Shown: positions 1-63,977, counted from the whole stretch's first letter. The stretch: 63,977 nt of DNA, filler included, from Catajapyx aquilonaris (GCA_000934665.2; 2 parts of 2 records of this genome joined end to end with filler, not necessarily neighbours in it); one strand, 5' to 3'. Notes: a model not told the origin generated them from the letters alone. Numbers and translations are program-made.

Positions 1-1909
1 CCGGACAGCCTGGGTCCCCCTGCTGGGCTGCCACCACCCACAACATCTGTTTCAGAGCCAGGTCAGAGTCCAGACAGAACCTCCACCGGCGGCGCACTTA
101 CGTCCATCCTGACCGGTAACATGTCAGGCACCTCCGCGCAGCACACCAACAGTCCATCGCCGGTGTACTCACGGCCAACGGGCGCCCCTGCACCCGCATG
201 CTGGCCCGACCATGGCCGCCAAGCATGCGACGAGGTCACCAGCCCCAGTGTCGCCACGAACTGTCCATCACCACACCAAGATGTTACAGAAGTCGACCAC
301 TTGCCAGCTCCAACACAGGGCCAAAAGGATTAACTGGGAATGGGAGGGGAAAATGGGAGGAAAAGGATGGGTAAACCGCCACAAAAACACCTCACACGTG
401 GGTTCAAAAAGTTCAAAAAGAGTTCAAAAAGTTCAAAAAGTTTCTGTATACACACTGCTGGTCACGAGGTCTTACAATGGGCTCACTCACAAAAAAAATG
501 TTACCACCATTGTTGCACACTACAACAACAAAACTATGCCGTAAAAAACCAATTATTGAAAAAAAAATCCACAAAAGAAACAACCAAGGCAAGCACCTCT
601 GAGCTGCTAACAATGCACAACAAACAAGTCCATTGCCAGCAACTCCATAGTGGCCGAGCTCCTATTCAAGCAATAGGAGTCACCCCCATGACAGCAAAAC
701 TCAAGGGTGCCAAAACAGGCAAAACACCCGAAAAGGGAGGAAGGGCATGCCGAACTCAAAACATGCCGCCCTCCGCTTCTTACGTTGTCCTGAAACGTAG
801 AAGCCCGAGTTCCGCGGCTTTCATAAAAGCCGCCAGTACCAGCTTACCCAAAACTGGCACCAGGAGGAACTACTCGATCGCACCAGTCGACCTCATCACC
901 CCACATGTCGACGCCCTAACCCCGCCTGGCAACCAGAAAAACCAGGCGAGCAAAAACATCGACTACCTTCGCCATGTCTCAACATGGCCATCTGGCTCTC
1001 TTTTGTCTCACAAAAAGGCCGGAAGGGGGGATTTAATGCACTGCATCTCATTTACAGAAAAATGACATGAAGTTCAGGAAGGTCAAAACCACTATTAAGC
1101 GAAATGGACGTTTGCACCTTCCTGGGTGTGCCTGGATGACGCAACAATAGTCACCCAAACAACCAAGCCAGCCTTCGCCTTCTCCTCAAAGGCAGTGGGC
1201 GGTGACTCGTCCACCCGCCCACCTGAGGGCTGGCCCCTGGGGCGCACACCACACCTCCACCGAGGCAGGGCGCACCCCGGTACCTCCAGTGATGAACTGG
1301 CGGTACCCTTGCACCGCTGGGTGGCGCTGTACCACAGCGCGAGTCCCTCGATTAACCAAATCGGTGGACTCCACCCAAGCCACGGGCAACAGTCTGAACT
1401 GTTCGCCCCGGGTCCGTGCAAATGCTACACTACGGGGTTTAAAAAAAACCCGAGGTAATAGACCCACGTTAAGGGCGCCAATGTGACGTTAAGGGCGCCA
1501 ATGTGACGTTAAGGGCGCCAATGTGACGTTAAGGGCGCCAATGTGACGTGCCCGCCCGGCTAAAGAGGGCACGACACATGGGACCAGACCCAGACACACA
1601 CCAGGCCTAGCCCCGACCCCTTTCTCCCACTCACCCCAGACAAAGGAGTCACACAGTTCCTGTATAAAACTGTTTATTGCACACTCACAATCATACCCAG
1701 CATACACACAGAACACTTACGCACAGGACATGGGGCCCAACGGCCCCCCAGACACAGGACACCAGGAGGTCACCTCCAACCCAACCACCCTGTCCCCTTG
1801 CCTCGCCTCGTCTCTTCACCTTCCCTCAACATCCGCCAGGTGGCTCCCCACCCTATCCACCGTGCTGCCCTCTGTTGGCAGCAGCCACTACAATAGGCAG
1901 ACTGCCACA
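1..1909 (-). mobile_element. 5' portion of an LTR retrotransposon (Gypsy/Ty3-like): 5' LTR 1909-1542, PBS, long non-coding leader running off the left edge
   Basis: On the minus strand a 368-bp segment starts TGTGGC (1909) and ends GTCACA (1542), i.e. TG...CA with a short imperfect terminal inverted repeat, and contains AATAAA (~1673-1678). One nt later comes TGGCGCCCTTAACGT, close to the tRNA-Lys1,2 PBS TGGCGCCCAACGTGGGGC. GC content is higher than the flanking intron. No recognisable gag/pol within the window. Confidence 0.75.
1461..1549 (-). repeat. 20-bp tandem repeat x4 containing the LTR terminus plus primer-binding site
   Basis: Four identical copies of ACGTTAAGGGCGCCAATGTG (minus strand CACATTGGCGCCCTTAACGT). 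Confidence 0.95.
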
Positions 1910-2789
1910 AATTACCAATCGTTATAGCTTGTGAGGTTAATCGTCTTCTCTGGTTATAGCTAATAATTATCCTAATATTGTCGCGAAATAAGTCCAGCTT
2001 TGAGGGCTATAGAGAGGTATACTGCGGGATTAAATTAGGTGCAAGGCGTATTGCTCGAATTGCCACGTGTTGCTGTAAACCCGATCGATGCGAAACCAAT
2101 ACGCTCAGTAAATTCTGCCAACTTCCACTGAATTCCTGGTTCTTAAAGCAGGCTTATTTGTGGAGATAAATTCAGCCATCGGAATCAAACATCCGCAATC
2201 TTCAATAGATTACGAGATAGGATGGAAAAAGGTTTCTATAGTAGTATAAGAGGGAAGCTATTGAATCTACCTGAATGGAATATAATTTTTGAGAGTGCAG
2301 ATGCGCATATTGCCGAAGTCAAATTACACGGTGCTTCTTTTCCACGTTTCCTCCTGAGACTGCCGGAGCATATTGCTAGAGTGTTTGGTAGCAAATGAGT
2401 GGAGCGGGACCAATTAGAGGAGAGCAATTAATCTCATGGGATGTACTTGTGAGGACGGGTCATGAATCCAAAATTGAGGAAAAAGGGAGTGAAAGGATTT
2501 TGATGTTACTGGAAAGATGATGCCAAGTAATAATGCAATGTAAGGCTCACATTACTAAATAAACGGGATGAATAATTGAAAATGTTTTCTGCGATGTGTC
2601 TGGTCCGTCACTGCATCACTTATGGAAGACCCTTTGAAACTAGAACTAGTTCTAATTGGAAGCAATTGCTACTAAGCTACTTATTTAAACCTCATTAAAA
2701 CTGACAGAAACTCGTTTGAAATAGCACTCAAGGAAATCCAGCTTAAAGATGACATATCTTACCTTTTAACTCTTCAATTTAATATGTTA

Positions 2790-2945
2790 CTAGAAAACCA
2801 CTCGCTTTGCTCTCGAGATGTTTACCTGCCGCCCACCAGCGAGCGAATGAATAGTTCCGTATCCCATTGCGCACGCGCAGAACAGGGGCCAATCAGAAGC
2901 CTCGGTCGCACAACGCGACCTTGGTAAGGATTTTAATAATATAGA
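2790..2945 (-). mobile_element. Mini non-autonomous Helitron
   Basis: Minus strand starts TCTATATTATT after an A and ends ...CGAGAGCAAAGCGAGTGGTTTTCTAG before a T. This gives 5'-TC, a short subterminal hairpin, 3'-CTAG and an A|T insertion site. Confidence 0.55.
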
Positions 2946-3656
2946 TGAAAAAGTATAACCAGGGTGACTTACTTTTCAATAACAAATATTAGATTTCGCA
3001 TTTTTTCTTCTATTCCGAGGCATAATACAGTGCGCCGTACTGTACCAATGAAATTATCATGATGTCTCCGGGAAAAAGGAGAACTAACCTGGGAAAATCG
3101 TTTACTCCAAATAACCCTCCTTTTCTCCGAGAGCCTCATCCTCCTGAGAAGGTGAAGCGGAAACGGAAAATATGTAAAAAGGGGGAAGATGGTGGATTGC
3201 AGAAATTCAACGATGCTCTGGAGCTGTATATATATATACGGGGTTGGTTCTCCCGGATAAGCATTGCAGCCTCTCTGAGAATGTCAGGCAGCGAAATGAG
3301 GCGGCCAAGAGGAAATAGACACTGGGTTTTCTCCAGAGCAATTTGGGCCTTGCAAGTAAGTTACGTACTTAGATGGGTGGGAAGGAAAATTGCAATAGTC
3401 GTGTTTCCTCCACAGGAACTAAGAATGTTCCGGACCTATTTTTATAAAAGTTAATCTTTGAAAGTGCTTAATTCTGGTTAATCGAGATTAAGGTGGTTGG
3501 CTTGCAGAGGCCGTTTTCAGGGGGGGAAGGTACATAGAACATCATTACTTGGAAATTGTGAGAAGTGGGATTGGTCTAACTGCTCTTGAAGCTGATAGGT
3601 GCTGAACAATGAGGAAATTTAACGAGTAGATAAAATATACACAAAATTGTACTGAC

Positions 3657-3791
3657 TTTTTTGTCATTGTTGTGGAGTACATGAGGCAGGGCGTAGCCAG
3701 AAGCATGCTAGATGTCCAGATGAGGAATATTGCTACTCTGGCGCAGCACTTTGACATCCGAGGCTTCAGAGGTCGAACAATAGCCAGATAC
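3657..3791 (-). CDS. TkR86C: Tachykinin/natalisin receptor TkR86C-like GPCR, coding exon 3 (end of DRY motif to TM4)
   Basis: Encodes (R)YLAIVRPLKPRMSKCCARVAIFLIWTSSMLLATPCLMYSTTMTK. Acceptor TTGCAG|G, donor AA|GTCAGT. The phase-2 join with exon 2 rebuilds the DRY motif. Later exons were not found in the window. Confidence 0.9.
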
Positions 3792-6700
3792 CTGCAATGC
3801 ACAAGAAGGCACTTTTAAGCTGTGATTTTTTTTGTTGGTAACAGTTGACAAAAGAGGTTGTCAATATACACCGCAGGAATAAAAGCGGGCTTAGAAACTC
3901 TTTGAAGTTACACAACCTTGACCTTTAACCGGTTTAACACTGAGACTGGGTAAACTTAAAGTGGACCCGGTTACAGGATAAACTTGCCTCATTGTTCTAA
4001 CATTTTGCATCAAAATCTAAATTTGCAAAATGCAATTCGCAACTCAGCACTGTGGTCCATTGGGACAAAGCAGACTACTAAATCCGTGCTCATTACATTC
4101 TGCACAAAACTATTTCAATATGTTGCAAACTCTGGGTTCCCCGCCACTCCTTATTTGCGGTTTGCATATTTAGCAGCGTGTAACAGGCGTTGCTCCATCC
4201 TACAGTAAAACCAAACAACGTTTGAAGCTTTGGGGACCAGTGGGAAACGCCCCTCACTACAAACGGAGAGAAAAAGAGAAACTCCAATGAATATTAAACA
4301 TATTTGCACATTGTTGGAATTCCATCTGGGAGGGTGGTTATATACTGTGGAGGAAGTCTCTAAAGCAATTGGATGCCGTGAAATTTTTGTAAAAAAACAA
4401 AGCGGTATATCATCTGGTGTATGGCCACATTTTCAAAATTCCGCGACAGTTTTTTTTTTCCCGGGAAAATAAAGCGGAAGGGCTCATATCGGAAGATAAA
4501 CGCTGCGGCGTGTCCAGCAGGACAAGGCAGATATATCTTTGAAACACGAGTCCTTTGTGTGACTAAAAGCCAGTGGGCAGTATTTACATTGATCAGAATT
4601 TTTTTGCCTTATATAAAACACAGTAACATACTGCAGTGAGCCGGTTACCTTTGAACTCTTGGAGAAAAAGTATCAGACAGGCACAGGTTTAACACTGAGA
4701 CTGGGTAAACTTAAAAGTTCTAAGTAGGGTCCTATACCTACATTTTAATCCTTAAGCTGTTAAAGGAGAGATTTGTAATTGTTGAACTCTGACATGTTCC
4801 TTGAAGCACAGCAAAGTTTTGTTGAAATAGATGTTCATGATTGCTGGTAGCAATTAGAGAAAGTAGAACAATCTGTGTTTAACCGATTCTGAACACCAGG
4901 CCTCATTAACCGTATTAAAACCTGAGCTTACTTTCTGCTGACGTCAGCAATGCGATAAAATATCTCTCCAGTAATCATCCAGCATTGCTAATTAAACATG
5001 CCCCACAATACCAACCGCTCCGTAATGACCACATGTCCACGCATTATTATCCTGGGATTTTCAGACATTTTTTTTGCCCAGCCCTGGACACAGTTTGAAC
5101 AGAGGAATTTTTATCCATCCTTTTGAAGCCTGACAAACGATCCGAATGTTTCATTGGATCGACACTATCAACCAGCTTGGCCACACAAAATTGAAAACGC
5201 AGCCAAAACTTTGTCAACATCAGATTTTTCCTATTCATCACATTTTTAGTTGAGTGGACCTGACTCGGCGAATCATTTGTGTTTATTATTCACACAACCA
5301 GCGTCGATGATTGGATATTGAGCCACTATTGTTGTGATGATGGCGGTTCCTTGAGGGTATATAAGAGAAGGAAATGGGATGGAAGAGTGTGCTTGCGATT
5401 TAATTGGTTAAATTAGATGCAGCGAGAGAGAGAGATTGGATGAATTGGCATCGAAGAAGATGAGGGGCTTAAGGATGGCGCCGCAGAGCTGACAAGCTGC
5501 AGTAATGAGACGAAGGAGCATGCTGGGAATACGATGTGTTACATCAGGCCTTGATGTAAAGTGATTTCCAGACCTAGTGAACTTGACCTTTCCCAGGATA
5601 AAATGGATGGGGGTCCAAATATTTTGCTAAGAAAATTATTGTCATTTACTGTTTTTAATGTACAACGTATAACATTTGTCTAAAAAGTAATAGAAGCTTT
5701 GAGAGACGCCTACACTGCTTCTTCTGTAATCATGTTAAGTTACGCCCACCCAGTAACCACTGATAAAAACAGATTTGAAAACTTTTGCCATTATAATCCA
5801 ATACCTCCCTTTTTCATACAGTCACACTGCTTTGGACGAAGAAAAGTTATTAGACGTATCCCAGCTGGAGGGAATGAGGTGAAGTCATTTCCGAGCAGTT
5901 TTCTCAGAGGAAGAAAATGACGTTAATATTCACACCAGCAGCATGGAAGAGTCTTCTAAGCTCGTGCTGGTGCAACAGTAATTGCAAGTATTTTTTACTG
6001 TAATGAGATGCAGAACAGCTTCGTTTCTTTGGTGAAGTTTGGAGAAACTGTTCACATAAAACGGCAGCTAATATTGTGTTTAGAAGACTTGAAATGCGAC
6101 GTGTTGACATCTTTGGGGAGCAACACCCTTTGGGATGATGTGAATGCAGAAGCGGGCTTATGTATATTTAATGAAGTTTTAGGAGAGTTCCCAGTGTGGG
6201 TAGGTGTTTATTGTGACTCGTTTGCGGCCGGAAATGTGTAATGTTATTTTGAGTTTCCTTTTGGGAAGGAAAAGTTTGCGCTTCGCCGGTTTCGCATGGT
6301 TGCTTCAAGCGAGTTTTGAACAATCAAAACTTTGCTCTTTGTATGCCATCAGTGTATGACGTTTTGCTGTTACTGTATGCATTGTATACACGGGGGGTTA
6401 CTGCTTAACCTAGTAACACAGCTAGAGCCAGCCCTATTTACATCAGCCTCAAATCCTCTTTAATTAATCTAGGCGGATGCGAAATCACGCCTTATCAGCC
6501 AATTTGGTCCTAGTCGTCCCCAGAACTTTCAGGTGTCTAAATCTCTCGCCAGTGCAAATGTTGCTGCGAATATGGAAGCCACGGCTAACCCAACACCCCT
6601 ACAGCGAATTATGCAAATGCCTGTGTCCCTTCCACACCGCCAATGCAACCCCAGGTTTCGTGGCAGCGAGTCCGTATTAAGGCTGTGGCTTATCATACAC

Positions 6701-7099
6701 CGGGTTCCAAAATTTAATCCACTGCGCATCAGACCCGTTTGTCTAGGGAAAAATGAAACGGGGCCAAACAAACGTAGCATGTAAGACAATTCGCATGAAA
6801 TTTGGTGATCTTAAGTTAGACCTAATTCGGATAGGTTAGGTTTAACTAATTAATCAAGAAATGCCTACCTTCCTACATAATATAAGACACTACTGTTAGA
6901 TTTTCAGTAATTATGTTAGGTCATTTGCCCATAAAAATAAAAATAAATATTTAAAAATGTAACGAAAAATAATTCGGGCCTCTCTGGGTTCAATATAATT
7001 GAATAGAAAATTGATAAGTATGACATATAGGATGTTCCGACCCAGCCCATAGTTCACATAGTTGATGGGAGGTCTATTAGAGACTACCGAATGACAAAT

Positions 7100-7850
7100 G
7101 TATTGTCGTTCCCTGAACTGTCAGGCGTCTGTCCCAGTTGTTTTAAAGTTGTATTGGACAGGACGTTTCGATTCCCGATGCGAATTTATTTTTGCTGAGC
7201 GGGCACGCCCATTCAGTCTTCATTGGATTGGTAATTGGTCTGCGGTGTGTCAATGGGATCGCCAATTACGGCAATGCTTGCAGATGTACGTGTCGTGACT
7301 TCAAACGTTAATAAAATGGTCATGATTTTAACTACATTACACCAACATGCTGACTGTGCCCCTAATTTCAATTGCTTTGGTAAACTTATTTTGATTGAGA
7401 AATTGTTGCCTATTTTGCACTTGTTGAAAAGGGCACAGTAATGGAGTTCTGAAAATACCCTCTCAATACAGGACATGCCCTAAAAATTTCTCTCCGATAT
7501 GAGGGTTCAACCATCCAGTAGAGTGCAATGAAACCCTATGAATAACACCTTTCATCTCCCATGGCCTCTGCCCTCTCTAATGGAATCCTTATCTGAAGCA
7601 TTTCTGTCAGAGAATATTACCTGGCCTGTGTGGACCTTTAGAGTTTAATCAACGGGAGAGAACAAACTCAATTATAACTGCGGTATATAAGCCGATGGTT
7701 AACCGCACCCTGTTGTGGACAAAAGTCGATTGTTTTCCAATTTGTTTGATTCGTGCAACCAATTTTTATACTTCGTCCTCAGCACAGTGTGGGCGTATAG
7801 AATGAGATCCGGTCTTTTATATCCCTCCCACGTTTCGCAGGTGTTGAAGT
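7100..7850 (+). pseudogene. Decayed Penelope-like retroelement RT fragment in TkR86C intron 2
   Basis: GVSMGSPITAMLAD at ~7244-7285 resembles the Penelope-type RT motif GxxMGSPxSxxLA. A downstream ITAVYKP-like segment lies at ~7673-7695. Multiple stops and frameshifts; boundaries approximate. Confidence 0.45.
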
Positions 7851-10800
7851 GTGGGTTTCTTCACATTCCCTGATAGATTTCTGCCGCACGAGATTTCAAT
7901 ATTGCTTCGCACGCTGAATGCAAGCCTGTGTGAATCGCGAATGAAAATTTTACTGTCGATTTCGCCATCTCTTTAAGAGAAGATGGAAATGCTGGATTGC
8001 AAAAAAAAGTGCAGTACTTTTAGAATTTCATACATGGCGAGAACATGCACCAAAAAAACATCAATCACACTTGATGTTACGTTCACCTTGTATTTGCCCT
8101 TAGCATGAGGCAGTGCCCCTGTTGGCTCCCTTATCTTCGTTTTTACCGCCTGTAATTTACCCTGAAGTGGCACTTAATTTCCTGCCGGTACTCTTGTTCG
8201 GTGACCACTCTTTCGCAGTGTTGACCGATTTTTTTTGCAGTGTATGCTGTTTTTTTTCTTCTTTCTAAAGAGAAGAGGAGGGAAAAAAGATTCCAGCACT
8301 CTAATCAGCGGCGAACTGATCCCTTCGGAGAAGATCTACTCAAGAGTCGAGGTTTTCTTTCTCTTCTTTCTTCCTTTTCCTCTTCTCCTCGTGTCATTAT
8401 CGGTCTGGAATCAACGTCTTTCCTATCTCACTGGAAGATCCTTTGCGTGTACCCGCCAAGAAAAGTCTTTAAAAAAGTCTGGACAAGTTTATTTCCACTT
8501 GCTTTGTGTAGTTTTTCGTCCTGTAGAGTATTAAAGGTCGTACTTAAGACAGTTTACTTAATGTCATTTGAGACTTTCTGCACACAAGAATTTAGTATTG
8601 TCATTATTTATTTATTTATGCTGTTGTTTGGTGAAACATGAGACGAATCAAAAGACATCATCAATGTATTGTTGTTATTTATATATATATTTTTAAAATT
8701 TCAGATATCTGGGTGAGTGTCCAGTGACTGCAAGTGTACAAAACAGCGTCGCTCAACAACAAGTATAAGGTCACCACCTGTCACCACAAGGTAGGTCAAC
8801 TTTTTGCTAAAACATGTTCCCATCCAATCCGTGCAGTAGTCTAGTGTCAGAATATCATCCCAGTCCTGCCCCCAATAATGCTGGCATATTAATGCCAACC
8901 CGAATTATCTTGCGCCCATTTAACAATTGCCGGCGCAATTTCCCGCCGTTTACACGCGTCCGATTATGCTCGTTACCCAGTTTATCAATCGAGGTCACAC
9001 TTTACACGACGGTTTATTATTTTAGTCACTTGCACCGCGGCCTGCTAATGACCTTTTTGCGGTATGTTTCTGCCGTTTGCAAAAAAAAAAGGGGGGGGGG
9101 CAGTTTAATCAGGTCGGAAATTACACTTGCTCCTATCTCTGCTGCATACCGTACAGTGCTGGATATTAATTCCGTCATACTGCTAGCGACATTTTCTGTT
9201 GCGGCAGACATGCACACCGAGAGTGCGAACCGTGCGAGTAAGAAATGGTAGGCCTTGGGTGGCGTCACTGGCTGGGGATAAGCCTTTTCTGCAAGGACCC
9301 CCCAGCCGGTGACGTCACTCAAAGCCTACCTCTTCTTACTGAAACGGCTCTATCACTTCGATTTGCACTTCTGCCGCATCATGGCAACATATACCAGTAT
9401 TACGATGAGCTATACATATAAAGCGTATTCGTGGCTAAACACCTGAGGTTTACATGCCATGGCAATAATTAGGCCACCACTACAAAGGTAGTACTATTTC
9501 AGATAAATGGAATATAGACATTCACAACTCGACGCTATTCCGGGCATGCTTTTGAAGCATTCTAACTACGGATTGGGCTAGGAATTCCGTACACGCCATG
9601 ACTTAAAGCCAGAGCAAAAACAAACTGTCACATTCTCTGGAAACTTTTTCCACTGCTCACCTTGATTGATTAGCATTTTGAGACCTCAGGTTGGGTAAAC
9701 ACGTCTTCTGCAAGTTTTGGCACGCCCTTTTGTCTTTTGGCTCATACACAAAGAGTCTTGGGCAAGGTCTGGGTTCCCAAAGGCAATTTTCTGGGTGGTG
9801 GTTTCGTCCAAGAACTTGTTTTGACAAAATGTCGTCTCCAGGATTCGATTCTGGCCCCTGCACTTCTGGCCTTTGAGCAAAAGGAAGGAGGAGGAGGACA
9901 CTTGCTTTCGATCCTCTTGGCACTAGAGCAAACCTACTGTGCCTGGCAGTACTACAATCGGATGATGGATGTGCGGTATCGATGCCAACTTCTGTCTGTA
10001 CTTCGTGGTGGGTTGTACATCCCGTTGGGAAAGCACGACGACAGCAGGGGTATGAATAATTACGATGGTACAGTAATTGAATTTGTGCGAGGACGTGCCG
10101 ATCAAGGGTGGGTCGCAGCTCAATGGAAGATTTAAATAATTAAGTACTTCAGCAAGGTCGGACGTCAATAATGATATCGCTCATTAGGGCCATTCACACA
10201 GAAGTTTCGGAACTGAGATATTCCCATGTGACATTTGACCTTATGTATTACTAAATTAGACGGGAAGTTGGGAAGGAAGGTATGCATTTTAGATTTTTTT
10301 CTCATCGAGAAAAAGTTTTGGATGTCCGTGGCCTAAACCGCAATAGATATTGACAAAGGTTTTCGGATTCCGATTCAGAGACCCATAAAACCTTTAATGG
10401 TTAACTTCCGGTGACTGGCCACATCCGGTTTTCCGGGTTCATTATATCCGTCAAGGTCAAGTTACAGGTCCTTATAAACCGGAAATGCGACTGACAACAT
10501 TCTATGTCATTGTTGTCCAGTTGGAATTTCCTTGGCAATGAGAAAATGTCTACTCGAATCACGCTCACATGATTTGTCCCTCTTGTTTACATGCTATTTA
10601 GGAGTGATAGCAGCTTAACTTAAAGTAAGCAGCTTGTAACCCAAATAAAAGCTCGAGTTAGCCCAATTAATGCTTAATTATAATCGCAAGACTGATGCAC
10701 GCATAGTAGAAGGTTCCTTGGAAACATGTCTTCCTGTACTGCACCGGCATGCTAATTACATCCCATGCAGTAAGTTCAAGTACAAGCCTCTTCCTGAGAC

Positions 10801-13800
10801 TGGGCACTGATTAGGTCCGGTTCCTTTATTCAGAGGCGACCCAGGGAGAGGTAGGGCCCTGTGATTAAAAGGCAACGGAGCAGGAATTTAACCCCCTCCC
10901 CCCCCCCACCCAACACACTCTGGGGGGGCTTCAAAATCCGGTTGCTCCCCAAGATGGTCTGTAGTCGAAGGCTGTAAAATTTGCGGAGGGTGCATTTAAT
11001 CAAGGAGGAGAGGAGGACACGCCCTGGGAATAGCACGTCAGCTGTGTATACTATAAGGCGATGGGGAAGACCTATTTCAGTTTATGTCCCACCTTTTTCG
11101 GTAGTTTCACATACTTGGACCGAATTGATCCGGAGAAATGGTGTCATACACTGTAAGGACATTCTTTGCAGAAGTGTAATTACAGGGTGCAAAGGAAATA
11201 TTGCTTTACTTTAAGTCGTTCATATCCTGCAGTACAGAGGCTAGGTTTTGTAAAGGTTTAATCGATTGTTAGGGCCGAATATCTCTAATTGACATTTCTT
11301 CCTTTCATAACTGACTGGTATCAAGGACTTGTCCATTAATTCGTTGAAAGGGTTTTTTTAGTACACAAAAGGAATCGAAGTTGGAGGTAATGACTTATCG
11401 ATCTTTATAGGAAAAAAAGGAGGGCTCTATAGGTCATTAAACGTTCCAATTCGCTCCCTGTATATACATATTTCTTTCTATCGCCACCGTTCTATTCTCT
11501 TGGTCTATTGACTACATTCAGGAAAAAAAAACCCATGTCCCATGCTTTTTGACGTGTATTGTGGGGATGTCCTGCATTTAAAATGTCCATTGATCATTAG
11601 ACATAGTTTGAGTAACATAATGATGATTAGACATTTGCACGATTTGACAACACCACAGTGTAATTTGGGTTGCATATATGCAGGGATGAAGTACCTTTAA
11701 TTTAAATCATAAGCTTAAAATAAGCTGTATAAAGACTAATACAGAAAAAATATGAAACTTGTCTGCTCACAGGTTGTAAAATCGTGGGGCTTTCGTGCTT
11801 CGATTTTTTCATGCAGTCTAAATTATTAACCAACAGTTTAGCACCAAACTGTTGATACAAGCGAGACGCTTTGAAGTTTTTGAATTACGCTCAGAGCAAA
11901 GTGGGTGCTTTGCTCTATAGAAAATACGCCCCACACGCCCAGCCTTATTGCTATAAACCTATCATCAATACCCGCTAGAAAGTAAATACCTATAACACCA
12001 TTTTACCTCCAAACTTACGTCCAGGTCGGCTTCTTGCACTCCAAAAAAAAAACTAGAAAAAAAGTTGAGCCTTCGAACCCCTACAGAAGGCTTTAGAAAG
12101 TGTCTATAAGATGCTTTACCAACATGTGAAGAGAGACATGTTTCACTCGCTATCTTCTACTTCAGTTATCTAGGAAGCGCTCTTAAAGTTTGAAGAGCGA
12201 GAGGAAAATAAATGTTTTGAAGGGCCTCTTTTGGAACCTTGTATACACGACGGGGGTTTTGACATTTTCATGTCCCGCCCTCCCCCCACCTCCTCTTCCC
12301 CTTTCTCCCCATGGCATGGGGAGGCCTCGAATTGGCTCACCCTGCAGGTTCCATGCTGCTCTCGGAGACTGTCATCGGCAGTCATCTCGTCGCTTCAGGG
12401 CATGGCGACAAATTTGTGTTGCATCAGATAAATCCGCGTCGATTCATGCGGGACAAACAGGGGTCCCTGAGGAGACTGAGTCTAAACTGCTTGAATTATT
12501 TCACTCTAGATGGGATTTAATTTCACGTGATTCAGCTGGATGCAACCCACTCCGGACAACTCGGCTGAGTGTGATAAGAATCTGGTGCCAAATGCATAAA
12601 CTATTAAGTAACACCAGTAGTCATTAAAGATATGCAAATTTTCAGTTAAATTACAGAATAGCAGTGCTATTGCGTAAAGTGTCTGAATGTTATCGGTTTG
12701 CCCGTTTTAGAGTGATGAATTTGTGTGTCAAGTTGATTTACTGCGTTTCATATCTGCTAGTCACAAGTAATGCTGATGTTATCAGTTACTGTGACGTAGC
12801 ATTGATGTCCTCTCACAGATTTTTGCCTATACGTTTCTGCGGGGCTGTCAGGCGACGCGACGTGACAAAATAAATTGAGCAAGTAAATTTAAAGTCCATG
12901 GAGTGCTGATTTAGTAGCTGCATTTCCACAACAGCCGTGTCAACTGAAGGTTATATTAAATTCTTGCAGTCGACAGTTTAAAAATAATATACAGAAGGGT
13001 CTAAGATCTCTGCGAATTTTTGAGCTTTTTTTGTTCAATGTTGTACACTATCCCAAATTTGCATATATTACACGCACATGTCTGGATAATAGTACCACTC
13101 ATTGTGAAGTTATTCCTGGAGTTGTTATCGGAAGTCCGAATTAAATCCCACGCTTTGGGAAAATTGCATCAAGTGATACAAGCGGAGATTGGCTTATTTG
13201 CATCAGTCACTAGGAAATCGTTACTGGTAATCGATACGGTGTGCAAGTCTGTAGTGAGTACTTGCTATAGAAGGTCTATAGGTTTCCAAGCACTCGTTTT
13301 CTTTCTTTTTAGCGTAGCAAGATTGAAGTCATGATGAGGTCTCGATGGTATATGAAAATATTGGAAATCAATTTTTGTTAGGTTGTGTTTCAGCTTTTCA
13401 AATGTGGAACAGCCTTTGGAACTGTGGTGGCTTATTTGATATAAAAATTACAGGTTAAAAATGTAGGCTAATATATTTGGGTCTTGGTGACAATAATTGT
13501 GTTGACTGGACAATGCAAATATATTTTTATTCGGCGCAGGAATTTCATGGTTATGAGTGTCACTGCAAAATGCAATACAGCAAGTGTGTTAAGCATTTAC
13601 AATGAACATGTCAGTATTTATATTGAGTTCAAATATGTTGTGATATTGACAGTTATTAATGTCATATTATGCAATGAATAGGAAACGGTTTATTAAATAC
13701 ATATTCATATTGCCAATTTAACATTTAATGAAGTGCAGTATTAATTACATGAATGTACAGTTGGATAATTAGTTAATGTGGTTCCATGGCTCTTGGCTGT

Positions 13801-14058
13801 AATTACATTCTGCAATTGTCTACGTAGCAAATTGAAAAATGATTTAAATAGGAAAATAAGTGTTAATTGCTGTTTCAACTGAAAAGTTCGTTCACCTTCC
13901 ACTTCAGTTAAAAGCTGGATTTCTCCACCTACTTAAATTGACAGCATGAAAGTGACACATGTTCCAGTCCCCTCCCTCCTTGCCCTTATTTGAACAATTC
14001 CTCTTCTCTTTCTGTCCGATAAAAGCTGAGAGAAAGAGACATGGGTTGAGTGACTTAC

Positions 14059-14272
14059 CTATCGACGGAAATGGCCATGAGCGTAAAAACACTGGCTGCG
14101 ACAGTAACGTTGGCCACAAAGTTGTTGATGGTGCAGTAGGCGGCTCCGAATGGCCAATGGGAGTCCAGCATGAATATAAAGTTGAAGACGCAGTTGAGCA
14201 GCGCCATTGTCAGGTCAGCTACACTCAGGTTCACCAGGAAGTAGTTGGTCACTGTCCGCATCCTCTTGTGAG
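14059..14272 (-). CDS. TkR86C: Tachykinin/natalisin receptor TkR86C-like GPCR, coding exon 2 (TM2-TM3)
   Basis: Encodes (A)HKRMRTVTNYFLVNLSVADLTMALLNCVFNFIFMLDSHWPFGAAYCTINNFVANVTVAASVFTLMAISVDR. The NCVFNFIFML..WPFG..YCTINNFVANVTV stretch matches the TkR86C/natalisin receptor clade as I recall it. Poly-C tract + CAG acceptor, AG|GTAAGT donor. Confidence 0.93.
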
Positions 14273-17200
14273 CTGGGGGGGGGGGGNGGGGGGGATTTCA
14301 TATGAACTTTACATATGTACAGGATGTTCCAAACTAAAGCAATTTCAAACTAAGCGCCGAAACTTTCATATTATGAAAATGAGCAGATTGTACTTGTTTT
14401 GTCAATGTCGCAAAGAATATTGCGGTAACATCTTGTGTATTACAAAATCCGGTTGAGCAGCTCAGCATCAGACGAGAACTGTTTCAGAAACTAATTAATG
14501 TTATGTCCCGCCGAGGGCAAATGGGGTTTCTAGGCATCTACATAATTCATTACAGTGAGCACATGTCACCCTTTCACCTTGGGGACAGTCGACTCAAGAT
14601 CATGCAGTGGCCGATGGAAGGTAATCATCCGCTGAACCACGAGTCAAATCCGCAAGGCTAAGCTAGATATAATCAGCTTGAATATACTGTACAGTATGTG
14701 TAATTTCGCCAAATAATTAATGTAAAAGAAAATCCGTTAGGTGGCACATTTAACCAGCGCCATCTAGGAACCGACTTAAGCAAAGTGCCGTTACACATTT
14801 CCCCCTTAAGCTTTCAGCTGCATGTCCCGGGTTTCTAAGTAACTGATCCTTAATTCATGGCGTGTCATCGACCGGATTTTACGACCTGTATTTACGTGAT
14901 TGGTTGCTTAATTTTTAAAGCAATAAACTGGATAATTATCAATCCATAATCGGCTCTCTGACGAACCTTCAACGCCAATTTGTCAGCAGATCTGGCGCAA
15001 ATTGGAAAACTGCACTCAACTCATATTGCTTCGTACTGTACATCACAACGCAGGGTACATGTACAGTACAATATTGGAATGAAGTTCACCTAGGCTAAAC
15101 CGGATTGGAAACTTAAAGTTTTCTCTCAACCGTAACACTTGGGGAGGAGTCTTTTCCAGCAAGTTCGGGCCATTTAATGGCGGGGATGTCCTAACACTCA
15201 TTTCCTATGCAGAGTACTCGAGTCTAGGACAGTGCTCAAATCCTGGTTGTACAACTGTACTAAAACAAGATTCTTCAATAAAATCAGTTCGTGATTGCAC
15301 CAGAAGAGTATTGTAACATATATATTAGATTATTACAATAATATAAAAATATAGCCACACTGCCATCTTGTGACAGCTAGTGGCTATTAATTATGCAAAG
15401 CGTTGGGTTGCATCATGTCAGGATGAAACAAGTTGGAGATGGTAGGGTACCAGAATAAAATCAACCTGTAGGCCTACAAATGTGTATCATGCAGTGTCAG
15501 TTACAGAACTTCTCTCTTAAATTTAAAGGGGATGTACAGATTTAAAAGTCTCATTAATTTTTGGCAATCACACTAACGCGCCGCACATTTTGTGCAAGTT
15601 TGTAGCAGTGCTATTTTTTTTACGTCCCTGGTTGGAATTTTGCTCTTAAGCTCTTTAATTGCCGTGGGGATTAATCCTGGAATGTATATTAGTCCCCAAT
15701 GGGCAAAAACCTGACGAGGGCTTGATTTCTGACCGGTCTTCTTTGCAACTGCAGTTTGCAAATTTTCGCAAAATTTGCATTACACGTCATTCGTTCCCAT
15801 TAATAATAATAATAATAAACCATCTTGGCCAAAATCGCTGCAATTTATGACTCCTTCATTGTTTGATGTTCCTCTGCAGAATTCTGGGAACAAGCTCGAA
15901 TGATTCGTTGATTTTTTTTTTCTCGAAATGTAATGAAATTGCGAGCCAGTAAAAAATCAGTCGCAGAAACTAGGAGGCTGAACTTTATGCAAATTAGGAC
16001 GTTAAATGCGGGAAATATCTGCAGTTTACAGCCACTCTGAAATATTTATTTGCACTATTCTGGACGCGATGACACGTCCTTGATGCCCCTGAAATATTTA
16101 AGCGAATTCTGTCCCAACGTGAGTGCTGCATTTAATTTTATTTTCCAGGTTTCATAATGTAATCAACGTGGTTTTATCTAGTACGCAGTGTAGGTCAGCA
16201 TTATGTGTTTTAGTATTCAGAGAACGTGCACTACATAGTAAAAATTCAGTGCTAAAACAGATGTGAATATTAGAACTGGTGTAGGTATATATTTACAGTG
16301 AAAAATAAAATTATTTTTATTACAAATTTTTCTCATATTTTTTGTCAGGTATGCGCATTTTAGTCCATTAAGCACGAACTACGCGGAGGAAAAATCCGGA
16401 TAAGTTCTAGGCTAGAAAATCCCGGATAGTCAGTGAGCCGTGATCTATGAAGCTGGGTAATATCTCCTTCCCACGCTTTCATACCCGACCGGATTTAGTT
16501 CCAACCGGTTGCACATTTCTTCGCCCAACCACTCCGCAGAGCAAACTATTCCGTTGGCTCCCAAATATTCACCCCTCAAAAAATCTGAATATTCAATGAC
16601 TACCGTCAAAAGTGGATCTGCTCGCAATAATCCACAAAAAAATATGCCAATATAGGAAGTGGGCGACACGAAATTTGCAAATAAGTGCGTTTGGCGCAGG
16701 CAATTTGCAAAATTATGTTTTCTTTCTGTTTGTTTGCAGGCGGTTATATGCACAGCTGGTTTTAGCTGTAGGATAGAATTCTGCAGCAAGTTGGAAAAAA
16801 ATGCTAACCATTTTGCAGGGTTGTGGCTTCAATTTTGGCAATATGGCCTAATGGCAAGGGTGTGAAATGGACCGCCCCAAAATTGACCGTTTGGGCCTTG
16901 AATGGTTCCCATAATCCCATTTCAAGGAGCCCCGTGCAGTTTACAAGCACCTTGTTCAGAACGTGCCAATAGCTAATATATTTTCGCACTATTATAACTG
17001 ATTTCACCAAAAAAAGCAATGGGCCATGAAATGTTATCCTAACTGTACTTGTTCGCATGGTTGCCTAATTTCCAGGGTAAATTAAAATATTGTCCTTTTT
17101 TCGCAACTTTTTTTTTGAATCGATTACATTATTATTGAAACTGTTTAGAAGATTTTGTGTATTTGAATTTGAATCACTCAAGTATATGTCCTACTAAAAT

Positions 17201-20200
17201 GTACCCTTTCGTTCAGGTAGTGCAAAAGCTCTTCCGTTGCCCACAATTATGACATTTTAATCCCCAAGCAAACGAATTAGCAACACGTGCTTAAAGCACC
17301 TCATTTGGAGGGGGTGTTGACACAGGTTGAAAATCGTCCCACGCATTGTTGCCGCCTACTAATCTTTTCAAATGGCCCAGCTTTACAAGCAAGGTCTGGT
17401 CTCTTGGGTACTTCAAAAAACGTGTGTACATGCGATAATCCCTATGCAGTGTATATGGTGGACACAACCTTTGACTTTTAATCGCCAATAATCAATTTTT
17501 TTGACATATTCAATGATCGCATGTACTGAATTATGCTATAAGTCAAACATTAAGTTCAGTTCCATTTTTTAAAAATCTGAGCCAGTCATTAAAGAACTGA
17601 TTGGCCTCCATTGGTTCGTGGCTGATGCAATTACTATCCGCCCATAAATCCCGATTATGATTTCATCCGATTTCCCGGTCGCGACACTTTTGGCTTCTGA
17701 TATATCCCCCGGGATTGTACAAAAAGGAACAAAAGGAAGTCGTTTGGCTCGTGACCCAGCCAGGCTGCACTTCCCATTAGGACAAGTTTTTGTGTGTAGC
17801 CCAGGGAGTGAATAATACATTTTTGTGGAACCTCCCCACACACTTTTTCACTGTAAAGAGCGTGCAATCGCATTAGATTCGCACTGATGCGATTGCCAGG
17901 AATTTTTTTCGCACAGGGTGTGCTGTGGCATGGGACATTTTGGGCCTGGGAATATATTTTTTAAACTCATGAAGGCATTAGTAATTGTTTGCTGAATTAA
18001 TTACTTGTTTCAGAAATGGCATTACCATGTTTTGAAACCAGTTTCATATTTGTTAAATGGTTCTGGAGTGTCAGTAGCATTGTTGCTGCAATAATTGAAT
18101 TTTGCTGAATTTTCTCTGAATGTTATGTACATTGGGTTGATATTTTTGAGTGATCTTTGCTTTATTTAAACATGTGAAAAGTGGTCGATCCATCCGGTTC
18201 AATGCTGTTGAAATTGTCTCAAAATTTTCGCTCGCAAAATTATTTCTGCGCGACTGTACTGTTCAGCAGATCACTAATTTACGTACCAACCTAAATTTTG
18301 ATTAATTTCTGCAAGCAGAATTTAACTACACGAGTTTTGACACAAAGAGAGCAAATTAGTTCATCCCTGTGCGTCGCAGTTGTATTAGCCAGAGTGGGCC
18401 ATACATATAAAGGGCGACGCCATTTTTAGTCCCGCTGCGAAATGACGGGCGGACGTCTGGCCCAACTTATTATTGCATTTACCCCGGACAAACGCAGCTT
18501 GCAGATGAAATAATTGTGCACTTCATCATGCCGTTTGTGTCCCAAAACGTACCAAATGAGATTCGGTTGCGGGGAAGGAAAAGGAACAGGCTGCGATATC
18601 TATATCCTTCGAATAGATTACAGCCCATGGAGATAATTACTACAAACTGCCTTCCTTGTCGTTGTTTATATGAGGAATGAGAATGCGGATGATAGTGCTT
18701 GACTAATGGCTTTAAGTAGCTGGGCTTAATGATTGTCGAATTAGCGGATCCGATGAATTGTTGGGCTGGAGTGATTTTAGGGGGTTTCTTGGAAACTTTG
18801 TGAGTGTTTCAAGGAGAGGCGCCTATTACAGATGTTAGTTATGGGCCGGAACTGAATGGTTTTGGAGGTTCAGATGGTTTCATAAAGCGATGGGAAGCAA
18901 ATGATCTGCTGCTTTTATGGGCGAGTAAAATCTTCCCTCCGTACCTGTATTTTATTTAACGACGATGGTGTCAAAGGAGGATTTTATTTATGCGAAATTT
19001 ACTGGAATATATTGATCGACACCCTTTCGCAAAATAAGTGTATGCGGTGCATCTTATTTCTTAGCGGAAAAATACCTTGTTCTGCATATGTCCCTATGAC
19101 GTATGGGAGTAGATTTCATGAATTTTAAACCAAAAAAAAAACATGTAGAAGAAAAACGTTCGCTATTCACATTTTGCTATTGTATTGTGCTTCTTTCAGG
19201 CTGCAAAATTATGTAGTCCTTTTATATACAAGGATGTTTGGATTGCTCATTAGTCATTACAATATTAATAGTAGGCTACAATAACTTCATTACCTTTAAT
19301 GTGCACGAATGGGCCACAGGGCCAGGTGCATCCTTTATGGTGCAGTTTGTAAAATCAGCACTAATTAGTATTACTACTGTCTGTATGAGTTAGATGCAGT
19401 GCAAATGTTGCAGTGTGAGTTATTTTTACACTACTATTGTTTTCACATCATGGCTTGTCATTGGCTAATGAAGAGTCGGAGTAGACTACAGTGGCTGTCA
19501 CACGTGTACATTGGTTGCAAGTGCATGTTAAATGCGACAAGTAGTGTTCCTGACAGTAAATAAAGTGTCATGTAATTATAGCCACGTTGATTTGGAATAC
19601 TGGTCCAATAATCGAGCTAGAAATTGACTACAGCATTGGAAGGAGTCGTTGAACTGTGCTGTTATATTGTTACGGTGATATTGTTACGATGATAACGACA
19701 TATTGTTGTAAAACATGTATGCTCCTAACCGTTAAGATTCCTGACAAGTCCTGAACATTGACACAATTGGGCCAATAGTGAAAAAAGACTGTGAGATTTC
19801 ATTTCCAAAAAAATAAATGTAAATGTCCTTTAAAGAAATATTTTTAAAAAAATATAGCTATTACCTCGGGTGTTCCCACAAAAATAACGGCCGAGATCGT
19901 CGACTTATATTTCACCTTTTTTATAAATTATAAAAATGCTGTATCTACAGCTGTATATACACCCACAGAGTCTACTTCTTGACCTTGACGAACTAAGTAT
20001 GGCACAGGGTGTAGAACCGAACCAAGTGGCTAGCACACTTCGCAATATAAAATATGTATGTAATGCTTCAAATCGCTTCCAATGCAATGAAACAAGAAAT
20101 GTGTAAATTCAGAGTATACTCGAGACCTATCCGAATGCTTACAGCTGACAATAAGTAGTGTACAGTTATGAGTGCATTCGAAACTTGGTATAGATTGTCC

Positions 20201-21641
20201 AAAACATTCAAAATAATAGGTTATTAAAATCATGTCTTTGAACATCTGACCCCGCCTAGGGGCGCCTGTGGACGGATAGTGTCCACAGACGTGACGCACT
20301 GATCTCGACACTTCACTAAATCTGACGTTTAGAGCAGTATTACATCCCCTCAAGCAACCAACTCAACAGGTTTTTGATTCAGCTTCTCAATATGGCTGCA
20401 TCAGCAAAAAGCTGGCGAGCAAAAAGACAAAAATTCTGCCCATTGCTGCTTCCTGGATGATTTTATAACAGCTCTTGTTTTTGTCCACGGACGTGACGAG
20501 AAACCTCGGGGCAAAATTATTCTTGCAATAAAATCGATGCAATTGGGAACTTCAGGACAAAGAATGCACTGTAGCCGTTACCTTCAGTATTCCTTTCTCC
20601 ATTACTCTAACATAAAAAGTGAAATAACATCTTATGCATTGCATAGAAATTGACAAAACTATACGAAAGTGAAGGTTGGGACAGTCCACGGACGTGGCAT
20701 GTCACGCTCTGGGACCTAAAGAAAATATGAAATAATTTTCTCATTGCATATTAATTGTTATGTGCTCCGTATTCCGCAAGTTGCAATGTTATTTCTTTGC
20801 ATGTTATCTGGTTTTCAGATGTTATATGAAGTCCAGAAATTAGCTGGGACATGAAATTGCAGGTTTTTTCACTATTTACTCAATTACGTTTGAAATCACA
20901 ATTATTTCATGTGGATAAAATGCTGCTTACTTAATATTCATTTCATTAATTTCAGTTCTGTAAGCTTGATGGACTAGTTGATATGGTAATTTTAAATATC
21001 GGAAGAAGTCGAGTGAAATGCTTCTAAGAATACGTAATTCAGACCAGTGTAATTCCCGCACTAATCAATGATGCAACGTTGCATGACTTGAACTTAATTC
21101 GGGATTTAAATCGTCGCATTTTAGATTACGCCAAGATTTATTGCACACCACCGAATAGTTCCCTTATTACAGGGCTACATCTTGAGACTACTTTATTCTC
21201 ACTAAGCGCCTTCTTGAGAAGAAGAAAAAAAAACTGCATTAATTGCTATTCCGAAGGGAAATAGTAAAACCCTGAATTTGCATATGATGCATGAGTATGT
21301 CAGGCCGCAATTCAAAACTGCCAATAACATTCGCAAAAAAAATGTTATGAAGTAGGCTATTATATAGTTACCCTCAAAATGTTTGTAATAAATAAATTAA
21401 GCTCAGGAGTAAAAATGCAAATGATTGGTTGTATGTTCAAAATAATTTATATAACTTTGCACAAAAGTTCAGCCAAGTTTAAGCATGGATTGAGGTACAA
21501 CTCTGTAGTTAGTAGAGTAAAACAAAGAGACAGAGTAAGTGCTGGATTATTATGCGTCACCAGAAATCCCATCCAAGGCCTCTTATGCGACTGATTGGTT
21601 CCAATTGATCCCAATCAGATCCAGGAAGAGTCCGCACTCAC

Positions 21642-21999
21642 CTAGCACGATCCACATCACAATCGCGTTTCCTCCGACCGCGACCAACAACATGGCACCA
21701 AACACCGTGGTCCAAACCAGCTTCTGCCACCATGGCAGATCGTACGGCCTGTGTGTCGGGTAGAGACAGTCCTGCAGTCTGATCTGCAATCCCGACTGTT
21801 CCTCCGAAGGCACCAGTTCATTCTGGCTGTAAAAGAGGTAGTAAACCAGGTCCACCAACTGGGTCCGGTTCAAGAGCCATACTTCAGGACCGGTCAAATT
21901 GGCCCGAGTTAGACTAGGAGACACTGAGATCACTCTGGAGGTGCAATTGTACAGGGTGTCCTCCGATGCCCAACGCTGTTCGTCTGTCGCGTTTGCCAT
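21642..21999 (-). CDS. TkR86C: Tachykinin/natalisin receptor TkR86C-like GPCR, coding exon 1 (N-terminus and TM1)
   Basis: MANATDEQRW...RPYDLPWWQKLVWTTVFGAMLLVAVGGNAIVMWIVL, with N-glycosylation sequons (NAT, NCT, NLT, NRT) and the TM1 GN motif. Donor G|GTGAGT is phase 1, compatible with exon 2. Confidence 0.9.
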
Positions 22000-23542
22000 T
22001 GCCACTTCACACTGACACACAGCACTTGGGGGGTTTGAACCGAACCGGAGGATACACGGAGGGTGACTAAAGCGGGTTTGGGGGGTGGTTTTTGGAGGAT
22101 GGTCGCCGCCTGCGCTCACCTCGAGCGAATCGAGGCGCTCCGGACAGAGTTGAATGCTTGGCGGCACAACTTGTGTGTGGGTGGCACCCAAGTGAGCGTC
22201 GTTTTGTGGACGACAATGCGTCGGATGACATGTGTTCGAGTACTGTGGAAATGGAGCCAATATGGATGGAGGGAGCAAAAAATTGGTAGGAATAAGTGCC
22301 CTCTGTGGGTGGCGTCACTGAATGAACATTATTGCTCGTAGTCCATGGGATTGTACGAACAACAGGCGTTTTCGAGTTACTTTGGCAATAAGTAAGGCCA
22401 TTACTGGCAATTTGTCATTCATGACAGATTCATGAAGCGTGCGTTGGATCTGAAAGGGACGTCGAGACACAAATATGATTCCGAATCTAGTCCAAGTTAT
22501 AAAGTGAATTTTATATCAGGTGACGCGTAAGCTGTAAAGAATTGAATGTAACTTGTTTACTCTCGAATGGAAACAGGAGACGTGAATGGGCGGGAAAAAA
22601 AACTGAATAAGACTCGACGCTATTCCTGATGTCATTGTATGTCGGAAGCCCCTTCTTATGTCGTAACAGGAGGTGATCAATATTTCTAAGAGAGCTACTA
22701 ACTTGTACATGTTTAACATGTTACAAAGTGAGGATGATAATGCCTGCATGAGTTATTATCATCATGAAATATTAAAGGCACAGAGAGCGATTAGCGTACT
22801 GCGATATAATTTTTTACTAATTTAATTAAGACCGAAAATTAGTCGGTACTCTTAATGTGCAAAGTAACTAACATGTTTAATCACTTGCAGTAAATTATTT
22901 AGTGTTTCACTAAATGTTCAACGTGCATAGATCGTATATCACCGTTAGTTTGAAGGTTCGCCTAGATGTCACTATCTCTTCGTGGGTGTTGAATCTATGG
23001 AGGATACAGTAGTTGCAATTTACACCGCGAGATGCCCCTCACGAATCATAATCGATCGCTGTTATTCTGCCCTTACTAAATAACGTTGGAAATATCACGT
23101 TAGCGAAAGTTGCTCAAGGGTCTACAAGCAATAATTTTAATGATACTATTAGCGTAACTTTGAAGTTAGATTTTCCGAACCTTCCAGAATGATCTATGCA
23201 TAAATAATTTTAAAAATAGGAGCTACGGAATGAATCAACAGGTGAAACAGTTTAACCTGATGGCTACCTGTTGCGATGCCCTGATTTGACTATACATTTA
23301 CAGGTTCGCAATAATACGCCCGATAGAGGCAAATATTTACCTTACATTCATTAACTGTTGCAACTGATAAACTGGAGTGCAATAGTAGGTAATTATATAT
23401 TAATAAAAGCTATGTGAAATGGGGCCAATGAATATTAATTTCACGACGTGTTTGTTTATCAGCCGGTATTTATTTGTTAACATCATAACTACTGTGTTTT
23501 GCACAAAACTTCCCTTTCACTATAACTTTAAAGCTCAGCAAA

Positions 23543-26153
23543 TTAAAATACGGACAGGCTTTTGAAAATTAAGTTTTCTTGCGCAAATCTGTCTTTTAGA
23601 TCTTGAGCTACCTTTGCATCAGCATGTTTTCTGAAAAGTCAACAATTACATTTTGTCAGCTTCTTTCAAGTAGTAATGACCTAAATGGTGGTACTTACGC
23701 CATGATGACGTTATTGTCAATGATTTCATTAGCGTCAGTGTTTATGAAGAACAAAAGCCCACTTGCACGTGGAGCCGCTTTTGGTTTACGCTGACGGACC
23801 ACGCAGGTGTGTTGAAACACCTCGGAAAGTATGTCGGTCACCTAAAATGTCACATGCGTAATGTTAATATGTATTTTAGATTCTTCGTTAATTTTTTAAA
23901 AACCTTGTCCATTTTTTGGATGCTGCAGTTGATAGTTTCTGGAGGCACCACGTAGCACAACTGCAGCACATTTTCCCTTTCGTACTTGAATACCTTCACT
24001 GTTGTTAAGTTACTGGCATGGCCAACTGCAAAATAGTTGTAGGCATTGTTACTGCTCACTTTACTGGTTGGCAAATCGTACCTTTGTCGTAGGCTACTAC
24101 CCGGAAGGAGTAGTACTGGTAGTCACGAAGCCACCACCATTCGTTGTCGACGTTGACAACACCGATGTTGTCACGAGACAGCATTGTGAAGCGATTTTGC
24201 TTCGTCCATGTGTGCTACAGGTAAAAAAATAACTTGTTGCCAAATTTTGCCCGAGTGAAATTATTCTGCTTAAAATTTCAGATTTCCTAATCATAAATTT
24301 TGACTAGGGCTGATGTAATATGCCCCCTAATTATGGCCACAATGCTAATTGCGCTAATTGTTACTCACATCTAAGAGTTGATAACAGTAAAGGTGTCTTC
24401 CGGGAATATGACTGCTATTAGTAGTCCAATTAGGTGTCGCAAGATGCAATATGGCCGTTTTTACAAGCGAGGAAAATATATCTGCATACTGTCAAAAATA
24501 GTATTTTTTAAAATAAAAAAACGGTGCATTTTGCCTACTGATTCGCCTGATTCGAATTTTTTAAAATACCTGGACAACTTTGACCGACAGGGTCGTCGCA
24601 CCATGATATTTGACCTCATTGTTGTATATTTCGTAGGTGATGACCTCGTCCAAATCCAAATCATGCGCCTGAAAGAATAAGTCCTTAGTATTGTTGGCCA
24701 AAATTAATGAACAATTATGGCATTACTTGAATGACAATCTCGTCTTCGTACGAATCGTCATTGCTGTAGTATGATGCTCCGTAGTAATTTCTTGTGAAGT
24801 ACGGAATTTCGTCATTATCGTCCGTTACCTAAAAGTAAAATTTGAGTTCCATGGCCGCCATGACAGTTTAGGGCAACGTTTCATTCTATGGCTTTATAGT
24901 TTGGTTCGACATGTAATTACCGTGACGTTAGCAATGAGGAAGGATCTATTTTCGGGCATGAACGGCGTCTTGACTTTGCACGCACCGTCTTCGTTGTAGC
25001 TAGGACAGTTCTTGCTGGCCGATATGATCACCTGGTACCGATCCTTGGTTTCGCGATCGAAAAGATGCTTGTTGCTCAGCGTATCGCCGGATAAAATGAA
25101 ATTGTCCACATCTCCCTCTGAAACCACATAATGTAGCGTACAACCCGTAATTGAAATTGTATGGGCAAGTGTTTACCTGCCATGCAGTAACATATTTCCC
25201 CACCAGAGTTGGTACCGTCTACTGCTTGGTGTATAGGCGAACTGTTGTAATGATTTTCTGCAAATTAGTTATGGGTAATATTTTGCTAAAAGAATTTTGA
25301 GCCAAAATATTAATAACCTAATATTAGAAAATAATGTAACCTGTTATTTTCATGATCCAAGTGTTGAACTGCAGCTTTTCGTGAGGGTTTTCAGGCCGCT
25401 GACCATTCTGAAATTAATATGACGTAATCGTAATTATGACACACACTGTCATCAATGAACGTACCACAGCTTCCGGACTGGTGACCGACGTGTTATCTTC
25501 AATCCTTCGCTTTATCTGAAAGATGACGACCTTCTCAGCGTTCTTCCCTAGTTTCAATGTCATCATAAACGATTTGTCCTTCTGAGCAGAGTAATCCAGA
25601 GCCTCGTTGAGGACCAGCGTCCCGTTGTCAACAACCATGAAAGTGGTCGTGGGCAGCATGTCGCCATTGGGCGTACCAATTATGGTCTTAATGTGTGGTA
25701 TGACACTTCCTGAAAAATGGGTTGTCGGTTGGTGTCGTTGGGATCCCAACGACATCGACGTCCATGTGAACCTGACCTGTGAACATAAGGGCTGCCACCG
25801 ACACGTTCTCCAGTCCTTCCGGTATTTGCAGTATACCATGGTCAACATGTACCACAAGGGGTGCGTACGGAGACGGCAAGAGGCACGGGTACTTCCATGC
25901 AGCTGGAGTTAATGCAACGTATTGAAAGCGACTCATAGCCAGTTGCACCGCTTCCAGAAAACCTTTTTCGACTGGAAAAATCCAATTGTTTTCACCTCAC
26001 TTTTCCAGCCGAAATTATGTTTTTTTTCCTGGCAGTTGGTGCAACCGGTTAAAGGCCGCGTTATTTAAAAAATGACTGACCTTCCCCTATGGCTATTCCA
26101 GAACCCAGGAATATGCAAATGATGAGACACTTGAAACCACTGCTTCCAGCCAT
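23543..26153 (-). CDS. Divergent cadherin-repeat protein, ~531 aa, signal peptide, no visible TM (13 exons)
   Basis: Exons: 26153-26081, 25902-25777, 25709-25465, 25407-25341, 25257-25177, 25117-24921, 24828-24727, 24668-24570, 24488-24369, 24214-24082, 24025-23904, 23841-23699, 23630-23543. All are GT-AG with continuous phase (1596 nt), though two donors are weak (GTTACA, GTTTTT). Signal peptide MAGSSGFKCLIICIFLGSGIAIG. Cadherin motifs: IPE, LVLNEALDY, ITEN, FDRETKDRY, VTDDNDEIPYF, AHDLD, YSFRVVAYD. AATAAA about 70 nt after the stop. Confidence 0.78.
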
Positions 26154-27622
26154 GGCGACTATTGTGTGTCTATAAAGCGTATAGAAGCATCAGATGTAAT
26201 AAACCCGACAATTATAATGCGTTTCGTATTGGTCGCGGTCCAAACAGCATTTGATTGATTCAGTTATAAGCGACTTCCTGGGTTGATCGTTAGCGATTGA
26301 TTGGTTGCGACACCGAGTTGTGTACATGTAAACAATTACCTCCGTAGTAAGTGAATATTCAATATATTATATTGCATCGATACTTTTTGTTGACTTTTTC
26401 GAGGCCAAGTTGGTTGGACAATTTCTCCCGACAACCAATACACAACTTCATAAACGGGTGTCAGAAGTTGCTAAGAGGTGGCGGTACACACTGCGCATGA
26501 CTTTATTACCGAAGCGGAATAACTCGAACTCTAGGTGCAGTTGCAGTCATACACACTGCATGAAGTGCACCGTCCGCACAAGTGTGCTTTTTGATGTATT
26601 AAGTTCATGTATGTAAGCACTATGCACTACATATGCAAACCGGTGTTATTAGTTTTTGAAAAATTCGATGACAATTATATTTGAGCGTAATGGTGTATTT
26701 AAATTATTTGTAGCGCATGACCATAACGTTCATATCGGCAATGCTTGGAGATATCGGTCGTCTGATACTGTGTTTCTGGGCCAAGTTGAAACAACGATTT
26801 TTTGGTTGGCTCAATCAACCTCAAAGCAACCAGCTCCCAACTTTTCAGTCGGGTGGCAGAAGTTGCCAGGAGGTGGACGTACTTACTGCGCATGACCTAC
26901 AATATTGCAGGGGTGGGNGGGGGGGGGGCAGCTATGCAGGCCCATCTCTTGTCAACTTCTGACACCCGGGTAAAAAGTCGGGTGCTGGTTGTGCTGAGGT
27001 TGAGGTACGCATAACCTTCCCCACAGCCCACATAGCACCACATACACGTGCTACATTAATTATTAGATAACTATGATCACACAAACCGAGCTATACTTCG
27101 GACCAATCGTTGGCGTCTCCTGTGCCTAATTTGAATATGAAAATTTACAGTATAATTGGGCAAATAACTTCACTTTTCATCTGTTGATCAAGTATGAATT
27201 ATACTGGTAGTGAGTCGTTTATCGCTGACGTTCTTTTTCATGCCTGATATTAATAGCATGTCATGTCTGATAAATATATTAGCTAGGCATGCAACTTTAT
27301 TGAAGGTTTTGAGATATTGAAATCTGCAAAGACTGCGATTTGCACATGGCATCTGTAATAAATAGCACCTTTTGTAATGGCGCGTTATTATATACCGGGA
27401 CTGAAAAGATTGTCACCGGGACTATTATTTCTTGTAATACGTCACTCAGCGGGAAGTTGCAATGATAAACGACTGTTGCCATGAGCTGTCCTCATACTAA
27501 GCCACTAGAGCTGAACTTGACCCGAGGGAATAGCAAATCAGGTAAGAATCGCTTTATGGCATACGGTATATGAATAACTGCATTGTTTCTCACTTAGGTT
27601 GTGGATAGAGACACCCCAAAAA

Positions 27623-29905
27623 ATGTACAAGAATCGGGAAATTTTGCACTATCCAAGAACAAGATTCGCTTCAAGTAACCGACGTCCAAATTTAACTCCA
27701 GTGTTAAAAGCCGAGCCGGAATGGCCACCTCAACATCACAAAAATTCGAGTCAAAATATTCAGTCTTTATTCGAATATGCCTACATGTGTGTGAAGGATT
27801 ACTGTGACAACACTTCTCTTCATGGATTCAAATACATTACCCAACATTCCAAACTGAAATGCGAAAGGTACGATTGTACGGTATATAAATGAGTGAGATT
27901 CAGCCAGTGACCTTTTGATACATATGTTTACAGGTTTTTGTGGGTCTTGCTGTGTTCATGCACAATAATCGGAACAGTTATTTACATGCATCCTTTTATG
28001 GAGAAATTCTTAAGCACTCCGATCTCAACCACTATTGCGTCTACGGGTGAACCTGTTTGGACTATTCCGTTTCCAGGAGTCACCATCTGTAACGTGAACA
28101 AGGCCACAAAGTCACAGATTCAGATTATGTCAAACACGTCATTGTAAGTACAGTTTCTTAGTACTTATCATTGTGTCCAGTACGTCAAAAAAATGTGAAA
28201 AAACCAATGTAGCACGGTGGATGTTTCTCTTTCTTCACCTTGATAGAGTTCTGATGGTGCACCAGGATTAGTTTGTCTTAATCCTTTCTCAACTTGTTTC
28301 AGCTGGAAAAAATATCCTCCAGAAGTCATTAATGATGTCATTCGTTATGTTGCTAAAATTGGCCACGTCCAAGCCAACCGTGCGAGTACAACAATACCAG
28401 AAGACCTGCTGGAAAGTGCAATTGACGAACAAGTTCAAGGGGAAGGCTTGAGCCATCTAATGGAACAAGTGCGTAATAATGTCAATTGTTGGCTATGCAC
28501 CAATAATTGTTTCTAATTAACGTTTGCAGGTCACGCAACCAATTGAGCGCATGGCTCTGAAGTGTTGGTGGATTAGTCGTGCCTTCAATTGTTCTGAAAT
28601 GCTTCAATTGAGGCACACTGACACTGGGTTTTGTTGGGGGTTTAACACCGTGGCTATGACACTAGCCAATGGCATGTAAGTCCTTACTAGCCACTGAAAT
28701 ATTTTTAATTAATAATATTTTACACCAGTAATATTTATAGAGAAGATGTTTTTACACCCGTGCGAGTCAATGGAGCTGGACACAATGTTGGACTGACAGT
28801 TCTGTTGAATCCGGATGTGGAACAATATTACGCCTATTCTAACAACGTGTACGGTTTCAAGGTACGGCACCGACATGCCTTTCTATTCCTACATAAACAT
28901 ATGCACATTTTTGTTTAGGTTCGGATTCACTACCCGATGGACTTTCCAAACGTGGCCTCCAAGTCATTTTTAGTCGATTCGGGTAAAGAGGTGCACGTGG
29001 CGGTCACTCCGATATTCACACAGAGCACCAAGAACATTAGGAACACAGCCAGAGCCAACAGACATTGTCGCTTTGAGGACGAGCACAATTTGGATTACTT
29101 CCCAACGTACAGTGCTGTCAATTGTCGCCTGGAATGTCTGTTGTTCACTATGAGAACAGCGTGTGGATGCGTGCCATACATGTTCTCAATGCTTAGTAAG
29201 TTACAGTTTAGCTTACAATTTAGCAGACTATTTTAAACTTATTACATTATTTTCAGAAAACCAGACTCGGTGTAGATACAGGGGATTGAAATGCATCAAT
29301 GAACTCTTGAGTATGACGCCGTATTTGACACACTGGTTTATGAAAAGGGTTAATTTAAAAATATTTCAGGTAAGGTTTTGACAGAAACAGAGGGTGACAA
29401 GGATGCGAGGAAATGCGATTGTCCTCCGGGTTGTATATCGTTTGGATACAGCTACGAACAGAGTCAGGCGTCGTTTCCCATGTTTCCAGACGACTTGAAG
29501 TTGCCTGGACCTGACTATAACAAGTGAGCCTCTAACAGTAGCACACTATTTACAGTAGGAACGTAACAATCATAATCTGCAGGAGCCACTTGGTTCTGCT
29601 CAGAGTGTTCTTCAAAGACGAAACATATGTCCAGTTCGAAAGAGACGTCATGTACACGGCGAACGACTTTGTTGGTAATTAATGAATATTGCATACTCAC
29701 AATATATTAATCAATGCAAATGTAATTACATTGTAATATATTTGTGACATGTGTTTCAGCATCGTTTGGAGGAATAGTTGGTCTGTTCATAGGATTCAGT
29801 TTCATCAGTGTGGCGGAACTGATCTACTTTCTTGCCATCAAGCCATTCTTGCACTGGAACAGGTTTATGACCCGGAACAAGGTGACTACTATCAATGTAC
29901 GTTAG
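27623..29905 (+). CDS. ppk: Pickpocket family DEG/ENaC sodium channel subunit, ~540 aa (10 coding exons)
   Basis: Exons: 27623-27867, 27934-28143, 28303-28468, 28530-28675, 28729-28861, 28919-29195, 29257-29310, 29370-29523, 29583-29674, 29760-29905 (1623 nt, GT-AG, in phase). Motifs: TSLHGFKYI (HG), TM1, FPGVTICN, GFCWGFN, Cys-rich thumb (NCRLEC..CGCVPY, CDCPPGC), and TM2 FGGIVGLFIGFSFISVAELIYF with the G-x-S filter. The specific ppk ortholog cannot be assigned by eye. Confidence 0.92.
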
Positions 29906-30524
29906 AAATATTAAAAGACATGTAGGTAATACAGTACATACCATGCCTTACACATATTGTTGTGTGCTTTGAATCTTCTGTTGATCTTTTAATGTAATGA
30001 GAAATGCCTATAATGGCTTCAGTTGTGATTCATGAAATTACTTTCCTTGAAATCTTATTAGCAATAGAGGTGATGAGTGTGTTTCTGCAAAAAATATTTA
30101 TTGAAGCTCCCAGAATATGGTAGAAAGAAATAAAATAATTCTTGCCATCTGCTAGTATTATTTCTGATCGTGCAGTACTCTGGTATACTACTCTTGTCCA
30201 GTTCATATTAAATTGATAAGTACAACGGCCATAAGAGTTCGTATCAACCACATCATTGACCGGCACGGTTCAGTGTACTTTGCAATTTACGCAATAATAC
30301 CCTGCGTGTAGTAGATTGCTTGCTGTTGTGGGCTCATAATGTGTTTGGACAGTAATTCCAGAAACCTTGATGTGACTAACCCGCAAATTCTTGTTGACGC
30401 GCATTTTGGCAATGTCAATGTCAAGTTTTTTCTGTATTCCATCAATCTTGAAAGTACTCCTAAAGAATGATTATTCACTGCTTGACAATATGGGCTCGCA
30501 CTTCAAGAGAGTTAGGATCCACAT

Positions 30525-30834
30525 ATTAATAGAGTCCGTTTTTTAGGCAAATGCCTATTTAGTTCATTTGCAGTTGGGATGGTTTTGTGAAGAGATCTAT
30601 CAGTTTCATAAATGTAGGATGCGGAAAATGTAGGTTTTATAGTGCCTAAAATGGCATATTTCGCGGTTTGGGGAACTACGAGTATTTTGTCTATTCTGGC
30701 TTTTCTCGACTTTTCATGCCTATTTTAGGTTTTTTTCATGCCTATTTAAGTGCTGATGCCAGGGTTTTTTCGTGACTATATTTCAGGTTTTTTGTCATTT
30801 TGTGCCTAGAAATCCGGATTCTGTAGTTATTAAT
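30525..30834. mobile_element. Degenerate small TIR element
   Basis: Left ATTAATAGAGTCCGTTTTTTAGGCA is an imperfect inverted repeat of right TGCCTAGAAATCCGGATTCTGTAGTTATTAAT. Internal GCCTATTT repeats. Confidence 0.4.
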
Positions 30835-30840
30835 TATCAA

Positions 30841-30863
30841 GAGAGAGAGAGAGAGAGAGAGAG
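30841..30863. repeat. (GA)n microsatellite
   Basis: About 11 GA units. Confidence 0.95.
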
Positions 30864-31805
30864 TCATTGCAATCCACACAAATTATAGTGTTTTCCTTCT
30901 GGGACATGCGACACTGTAATCGCAACAATACTTATAACCTATTGACAGCACTATATGTGCTTTCAATGGCCAAACTGACAGTGAGTGATGGATATTGGAA
31001 AATAATTGAGCTAAACACTAATAATTTTATTTCTTTCCTTTTAATTTGCCTATTAGTGTCCAACAACAGGCAAGTATTTAGAATATATTTTTATTTGTTT
31101 ATTTATATCTCACATCAGAGCTAAACATTTTGAAATATATAACGGAAGATATAGTTTACAGTACTTGTACTATGCCTTGGATGTAATTAACTGGTGCTGC
31201 AGCGAATAGTTATCGAAAACCTGGAACATATTATGTAGTTGTAAATGTGAAATCGCTGCGCCAATAATTTTGAGTACTTAAAGAAGATATTTCATGTTGC
31301 GCAGTTGCAGATTTGTACTTTAGTGACATTGCAAAATTATAAATGAAGAAGAAATGATTCAAGGTCAGACGTATCGACTTGGACAATTTACGAAAGCATT
31401 AGAGGTGATTGTCGTACACAAATACGACATTCGGAGATACTGTTCCAATTTTCTGATGCAATTGCTGTGAAAGCACGAGGTACTGTATCATTGCATCTTT
31501 GATAATGTGAACATGCAATCAATAGCTATTTAGTTTTTCGTGCGTCAAATTGCTGAGTAACCGAGCGAATGTGTGTCACAACATTAGATACGGAGCACAA
31601 TGTTGAACAGCCCAATTTCTCACGCAAGGCCGATCCTACAAGAAAGCAAATTATTGCAATTTTTTCAATTATGAACTAGCCTATAATAATTCAACAGCTG
31701 CGGATATAAAACTTGGCTTACAGTTCGACTTGGCTTACAGTTCCTGAGCAAAAGGTATTTGTTGCCAATGCGATTCGGAACATGTGACACTCCAGATTCG
31801 CAAAC

Positions 31806-31945
31806 ATGGGTGCATTCCCGCTGTCCATCTTCATCGTTGCATCTCTCTTGAGCACCATCAGCACCATCAATGTGCCCGTCAATTCCTTGCAAACCGACAC
31901 CGACGAGCACTTCTTCGCCCACTTTCTGGACATCCTCATAAGTCA
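31806..31945 (+). CDS. Probable 5' end of a secreted or membrane protein, cut off by the gap
   Basis: TATAAAA at 31705-31711 and start context CAAACATGG. The N-terminus MGAFPLSIFIVASLLSTIST is signal-peptide-like and the frame stays open up to the Ns. Confidence 0.45.
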
Positions 31946-32045
31946 NNNNNNNNNNNNNNNNNNNNNNNNNNNNNNNNNNNNNNNNNNNNTTAATTAATTA
32001 ANNNNNNNNNNNNNNNNNNNNNNNNNNNNNNNNNNNNNNNNNNNN
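31946..32045. other. Artificial assembly linker/gap
   Basis: Exactly 44 N + TTAATTAATTAA (stop codons in all six frames) + 44 N = 100 bp. Confidence 0.95.
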
Positions 32046-32898
32046 CCAGCAGCGAAATTCATCCTTTTTCTGGACCAATTAAAGCCTGCACATATTGATT
32101 TCCTATATTCACATCTTTCCTTTGCTTCAAATTGATCAGTTCCCCGGTGCAAGCTGAGACCCTCCCATCCATCGTAATGTGGCTTGCTCATTAAGCTTCA
32201 ACCGCCAACAACGCTCCTTTTTTTTTGCAGGATCACTATTACTTTTTCCAATTCGTATACGTCACGTTGTGTTACTGGCAATAAACATTCCCTTTCGCAT
32301 ATTCAATAAATATTTTCTTGCACATAACCAATGGGGTGAGTGCTACTATCAGTTATACACTGCGATGTGCAGCACAGAACGATTGTCCGAAATAATAGCC
32401 GCCTGATAGAACTTTTGGCTCATTTCAAATCCATGCATAATAAGGACGAATCAACACTCCATTTCTATGAATGATTGATCAACTTCTGGCAATAATTTGT
32501 CATGAAATATGCATTTTTAGCATCCACATGGGGAAGTTTGTGCCAAATATTAGAATTTTCTACTGCACTGCCTAAGGGTTAAAGGCAGACCAAAACTACT
32601 GGAGTGTCAAGTGCCCTTTTTTTGCATGGCTACAGTGACTACGTAAAATAATTTATTAGGAGTTAAATCGCCGTAAGTGTCGCCCTTTACCCCAAAATGG
32701 AGGCGTGGTAACAATACATGGCCGCGTTTTTGTTTATTCAGATTAAATAGTGTACACTATACAGCTTTGCATTGTGACATTTGTTTCAAACTACTCTAAC
32801 TGCAATATTTAACTCCATATTTCAATACGTCATACTCAATTTTCATTTATACGTCATTACCTGCAAACTACCTGATCAGACTGATTTTGTTCATTTAA

Positions 32899-33365
32899 AG
32901 GGACACTCCACCAAAAAAACAAGTTTGGCTCTAAAAATCGGGCAAAAAAATCCTGAAACCGAAGGTGCAATCGGTTTTTCGCTTCGCGGAACGATAATCC
33001 CAGGGCGAGGGGTTAAAGTGGGGAAATTCAAATAGTGCGCTAGAAGCTGGGCGTCTGCCAGCGACGCCCTCGGGACCTTGGGAACTGGAGGGTTGCTTCT
33101 AGAGATGGGACTATCGATGGTTTACTTGTGGCATATCGATATATATCGCCACTTCCATATATCGATAGTATCGGATCCCAGAGCGGTGTAGCCCTCCAGT
33201 TCCCCTGTTCCCCGCGTGGCGGCGCCACTCATTAGCAGACGACACACTTTGACACCTCGCCCTGGGATTACTGTTCCGCGTAGCGAAAAACGAATTGCAC
33301 CGTCTGATTCAGGATTTTTTGCCCGATTTTTAGAGCCAAACTGGTTTTTTGAGTGGAGTATCCCT
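32899..33365. mobile_element. Kolobok/T2-like palindromic MITE, copy A
   Basis: TTAA|AGGGACACTCCAC ... GTGGAGTATCCCT|TTAA, with imperfect inverted arms along most of its length. Termini shared with 54663-55169. Confidence 0.8.
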
Positions 33366-36300
33366 TTAAAACAAGATCGGCAAATCACGAGATAGTGATT
33401 CAATGAGACTTTCTCATTCTTTCAAGTACCGTATGCGCATGTGAATCAATATATCGATACCGAGATATCGCAACGTATCGATTCCAGTATCGGCCTGGCC
33501 GAGGACGCGCATCGCAAACATGTCCAACGTCAGGAATTAATTCCACAGCCCCTGTGCCAGAACCCCAGGTAACACCCTGCGTAAATCCCCGACACACTTG
33601 GTCAAGAATCCAGGGAAACGAATTTCGAAATCCTACGATAACTCGCCTGTAATGTAGACTTGTGCGGATAGAGTGAACCCGGAAAACCGAAAGTGGCAGG
33701 TCACCCGAAGTTGACTATGAAACCTATTTAGGTCACGCTTAATCAGAATCTGAAAACTGTTTATGGCTATCTCTTGCGGTTTAGACCCTGGTACCTGTCC
33801 ACAGACGGACGGACTACTTGTATGCCATTTTTTAAATGAGAAAAGTCTTTAAAAAAAGTGCTGCATGATTCCATATAACTGCTAAAGCTTCTACTGGCAC
33901 AAAAGTAGCAACTCTGCATTTGACGTCACTACATCCTCCATATAAACCTGGGGCCAAGCCGACAGCGGTCCTATTCTTCCCTCTAGTGTCGTTTGGCACT
34001 TGAAACATTGTTGCCCAAAACGTCATAATTTATATTTTCTTCCCAAGTCACGTAATAAAACGAGTTTTAGTGAGAGTGACTAACTCCCAGCATCGTGCTT
34101 AGGTATAGTGTCAGCTAGCCAGTGCTCTCTGTGTGGTAATGACGATTCCCAGTACTTCCTCATGGTGCTGTAGCTTTGTGGGGCCATCATCCATCGTGCC
34201 GGAGCTTCCAGTCATAATTTATGAAGTGGTGCAGACCAAGAGGGAGATTAATACGAGCCCTGCTTGGTCTCCACCTAAAAGATTCCTCAAATTGCGGCAA
34301 GCAATCTCCCTCTTCTCGTCTTATCCATTTTGCTCGGCCCCAACACTGCTTCTCGCGCGCCCACTTAATCAGTTTATCCGATTATTTATAACCCAACCAC
34401 GAACATGTCATATTGTACTGTAAGTTACGAAGTAGGGTGTAGTGTAACTTGGCGCTCGTGGTTTTTCTGAGCGTCATATATGAATAAAAGAAAAATCGTT
34501 GGGAATTGCATCGACGCGCTCGGTACATTAGGAAAAAAAAAAATGCCACTTTGAGAATATAATCCAGTCTATCCCGCATATTAATGTACACTGTTTATAA
34601 ATTATTTATTGGTAGCTTGGAATATGCACAACAGATGATGGATGACTGAATCACTAGATCTGAAGCAGTTTATGAATTATTGTGTATGTGCAGAACAGGT
34701 TCCTATAATTAAGGACTTGTACGGGTAAGTGATGACCTGCTAACAGCCCCAACAATTGCCCAAAAAAGGGCATCGTCCCAACTCAGCAGTTGCGTCGAAA
34801 TAGGAATGCAAAAGGCGGTCTTAGCACTGATCCCAATAGTTTACCGGGTTTCATTTCTACGTATTGATTCGATCGACTTATTGGAATTTTAATGGGCCTT
34901 GCGAGTATGATGGGCCACTGAACGCGACTTGAAAAGATAAAAATGAACTTGGCTCGCAGGGAAATGAGAGCCTCGACAAGACTGTCGTTCTACTAAAAGA
35001 AGAGACTCTGCACATTGCCATGAAGTCGTCAAGGCGAGGCAAATGTATAGAACGAAATACGTTTTACAGTAGATCGTGAGTGATGATGGTAATGACACTT
35101 CAGAAATTTTTTGGTGAAGAGTTACATTAATTGACTAAGTTATACTTTTCGGAAACATGGAGTTTCCATAAGTCCCAACGCTTGCTTCCTAATACTTTTC
35201 TCAATAAGATCTAACTTAACACCTAATTACACCATAAGGCATAACCTCTATAGTCTGCTCATCGTCACCATTGAGGTTCTGGGGCTGCAAAAAAATATAA
35301 ACCATTCGAGGGTGTGCTTGACGCTGGGCCTGCAAATGGGACATTGATGTGAAGCCTGACAAGTGAGAATGTCAACATTGTGACTCGGATTGGAACACTT
35401 CACTTTTGTGGTGCTTTATAAGAAAACTGACTTTTCCTTCAGAATATGCACATTAAAGACTAGACTGCACAATGCTTCACTCAATCCCGACAAAAATGTA
35501 TCATGTGATGGCATATGGCCAGCAAGTGTTGAACATGACCAACATAGTGAACATGTCCAAACTAACATTGTACAGAGGAATGGGTTTTTTTTCTGCTCCC
35601 ATCCCATCACTTCTCCTCTACTACACATGCAAAACAGGAGAGAGCACACGACTAAAAGCATGGTACATAATCAGAATAATTTATGTATGCATTAACAAGG
35701 ATCCCTTCCAGCTTACTTGACCAGAATCCATGATTAGATGTCGTTCAGTCACCTGCAATAAAAAGAACCCAGGGTGAGGCACGTTGAGCCTGAGAGGATT
35801 GAGGTTGAGAAACTATGCTGACTCAGGTATGAAATATCTACCTGAGAACTTAGTAGTCCCCGACAACTGAGCAATCATACACAATCCAGATAAGTTTATG
35901 TGCTAGTGACAACAATGATTTATTGCACAGCTCAACTCTGAACATAACACTACTGCAATTAACACAGTTTTACACTGGTTGGAGAGTTGGACACATCACA
36001 CAGGGACATTAAATATCAGGCTAGGCGTACCATGTTTCCAAATACTAGCACTACAACTACTGGCACAATATAAAAATTTGCTCATCCATCCCTTAAATGC
36101 AGTGTTCTTCCTTAAAAAGAATTTAGCAACCTGAAATTTTAACTCCTTCTACCTTTAAAAATTGACCAGAAACAGCACCAAGAATTGTCTTGTCTTTTAA
36201 AATCTGAAACAATATCCCTTTTCTTTGTTGATATTATTCCAACACAACAATTATGCACTGCGAATGAATTGGAATTTTTGCATTTGGATTTGGATTTTTC

Positions 36301-36488
36301 AATCTTTTCAACTTTTTTTCCCCTATCTGACTTGACGTTAATCTTACCTGCCTTTTTGTATATGATTATGAAGAAGAAGAAAAACACAAAAAACACCCCA
36401 TAAATACTGACGAAGATGTTTTTATAACCCATGTCAACCATATACTTTGTCCCACCAAAATCCCTCTCACTCACACTATCTTGTCCTT

Positions 36489-37529
36489 TTACACCTCCTC
36501 CTTAGACTGTGTGCCCCAGCTTGTTCCACTCCCCTCTGGGTCCCTGGTCAAAAACTGAACAAACTCCTGCAGCAAATCCTCCTGGTCATCAAACAAGTTT
36601 ACCATCTCCTGGTACAGTTCTGCCTCCAACAGATGCTTCCTCAGAAGTGCAGATGCAGCACCCTCCTCATCCACCTTGCCCTGGTTCTTCTGCCAAGTGT
36701 GTAATAAGTCAAGGAACACCTTGAACTTATCTGGTCGCCCTTCATAACGCCTCTTGACTTTGTCGACAAACTGGACCGCAAGGTTAACAATTGGTGATGT
36801 TGCTGATTCTGATGCAAACGGTGGCTCAACAGGAGCATTGTCCATTGGGTCAGCTCTCCCACCTACTTCTTCTGGTGCTACAGAAACTTCTGGAACCACA
36901 ACCGGCAGCTGGGTGGGGTTGGTGAGAGGGGACCCAGTTGGAACATTCTGAGATGTCGGAGTGTCCAACATCTGATCTGCACGCAGGACTTGAACCTTCC
37001 AACCAGCAGGAAGGTAATGAGGCATGGTCAGCATCAACTGTTCTCCACCAGGTAGTACTTCAACCTTCCAACCACGGGGCAGGAAAGCATTGAAGCCAAC
37101 AATCAACTCAATATGATCTCGGAAGAGGCTCGCGATACGTTCCACCATTCTTGCTGGGCATAATGACTCTTCGTCTGTGTCGTTCACAAGGTCGAGAAAA
37201 TCATGAAACAGCTGCGGTTTGTAGCTAACCGTGGACTCTACCTTGTCCAAATAGGCTGTCGCATCATTAATTCTCCGCCACACTTTGCGCTGTACATCGT
37301 CATCATGATTGCTGTCACCCGATGGAGCATCAGCTTGTTCGGTTGGTGGCGACCCGACACTCCCTGCCACTCCACTCGACCCTGAACTCCCTGAATCTGG
37401 ATTCGGAGGGTACTCTTGAGTTGCAGTTGCAGCTGCTGCTGCTGCTGCTGGGGGGCCTGTTGACATGGTACCAGGAGCTACCATAGGAGGAATGGTCTCT
37501 GAGCCTGCTTCGTCTGCATTCTTATTCAT
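36489..37529 (-). CDS. Truncated Sin3-like protein with two PAH domains only (~346 aa, single coding exon)
   Basis: PAH1-like RINDATAYLDKV...FHDFLDLV...RIASLFRDHIELIVGFNAFLPRGWKVE and PAH2-like NLAVQFVDKVKRRY..RPDKFKVFLDLLHTWQK...LYQEMVNLFDDQEDLLQEFVQFL. The stop falls 19 codons after PAH2. A likely acceptor TTGTTACAG| at 37582 precedes ATG 37529; the ORF track extends the frame to 37634. Confidence 0.85.
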   Translation of the reverse strand: MNKNADEAGSETIPPMVAPGTMSTGPPAAAAAAATATQEYPPNPDSGSSGSSGVAGSVGSPPTEQADAPSGDSNHDDDVQRKVWRRINDATAYLDKVESTVSYKPQLFHDFLDLVNDTDEESLCPARMVERIASLFRDHIELIVGFNAFLPRGWKVEVLPGGEQLMLTMPHYLPAGWKVQVLRADQMLDTPTSQNVPTGSPLTNPTQLPVVVPEVSVAPEEVGGRADPMDNAPVEPPFASESATSPIVNLAVQFVDKVKRRYEGRPDKFKVFLDLLHTWQKNQGKVDEEGAASALLRKHLLEAELYQEMVNLFDDQEDLLQEFVQFLTRDPEGSGTSWGTQSKEEV

Positions 37530-37667
37530 CGTGGACGTAGCGGTTTTTGTGAAGTCAGGAACACAATGGGAACTGTGTAACCTGTAACAACAAAGCACAT
37601 TCCCAGTAACACATGGAAGTACAACAATGTCCATGAAATTGTCTGAATAATTATGTTCATTACAAAT

Positions 37668-39807
37668 GAAGACCTCGGGGGAATAACTATCAAGGTCTAC
37701 CTCAGGTGAAACGGAGACATTCCAATTTTAAATTTCGAAGGTCCATAAGGTTCTATTGTAAATCTCACTTTCGGGGAATTCCATTGTGACCTATGGCCAT
37801 AACTCCACAACCACGACCAACCCATCATATTCTACACTTCGGGTGGTTCCATTTCAGATCAGCCAGTGAGTGAAAAAAGGTGTCAGGTCATAGTCATCGA
37901 TTTTTTTGAAAAAAATATATGTGAAACCCACATCCAATTGAACTCTTATGGAGCAATCAGTTTTACTAGATTAAATTTAGTTATCAAGATATTAATATTT
38001 CTTTGAAGGGGTACCAAAATCACAATAACGCGAAGAGGCACTTTTTCCCGCTTTTTCCATTGCTTTCAATGAGGATATCTCGGGAACTGTTCTGAGAACC
38101 AACATGAAATTTAAAACTCATGCTTTTGGAATAACACACTGTCATTTAATGCATAAATTTACTCTATTTAATGGTACAGTCACCTGCAAAAAAATCACCA
38201 ATCTTGCATATTTTGGTCAAAATGCGCATATTTCGCAATTTATTACGCCGTTATGGTAAACATGACGGTTGTGCTGATTATATTTTGTGATATACTCGGC
38301 GACAACCTCCAGGCTATGAAATAAAACCTTCGTTAGCTCCGCGTGTAGTTGAGATATGAGAGGTGAAAATATGGCAACAAGCGAAAACATGCATATTTCA
38401 AAAATGATTTTCTCAAAAAAGCCATTTTTAATTTTTTATTTTAATTTTTTATTTTAAAATTAACTGGTGTCAATACCCCGTATATATTTTTTATACGTGA
38501 GATACAAATTTTTGTAATGTCACAACTTTCGTAATTGTGCTACGAAATGGACAATTCAAATAAATATTTTCTCGAAGAAGCCATTTTGAAGATTTTATTT
38601 TTATTTTATATTTTACAAGGACGGACATGTTATAAAATTAAGTAGTGTCAAAACCCGGTATGTATTTCTTATACGTGAGATATAAATTTTTTGTGCTACA
38701 ATATGCACACTTAAAATAAACATTTTCTCGAAGAAGCAATTTTGAAATTTTAATCGTTGTTTTTTGTATAACAAAGTAGCATGAGTTCGATTATAAAATT
38801 ATATCAAAATTCGGTATATATTTGTATTCAGTGAGACAAAAATTACCACTGTAAAAAAAAATCGTGTCTCACTTAATACAAATATATACCGAATTTTGAT
38901 ATAATTTTATAATCGAACTCTACTTTGTTATACAAAAAATAACGATTAAATTTTCAAAATTGCTTCTTCGAGAAAATATTTATTTTAAGTGTGCATATTG
39001 TAGCACCATATATTACAAAAATTGTGACTTTACACAAATTTATATCTCACGTATAATAAATATATACCGGGTTTTGACACTACTTAATTTTATAACATGT
39101 CCGTCCTTGTAAAATAAAAAATAAAAATAAAATATTCAAAGTGGCTTCTTCGAGAAAATAATTTTTGAAATATGCATGTTTTCGCTTGTTGCCATATTTT
39201 CACCTCGCATATCTCAACTACACTAGGAGCTAACGAAGGTTTTATTTCATAGCCTGGAGGGGGTCACCGAGTATATCACAAAATATTATCAGCACAACCG
39301 TCACGTTTACCATAACGGCGTAATAAATTGCGAAATATGCGCATTTTGACCAAAATATGCAAGATTGGTGATTTTTTTGCAGGTGACTGTACCATTAATA
39401 GAGTAAATTTATGCATAAAATGACAGTGTGTTATTCCAAAAGCATGAGTTTAAAATTTCATGTTGGTTCTCAGAATAATTCTCGAGATATCCTCATTGAA
39501 AGCAATGGAAAAAGCGGGAAAAAGCGCGTCTTCGCGTGATTGTGATTTTGGTACCCCTTCAAAGAAATATTAATATCTCGATAACTAAATTTAATCTGGT
39601 AAAACTGATTGCTCCATAAGAGTTCAATTGGATGTGGGTTTCACATATATTTTTTTCAAAAAAATCGATGACTATGACCTGACACCTTTTTTCACTCACT
39701 GGCTGATCTGAAATGGAACCACCCACTAGTGAAAGTATCTTCTGAGATATTATGTAACATATTTTTGACAAAATGTGGACCTTGATCGTTCTCCCCCCGA
39801 GGTCTTC
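37668..39807. mobile_element. Outer MITE with ~34-bp TIRs and 4-bp AAAT TSD (Sola-like), hosting a nested foldback
   Basis: AAAT|GAAGACCTCGGGGGAATAACTATCAAGGTCTAC ... GTGGACCTTGATCGTTCTCCCCCCGAGGTCTTC|AAAT. A 4-bp AWWT TSD fits Sola1-type elements. Confidence 0.7.
37841..39724. mobile_element. 1.9-kb foldback (near-perfect palindromic) element
   Basis: GGGTGGTTCCATTTCAGATCAGCCAGTGAG... is mirrored by ...CTCACTGGCTGATCTGAAATGGAACCACCC. The arms match up to a short loop near 38840-38865. The left arm carries an extra ~170-bp internal duplication (~38400-38570). Confidence 0.93.
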
Positions 39808-40825
39808 AAATGTTCAGTGAAAATCAAGTGAAATTTCAGCACAAGGCATTGTTGTCCATTTGTTGATATCCTCCAAATAATGTCAAGTTAATGTGTGACA
39901 TTTTTGATCTATGCAATAATAAATTACCAGGCTTATGTAAATGAGAAGCAACACATGAACCTTCCATGGATTGATTGGGCAGTGATCCACGATAATTTCA
40001 ACTGCAAAGTTGTTCCTCATTGTAAGTCTTTCAATGAAAAATGAAGCTAATTAGTCAATGTTTGCCTAATCAGATTCTCAACCAAGTCAAATGAATTTGA
40101 AAATCATCACTTTGGATTTTTTTTCCAACATCACCTGACCTCAAAAAAGGTTTGGAGTTGTCGAGGATTTATGCCAATTTTTATGACAATATTAGCAAAT
40201 GTTCCATTTTTTAAAGTTGCTTATGGCTCACAAAGAGTAATCTCTCAAAATAAATTATACAGTGTGGCAACCTTGCTGTGCAATCTGGCAGCCCTTCAAA
40301 TGGGACAATTCAATGTTAAACCAGTAATTCAGACCATTAACTCCATCAATATCAATTTTAGTAGACCACATACTAGCTTCTGCTTAAAAATGGCACCTCT
40401 TCTATCATTTCCGTAAAAAAAAAAGATTTTAAAATGCTCATAAGTTAACACCTTTTGTGGCCATTTGAAGTTTTTAAAATGTTAAATTTGCAAACGCAAT
40501 TTGCAGTGTACTACAGTAATTTTTTTGGAAGTTGTTCCTGATAATATTATGTGAAAAATTTAGTGTCAGTATTTGACCATCTGGACTAGCAGATTTCCAC
40601 TTTTATGTCTTTTACCACATTGTCTATTGTCACAATTGTTCATTTTGTGAATGTACAAGGTTTAAAGTGAAGCACATAGCTGAAGGCAGAGCTTAATATT
40701 ATTTATGCAAACTAACTACAGACCTTATCAAAAATTGGTAACAGACGTTACACAGATTTTTAAAACTCACATTGCAAAATGATGCAAATCATCCCACTGT
40801 ACATTACCTCATGTTCACAACAATT

Positions 40826-41075
40826 GAAGGGGAGACAATGCAAAGGTCTTAAGTGCCAAAAAAATCCTGATTTGAGTTATGAGTGTCAAGGTATCCTATG
40901 TGCCATCGCCAATGTTGGGTAGAAGTCCCAAGTGCCAGAAAAATCAGTAAGGTTCTGCATTTGACCAGTAGATTGGGAGGTTGCCTATTTTGTTTTGTTT
41001 TGTTGAGGAGAAAGAAACATGCATAACTCAAAATCAGGGGTTTGGCACTTAGGACCTTTGCATTGTCTCCCCTTC
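40826..41075. mobile_element. 250-bp MITE with ~55-bp TIRs
   Basis: GAAGGGGAGACAATGCAAAGGTCTTAAGTGCCAAA ... TTTGGCACTTAGGACCTTTGCATTGTCTCCCCTTC, flanked by ATT on both sides. Confidence 0.8.
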
Positions 41076-41456
41076 ATTATTCCAAAATGAACTGCGATTG
41101 TTTATTCCCACCTAAACTACTACACTTCTGTCCAGAGATGCCCCTCTTGTGATAATGGAGAACTGCACAAGTAGTAACAGAGGCCACACAACTCAGGAAC
41201 ACCAATCTTTTAGCAGAAAATTAATACAGAAAATGAGAGAACTGTTTTGTGTAATATCGTGTTTACCATAGTATCTGCTATTGGGATAAAATGCTAACAA
41301 ATGCGACAATATTATTACATGCTAAATGCTTGACTTTGAATCCCACATATTCACTACATTGCACTGTGCTGTCTGTGTAACCTCCAACTCACCTCTTCGT
41401 GTGGATTCTGGATGCTGGATGATCCGGATGTGTGAGATGGGCAATACACAAGGTAC

Positions 41457-41529
41457 ACCAGACAGCACCAAGTACAGACAGCACCAAGTACAGTGTACAG
41501 ACAGCACCAGTACACCAAACAGCACCAAG
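41457..41529 (+). repeat. Short degenerate ACAGCACCA(A)G tandem repeat
   Basis: Four CAGCACCA cores within ~70 bp. Confidence 0.6.
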
Positions 41530-44500
41530 AGGAAAGGGGAAAGGGGAAAAATTAAAGATGGCGAAAGGACGCCATGGAGAGCGCATGCGCCGTGGAATGT
41601 CAGTCTTCATCTAGGTCCAGGTGGAAGCACCTACCCTCTCTATTCCCTCTATTCTTATTCGATCAGAGACCCTCTATATACTTTGCACGGTGTACTTTGT
41701 GTACAGGATGTACTAGAGTAACTGGTCAAGCGCTCATGAGGCTGTGGAGAAAAATCGTAGGTGGTAACAACCCCGGTCGGTCTTATAAAACAATTGACAA
41801 TAAGGTAGTAGGCGATTTTAATTTCGGCACGACACGACGTCATATCATTTCTGTTTGAATTGAAAGGCGGGTGCAGTGCGGGTTGCACTGAACAGGGCGC
41901 TCTCATGCTACCTGCGCAAAGTAAACTGTTCGCATGTGCCGGGGCCGTGCTTTGGGCCTCGGAAACTCCTCTTCATGTGCCCATGCAGCTGTGTACCGGG
42001 AAATGGCGGATGATGTTGAGGAAACCAAGAAGCACAGGTCTCTGTAGTACACTACAGGGAGGAATGACAGTACGTGAGACCGGTACATTGCGTGGCAGGC
42101 GAGATACGACATGTACAGTAGTACAGCACTGTACTGGCCGGATAAAGCCTGTGTACAGTACTGTACTGTATCGTACATCATGATTCATGATATGTGCCCC
42201 TCTTACCGCACGTACCATGGCAATGGAGGAAAACGTTCTGGACCGTTCTGTACCTTATTCTGGACACTTGCACTGACTTGTGAGTAAACCTGAGCAGCGA
42301 TGTAGCGGCTATCCAACGCAATACCACATTACCACCCACAGCATCTAGCTGAACACGATAAGAGGGGGAGTGACCAGACCAGACCTGTAACAGACTGGCA
42401 ACTATAAGCAACCATTATTCGCACGAACAGGGCATAATGGAGTCATTTGTTAAACTGGTTCAGTGAGGCCATTTTAAAGTCCTTACTAGACATCGCTTTT
42501 GGACAAGTCACACTGATTACCAAAATCGCTATTGTATTTAGAAAATTGCTGTCCCAACTTGAGAGGGATGTAGTGTCTCATACATAATTTTTACGACAAA
42601 ATACCAGGCGACTTTCAGACTGAGAATGTTCCTGTGCCTGTGTGGTAGAACATGCTGGTATCACATTTTCCAGACACCCTGTATATTTTGTAAAGAAAAC
42701 TCTTGTTTGACTTGTGATTTCCGCTGCTATTTTGATTCATTTGCAAAATTCGACGCGGATGTGAATGTTAACTATTACCGGTACTGCAATAGTGACTGAA
42801 AATTGGAAGACCTACACAGGCACGTGTTTTGCAGCACTGGATACATGTAATATTATCAGATAGCAAATAGCCTCGAATCTAACATTTTTCGAAAAATATG
42901 GACGGTTGATCCTGAATATATTTATGTGAACATCCAGCAAAGTACGCACCATACTTTCAGAACCATGTTTTCCCATAGTGGACTTGAATATTACAAGAGC
43001 CCAAAAATGAACAAGGCCGCCCCCATACACAAAAGTGGACACAGGTTGTTTTTTGGTGCGGAAGAGAGAGTGCAAGCGAACAGCTGCAGGGAGGCAGATA
43101 TCAGGCCAGCTACCACCGCATGAATCCCTCGCCCCGGGGCCAGGGGCATGGCCCGCCCATGCCCATAATGTAATGAATGTATGTATCTGTGGCACGCAAG
43201 CCTGGGCACGTTCCTTCATTCAATCATCCCTAGGTCCTCGTACAAGAGACCTTATGTTAGAAAGCAGGGTAAAATGCTGCCAGGGGGGAAATCCCCTACC
43301 TAAACGTCCAGCCACTGAAATGCCTTATCAACACTCCTCCACTCGGGGGGAGAGTTGAGGGGGGGGGGGGGGGAAGTCTGCAGTAGCCCAACCCTCAAGC
43401 CTGCACGCCTCATGTAGTTTGCACTTAGGCTTTTTGCACCCAACACCCCCTCCTTAACCATACATCACTAGCCTTCACCGCTTTTATCTCGACTCCACCC
43501 ACTGACCACACCCATCACTTCCCCACGACCTCACACAATGTTACGTCTTACTAGTGTGTACGCAATCCATGTGGTATGGATTTTCTTAATAGCCTTCACC
43601 CCAAGTAGGGTCCTACTAAAGGAGAGGGTGATTATTGTGGAACAGCATCCACATCTTCGTATCATCCTCATAGTTCTTAGTCAACTAAATTATGCAAAGT
43701 CGTATGTTGGTCCTATATGCAAATTTCGTCTTGGATTGTCATAAATAGCCTTACTAGTGAACCAATTTTGCAACCCCGAGTAATATGGACGTAAGTGGGG
43801 TAGTGGGCCCAAAAATCTGAAAATGATGGTCCCTAACCTCTGCTGATTCAGGTCGCATTCATATTATTACTTCATCTTACAACTCCTAAAGGCTATTATG
43901 TCATAATTCACACACGCATGTCACATTTTTGCCATACAAGTTAGCTATATGTACAGTACCATAAACCCAAATGTTATTATAATGGCGTTGTCCTTATCAG
44001 TTGCATGCCATGTGATACCTTGTTCTCATATTTCAAGTACGGCAAGTAAAACTTTATTGAACGAATACTAGTCGCGACAACGCTTACTACTGCATATGAG
44101 TTATGTGGGTAATATTCAAAACTGGAATGCATAAGTTATCAACTGAGGACACATAATAAAGTATAAATTGAGCCCTGAATATATTTACATACTGTAAATA
44201 TATTCAGGGCTGTATGTATATTTTATGTACGTACGTAAAGTATATGTAAAGTATATACGGTATACAGTATATGCTTTACATATATACTTTACGTACATAC
44301 ATCTCATAATATATTACTCTTTAATAAGCAGGATAATCATCATAATATTGTACAAGTAGCCTATATAGCAGTATGCCTATCGCCTCCTGACCTAAATTTT
44401 AAACTATATAGGTACAGTATATAATAATGGTAATCATATCATTCTAGGGAATATAGCCTGAACGCTTCAAAACAGCCAATAATATGGCTAATGTCATTAC

Positions 44501-47389
44501 GCCAAATATGTAAGTGTGCCCTGTATAATTTTGTGGCACTATAGGATCATAATGATGTAAAATACGAGTCATCGAATCATCAAAATTATGGCAATTACCG
44601 CCTTCGCAGAGAGAACAAACTAACCAAACACCATTAATTGCTTCAAAATATGACTGGCTTGCATAACAAATATGGGTGGAAATATATTCCACGCACATTT
44701 TCTTTCAGCATATTTTATGCAAATGAGTGTCATACTTTTATATTCAATAAACACTGTTTTAACAGACAGCATGATAGGACCAAATAATTTCTATCCGCCA
44801 ATTTTTATAAGGTCCTATTGCCATTGTCAGTGCAACAATATAGTGATGCCATTTGGACCTTTTAAAGTCAATAACTACTTTATATGAATAACTATTTTAC
44901 GTATACGCCCCGAGGGTGAGGTTTCAGAAATATTATTTACGTAAAGTCGGTAGAACTTTTAGTTTGTGAATATATCGCTTTACGAATTAATTATCTGGAA
45001 GTAAAGAAGAAACATGAGTACATCTCACTTTACCTAATGAAAGCACTCCCGCTTGAAGACCTGAAATGCAAATATTAGTCATATTTGAATAATTTCGAGA
45101 TTGTGAGTTTGAAGTTTGAAGACTTCATTATCCTTTATAGGAATCCTTTTTCTGTAGGGAACTGTAATTGCTTCATAGCGGAAAAAAACACGCATCAAGA
45201 ACAATGCTTAACTCAATTTGAACCTAATTGTAACTTGGATAGTTCTGCATTTCAGGGCTTCATTTGTATCACTTCCATCGCTTCACAAAATGAGGCCATT
45301 AATTTGCCGCAATGACTTTCAATTTTTAATCTCATCGCCGCAACTTTTTTTTTTGTCATTCCATTGACATACTGTACGCCTACTGTACACAAACTGTTGC
45401 AGTTAGTGTCCGTACACTGAAATGCTGTAATGATGCTTGCGATAGGATACAGTGTTTCTACTGATAACATCGATATACGTTGTACTTGCAGGGCTGATAC
45501 CGCTGCCAGGTAATATTGCGGTTATGCCGACAAATGCTGCGGGACTGTTTGCTGCACACAGGACTATTTTCCCACCGCAAATAACGACCCTTAAAGAGCA
45601 TTACAGTGCGATAGCAACTGATGTAAAAAAAAAAGTGTGCTACTCTTTCTATTGCTCAAACACCAATAGAGAACTACTCTAAAAGTGAAAGCTGCCATAT
45701 ATCATGATTGAAAGATACATGGTTGTCACTAGCGTAAAGTGTCGTGCGCGATAGGCCAAATAGCTAATTACAGTAAAGCCTGTCAATGTCAATAACGGAA
45801 AAGGATTTGTTGCAGGATAGGTTATGGAGCATATTGCTATAATCTTTTGCGATGGTGTTCCTAATAATATTAAATAAAAAGTGAACCACAGTTTTTGCTG
45901 AGCCATATCTGGATATGAAAATTAACAATTCGCAAATTTGTCGAATGGTCACCGATTTGAATTTGAATTTTCCAGCAATGTTAGAAATTGCTCAATTTTT
46001 AGAGTAGCTTATCGTTCACTAAAAGTACTTCTGTATATCATAAATGACTGTCCCAATCATTTATGATATACAGTAGCGAATTATATAGGCTACTGTTTCC
46101 AGAGAGGGTTGTCCGACAACCCTGTCTGGAAACACAATGTGGACCAGTATATAATTCACACCTATTAATATAAATTTTATTAGACAATTTGCAACACTTA
46201 AATATTTCTAATCTCCTGGAATTGCCGCAAAAATAATAAAATAATCTCAAGTAGGCCTACTTCTCAAGTAATTCACACCTCTGTAAATATTCATGCGCAT
46301 CTTTCTTAGGCATCTTCGAGTACATGGAACAGTCTGTGCAGCCCACAAGTCATCGATGCCGACCGAGATTTGAGCCTCGTGAGTAATGCAAGCAGTAGTA
46401 AAGGTCAAATTCTGAAATATTCCAAAGTGAATTCTCTCCAGCCATAATGCAGATTCCAGGATGGGGGTGAAATGGTAATATGGCGACAAATCGCTTGCCG
46501 GCGACGCCGTTATTAATTCAGAATCCCAATTAGCGGCGAGATAAGATGATGTGGATAGGTACAGGCTGGGAGGGCTGGAGGGGGTGTGAGGAACGGGGCG
46601 GTCGGTGGCCTTAAGCTGGTGTAAAACTGGTCCGAATTAGGCCGAGCAGCTGCCGGCGCCCGGAATTACGCCCATTTCCAGGCATCCATTCCCATTATTG
46701 CCTTGTATCCCGCGCTTTCTCGCAAGAACCCTCCGCCCTGCATTACATAATTAAAGGCGCGCCTATAACTTAATTTGAGTGCTTTCTTTCTGCCCCAAAG
46801 ATGCTCTGCCAAGGATCAGCTCGCGGTAATGAACTCTGCTGCTGTTCCCTCACTTTCTTCTCTTTATTCTGCTGCTCTATATTGCCCCCTACCCTCTTCA
46901 GCAACAGAGGAGGAGGAGGAGCACACGTACTTCTGCTGTTAGAAGGGGGGGACCTACCATTCAGATTCACCTTCTTTTCTAATCACTCTCTCCCTCTCCC
47001 AGCCCTTTACAAAGGACAAGAGCCCATAATTAAGTTCAAGTGAACGAAAGCATTAGCATCCGCTCATTCAAATTAAATTTCATTCTGGAGCCAATTAGCA
47101 GAGTAAGTTACTTACTGTGTCAACAAGTTGCGCGAGTCATTTAAAGTCTTGCTGTACTTTGTAATATATGTCAGTAATTCTGATCAAGTGATGATGAATT
47201 TTATAAGTTAATTTGCACCAGGCTTATACATTATACATGTAATCGGCTGTCTTTCGTTCCATTTGTTTGTCCGAGCTGTCCGGAAATCCACATTCAGTCA
47301 CGAGAACCTAATCGTTCCACATAGCACTCGCTAAGGGTCATTTTTTTAATTTTTGATTTTTTGCTACCCCGTGCATTGGCTCTTTTAGG

Positions 47390-47720
47390 GGGTATAATTT
47401 TTTTGTATAATTTTGTTTTTTGTATAATTTTTTCGTAAGTTTTTGTATATAATTTTTGTACAATTTTCCATTTGTATATAATTTTTGTATAATTTTCCAT
47501 TTGTAGGGGCCTATATAATTTTGTATATAATTTGTATATAATTTTTTGTATATAATTTGTATATCATTTTTGTATATAATTTGTATATCATTTTTTGTAT
47601 ATAATTTTTTGTATATAATTTGTATATAATTTTTGTATATAATTTGTATATAATTTGTATATAATTTTTGTATATAATTTTTGTATATAATTTGTATATA
47701 ATTTGTATATAACTTTTCGT
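47390..47720. repeat. AT-rich TTTGTATATAA tandem repeat
   Basis: More than 20 copies of an 11-14-nt unit T(n)GTATATAA, next to the 3' end of a SINE. Confidence 0.92.
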
Positions 47721-47734
47721 ATTATTTTCAATTT

Positions 47735-47998
47735 TCTTCATTTTCCTGTGCAAGGAATCAAGGAAATTGGGTAAGGATAGGGATTTTCGGGGAGGGGACA
47801 CTTGTGCAGGTGCAATGTCGGATATTGGGTCGTGTGCAGTCCCCCAGGAGGTTAGGTTGTCAGACACCTCCAAGGTGCGGGTCAGAGACCCTCCCGACGC
47901 AGGTGAAAGGGAAATCCCAGACGGGGATCGAACCTGGGACCTTTCACTCAGCAAGCAGCAAGCCGAGACGTTACCATCTCGGCCACCACACCTCCCCG
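47735..47998 (-). mobile_element. tRNA-derived SINE, family 1 copy A
   Basis: Pol III A box TGGCCGAGATGG and B box GGTTCGATCCC, then a ~170-nt body and A-rich tail. Homologous to 51893-52137. Confidence 0.85.
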
Positions 47999-49977
47999 CT
48001 AAGGGTCATATGTAAATCTCCCTCATTGGTCCGAGCTGAGAATGGCAGGAGTATACAGAGAAGGATGATGCGCCATCTATGAGAAGAGTATGGACAATCG
48101 GGAAGCATTTTATCAATAACACTTCCGAACGATGCTCAAACGCAGTATATTTAATCCGCAATAATTTCCTAAAACCCGATGTATCACCGGCCAAAAAATG
48201 GCAGGTATCAACCCATATTTTCCCACCACAACCGCAAGCTATTCGCCTGGAGCCCTCCCAACTCATACATTGTGTAGTAACTCAATCCGCCTTGTGAGCC
48301 TCGCCCTCTGCAAAATAATTCAACCCACAGTAGCATGAAACTCACACCACACTATATTGTATGATGCAAATGAATTTTCAAGCCCAAAATGGTGATGCCA
48401 TATCGTTAGCATTCCAAGACATAAACCAGCCTCAAAACCAGGTGATATGTTAGGTTTTGGTCTAAATCCACCCCCCCCCCCCCACTTGAAAGTGGGCCTC
48501 TGTGTTCCCATGGCAGGACCCAAGTTGAGGGCACCCATTTTTTTCCACTGAGCCCTCCTTTTTTTAACCAAAAAAAAAAACCGTTGCTAACCTTTTAGGT
48601 CCGGGCTGAAAACGTGCCTAGCTCGGCATTGCGGAAGCACAGCATTTTTCAAGCAAACTTGCATTGGCGGGCTTAATTTAAGCACAAGGTTTAGCAACCA
48701 GGGTAAGGAAAAGAAAGGGAAGAAAAAAAGTAGAAGGAAAAGCGGCAGCGATGAATAAACTAAATCCCTTGCGCTAAGAAAGAAGAAAAAGAAATAGGTT
48801 TGCTAAAAGCTTGCTAGGACGCTGCAACAGCAATTAAGACTCGTGGGGGAAGCTACATTGTATAACTTTCCTCGCAGATATAACGGCAGGAAGGAACAAA
48901 TTTTTTGTTTTTTGCAAAGAGGTGGTGGAAAGAAAGTCCGTTTTTACAACAATTTTTTTTTAAAAATATATATGCTATCCTTGAGAATCAAACTGGTAGA
49001 ATTTATGCTATTTTTTTGTGTTGATCCTAGCTCATTTCCATGGGGCTGCCAAAACGGACCGCTTATTAGCATTTGAAATTTGCGTAGGAACTCACTGACG
49101 TTATTTTAGCCTATTACCAACGAATGGCTTCTGCAAACATTTCTGAATAACTATACCCAAGTGACATTCCTGCTAAAACATGAGAGAGCAGTAATGCGAA
49201 GTCCTATCCAAACATTACAGTTGCTGTCTATCATGATGATAATCGGGTAAAAAAAGAAGTTCTACAGTGCAGAAGTGGCGGGGAGGTATAAGATGATGAT
49301 CCTTCCTTCCTGCCTGGGAAACGTGGCCTTAGGCTGCAGATGGAAAGCAAGCGTGGCGGAAACATTAGGCTGCGAGTCTGCGGGCAAATGGAATTAGCGG
49401 CGCCTGGAGTAAGAGGGTCAACAGCAGATCCCTGGACGCGCCAATTAGAGACTAATCGGATCGGCAGCGCCCGGGAGAAAATAAGATTTGCTCGGATCCG
49501 ACGCCTTAGCAACGCGGGATAATCCTTCCTTCACTTCATCAACTTTGCCCTTCCCCCACCCGATGCCCCTTTTCCTTCATAGAGCAGCCAAGTGGCTCCT
49601 ATCACGCCTATCTACCACTCGACTTCTTTCCACTCACAGTTGGTAGCATGGTGGAAAGAGAAATGTGGGACAAGATAGTGTGTTGGCAGTTTTGTCGAGA
49701 GATGGCGGGGTACCTAGACACCCCCGCCATCTCTCGACAGAAGACGAAGCCTCCCTAGGCCTATAATGCCGTCACAAGGAGAAACACCCGTATCTTCAAA
49801 ACTAGTAAGGGTGAAGGTCGCTGGTATGCCCTGCACTAATCCCCTCTGAGTCAGGGGGGATTAGAACAGGGCATGCATGCGACTTTCACCCTTAAACCTC
49901 TTTCAAATAGATACGGTCGCATAATTTTATGCCATGGTCGTTGCAACCGGACCTAGGGAAACCCCCTTTCGTCTGAT

Positions 49978-50256
49978 CGTGCGATCGAGGCTCATAACGC
50001 GCTATCGAGGCTCATAACGCGCGATCGAGGCTCATAACGCGCGATCGAGGCTCATAACGCGCGATCGAGGCTCATAACGGGCGATCGAGACTCATAACGT
50101 GCGATCGAGGCTCATAACGTGCGATCGAGACTCATAACGTGCGATCGAGACTCATAACGCGCGATCGAGGCTCATAACGCGCGATCGAGGCTCATAACGT
50201 GCGATCGAGACTCATAACGTACGATCGAGGCTCATAACGCGCGATCGAGGCTCATA
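49978..50256. repeat. CpG-rich 20-bp minisatellite (~14 copies)
   Basis: Unit GCGATCGAG(G/A)CTCATAACG(C/T), head-to-tail with no spacers. Confidence 0.97.
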
Positions 50257-51511
50257 TAGTGAGGCCGTACTTGTTTTAAAGATATGGATGTTTCTCCTCG
50301 GGACGGCAATATAGGCCTGTGTATCATTGGATCACAACCCTCTCTGAGGAGTATCTATCTAGGGAGGTCAGATCACACAATGTTTCCAACCATGGTTCAA
50401 ACAACTTGTACAAAAAAATTACAAAAGTGGATCAGAATCAAGGCCTCATTTGAAAATTTCACAACCTCTAATCCATTATCAACACCTCTCATCCCTGGCG
50501 TAATGAACATAGTGAATATTTCATTCCGCAACACGGCGAGTTGGTGGTAAATCATGATAACGAGGCTCTGGCTCCGTTGCAAGCTGCACTGGAATCGACA
50601 TGTTGAAAAGTAAGGAGGTAAATCTCCTGCAATTTCCCCCCTTGTTACACCGAACAAATTCCTCCACTACTAATGCACTGGTCTCGTCATCCCCTGATCC
50701 CCTGGATTAGATTGATTCCACGTACACCTCACACCCTCTCTAATATCTACAAACACTGATAACAACATCTATGTCCATTTCAGCCATGCGGTTAGGCCTG
50801 AATGCTCCAGAAGGCCAAGGATGTATGACACAGTGCTTGGCTAATGAAATGAGAAATTCTGTGGCGAGAAGAGAGAAAGTCAGGTGGACAGAGCAAGAGT
50901 TGAAATGTAGAGTAAGCTTAGCGGAGACGGAGTTTAGTTGGTCCCAAGCGCAGAGGCTTAATGAGATGGCTTAGCAGCGCTTGTACTTTATCCGAGAGCG
51001 ATTTGAGGGGGTGGAGGGTGGCAATCCTTCTGGGGTCCGGGGTTGGGCCAAGTGTCTCCTCTGCGCCCAGACTTCCACCTTTAACGGAGATTTGCTGCCT
51101 CTTTTGTTAATTTAATTGCGCGAATTTCTCATCTGCATGATATATGGCGGACGTTAGCTTCCTTCGCGAGGAACGCCGCTCCGAATAATAATATCAGAAC
51201 CAGTCCACTAATTGATGTATTGTATCCTGCGTGGTTTTTTTTAAAACTTTCTTAACTCCTCCTTCCCCTTAGTGAGGGTCCCTCCCACCCACCCAACCTC
51301 ACCAATTAAGCATGGAATTCATTAGTCCTTTCTAGCTCTTTCCTTTAAATTTATATTATCTCCGCGTTTCAACGCCCCCTCCAACTACTTCCTACTGCTT
51401 CACTTCACTGGCCAATACCATCCAAGATACATCTACTACGAATCTACACTATTTGGTTTGTCAGCACATTTTGGTACGTTCAACTGAATATTTATTTATT
51501 TATTTATTTTA

Positions 51512-51804
51512 CTAGCTGCTGCACCCGGCGTTGCCCGGGAAGATATGAATGAAGGGAAAACACCTGCCAGTAGCCCCGTCAACTGTCTGTCTTTCTGTGT
51601 GTCCGCCCACCAATGCCATCTGTGGTCCTGCTACTCCAACACCTTGAACCTCTCCCGCCTGTATAACGGCAATCGTCATTTGCCTACCATCTGTAGTCAA
51701 CCCCCAACACCTCCATCCTCCCCCGGCCTGGGGGTGGAGCACAGATGACAGGTAAATGACGGTTGGCAGGCGGACAGACAGACTCACAAACGGCTTTATA
51801 TAGA
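51512..51804 (-). mobile_element. Non-autonomous Helitron, family 2 copy A (293 bp)
   Basis: Minus strand A|TCTATATAAAG...GTCTGTCTGTCC ... CCCGGGCAACGCCGGG (hairpin) TGCAGCAGCTAG|T. Confidence 0.85.
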
Positions 51805-51892
51805 TTTATTTGTTACAATTATTTTACCCCGTGATACAACTATAAGCCGTTATAGGGGGTGGCACACCACCATCAGTTTTCCAGTATATATT

Positions 51893-52137
51893 ACTTTTCT
51901 TCTCTCACCGGTGCAAGGAAACAAAGGGTAAGGATAGAGATTTTGGGGAGGGAACATGGGTGCAATGCAGTGTCTGTGAAGGTGTCATGTGCTGTTCCCC
52001 AGTAGGTTAGGTTGCCAAACACCTCCAAGGCGTGGGTCCTGACGCAGGTGAAGGGGAAATCCCAGGCGGGGATCGAACCTAGGACCCTTTCACTCAGCAA
52101 GCCGAGACGTTTCCATCTCGGCCACCACACCTCCCCG
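51893..52137 (-). mobile_element. tRNA-derived SINE, family 1 copy B
   Basis: GGGGAGGTGTGGTGGCCGAGATGG...GGTTCGATCCCCG head. The body aligns with 47735-47998. Confidence 0.85.
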
Positions 52138-54062
52138 TTCAGCTGAATATTTTCTACAAGGTAGAGTACCTAAACCTAGTGGCGTTACTAACTATTAAAT
52201 AGGATACACTACAATTTGGACTTTTTACAAGACTCTAAAGCGGCTTAAATTGAAGCAATTAGAAACATGTCACTCACGGAGCGCGACTAAGTAAAAGCAA
52301 TTTGGAGCAAATCAAAACAAGTAACTTGGGAATAGTTAGTAAGGCAGCTAAGGACAGACATTCGCCAAAACAAGGCCAGCCTATAAAGTAATCTCATTAC
52401 GCGTAATCCTTTGTGTGTTATGCCACAAATCATTCACCCAGTGAGTATAATCAGGTGTATTTGAAGCAAGTGATTGGTGATTAGCAAGACCCGTATGTAA
52501 AAACCCCCTAGCAGTGAGGTAGGAGCTGTTCTTGCAGCAGCTAGAGAGGTCGGAGAATGGCAGCAGCGAAATTGATCCGAGAGCATTTTTGAGTAAGTCT
52601 GAGGCCCTTAACTTGCTCTCCGGAATTGGGCGGCAGGAACCGTGTCGGCCTTTTGTTCCTTGCTCAATGTCCCTCCCTTTGTGGCACTTCGACCTTATCC
52701 GCGCATTTCAAAGGCCCATCATCCAACCCTGGCTAAAACCCCTCATCTCACTCAAGCAGCAGCTGCTGCCTCCAACCTACCCAACATATACTCAAGTGTC
52801 ACTTGAAATGACACATTTGGCCAAAATATTTTTTTATATAGGATTCCATTAAAAAAATTTGATGATTAAACTTAAGGTCGACCTGGAAAAACAAAGTTAG
52901 TGGTTAGTAGTTGAGAATGCCAGTAATGAGTACGACGTTGAACTTGGCCGTATTTCAGATCTCACCACTTTTGACGGCCAAGCAGTCTGGCCTTTTTTTT
53001 ACAGAAAGGTTTTTGGTGGTATAGGATATACCATATGCAAAAGATGTGGGCTCCCAGCTGTTAATTGTCCAAGAGAAGCAGATGGTGTCTATGTAATGGA
53101 CAGAAGTGCTGAGGTCGCTGTGTGAGATTGGTCTGCTTTTCTACCCTCGAGGGAACAGAAGAAAAGAGTGGGTTCTGCAAGTGATGGCTAGAAGGAGTGA
53201 ATGTCGGGGCGGAAAAGCGGCTTCCAAAGTGCTACCTACACTATATATATACATCGGAGGTGCAGAGTGCAAAAGGAGAATGAGAGAGACAGGCACAGGC
53301 TGCGCCATGTGAATCGATAGCCAGCAGCTCAAGTCAGGCCTAGATGCTGTCTCTTGCAGGTGACCCCCACACGCCTCTCTATTTTTCTTCTTCCCTAAAA
53401 AATATCAAAAAATGGGTACGCCCTGTTGCCTTCCTTGGACCGATCTCTATCATGGATCGTCCTGAGCGGACTTCCGCCGCTTTTCACCTACCCCAAGAGA
53501 GGAGGGTTACAGTTATGTGGCAGCCCGGAAATTACTTTTCCTGTGTGGAGACAAATTTATTATAAACCTTGCAAAGTGCATTTCACGGGCTTATGCACTG
53601 CAGCTATAGGGTGAACCAAAAAAAAATTACAATTATTATGGGGTGTCGCAACTGGGCTTGTAAAGCAGATTTGGATCGACAATGTGGTGCAAATACACGT
53701 GGCAAATTAATAACGCCATAATCATCTATATATTGTTACAAAACATTATTCAAATCAATGCGCAATCAGAGCTGGAATATTTCATTGGTTCGTGAATCAT
53801 TTCGATTAAAATTAAAGACAGGTTGTTACAGTAATACTTACCGGTTGGAATATGTAGGCTAGTAGTTGATTTGCAGAAATAACCAGGTTCGTGAACCTGT
53901 TGTGGTTCAGAGAGATGCAAATCTAATCAGTGTAATAGATATAATTTTGCTACGCTATCACAACGTCGGAATATCTAATGACTTAATTACAGCACTATTT
54001 TTATGCAGAGAGAACAATTTCAACAATTTGAATTTAAAGGCACTAACAATTAAACATTATTG

Positions 54063-54270
54063 TCACCGAAGCAGTTTGGTGGAGTGGATAAGGTGTTCGA
54101 CTGCTAATCGGGAGGTCCTGGGTTAGAGTCCCGGGGCCGGCTATTGGTTTTCTGGGGTTTTCCACGGTCCCCCAGGAGAATTCCGGGATTGCTTCCTAAA
54201 TAATTAGGCCACAGCCGCTTCCTTCCGTCCCTATCCTATCCCAAAAAGCAAAGTAAAAATGAAAGCAAAG
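54063..54270 (+). mobile_element. tRNA-derived SINE, family 2
   Basis: A box-like TGGTGGAGTGG and degenerate B box GGTTAGAGTCCC. Body ...ATTAGGCCACAGCCGCTTCCTTCC, then an A-rich tail. Confidence 0.65.
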
Positions 54271-54662
54271 AGTTCCAGTCAAAACAAAAATTGGGATGAA
54301 CCCCCCCCCCCTCTCCCAAAGAGCCGTCGGCTGATAACGGGGTATGAATTATTATTATTATTATTAAACATTATTGTGAATGTAGAAATTCCATGCACGA
54401 TGTACTGATTGTATTCTACCAACCTGTCCCGACAGAAGGAACGGGGAAGAGTTGATGGATTAGTCATTCCTGAGCGATTTGGCGGTCATCTTTTAAATTA
54501 AGGCGAAAATTGCCAATTTCCTACTTAAATGTGAAGGCACAAAAATATCTTATGCAAAATACATGAATGCGGACCAAGGATGACTAATCAATCAACTCTC
54601 CCCGTCACTCCTATTCTGTCAACTTCGGGCCAACACCCTGTATATTTACCAAAATATTTTAA

Positions 54663-55169
54663 AGGGACACTCCACTCAAAATACAAGTTGATCTGTAAAA
54701 ATCAGGCAAAAAATCCTGATTCCGGTGATGCCATCCGTTTATCTCTGAGACGAACGGTAATGTCAGGGGAAGAGACGAAAGTCGGAAAAAAATTCGAGGT
54801 CTGTTCGAGAGTGGCGCCGCCTGGCCACCTGGCCAAGTTAGGCGACGCGACGTTGGATAGAGCGCCGCCCTTCCCAACGGGCACTAGGGGAAGTTGGCTT
54901 CGGACACAACCAGATCCCCACGGATCCACATACCCGCAGGCAACTTATCCAAGTCGCCGTTGGGAAGGGCGGCGGTACTATCCAACGTCGCCTAACTTGG
55001 CCAGGTGGCCAGGCGGCGCCACTCTCGAACAGACCTCGAATTTTTTCCGACTTTCGTCTCTTCCCCTGACATTACCGTTCGTCTCAGAGATAAACGGATG
55101 GTATCACCGGAATCAGGATTTTTTGCCTGATTTTTACAGATCAACTTGTATTTTGAGTGGAGTGTCCCT
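54663..55169. mobile_element. Kolobok/T2-like palindromic MITE, copy B (507 bp)
   Basis: TTAA|AGGGACACTCCACTCAAAATACAAG ... CTTGTATTTTGAGTGGAGTGTCCCT|TTAA. Arms of ~230 bp are nearly identical. Confidence 0.9.
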
Positions 55170-56035
55170 TTAAGGTCCTATGAGTAATGATTCTGTTTTA
55201 AAAACACAAGTATCATTATTTGAGCATCCATTTTACTGCAAATATGTATCAAATAATCAACATAAATTATATTCAAGAAAAAGTTGAAAATCTCGCAAAA
55301 TCTTAAGACACATGGAAGAGACAACATCCGAATATCACGTTTTATTTTTTCTCTTCCAATACGTCAAGAAGGAGTTTGTCTGGAGTTAGCTCGTCTGAAC
55401 GTCTCCATTAATTGATAATGAGTTGTGAAGTTGTTGTTTTTTTTCTCTCCTTTCGCTCAGAGCCCGAAACGACCCCAGCTGTTAATCCTGAAAAGTTGGG
55501 GAGGCTCTGAGATGCAAATCGGAGGAGAATGAATTTTCAGCTGGCACGAAATGAAGCCTCTCTCGGATAAAGGGTCGCCAGTTCCCCTTAAAAAACCGTG
55601 GTGAAGGAAGGGAATATTTTTAAAAACTGTCTTAGACTTCCAAACTCGACCCTTCTCGCCTCTCGCAAAGTGCAGCCAAGTGTAAACAAGTCATAAAGTA
55701 TTGAAGGCTTGGTGAAAGAGGAAGGGAGCGGAAGTGAAGTGGGGTAAGGAGGAGAAAGAGGGTGTGGGTTTGGAAGGGGGTGGAGTGAAATTAACTCCAC
55801 AATGGGGACAAAGTTTGAGACAACGCGAAGTCATTTCTCAAAAGTTTCAGTCTCAAAGTCAGGTGGCTAAGCCTTCATATTTCTCCCCCGGTACTTAACG
55901 GGGAAATAATGAATGATAAGGACATTACCTTGCACCTTCAAATCTCAAATGAGTATCAGGATGATGCTTGCTGCGACAGAAAATGTGTGTCAATGATTCA
56001 CTCATATGTACCAGACATAACTGCTATTTAAGAAA

Positions 56036-56674
56036 TCGATATAACCTCCTGAGACCCCTGGTACAGTATACTGTACCTTTGTTTTTCCCAGCACCTTCTG
56101 ACTAACTCTAACGCGTAAAAAACCAAAGGTACAGTATACTGTACCAGGGGTATCAGGAGGATAAATAAAGTTGTTTGTGAATCTGTCTGTCTGTCTGTCC
56201 GCCTGCTAACCGTCATTTGCCTGCCATCTGTGCTCCACCCCCAGGCCGGGAGAGGATGGAGGTGTTGGGGGTTGACTACAGATGGCAGGCAAATGAATGA
56301 AGGGAAAACACCTGCCAGTAGCCCCGTCAACTGTCCGTCTTTCTGTCTGTCCGCATACCAATGCCATCTGTGGTCCTGCTACTCCAACACCTTCAACCTC
56401 TCCAGCCTGTATAACGGCAACCGTCATTTGCCTGCCATCTGTAGTCAACCCCCAACACCTCCATCCTCTCCCGGCCTGGGGGTGGAGTAGCACAGATGGT
56501 AGGCAAATGACGGTTGCCGTTATACAGGCGGGAGAGGTTGAAGGTTTTGGAGTAGCAGGACCACAGATGGCATTGGTGGCCGGACAGACAGAAAGACTGA
56601 CAGTTGACGGGGCTACTGGCAGGTGTTTTCCCTTCATTCATTTCTTCCCGGGCAACGCCGGGTGCCGCAGCTAG
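56036..56674 (+). mobile_element. Non-autonomous Helitron, family 2 copy B, with a nested MITE and an internal inverted duplication
   Basis: Ends CCCGGGCAACGCCGGGTGCCGCAGCTAG|T. The 5' end TCGATATAA is interrupted at 56045. The interior is homologous to 51512-51804 in both orientations. Confidence 0.8.
56045..56160. mobile_element. 116-bp MITE with 37-bp TIRs and ATAA TSD (piggyBac-like termini)
   Basis: ATAA|CCTCCTGAGACCCCTGGTACAGTATACTGTACCTTTG ... CAAAGGTACAGTATACTGTACCAGGGGTATCAGGAGG|ATAA. Confidence 0.8.
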
Positions 56675-57268
56675 TATTGTTTAAGAAAATGATTTGAAGA
56701 AAAATAGAAAAATTCTGAGAAAATTCATATGGTGGTAATCCACCCTATTAAAAAGGGCTCAGCTCCCTCTAATGGGGTAAAATAATAAATAAATAATATT
56801 GTAATTAAATGATTTCGTTGTGAGGCATTACTAATAATGTTACATAAAAAAGTTCCATGAGTTGTGAAAACATGCTCTTGCAATTCGTGGATTTGCCATT
56901 GTTGTGCTTGAAATGGCGATAGAAAGTACTAAGAACATTTCAGATTTTAATATTAATTTTTATGACATGATAGATGTGGGACGATTATTGAGTTGCAGAT
57001 TGTTAACTTAAACCTACAGTTAAGAAAATCAATGCGGGTTGAAGCAACACTTTAAATGCTTATGGGAAATCATGCATAGGGCTCGTGAATTGCGACTCCG
57101 AGTCGCAATTCACGAGCAATACTTTATGACCATGGTAGATGATGGCCAATATGGCATATTGGCTATCATCTACCACGTGGTCATAAATATTATAATTAAA
57201 TTTCAGGAAGGTTCGAATAAATTGCACATTCTCAACTTTCCAGATTTTCCTTCCCCAGACAACATATA

Positions 57269-57846
57269 CAGGGTGTTCAACATTCGTGGGTCGTTTAGCA
57301 GTGGCTTTAGCACCTGGTTAGGGGCACAACAAGCTACAAAAATAACTACTATCGGGAGATATCAGTTATGAAACATGATTGGCCAATCACGTGACGTGAT
57401 TAGAGTAGACTTTTTCATACCACCCATAACTCATTTTCGGCCAAAAGTGGACTTACCCATTTCCTCCTCCCTCCCCTACCACAAGACTGCCCCTTTCCCC
57501 TTTAAAAAATATGTCCTATAGCAAACTCATCGTTTAGACCTTTTCTCATCCATCGAAAAAAGTCTTATAGCACGGCTCTGTCCGTGCGTCCAGGTGTGGA
57601 CAAGTATTAGGTATCAGGGGGTAGGAGGGGGAAGGGGGAAAGGGTGATCTGGGGGAGGGGACGGACGGTGGGGGGAGGGGGCAGCCAGGGGGAAGGGGCG
57701 GATAGAGTGAACCCGGAACCCCAAAAATCGGAATAAACTTTTATAGCACGGCTTTGTCTCTCTGATACCTGTCCACAGACAGACAGACTGGCAGACTTTT
57801 TTTTCTCGAAAAAGTCTAAAACGACTCACGAATTTGGAACACCCAG
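57269..57846. mobile_element. Tc1/mariner-type MITE with TA TSD
   Basis: TA|CAGGGTGTTCAACATTCGTGGGTCGTTTAG ... CTAAAACGACTCACGAATTTGGAACACCCAG|TA. Confidence 0.7.
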
Positions 57847-58154
57847 TATATGTATATAATTCATCACATATTATTAGATATTATGGGAAATGGGACTCGA
57901 ATTATTTTGTCCACTTTATCCTACTCTTGAATCAACCCTTGGCACAAGCCCCACGGTGAGGAAGTGTGTCCCGGTCTCGCATAGGGTCTGAGGACCAAGA
58001 TTGGTGTTTTGACTATAGCTCTGGGGACATTCTCCAAATTGTGGGGACATTTCGCGTCCCCACAGCAAAAACGCCTGGTGGGATACTGCTTCAGTGGGGA
58101 CATGTCCCCACAATTCTGTCATGCATGGTTTTACAAAAGACAATTTTTCTCAGC

Positions 58155-58461
58155 CTAGGTTAGGTTAGGTTAGGTTAGATCAGCCTGATCTAACCTAACC
58201 TACCCTTAGGTTATGGTTAGGTTAGGTTATGTTAGATCAGGCTGATCTAACCTAACCTAGGCCTAACCTAGGTAGTAACCTAGGGTAGGTTAGGTTAGAT
58301 CAGCCTGATTTAACATAACCTAACCTACCCTTAGGTTTGGCTTAGGTTAGGTTAGATCAGCCTGATTTAACATAACCTAACCTACTCTTAGGTTAGGGTT
58401 TGGTTAGGTTAGGTTAGGTTAGGTTAGGTTAGATCAGCCTGATCTAACCTAACCTAACCTA
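58155..58461. repeat. Array of five inverted (TTAGG)n / (CCTAA)n hairpin units with a TTAGATCAG-N-CTGAT(C/T)TAA core
   Basis: Palindrome centres at 58184, 58241, 58304, 58361 and 58438. TTAGG is the ancestral arthropod telomeric repeat. Confidence 0.93.
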
Positions 58462-61346
58462 CACGGTGTGTTGTCCTTGCCCCCACAGCCTATGGGGCGC
58501 AAGACTGGGTGTGTGTGTGAAGGGTTGCTTCAAGACCAGGATAAAGTGGCCAAAATAATTTGAACCCCATAGCACATCCTCCAACAGACATTATCGTGCC
58601 ACACAACAATCCTAGTTTAGTGGACACCAACATAAAAACGCCAGTCCTGTTCAGCCATCCACACTACCCTAAAAATGATATAGATCAGCATGCATTTCAC
58701 AAAACCCCAGCTTCTTCCACTTGCCTATGGCATCTTCCAAGATAAATGCGACAAACAGATGTGTTTGGCCATGACTGGTAGCCCAAAAGTATTGGGTCTG
58801 AGAAGTGCGGTTAGGGTGTCTGAGTTTGGTTTCTTAGGAGGAGGAGGATGGTGTGGGGGATAGGCAGGGCATCATGTGTGACAGCAGGCAGGCAGCAGAG
58901 CAGAAAAGGAAGAAAGGAAGTCTGGAGCATTTGTCGAGCGTTAGTGCGGGTCGTGAGTTGGCATCCAAATGGAGGAGGACCTAAGAAAACACGGAGCGGA
59001 CGTGCTGGATTTGCCTGCCCCTCCTTTTCCCCTCCTTCTCCCTCTCCCCGAACACCGGAAGATCCGCAACTTTGAAAGCTCTCACGTTCTGGGATCGATG
59101 GGATTTAGAAACTTTTACCTGCTGGGATGTTGGCGATGGTGGAAGTGTCGTGGTTTCAACTGAGGGAAACGGAAGGAAGTAGGGTAGGGAGGATGGGGAG
59201 TCAGGTGAGGGAGCGGGTCAGGAGGGAGTGCAAAAGGCAGGATTGTTGCTGCTTTAAAGGCAGGTGAGATTTTCCTCTTCCCGAAGCGTTTTTTTTTCTC
59301 TCATCAGTCATTCGACAGAAGTTTCCAACTTTCATAACAATTTTATTTCTGCACCTGGTGGCCCACGTTGGCGATACGTGAATTGTGCGGTGTCATCTTT
59401 CCATGGTGTCAGACTCAAGCGAAATCTTGGCTCCAGTTACCCTCGACGCATACGCGACAGGATGAACCCACTTTCATAGCAAGTAGGTTCATCCTATCGC
59501 GTATGCAACCCAACAGCCTCTCTTTTTCACCACAATGGCGCTATTTCAGGGGCAAGTGTCGTTCCAAAAAAAAAAAATGTGATTCTCCATTCTCGACACA
59601 TTTTTTTCTGAAATCAGTGATTAATAGCTGTATTTTTATAAAAGAACGATACCATACAACGATACCATACCGCGATAAAATATTCACGCCCTGTAATTTC
59701 CATCAAAATTAAAATATTAACAATTACAACGGTAAAGCAGAACCTGTCCATCAGTTACGCTACAACTCTCATTCAATAACAGCGCTACATTGCGTGTGTT
59801 TATATACAATGAGCTTCATACAAAATGTGGCCTTAATTATTTCTAGGGTCGCGCAACATTAGCATAATTTTATTGAAAATGTATTTGTCAATATGCGAAC
59901 TTTCCGCCATGCATGCAAATTGGATGATGACAGAGTTGTGTTAAGCCTTAAGTGCTAATATCTCAGGAATCCTTTTATCTACAATTGTTTAAATACACTA
60001 TTATATGATCATTATTATGGAAGTCTTACAATTTTCTTACGCTTGTAGAGCATAAGTCACACTTTTCAAAATAGCATCACAGAGAGGAAGGTGCATTGTT
60101 ACTTTTATTTCACTGAGTTCTAAATAAGCCTAAGATGGCTAATAATTAATATGAATTCACAAGATAACCTTTTCTCAACCACCTCGACTTTTTTAGTCGT
60201 TATGACCAACATAGCCCAAACATCATTACTATGAACCTACTTGCATCGCGTACATGACCTTTTCCTTCTCTATTCATTTGTTTTAATATAAAATTAAATA
60301 TTCTATAAACTACAAACCATCGCAGCTACTGGTTGCCTTGAAAAATCTACTAATATTGACCTAAGTTTCAAGGCAGCAAATTGATATGCTGTTTGGTGAG
60401 AAGCTTACAAAAGTAGGTTTACAGTCGATGGCTTGAGGGCAATCGTAGTAAATAAATAGGGTGGATGTACTGTAAAGTTCCGCCTACACTCAGCTCGTCT
60501 TGTTACTCTTTACAGGGGTGTTTTACCAGGGACGCAAAAATAGGATATGAAACTTTTCATCGTTATTTTAAAGCATGAGATTCCAACATGACAGATCCAC
60601 TTGCTTCGCATCTGGCTGTTGCAAGGTCTGCAGTTATGCCACGTTAGCAGCTACAAAATTATAATATGTGAAACTTTCTGCATACTCACACTTCCGACAA
60701 CCGACATGTTCTAATTCTAACTTCTCATCCTGCTTAAGTCAAATATGCAGAGAAGAGAGTGAAATATTCTACGTTAATAATAAAGTTTCCGAAATATATT
60801 CATTTTTAGTGTATGCAACCATCTTTTGTTGCTTTCGGTTAAAGCAATTATGATATGTAAATAAATTACGCAATAATTAATACATGGTAGTACATCCTCA
60901 TAGCGATAATTTAGTCATTAATTTTGTCACATGTTAGAGCCGTATGTGGAAATATTATAATTATATGAATAACAGTAACAACTTGAAACCCCTTTTATAC
61001 AACAGTAATGCCTTAGGAAATAACCATAAAATAACTGACTTCATATTTTTAAGCATATATCGTAATGTCGAGACTGCAGGTACAATACAGTTGGATTTGA
61101 AATTTTTGGTACTTGAAGCTAGGCAAATTACATTTTGAAACATTAATTTCTAGGATGCACTTTAATGTGCATACAAAAAATTATCATATGCCACAAATCT
61201 AAGTAAAGACTAATCTGGCAAAAGCCTGTTTCATCACCGTAAACAGACACTAATTACGAGCATAACCCTTCGGGAGAAATATATGAGCAGTTATTTGTGG
61301 TCTTCAGAATCAGTTTTACAGGTTCGTTCACTATCAGGTTACATTG

Positions 61347-62541
61347 CACTATGGAACACGATATTTGTCCATGGAAATTCATCGCCATTTTCATGTTCCT
61401 TAGGTCACTCGTAACTCATAATGACCATTCATTTTGTCTTCGATTTGTTTTTGACCTCGGGGCAGTCAAAAAACCAAAATCATCAAATATGGCGGGTTTT
61501 CCGAATCAAGTGGGCGGTCTAAATGTTTCTAGACCATCTCGGATTTTGCTGAAAATAATTACAACTGTACACATCTATGCCACAACACTGCATATCAAGT
61601 TTCAGCCAAATTGCGAAATACGATGGGGAGGGGAACAATCGCGAAATTTGGGGAATGAGGCCTTTTATATATATATTTTTTTTCGGTCAGTGGAAGTGGT
61701 CAAAACCCAATCAACACATACATCAAATGAAAGAGAAACGCGTGTAGAATCCGTCTATGGAGTTAGGTCTCCTCTAAAGTGTAACCGGGAAAACGTGTGT
61801 GGCATTCCATCGGTCACATGTCCAAGCATTTGGCTCCATATAAGAATTATTGGTAATTCTGCGAAACATATCTATTATTTTCTCGCGAGTCATGCATGAC
61901 CCAGGATTGAAACTTAACAGATTAAATCTTGTATGGGTCACAACTCCTGTCACCAAATATGGCTGCTCTTACGCAAATACATCACTAATTGTTGGGGTCT
62001 AAATACTTGGACATGTGATTGAGCATGTGACCGATGGAATGCCACACACGTTTTTCTGGGTGCATTTTCAAGAAAAACACATTCCACAGAGGCATTCTAC
62101 TCGAGTTTCCCTTTCATTTGATATATATATGTTGATTGGCTTTTGACCACATCCAATAATCGAAAAAAATTATCCAAAAAATGCATTTTTTTTTTTGATA
62201 ATGTCCACATTTTCGCAGTTTTTTCCTTCCCACGGTATTTCGCAATTTGGCTGAAACTTGATATGAAGTGTTATGGCATAGGTGTGTACAGCTGTAATTT
62301 CTTCCAGCAAAATCCGAGATGGTCTAAAAACATTTAGGCCCACTTGATTGGAAAAAACCGCTATACAGTACTTGTATATGAGGATTTTGGTTTTTTGACT
62401 GCCCCGAGGTCAAAAACAAATCGAAGACAAAATGAATGGTACGGTAATTTCATTATGAGTTACGAGCGACCCCCAAGGAACACGAAAATGGCGCTGAATT
62501 TCCATGGACAGAAAAAGAGTTGATTTTTGTTGCACATAGTG
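61347..62541. mobile_element. 1.2-kb foldback MITE with CACTATG...CATAGTG termini (Transib-like)
   Basis: Inverted arms ~61365-61830 versus ~62005-62510 (e.g. TTTGTCTTCGATTTGTTTTTGACCTCGGGGCAGTCAAAAAACCAAAAT is mirrored). The 5-bp flanks differ (CATTG vs CTACG), so the superfamily call is tentative. Confidence 0.75.
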
Positions 62542-63228
62542 CTACGGTATTTATCATCTGAAGCAAAATAAAATCAGTATACTGTAGACCTATGTGGTGG
62601 GGGTGGTGCATATGATTGGGGGATGGACATCATCACTGGCTTAAGTATGAAGGGATTAACAATATGGTCTCCACCACCCCAGGCCGCAGGCCTAGAAAAA
62701 AGCGAGCGAAGCCAGGCTATAAGTGCAAGAAATGGATTGGTGGGAAGGACTCCAAAAAATTCATTGAGCTGAACCTATAGTGCCTACATATATATTAGTC
62801 CACGGGGCTAGCTCGAGACTAGACCAGTTTAGAGTGAAACCCCTGGTGAAACTATAGGGAACCGGTTAGTGTCGAGTAGAGGGTGGTGTAGCCAACTTCA
62901 ATCGACACAACAACAGAGACGAAAGACAGTCACAAAAGGGTCCGTGATGACGGTGATGACAGTGTATGGCACATTTGCCTACCCGGGAGAGATTGAAGAG
63001 GCTCTAATTTGGCCGGCTGCCGGCTGGTGGCGCACTCGCGATCACCCATTGGCTCTTCGTGGTCTGATCGCTTACGTCACACCGCATCACACGCTACTAC
63101 CGAAATCAGCTCTCGATACGACCAACCCTTTAACGGTCGCATTCAAGGTCACATTATACTGCCCTGGACCAGCCCCTAACCAGCCTTAGACGTGAAAGAC
63201 AATTAGTTCCAGGGAACAAGAGACACCA

Positions 63229-63840
63229 ATGGCTACACCGAATCGTACCGGAGTATCGCATGACCCTCAGGGGACATTCCAGAGCTTTGAAGCGGCAATA
63301 ATACCTGATGGTGATGGCCGCCCAGAAGAAGTGCCGCTGGGAGAACGCAATGGAGGAGATGTTTCGGTTCGAAGCCCAGATGAAGACTTACCCAGGTGAG
63401 TGAAAAGGACAAGGCCACCGTCCTTGTTGCAGAGGTGCCATTTGGCAAAGTCTGAGTAATAGTGGCACTTTATTTCCAGCAGTCAAACGCATGCAAGTGC
63501 AGAAGAAGATGCAGGAGAGGAGTACTGCTGGTGGAAGCAACCAGCGATGGTCGAACTCATGGCGCGCAACCCAGTCAATGATGAGGAGGAGGAGGACAGT
63601 GATTGGAGGCGCGCTCTTCATGAGATGGTGACAGAATTTGGTCACGACAGAGAAGAATATAAAGCTATTGAGGTATTGGCCAGCCTACATGTTGAAGAGA
63701 CCATTGGCATTGTACCCAGTGAGTTGCACGAGTTGGCCCTGATCCTCAGGGACTCACTTGAGAATTCTTGCGTACTGCAGCTACAGATACAACAGATACA
63801 AACAGCCCTAAATTGGTACCAGGGAAGGAGAATTGGGTAA
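63229..63840 (+). CDS. Hypothetical acidic protein, two exons (63229-63395, 63480-63840), ~175 aa
   Basis: MATPNRTGVSHDPQG...DEDLP, then AG|GTGAGT donor, an 84-nt intron and TTATTTCCAG|C acceptor, splicing in frame into ORF 63547-63840. No family recognised; it may continue via a donor at ~63837. Confidence 0.5.
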
Positions 63841-63977
63841 TCACAATGTGAATCTGAATACTTAAATAAAAGTGAATGACCCAAAATGGAAAGGTCATAA
63901 GTCCATGAGACAAAATTTTACAGGGGAGACAAAAAACTGAAATGCGGCATTGTAAATTCGTCAAGGTGGTCGGACTC

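Follow-up and report, generated by a model that had tools for sequence, protein, structure and literature searches.

A divergent Sin3-type reading frame with PAH1 and PAH2 domains stands alone in a 64-kb window

Results

The longest open frame of the window carries two PAH domains

We analyzed a stretch of 63,977 nucleotides (the 64-kb window) and compared all 6,474 stop-to-stop frames in it. The longest lies on the minus strand and is open from position 37727 (412 codons); the next longest has 243 codons. It contains a coding sequence at 36489..37529, running from the ATG at 37529 to the TAA at 36491-36489, which encodes 346 amino acids and matches the Pfam PAH domain twice. We call the predicted product mini-Sin3. 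The first-pass annotation, made from the sequence alone, had placed an intact ORF at exactly these coordinates, and we found no interruption across the 346 residues. Chance was ruled out as the source of the frame, as the stop frequency of the window (0.051 per codon) predicts 3.3e-6 open runs of 412 or more codons. A transposon-encoded protein was also ruled out: the frame is not flanked by repeats as a unit and has no transposase-like Pfam match.

The first in-frame ATG is located further upstream, at 37634, and its use would give a protein of 381 residues. The resulting N-terminal extension of 35 residues (37530..37634, minus strand) is of uncertain coding status; it has no similarity to Sin3, and Sin3 homology begins well downstream of it. 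Read from the sequence, a pyrimidine tract followed by AG (tgtgctttgttgttacag|G) forms a candidate 3' splice site at 37582..37583 on the minus strand, 52 nt 5' of the ATG at 37529, with the frame open across it. Use of this acceptor would put the exon start at 37581 and make the ATG at 37529, which has an A at position -3, the first in the exon. The candidate acceptor leaves room for upstream coding exons. On the other side of the gene, a candidate polyadenylation signal (AATAAA, 35919..35924, minus strand, also read from the sequence) lies about 565 nt past the stop codon, and no A-run was found 3' of it.

The coding part of mini-Sin3 is intron-free, and a search around it for the marks of a processed retrogene, a poly(A) remnant and flanking target-site duplications, found none. 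Missing hallmarks would be expected if the event was old, and retroposition is still compatible with this layout. A 21-nt direct repeat (90% identical, consisting of a T-run and GCAGGTGACTG) brackets the Sin3-like gene region at 35743-35763 and 38174-38194, and an inverted copy is present at 39372-39392. It is the only such flanking direct repeat; it is not adjacent to any A-run, and its upstream copy lies inside an arm of the palindrome described below. The repeat may be due to chance, a fragment of an element or the remnant of an old target site.

Both domains resemble those of Sin3 in order and predicted fold

Pfam PAH (PF02671) was matched twice in the frame with an E value of 1.5e-15 and 57.1 bits (cut-off 21.3), far under the 159 bits that canonical Sin3 reaches with three domains. 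BLASTP, MAFFT and HMMER agreed in assigning the first domain to Sin3 PAH1 and the second to Sin3 PAH2. The PAH1-type domain with the following 'FLPRGWKVEV' segment spans residues 85-160 (37050..37277, minus strand) and the PAH2-type domain spans residues 247-329 (36543..36791, minus strand); Pfam, alignments, AlphaFold2 (AF2) and Foldseek all support both. PAH2 keeps the long loop between helices 2 and 3 that is typical of animal Sin3. In the segment after PAH1, 23 codons (69 nt) are duplicated in tandem and in frame (36948..37085, minus strand), seen as FLPRGWKVEVL... and YLPAGWKVQVL...; the copies agree at 28 of the first 39 nt, and the frame is unbroken. The stop codon follows 19 residues past the last PAH2 helix, in line with the initial description of a frame that ends right after PAH2.

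We built an AF2 model of mini-Sin3 on a 58-row alignment. Its mean pLDDT was 70.2 with a bimodal distribution: 106 of the 346 residues scored at least 90, and these lie in two four-helix units. The PAH1 helices comprise residues 75-100, 105-117, 125-135 and 140-149, a block with pLDDT mostly above 90, and the PAH2 helices residues 246-261, 266-286, 291-313 and 317-327. Over the first 70 residues and over the linker (approximately 185-240), pLDDT values were near or below 50, and the model predicts that the N-terminal tail and the PAH1-PAH2 linker are disordered. When the domains were compared with the PDB using Foldseek, the top matches were exclusively Sin3 entries, with target-normalized TM scores of 0.77-0.81 and rmsd of 1.7-2.2 A for PAH1 against 2czy and 2rmr, and of about 0.7 (again target-normalized) for PAH2 against 1g1e, 2l9s and 1e91. 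A sequence search of the PDB returned human SIN3B (E 3.1e-23) and yeast Sin3 (1e-17 to 1e-18), and isolated PAH1 and PAH2 structures were also matched. A functional PAH domain is recognized by a four-helix bundle with a hydrophobic core; AF2 and Foldseek recovered the bundle, and 49 of 53 large-hydrophobic consensus positions are still hydrophobic. In the model, both domains are shown to retain the four-helix PAH fold and the hydrophobic core. The proposal of two Sin3-type PAH domains is therefore supported by Pfam, by the PAH1 and PAH2 alignments and by both structural methods.

No further Sin3 exons were found around the frame

For a tblastn search of the whole 64-kb window we used six queries, five of them full-length Sin3 proteins (1,272-1,664 aa) and the sixth a fragment, and accepted E values up to 10. 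These queries matched the mini-Sin3 frame alone, and all other matches in the window had E values of at least 0.79. PAH3, the HDAC-interaction domain (HID) and Sin3a_C were not found by tblastn in the window, which covers 36 kb downstream and 26 kb upstream of the frame, and Pfam did not detect Sin3_corepress (PF08295, the HID), PAH3 or Sin3a_C (PF16879) in the frame itself. The canonical control, P0056, carries PAH3, Sin3_corepress and Sin3a_C according to Pfam. Of the features that define full-length Sin3, the frame has PAH1 and PAH2 in N-terminal order and lacks the HID, PAH3 and Sin3a_C. Hence, what had been described as a stand-alone PAH1-PAH2 frame without PAH3 or HID is so throughout the window.

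Pfam scans of 125 minus-strand frames of at least 45 aa (6.5 kb downstream and 18 kb upstream) gave no match at the cut-off. Together with further scans of 73 long frames on both strands and of 150 plus-strand frames, they yielded a single real neighbor, a gene for a DEG/ENaC channel (amiloride-sensitive sodium channel, PF00858) at 27911-29902 on the plus strand, which matches profile positions 21-455 over at least seven exon-like frames. This gene is compact, with short introns, and it and the Sin3-like frame are oriented convergently. Its largest exon retrieved no homologs, and Rfam had no match over 30-45 kb of the window. N gaps are present between the channel gene and the Sin3-like gene at 31946-31989 and 32002-32045, and single N positions at 14287 and 26918.

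The frame could be one exon of a larger gene, in which PAH1 and PAH2 would be spliced, via the acceptor at 37582-37583, to exons further upstream, or else to downstream exons that went unrecognized in the window or lie outside it, to give a multi-domain product. The good pyrimidine tract and AG before the ATG and the frame that stays open through to 37727 are consistent with this, and the last codons, GAG|GTGTAA, hold a weak donor-like GT. Other proteins also pair two PAH domains with other modules; GON4L, for example, combines them with a YY1AP1-like region and a SANT domain (PMC13212936). However, none of the 125 same-strand frames reached the Pfam cut-off, Sin3 homology is confined to the frame within the window, very distant exons would be unusual in a neighborhood whose channel gene is so compact, and the stop comes 19 residues past PAH2, like that of the mouse short isoform. 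We consider a larger gene unlikely, though a serious contender.

Several other regions of the window contain repeats or long open frames. A 243-codon open frame on the minus strand (21586-22314) ends in a hydrophobic segment (…LVWTTVFGAMLLVAVGGNAIVMWIVL); it looks like the N-terminal part of a rhodopsin-type receptor, up to and including the first membrane helix, and Pfam gave no match to it at E ≤0.01. Nested inverted repeats at 56030-56643 (152 nt at 95%, 64 nt at 100% and 57 nt at 86%) produce long open frames on both strands with near-identical peptides; a small element made of palindromic repeats, not a gene, is the probable explanation. An AT-rich, microsatellite-like array at 47392-47722, with periods of 11-24 and up to about 23 copies, yields a spurious open frame of 127-164 codons with YTKIIYK-type repeats. 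The first 2,000 nt of the window (1-2000) have a G+C content of 0.54, compared to approximately 0.41. The GC skew there is strongly negative, and several long open frames in different frames overlap, none of which matched Pfam at the cut-off.

Mini-Sin3 is far diverged from all Sin3 proteins compared

The domains had been called divergent in the first-pass annotation, and their identity to those of canonical tick Sin3 is 41% (PAH1) and 48% (PAH2). Canonical PAH1 and PAH2, by contrast, hardly vary: measured against the same tick domains, nearly all full-length animal Sin3A-type proteins are 86-97% (PAH1) and 69-96% (PAH2) identical; vertebrate Sin3B, with 75-79% in PAH1, and some nematode Sin3 proteins are lower than the Sin3A type. 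Sin3 of chytrid and mucoromycete fungi shows 71-79% (PAH1) and 59-64% (PAH2) identity to tick Sin3, and red-algal Sin3 69% and 52%. Judged by these identities, fungal and red-algal Sin3 both lie nearer to animal Sin3 than mini-Sin3 does. Across the 206 proteins compared, the highest identity to mini-Sin3 in alignments of at least 65 columns was 47% for PAH1 and 53% for PAH2, and over both domains together all 206 are nearer to canonical Sin3 than to mini-Sin3.

We searched 1.84 billion representative proteins by phmmer and found neither an ortholog nor a closer relative of mini-Sin3 among 1,828 matches, and no match to mini-Sin3 itself. The top three scores belong to models with repeated canonical N-termini and not to closer kin. 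A search among proteins of similar length gave one match, a fragment model of canonical snail Sin3, and a search among longer proteins gave 45, all with approximately 30% identity and 44 of them with Sin3_corepress. The 15 best matches whose source names were checked were all annotated or built as Sin3. Scans of metagenome and viral contigs found no relatives of mini-Sin3. In a tree of PAH1 and PAH2 (26 rows), the terminal branch of mini-Sin3 amounts to about 10 changes per column, versus a median of 0.084, and its amino-acid composition is deviant; with 16 of the 23 inner branches unresolved, this tree serves as a measure of divergence and does not place the origin.

Mini-Sin3 is probably a lineage-specific offshoot of Sin3, as judged from these comparisons. 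The best PAH2 identities (53%) and the PAH2 loop, which reads 'KHLLEAELY' in mini-Sin3 and 'KHLTEAEVY' in damselfly, wasp and mayfly, weakly suggest an insect-like Sin3A as the parent.

Indirect signs of selection on the frame, and a large palindrome next to it

To relate the open frame to this divergence, we simulated neutral substitution on the mini-Sin3 frame itself, using 4,000 replicates and ignoring indels. At 0.1 substitutions per site (80% amino-acid identity) 4.3% of the replicates stayed open, at 0.2 substitutions per site 0.175%, and at 0.3 or more (54% identity or less) 0 of 4,000. Since simulated neutral decay to a divergence such as that of mini-Sin3 (41-48% identity) left no frame open, mini-Sin3 evolved as coding sequence. 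We also scored conservation in 143 aligned domain columns against 172 and 176 distinct homologs. The consensus residue is kept in 62 of the 143 columns, and the kept columns are the better conserved ones (Mann-Whitney p 1.9e-5). The earlier argument that a frame this divergent would stay open only under selection is thus borne out by the decay simulation and by the preferential retention of the core. A third line, indirect like the other two, is the 23-codon duplication after PAH1, whose copies have diverged to 28 of 39 identical bases with the frame intact. Together these lines show a long evolution as a translated sequence that preserved the PAH fold. Past selection for an open frame is compatible with a recent loss of function.

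Directly upstream of the Sin3-like frame is a palindrome of 1.9 kb (37841-39724, with a weaker extension to 37662-39813), which begins 207 bp upstream of the first ATG at 37634. Its arms match over approximately 620 nt at 95-97% complementarity and over approximately 880 nt at 89% (blastn), with inner 156-nt tandem subrepeats, and the window contains one copy. The palindrome has the look of a mobile element of the foldback type or of an artefact of assembly, and it may have severed mini-Sin3 from its promoter.

We therefore weighed whether the frame is a dead or dying copy, that is, a partial Sin3 duplicate that was functional for a long time and is now unexpressed, for example through insertion of the palindrome, but not yet disabled. 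The 95-97% identical inverted-repeat arms directly upstream would fit such a history, as would the extreme terminal branch with its aberrant composition and the absence of mini-Sin3, and of any relative closer than Sin3, from the protein collections searched. On the other hand, the frame is fully open and has no frameshift, its core residues are preferentially retained, and with 4.3% of simulated frames surviving 0.1 substitutions per site any silent period must be short. We doubt that the copy is dead, without regarding the idea as far-fetched.

Each domain carries one change at a published specificity position

The hydrophobic cleft of a PAH domain accommodates one amphipathic helix from a transcription factor (PMC6168491). 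Mutagenesis identified Val7, Leu14 and Lys39 in PAH1, and Phe7, Val14 and Gln39 in PAH2, as specificity positions; K39Q abolished the binding of LVxLL-type peptides to PAH1, F7V weakened most PAH2 binders, and Phe7 and Val14 were required for binding of Mad (PMC1557813). We placed these positions by letter and spacing onto aligned Sin3B rows. At positions 7, 14 and 39, mini-Sin3 has Ile, Leu and Asp in PAH1 and Val, Val and Gln in PAH2, so that two of three are kept in each domain and one published position per domain is changed, Lys39 to Asp in PAH1 and Phe7 to Val in PAH2. In addition, the end of PAH1 helix 2, basic in Sin3 (MKEFKSQ), has become acidic in mini-Sin3 (VNDTDEE).

Because of the Lys39 to Asp and Phe7 to Val changes, mini-Sin3 is unlikely to bind the same clients in the same way. 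The first-pass annotation had offered two roles, a dominant-negative competitor and a re-targeting adaptor of the Sin3-HDAC complex. Asp39 in PAH1 and Val7 in PAH2 weaken the simple dominant-negative role and fit a re-targeted adaptor better. Between an HDAC-less adaptor or decoy whose client set has changed and a plain dominant-negative protein, we favor the former on the basis of these residues. The changed specificity residues could equally signify that peptide binding has been lost.

Discussion

We think that mini-Sin3 has about an even chance of being a functional stand-alone gene, a lineage-restricted, fast-evolving and HDAC-less PAH1-PAH2 derivative of Sin3. Such a gene would have originated by retroposition or by partial DNA duplication, and its protein would consist of PAH1 and PAH2 joined by a disordered linker, with a disordered tail at the N-terminus. 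The two PAH clefts would dock amphipathic helices of transcription factors, and without an HID the protein could not bring Rpd3/HDAC1 to the docked factors. Its role would in that case be that of an adaptor or decoy lacking HDAC, by analogy with the role proposed for mouse Sin3B(293). As one specificity position is changed in each domain, its clients probably differ from those of canonical Sin3 or are a subset of them.

A bolder version, in which positive selection remodeled the clefts of an HDAC-less Sin3 decoy for new helical motifs after the split from Sin3, is in our opinion a long shot. If true, the protein could be, for example, a germline- or stage-specific anti-repressor, or alternatively it could take part in a genetic conflict in which mobile elements or viruses make use of Sin3 docking. 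It would then be nature's equivalent of the synthetic 'SID decoy' reagents. That the frame belongs to the organism's only, highly derived Sin3 locus, with its other exons distant or in an assembly gap, is highly improbable despite the N gaps at 31946-31989 and 32002-32045, as a 41%-identical PAH1 would be unprecedented in an essential single-copy scaffold whose PAH1 stays at 86-97% in nearly all animal Sin3A-type proteins compared and at 71-79% in chytrids, and as the HID, the best-conserved Sin3 domain, was not found in the 64 kb.

Many repressors recruit histone deacetylase by way of Sin3, which serves as the hub, and the PAH domains of Sin3 rank with the most conserved docking modules of eukaryotes. 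A separate PAH1-PAH2 gene in which the fold persists would offer a natural experiment on how PAH specificity can be rewired, and would likewise probe whether HDAC-less Sin3 fragments regulate co-repression. To our knowledge, the co-repression role proposed for the HDAC-less short isoform of Sin3B in mouse was never settled. Gene models predicted in a wasp and a snail with PAH domains only (see below) hint that unstudied Sin3 offshoots recur in animals. If mini-Sin3 is unexpressed, it is merely a well-preserved relic.

Comparison with known PAH proteins

PAH-only proteins of approximately 300 aa that consist of PAH repeats alone are known from plants and fungi, a different kingdom, and the ESM Atlas clusters nearest to mini-Sin3 are of this kind. 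These clusters score 0.84-0.89, below the 0.9 level, and are linked to mini-Sin3 through the shared domain, so that they, and the impression they give that PAH-only proteins are common in plants and fungi, serve as leads only. Among animals, GON4L/Mute has two PAH domains and no HID, plus SANT and a YY1AP1-like region (PMC13212936). In contrast to GON4L, neither a SANT/Myb domain nor a YY1AP1-like region was found by Pfam in the mini-Sin3 frame or its same-strand neighbors. A literature search for a stand-alone truncated Sin3 gene in an animal found none described in the titles and opening lines of abstracts among the papers listed, which is weak evidence of absence.

Two automated 'Sin3a-like' gene models of other animals are likewise PAH-only and without an HID: XP_044019250.1 (P0049, 579 aa) from the parasitoid wasp Aphidius gifuensis and BFZ20695.1 (P0054, 324 aa) from the land snail Bradybaena similaris. 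Each has three PAH matches, versus two in mini-Sin3. Their PAH1 and PAH2 are 70% and 70% (P0049) and 67% and 56% (P0054) identical to the tick domains and 39-42% identical to mini-Sin3, and they are not its orthologs. These models point to a repeated origin of partial Sin3 duplicates among animals, although both are uncharacterized and may be annotation fragments.

Like canonical Sin3 and Sin3A (Ornithodoros P0056, Drosophila Sin3A), mini-Sin3 has PAH1 followed by PAH2, the 'FLPxG(Y/W)K(I/V)EV' segment after PAH1, the long loop between helices 2 and 3 of PAH2, and a disordered tail and linker. Unlike P0056, it lacks PAH3, Sin3_corepress (HID) and Sin3a_C, and it is approximately 1,000 residues shorter than canonical animal Sin3.

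A close parallel is the short PAH1-PAH2 isoform of mouse Sin3B, which the first-pass annotation had named and which is in print (PMC3786298, PMC5902990). As described there, SIN3B(293), or SIN3B-SF, comprises only PAH1 and PAH2 with a unique tail of 19 residues and does not bind HDAC (PMC5902990), and the 293-residue isoform was proposed to antagonize Sin3/HDAC co-repression (PMC3786298). Mini-Sin3 resembles this isoform in having PAH1 and PAH2 only, no HID and 19 residues past PAH2. However, SIN3B(293) arises from the full Sin3b gene as a splice and polyadenylation variant, and it has the very same PAH domains as the long form. Mini-Sin3 shows no sign of alternative processing from a full-length gene, with no downstream Sin3 exons in 36 kb; it is a separate locus without nearby Sin3 exons, its specificity residues are altered, and its domains are 34-53% identical to those of any Sin3 compared in full-domain alignments. 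Hence, a Sin3 product with PAH1 and PAH2 and no HID is already known as an isoform in mouse, and the one described here comes from a separate and extremely divergent locus.
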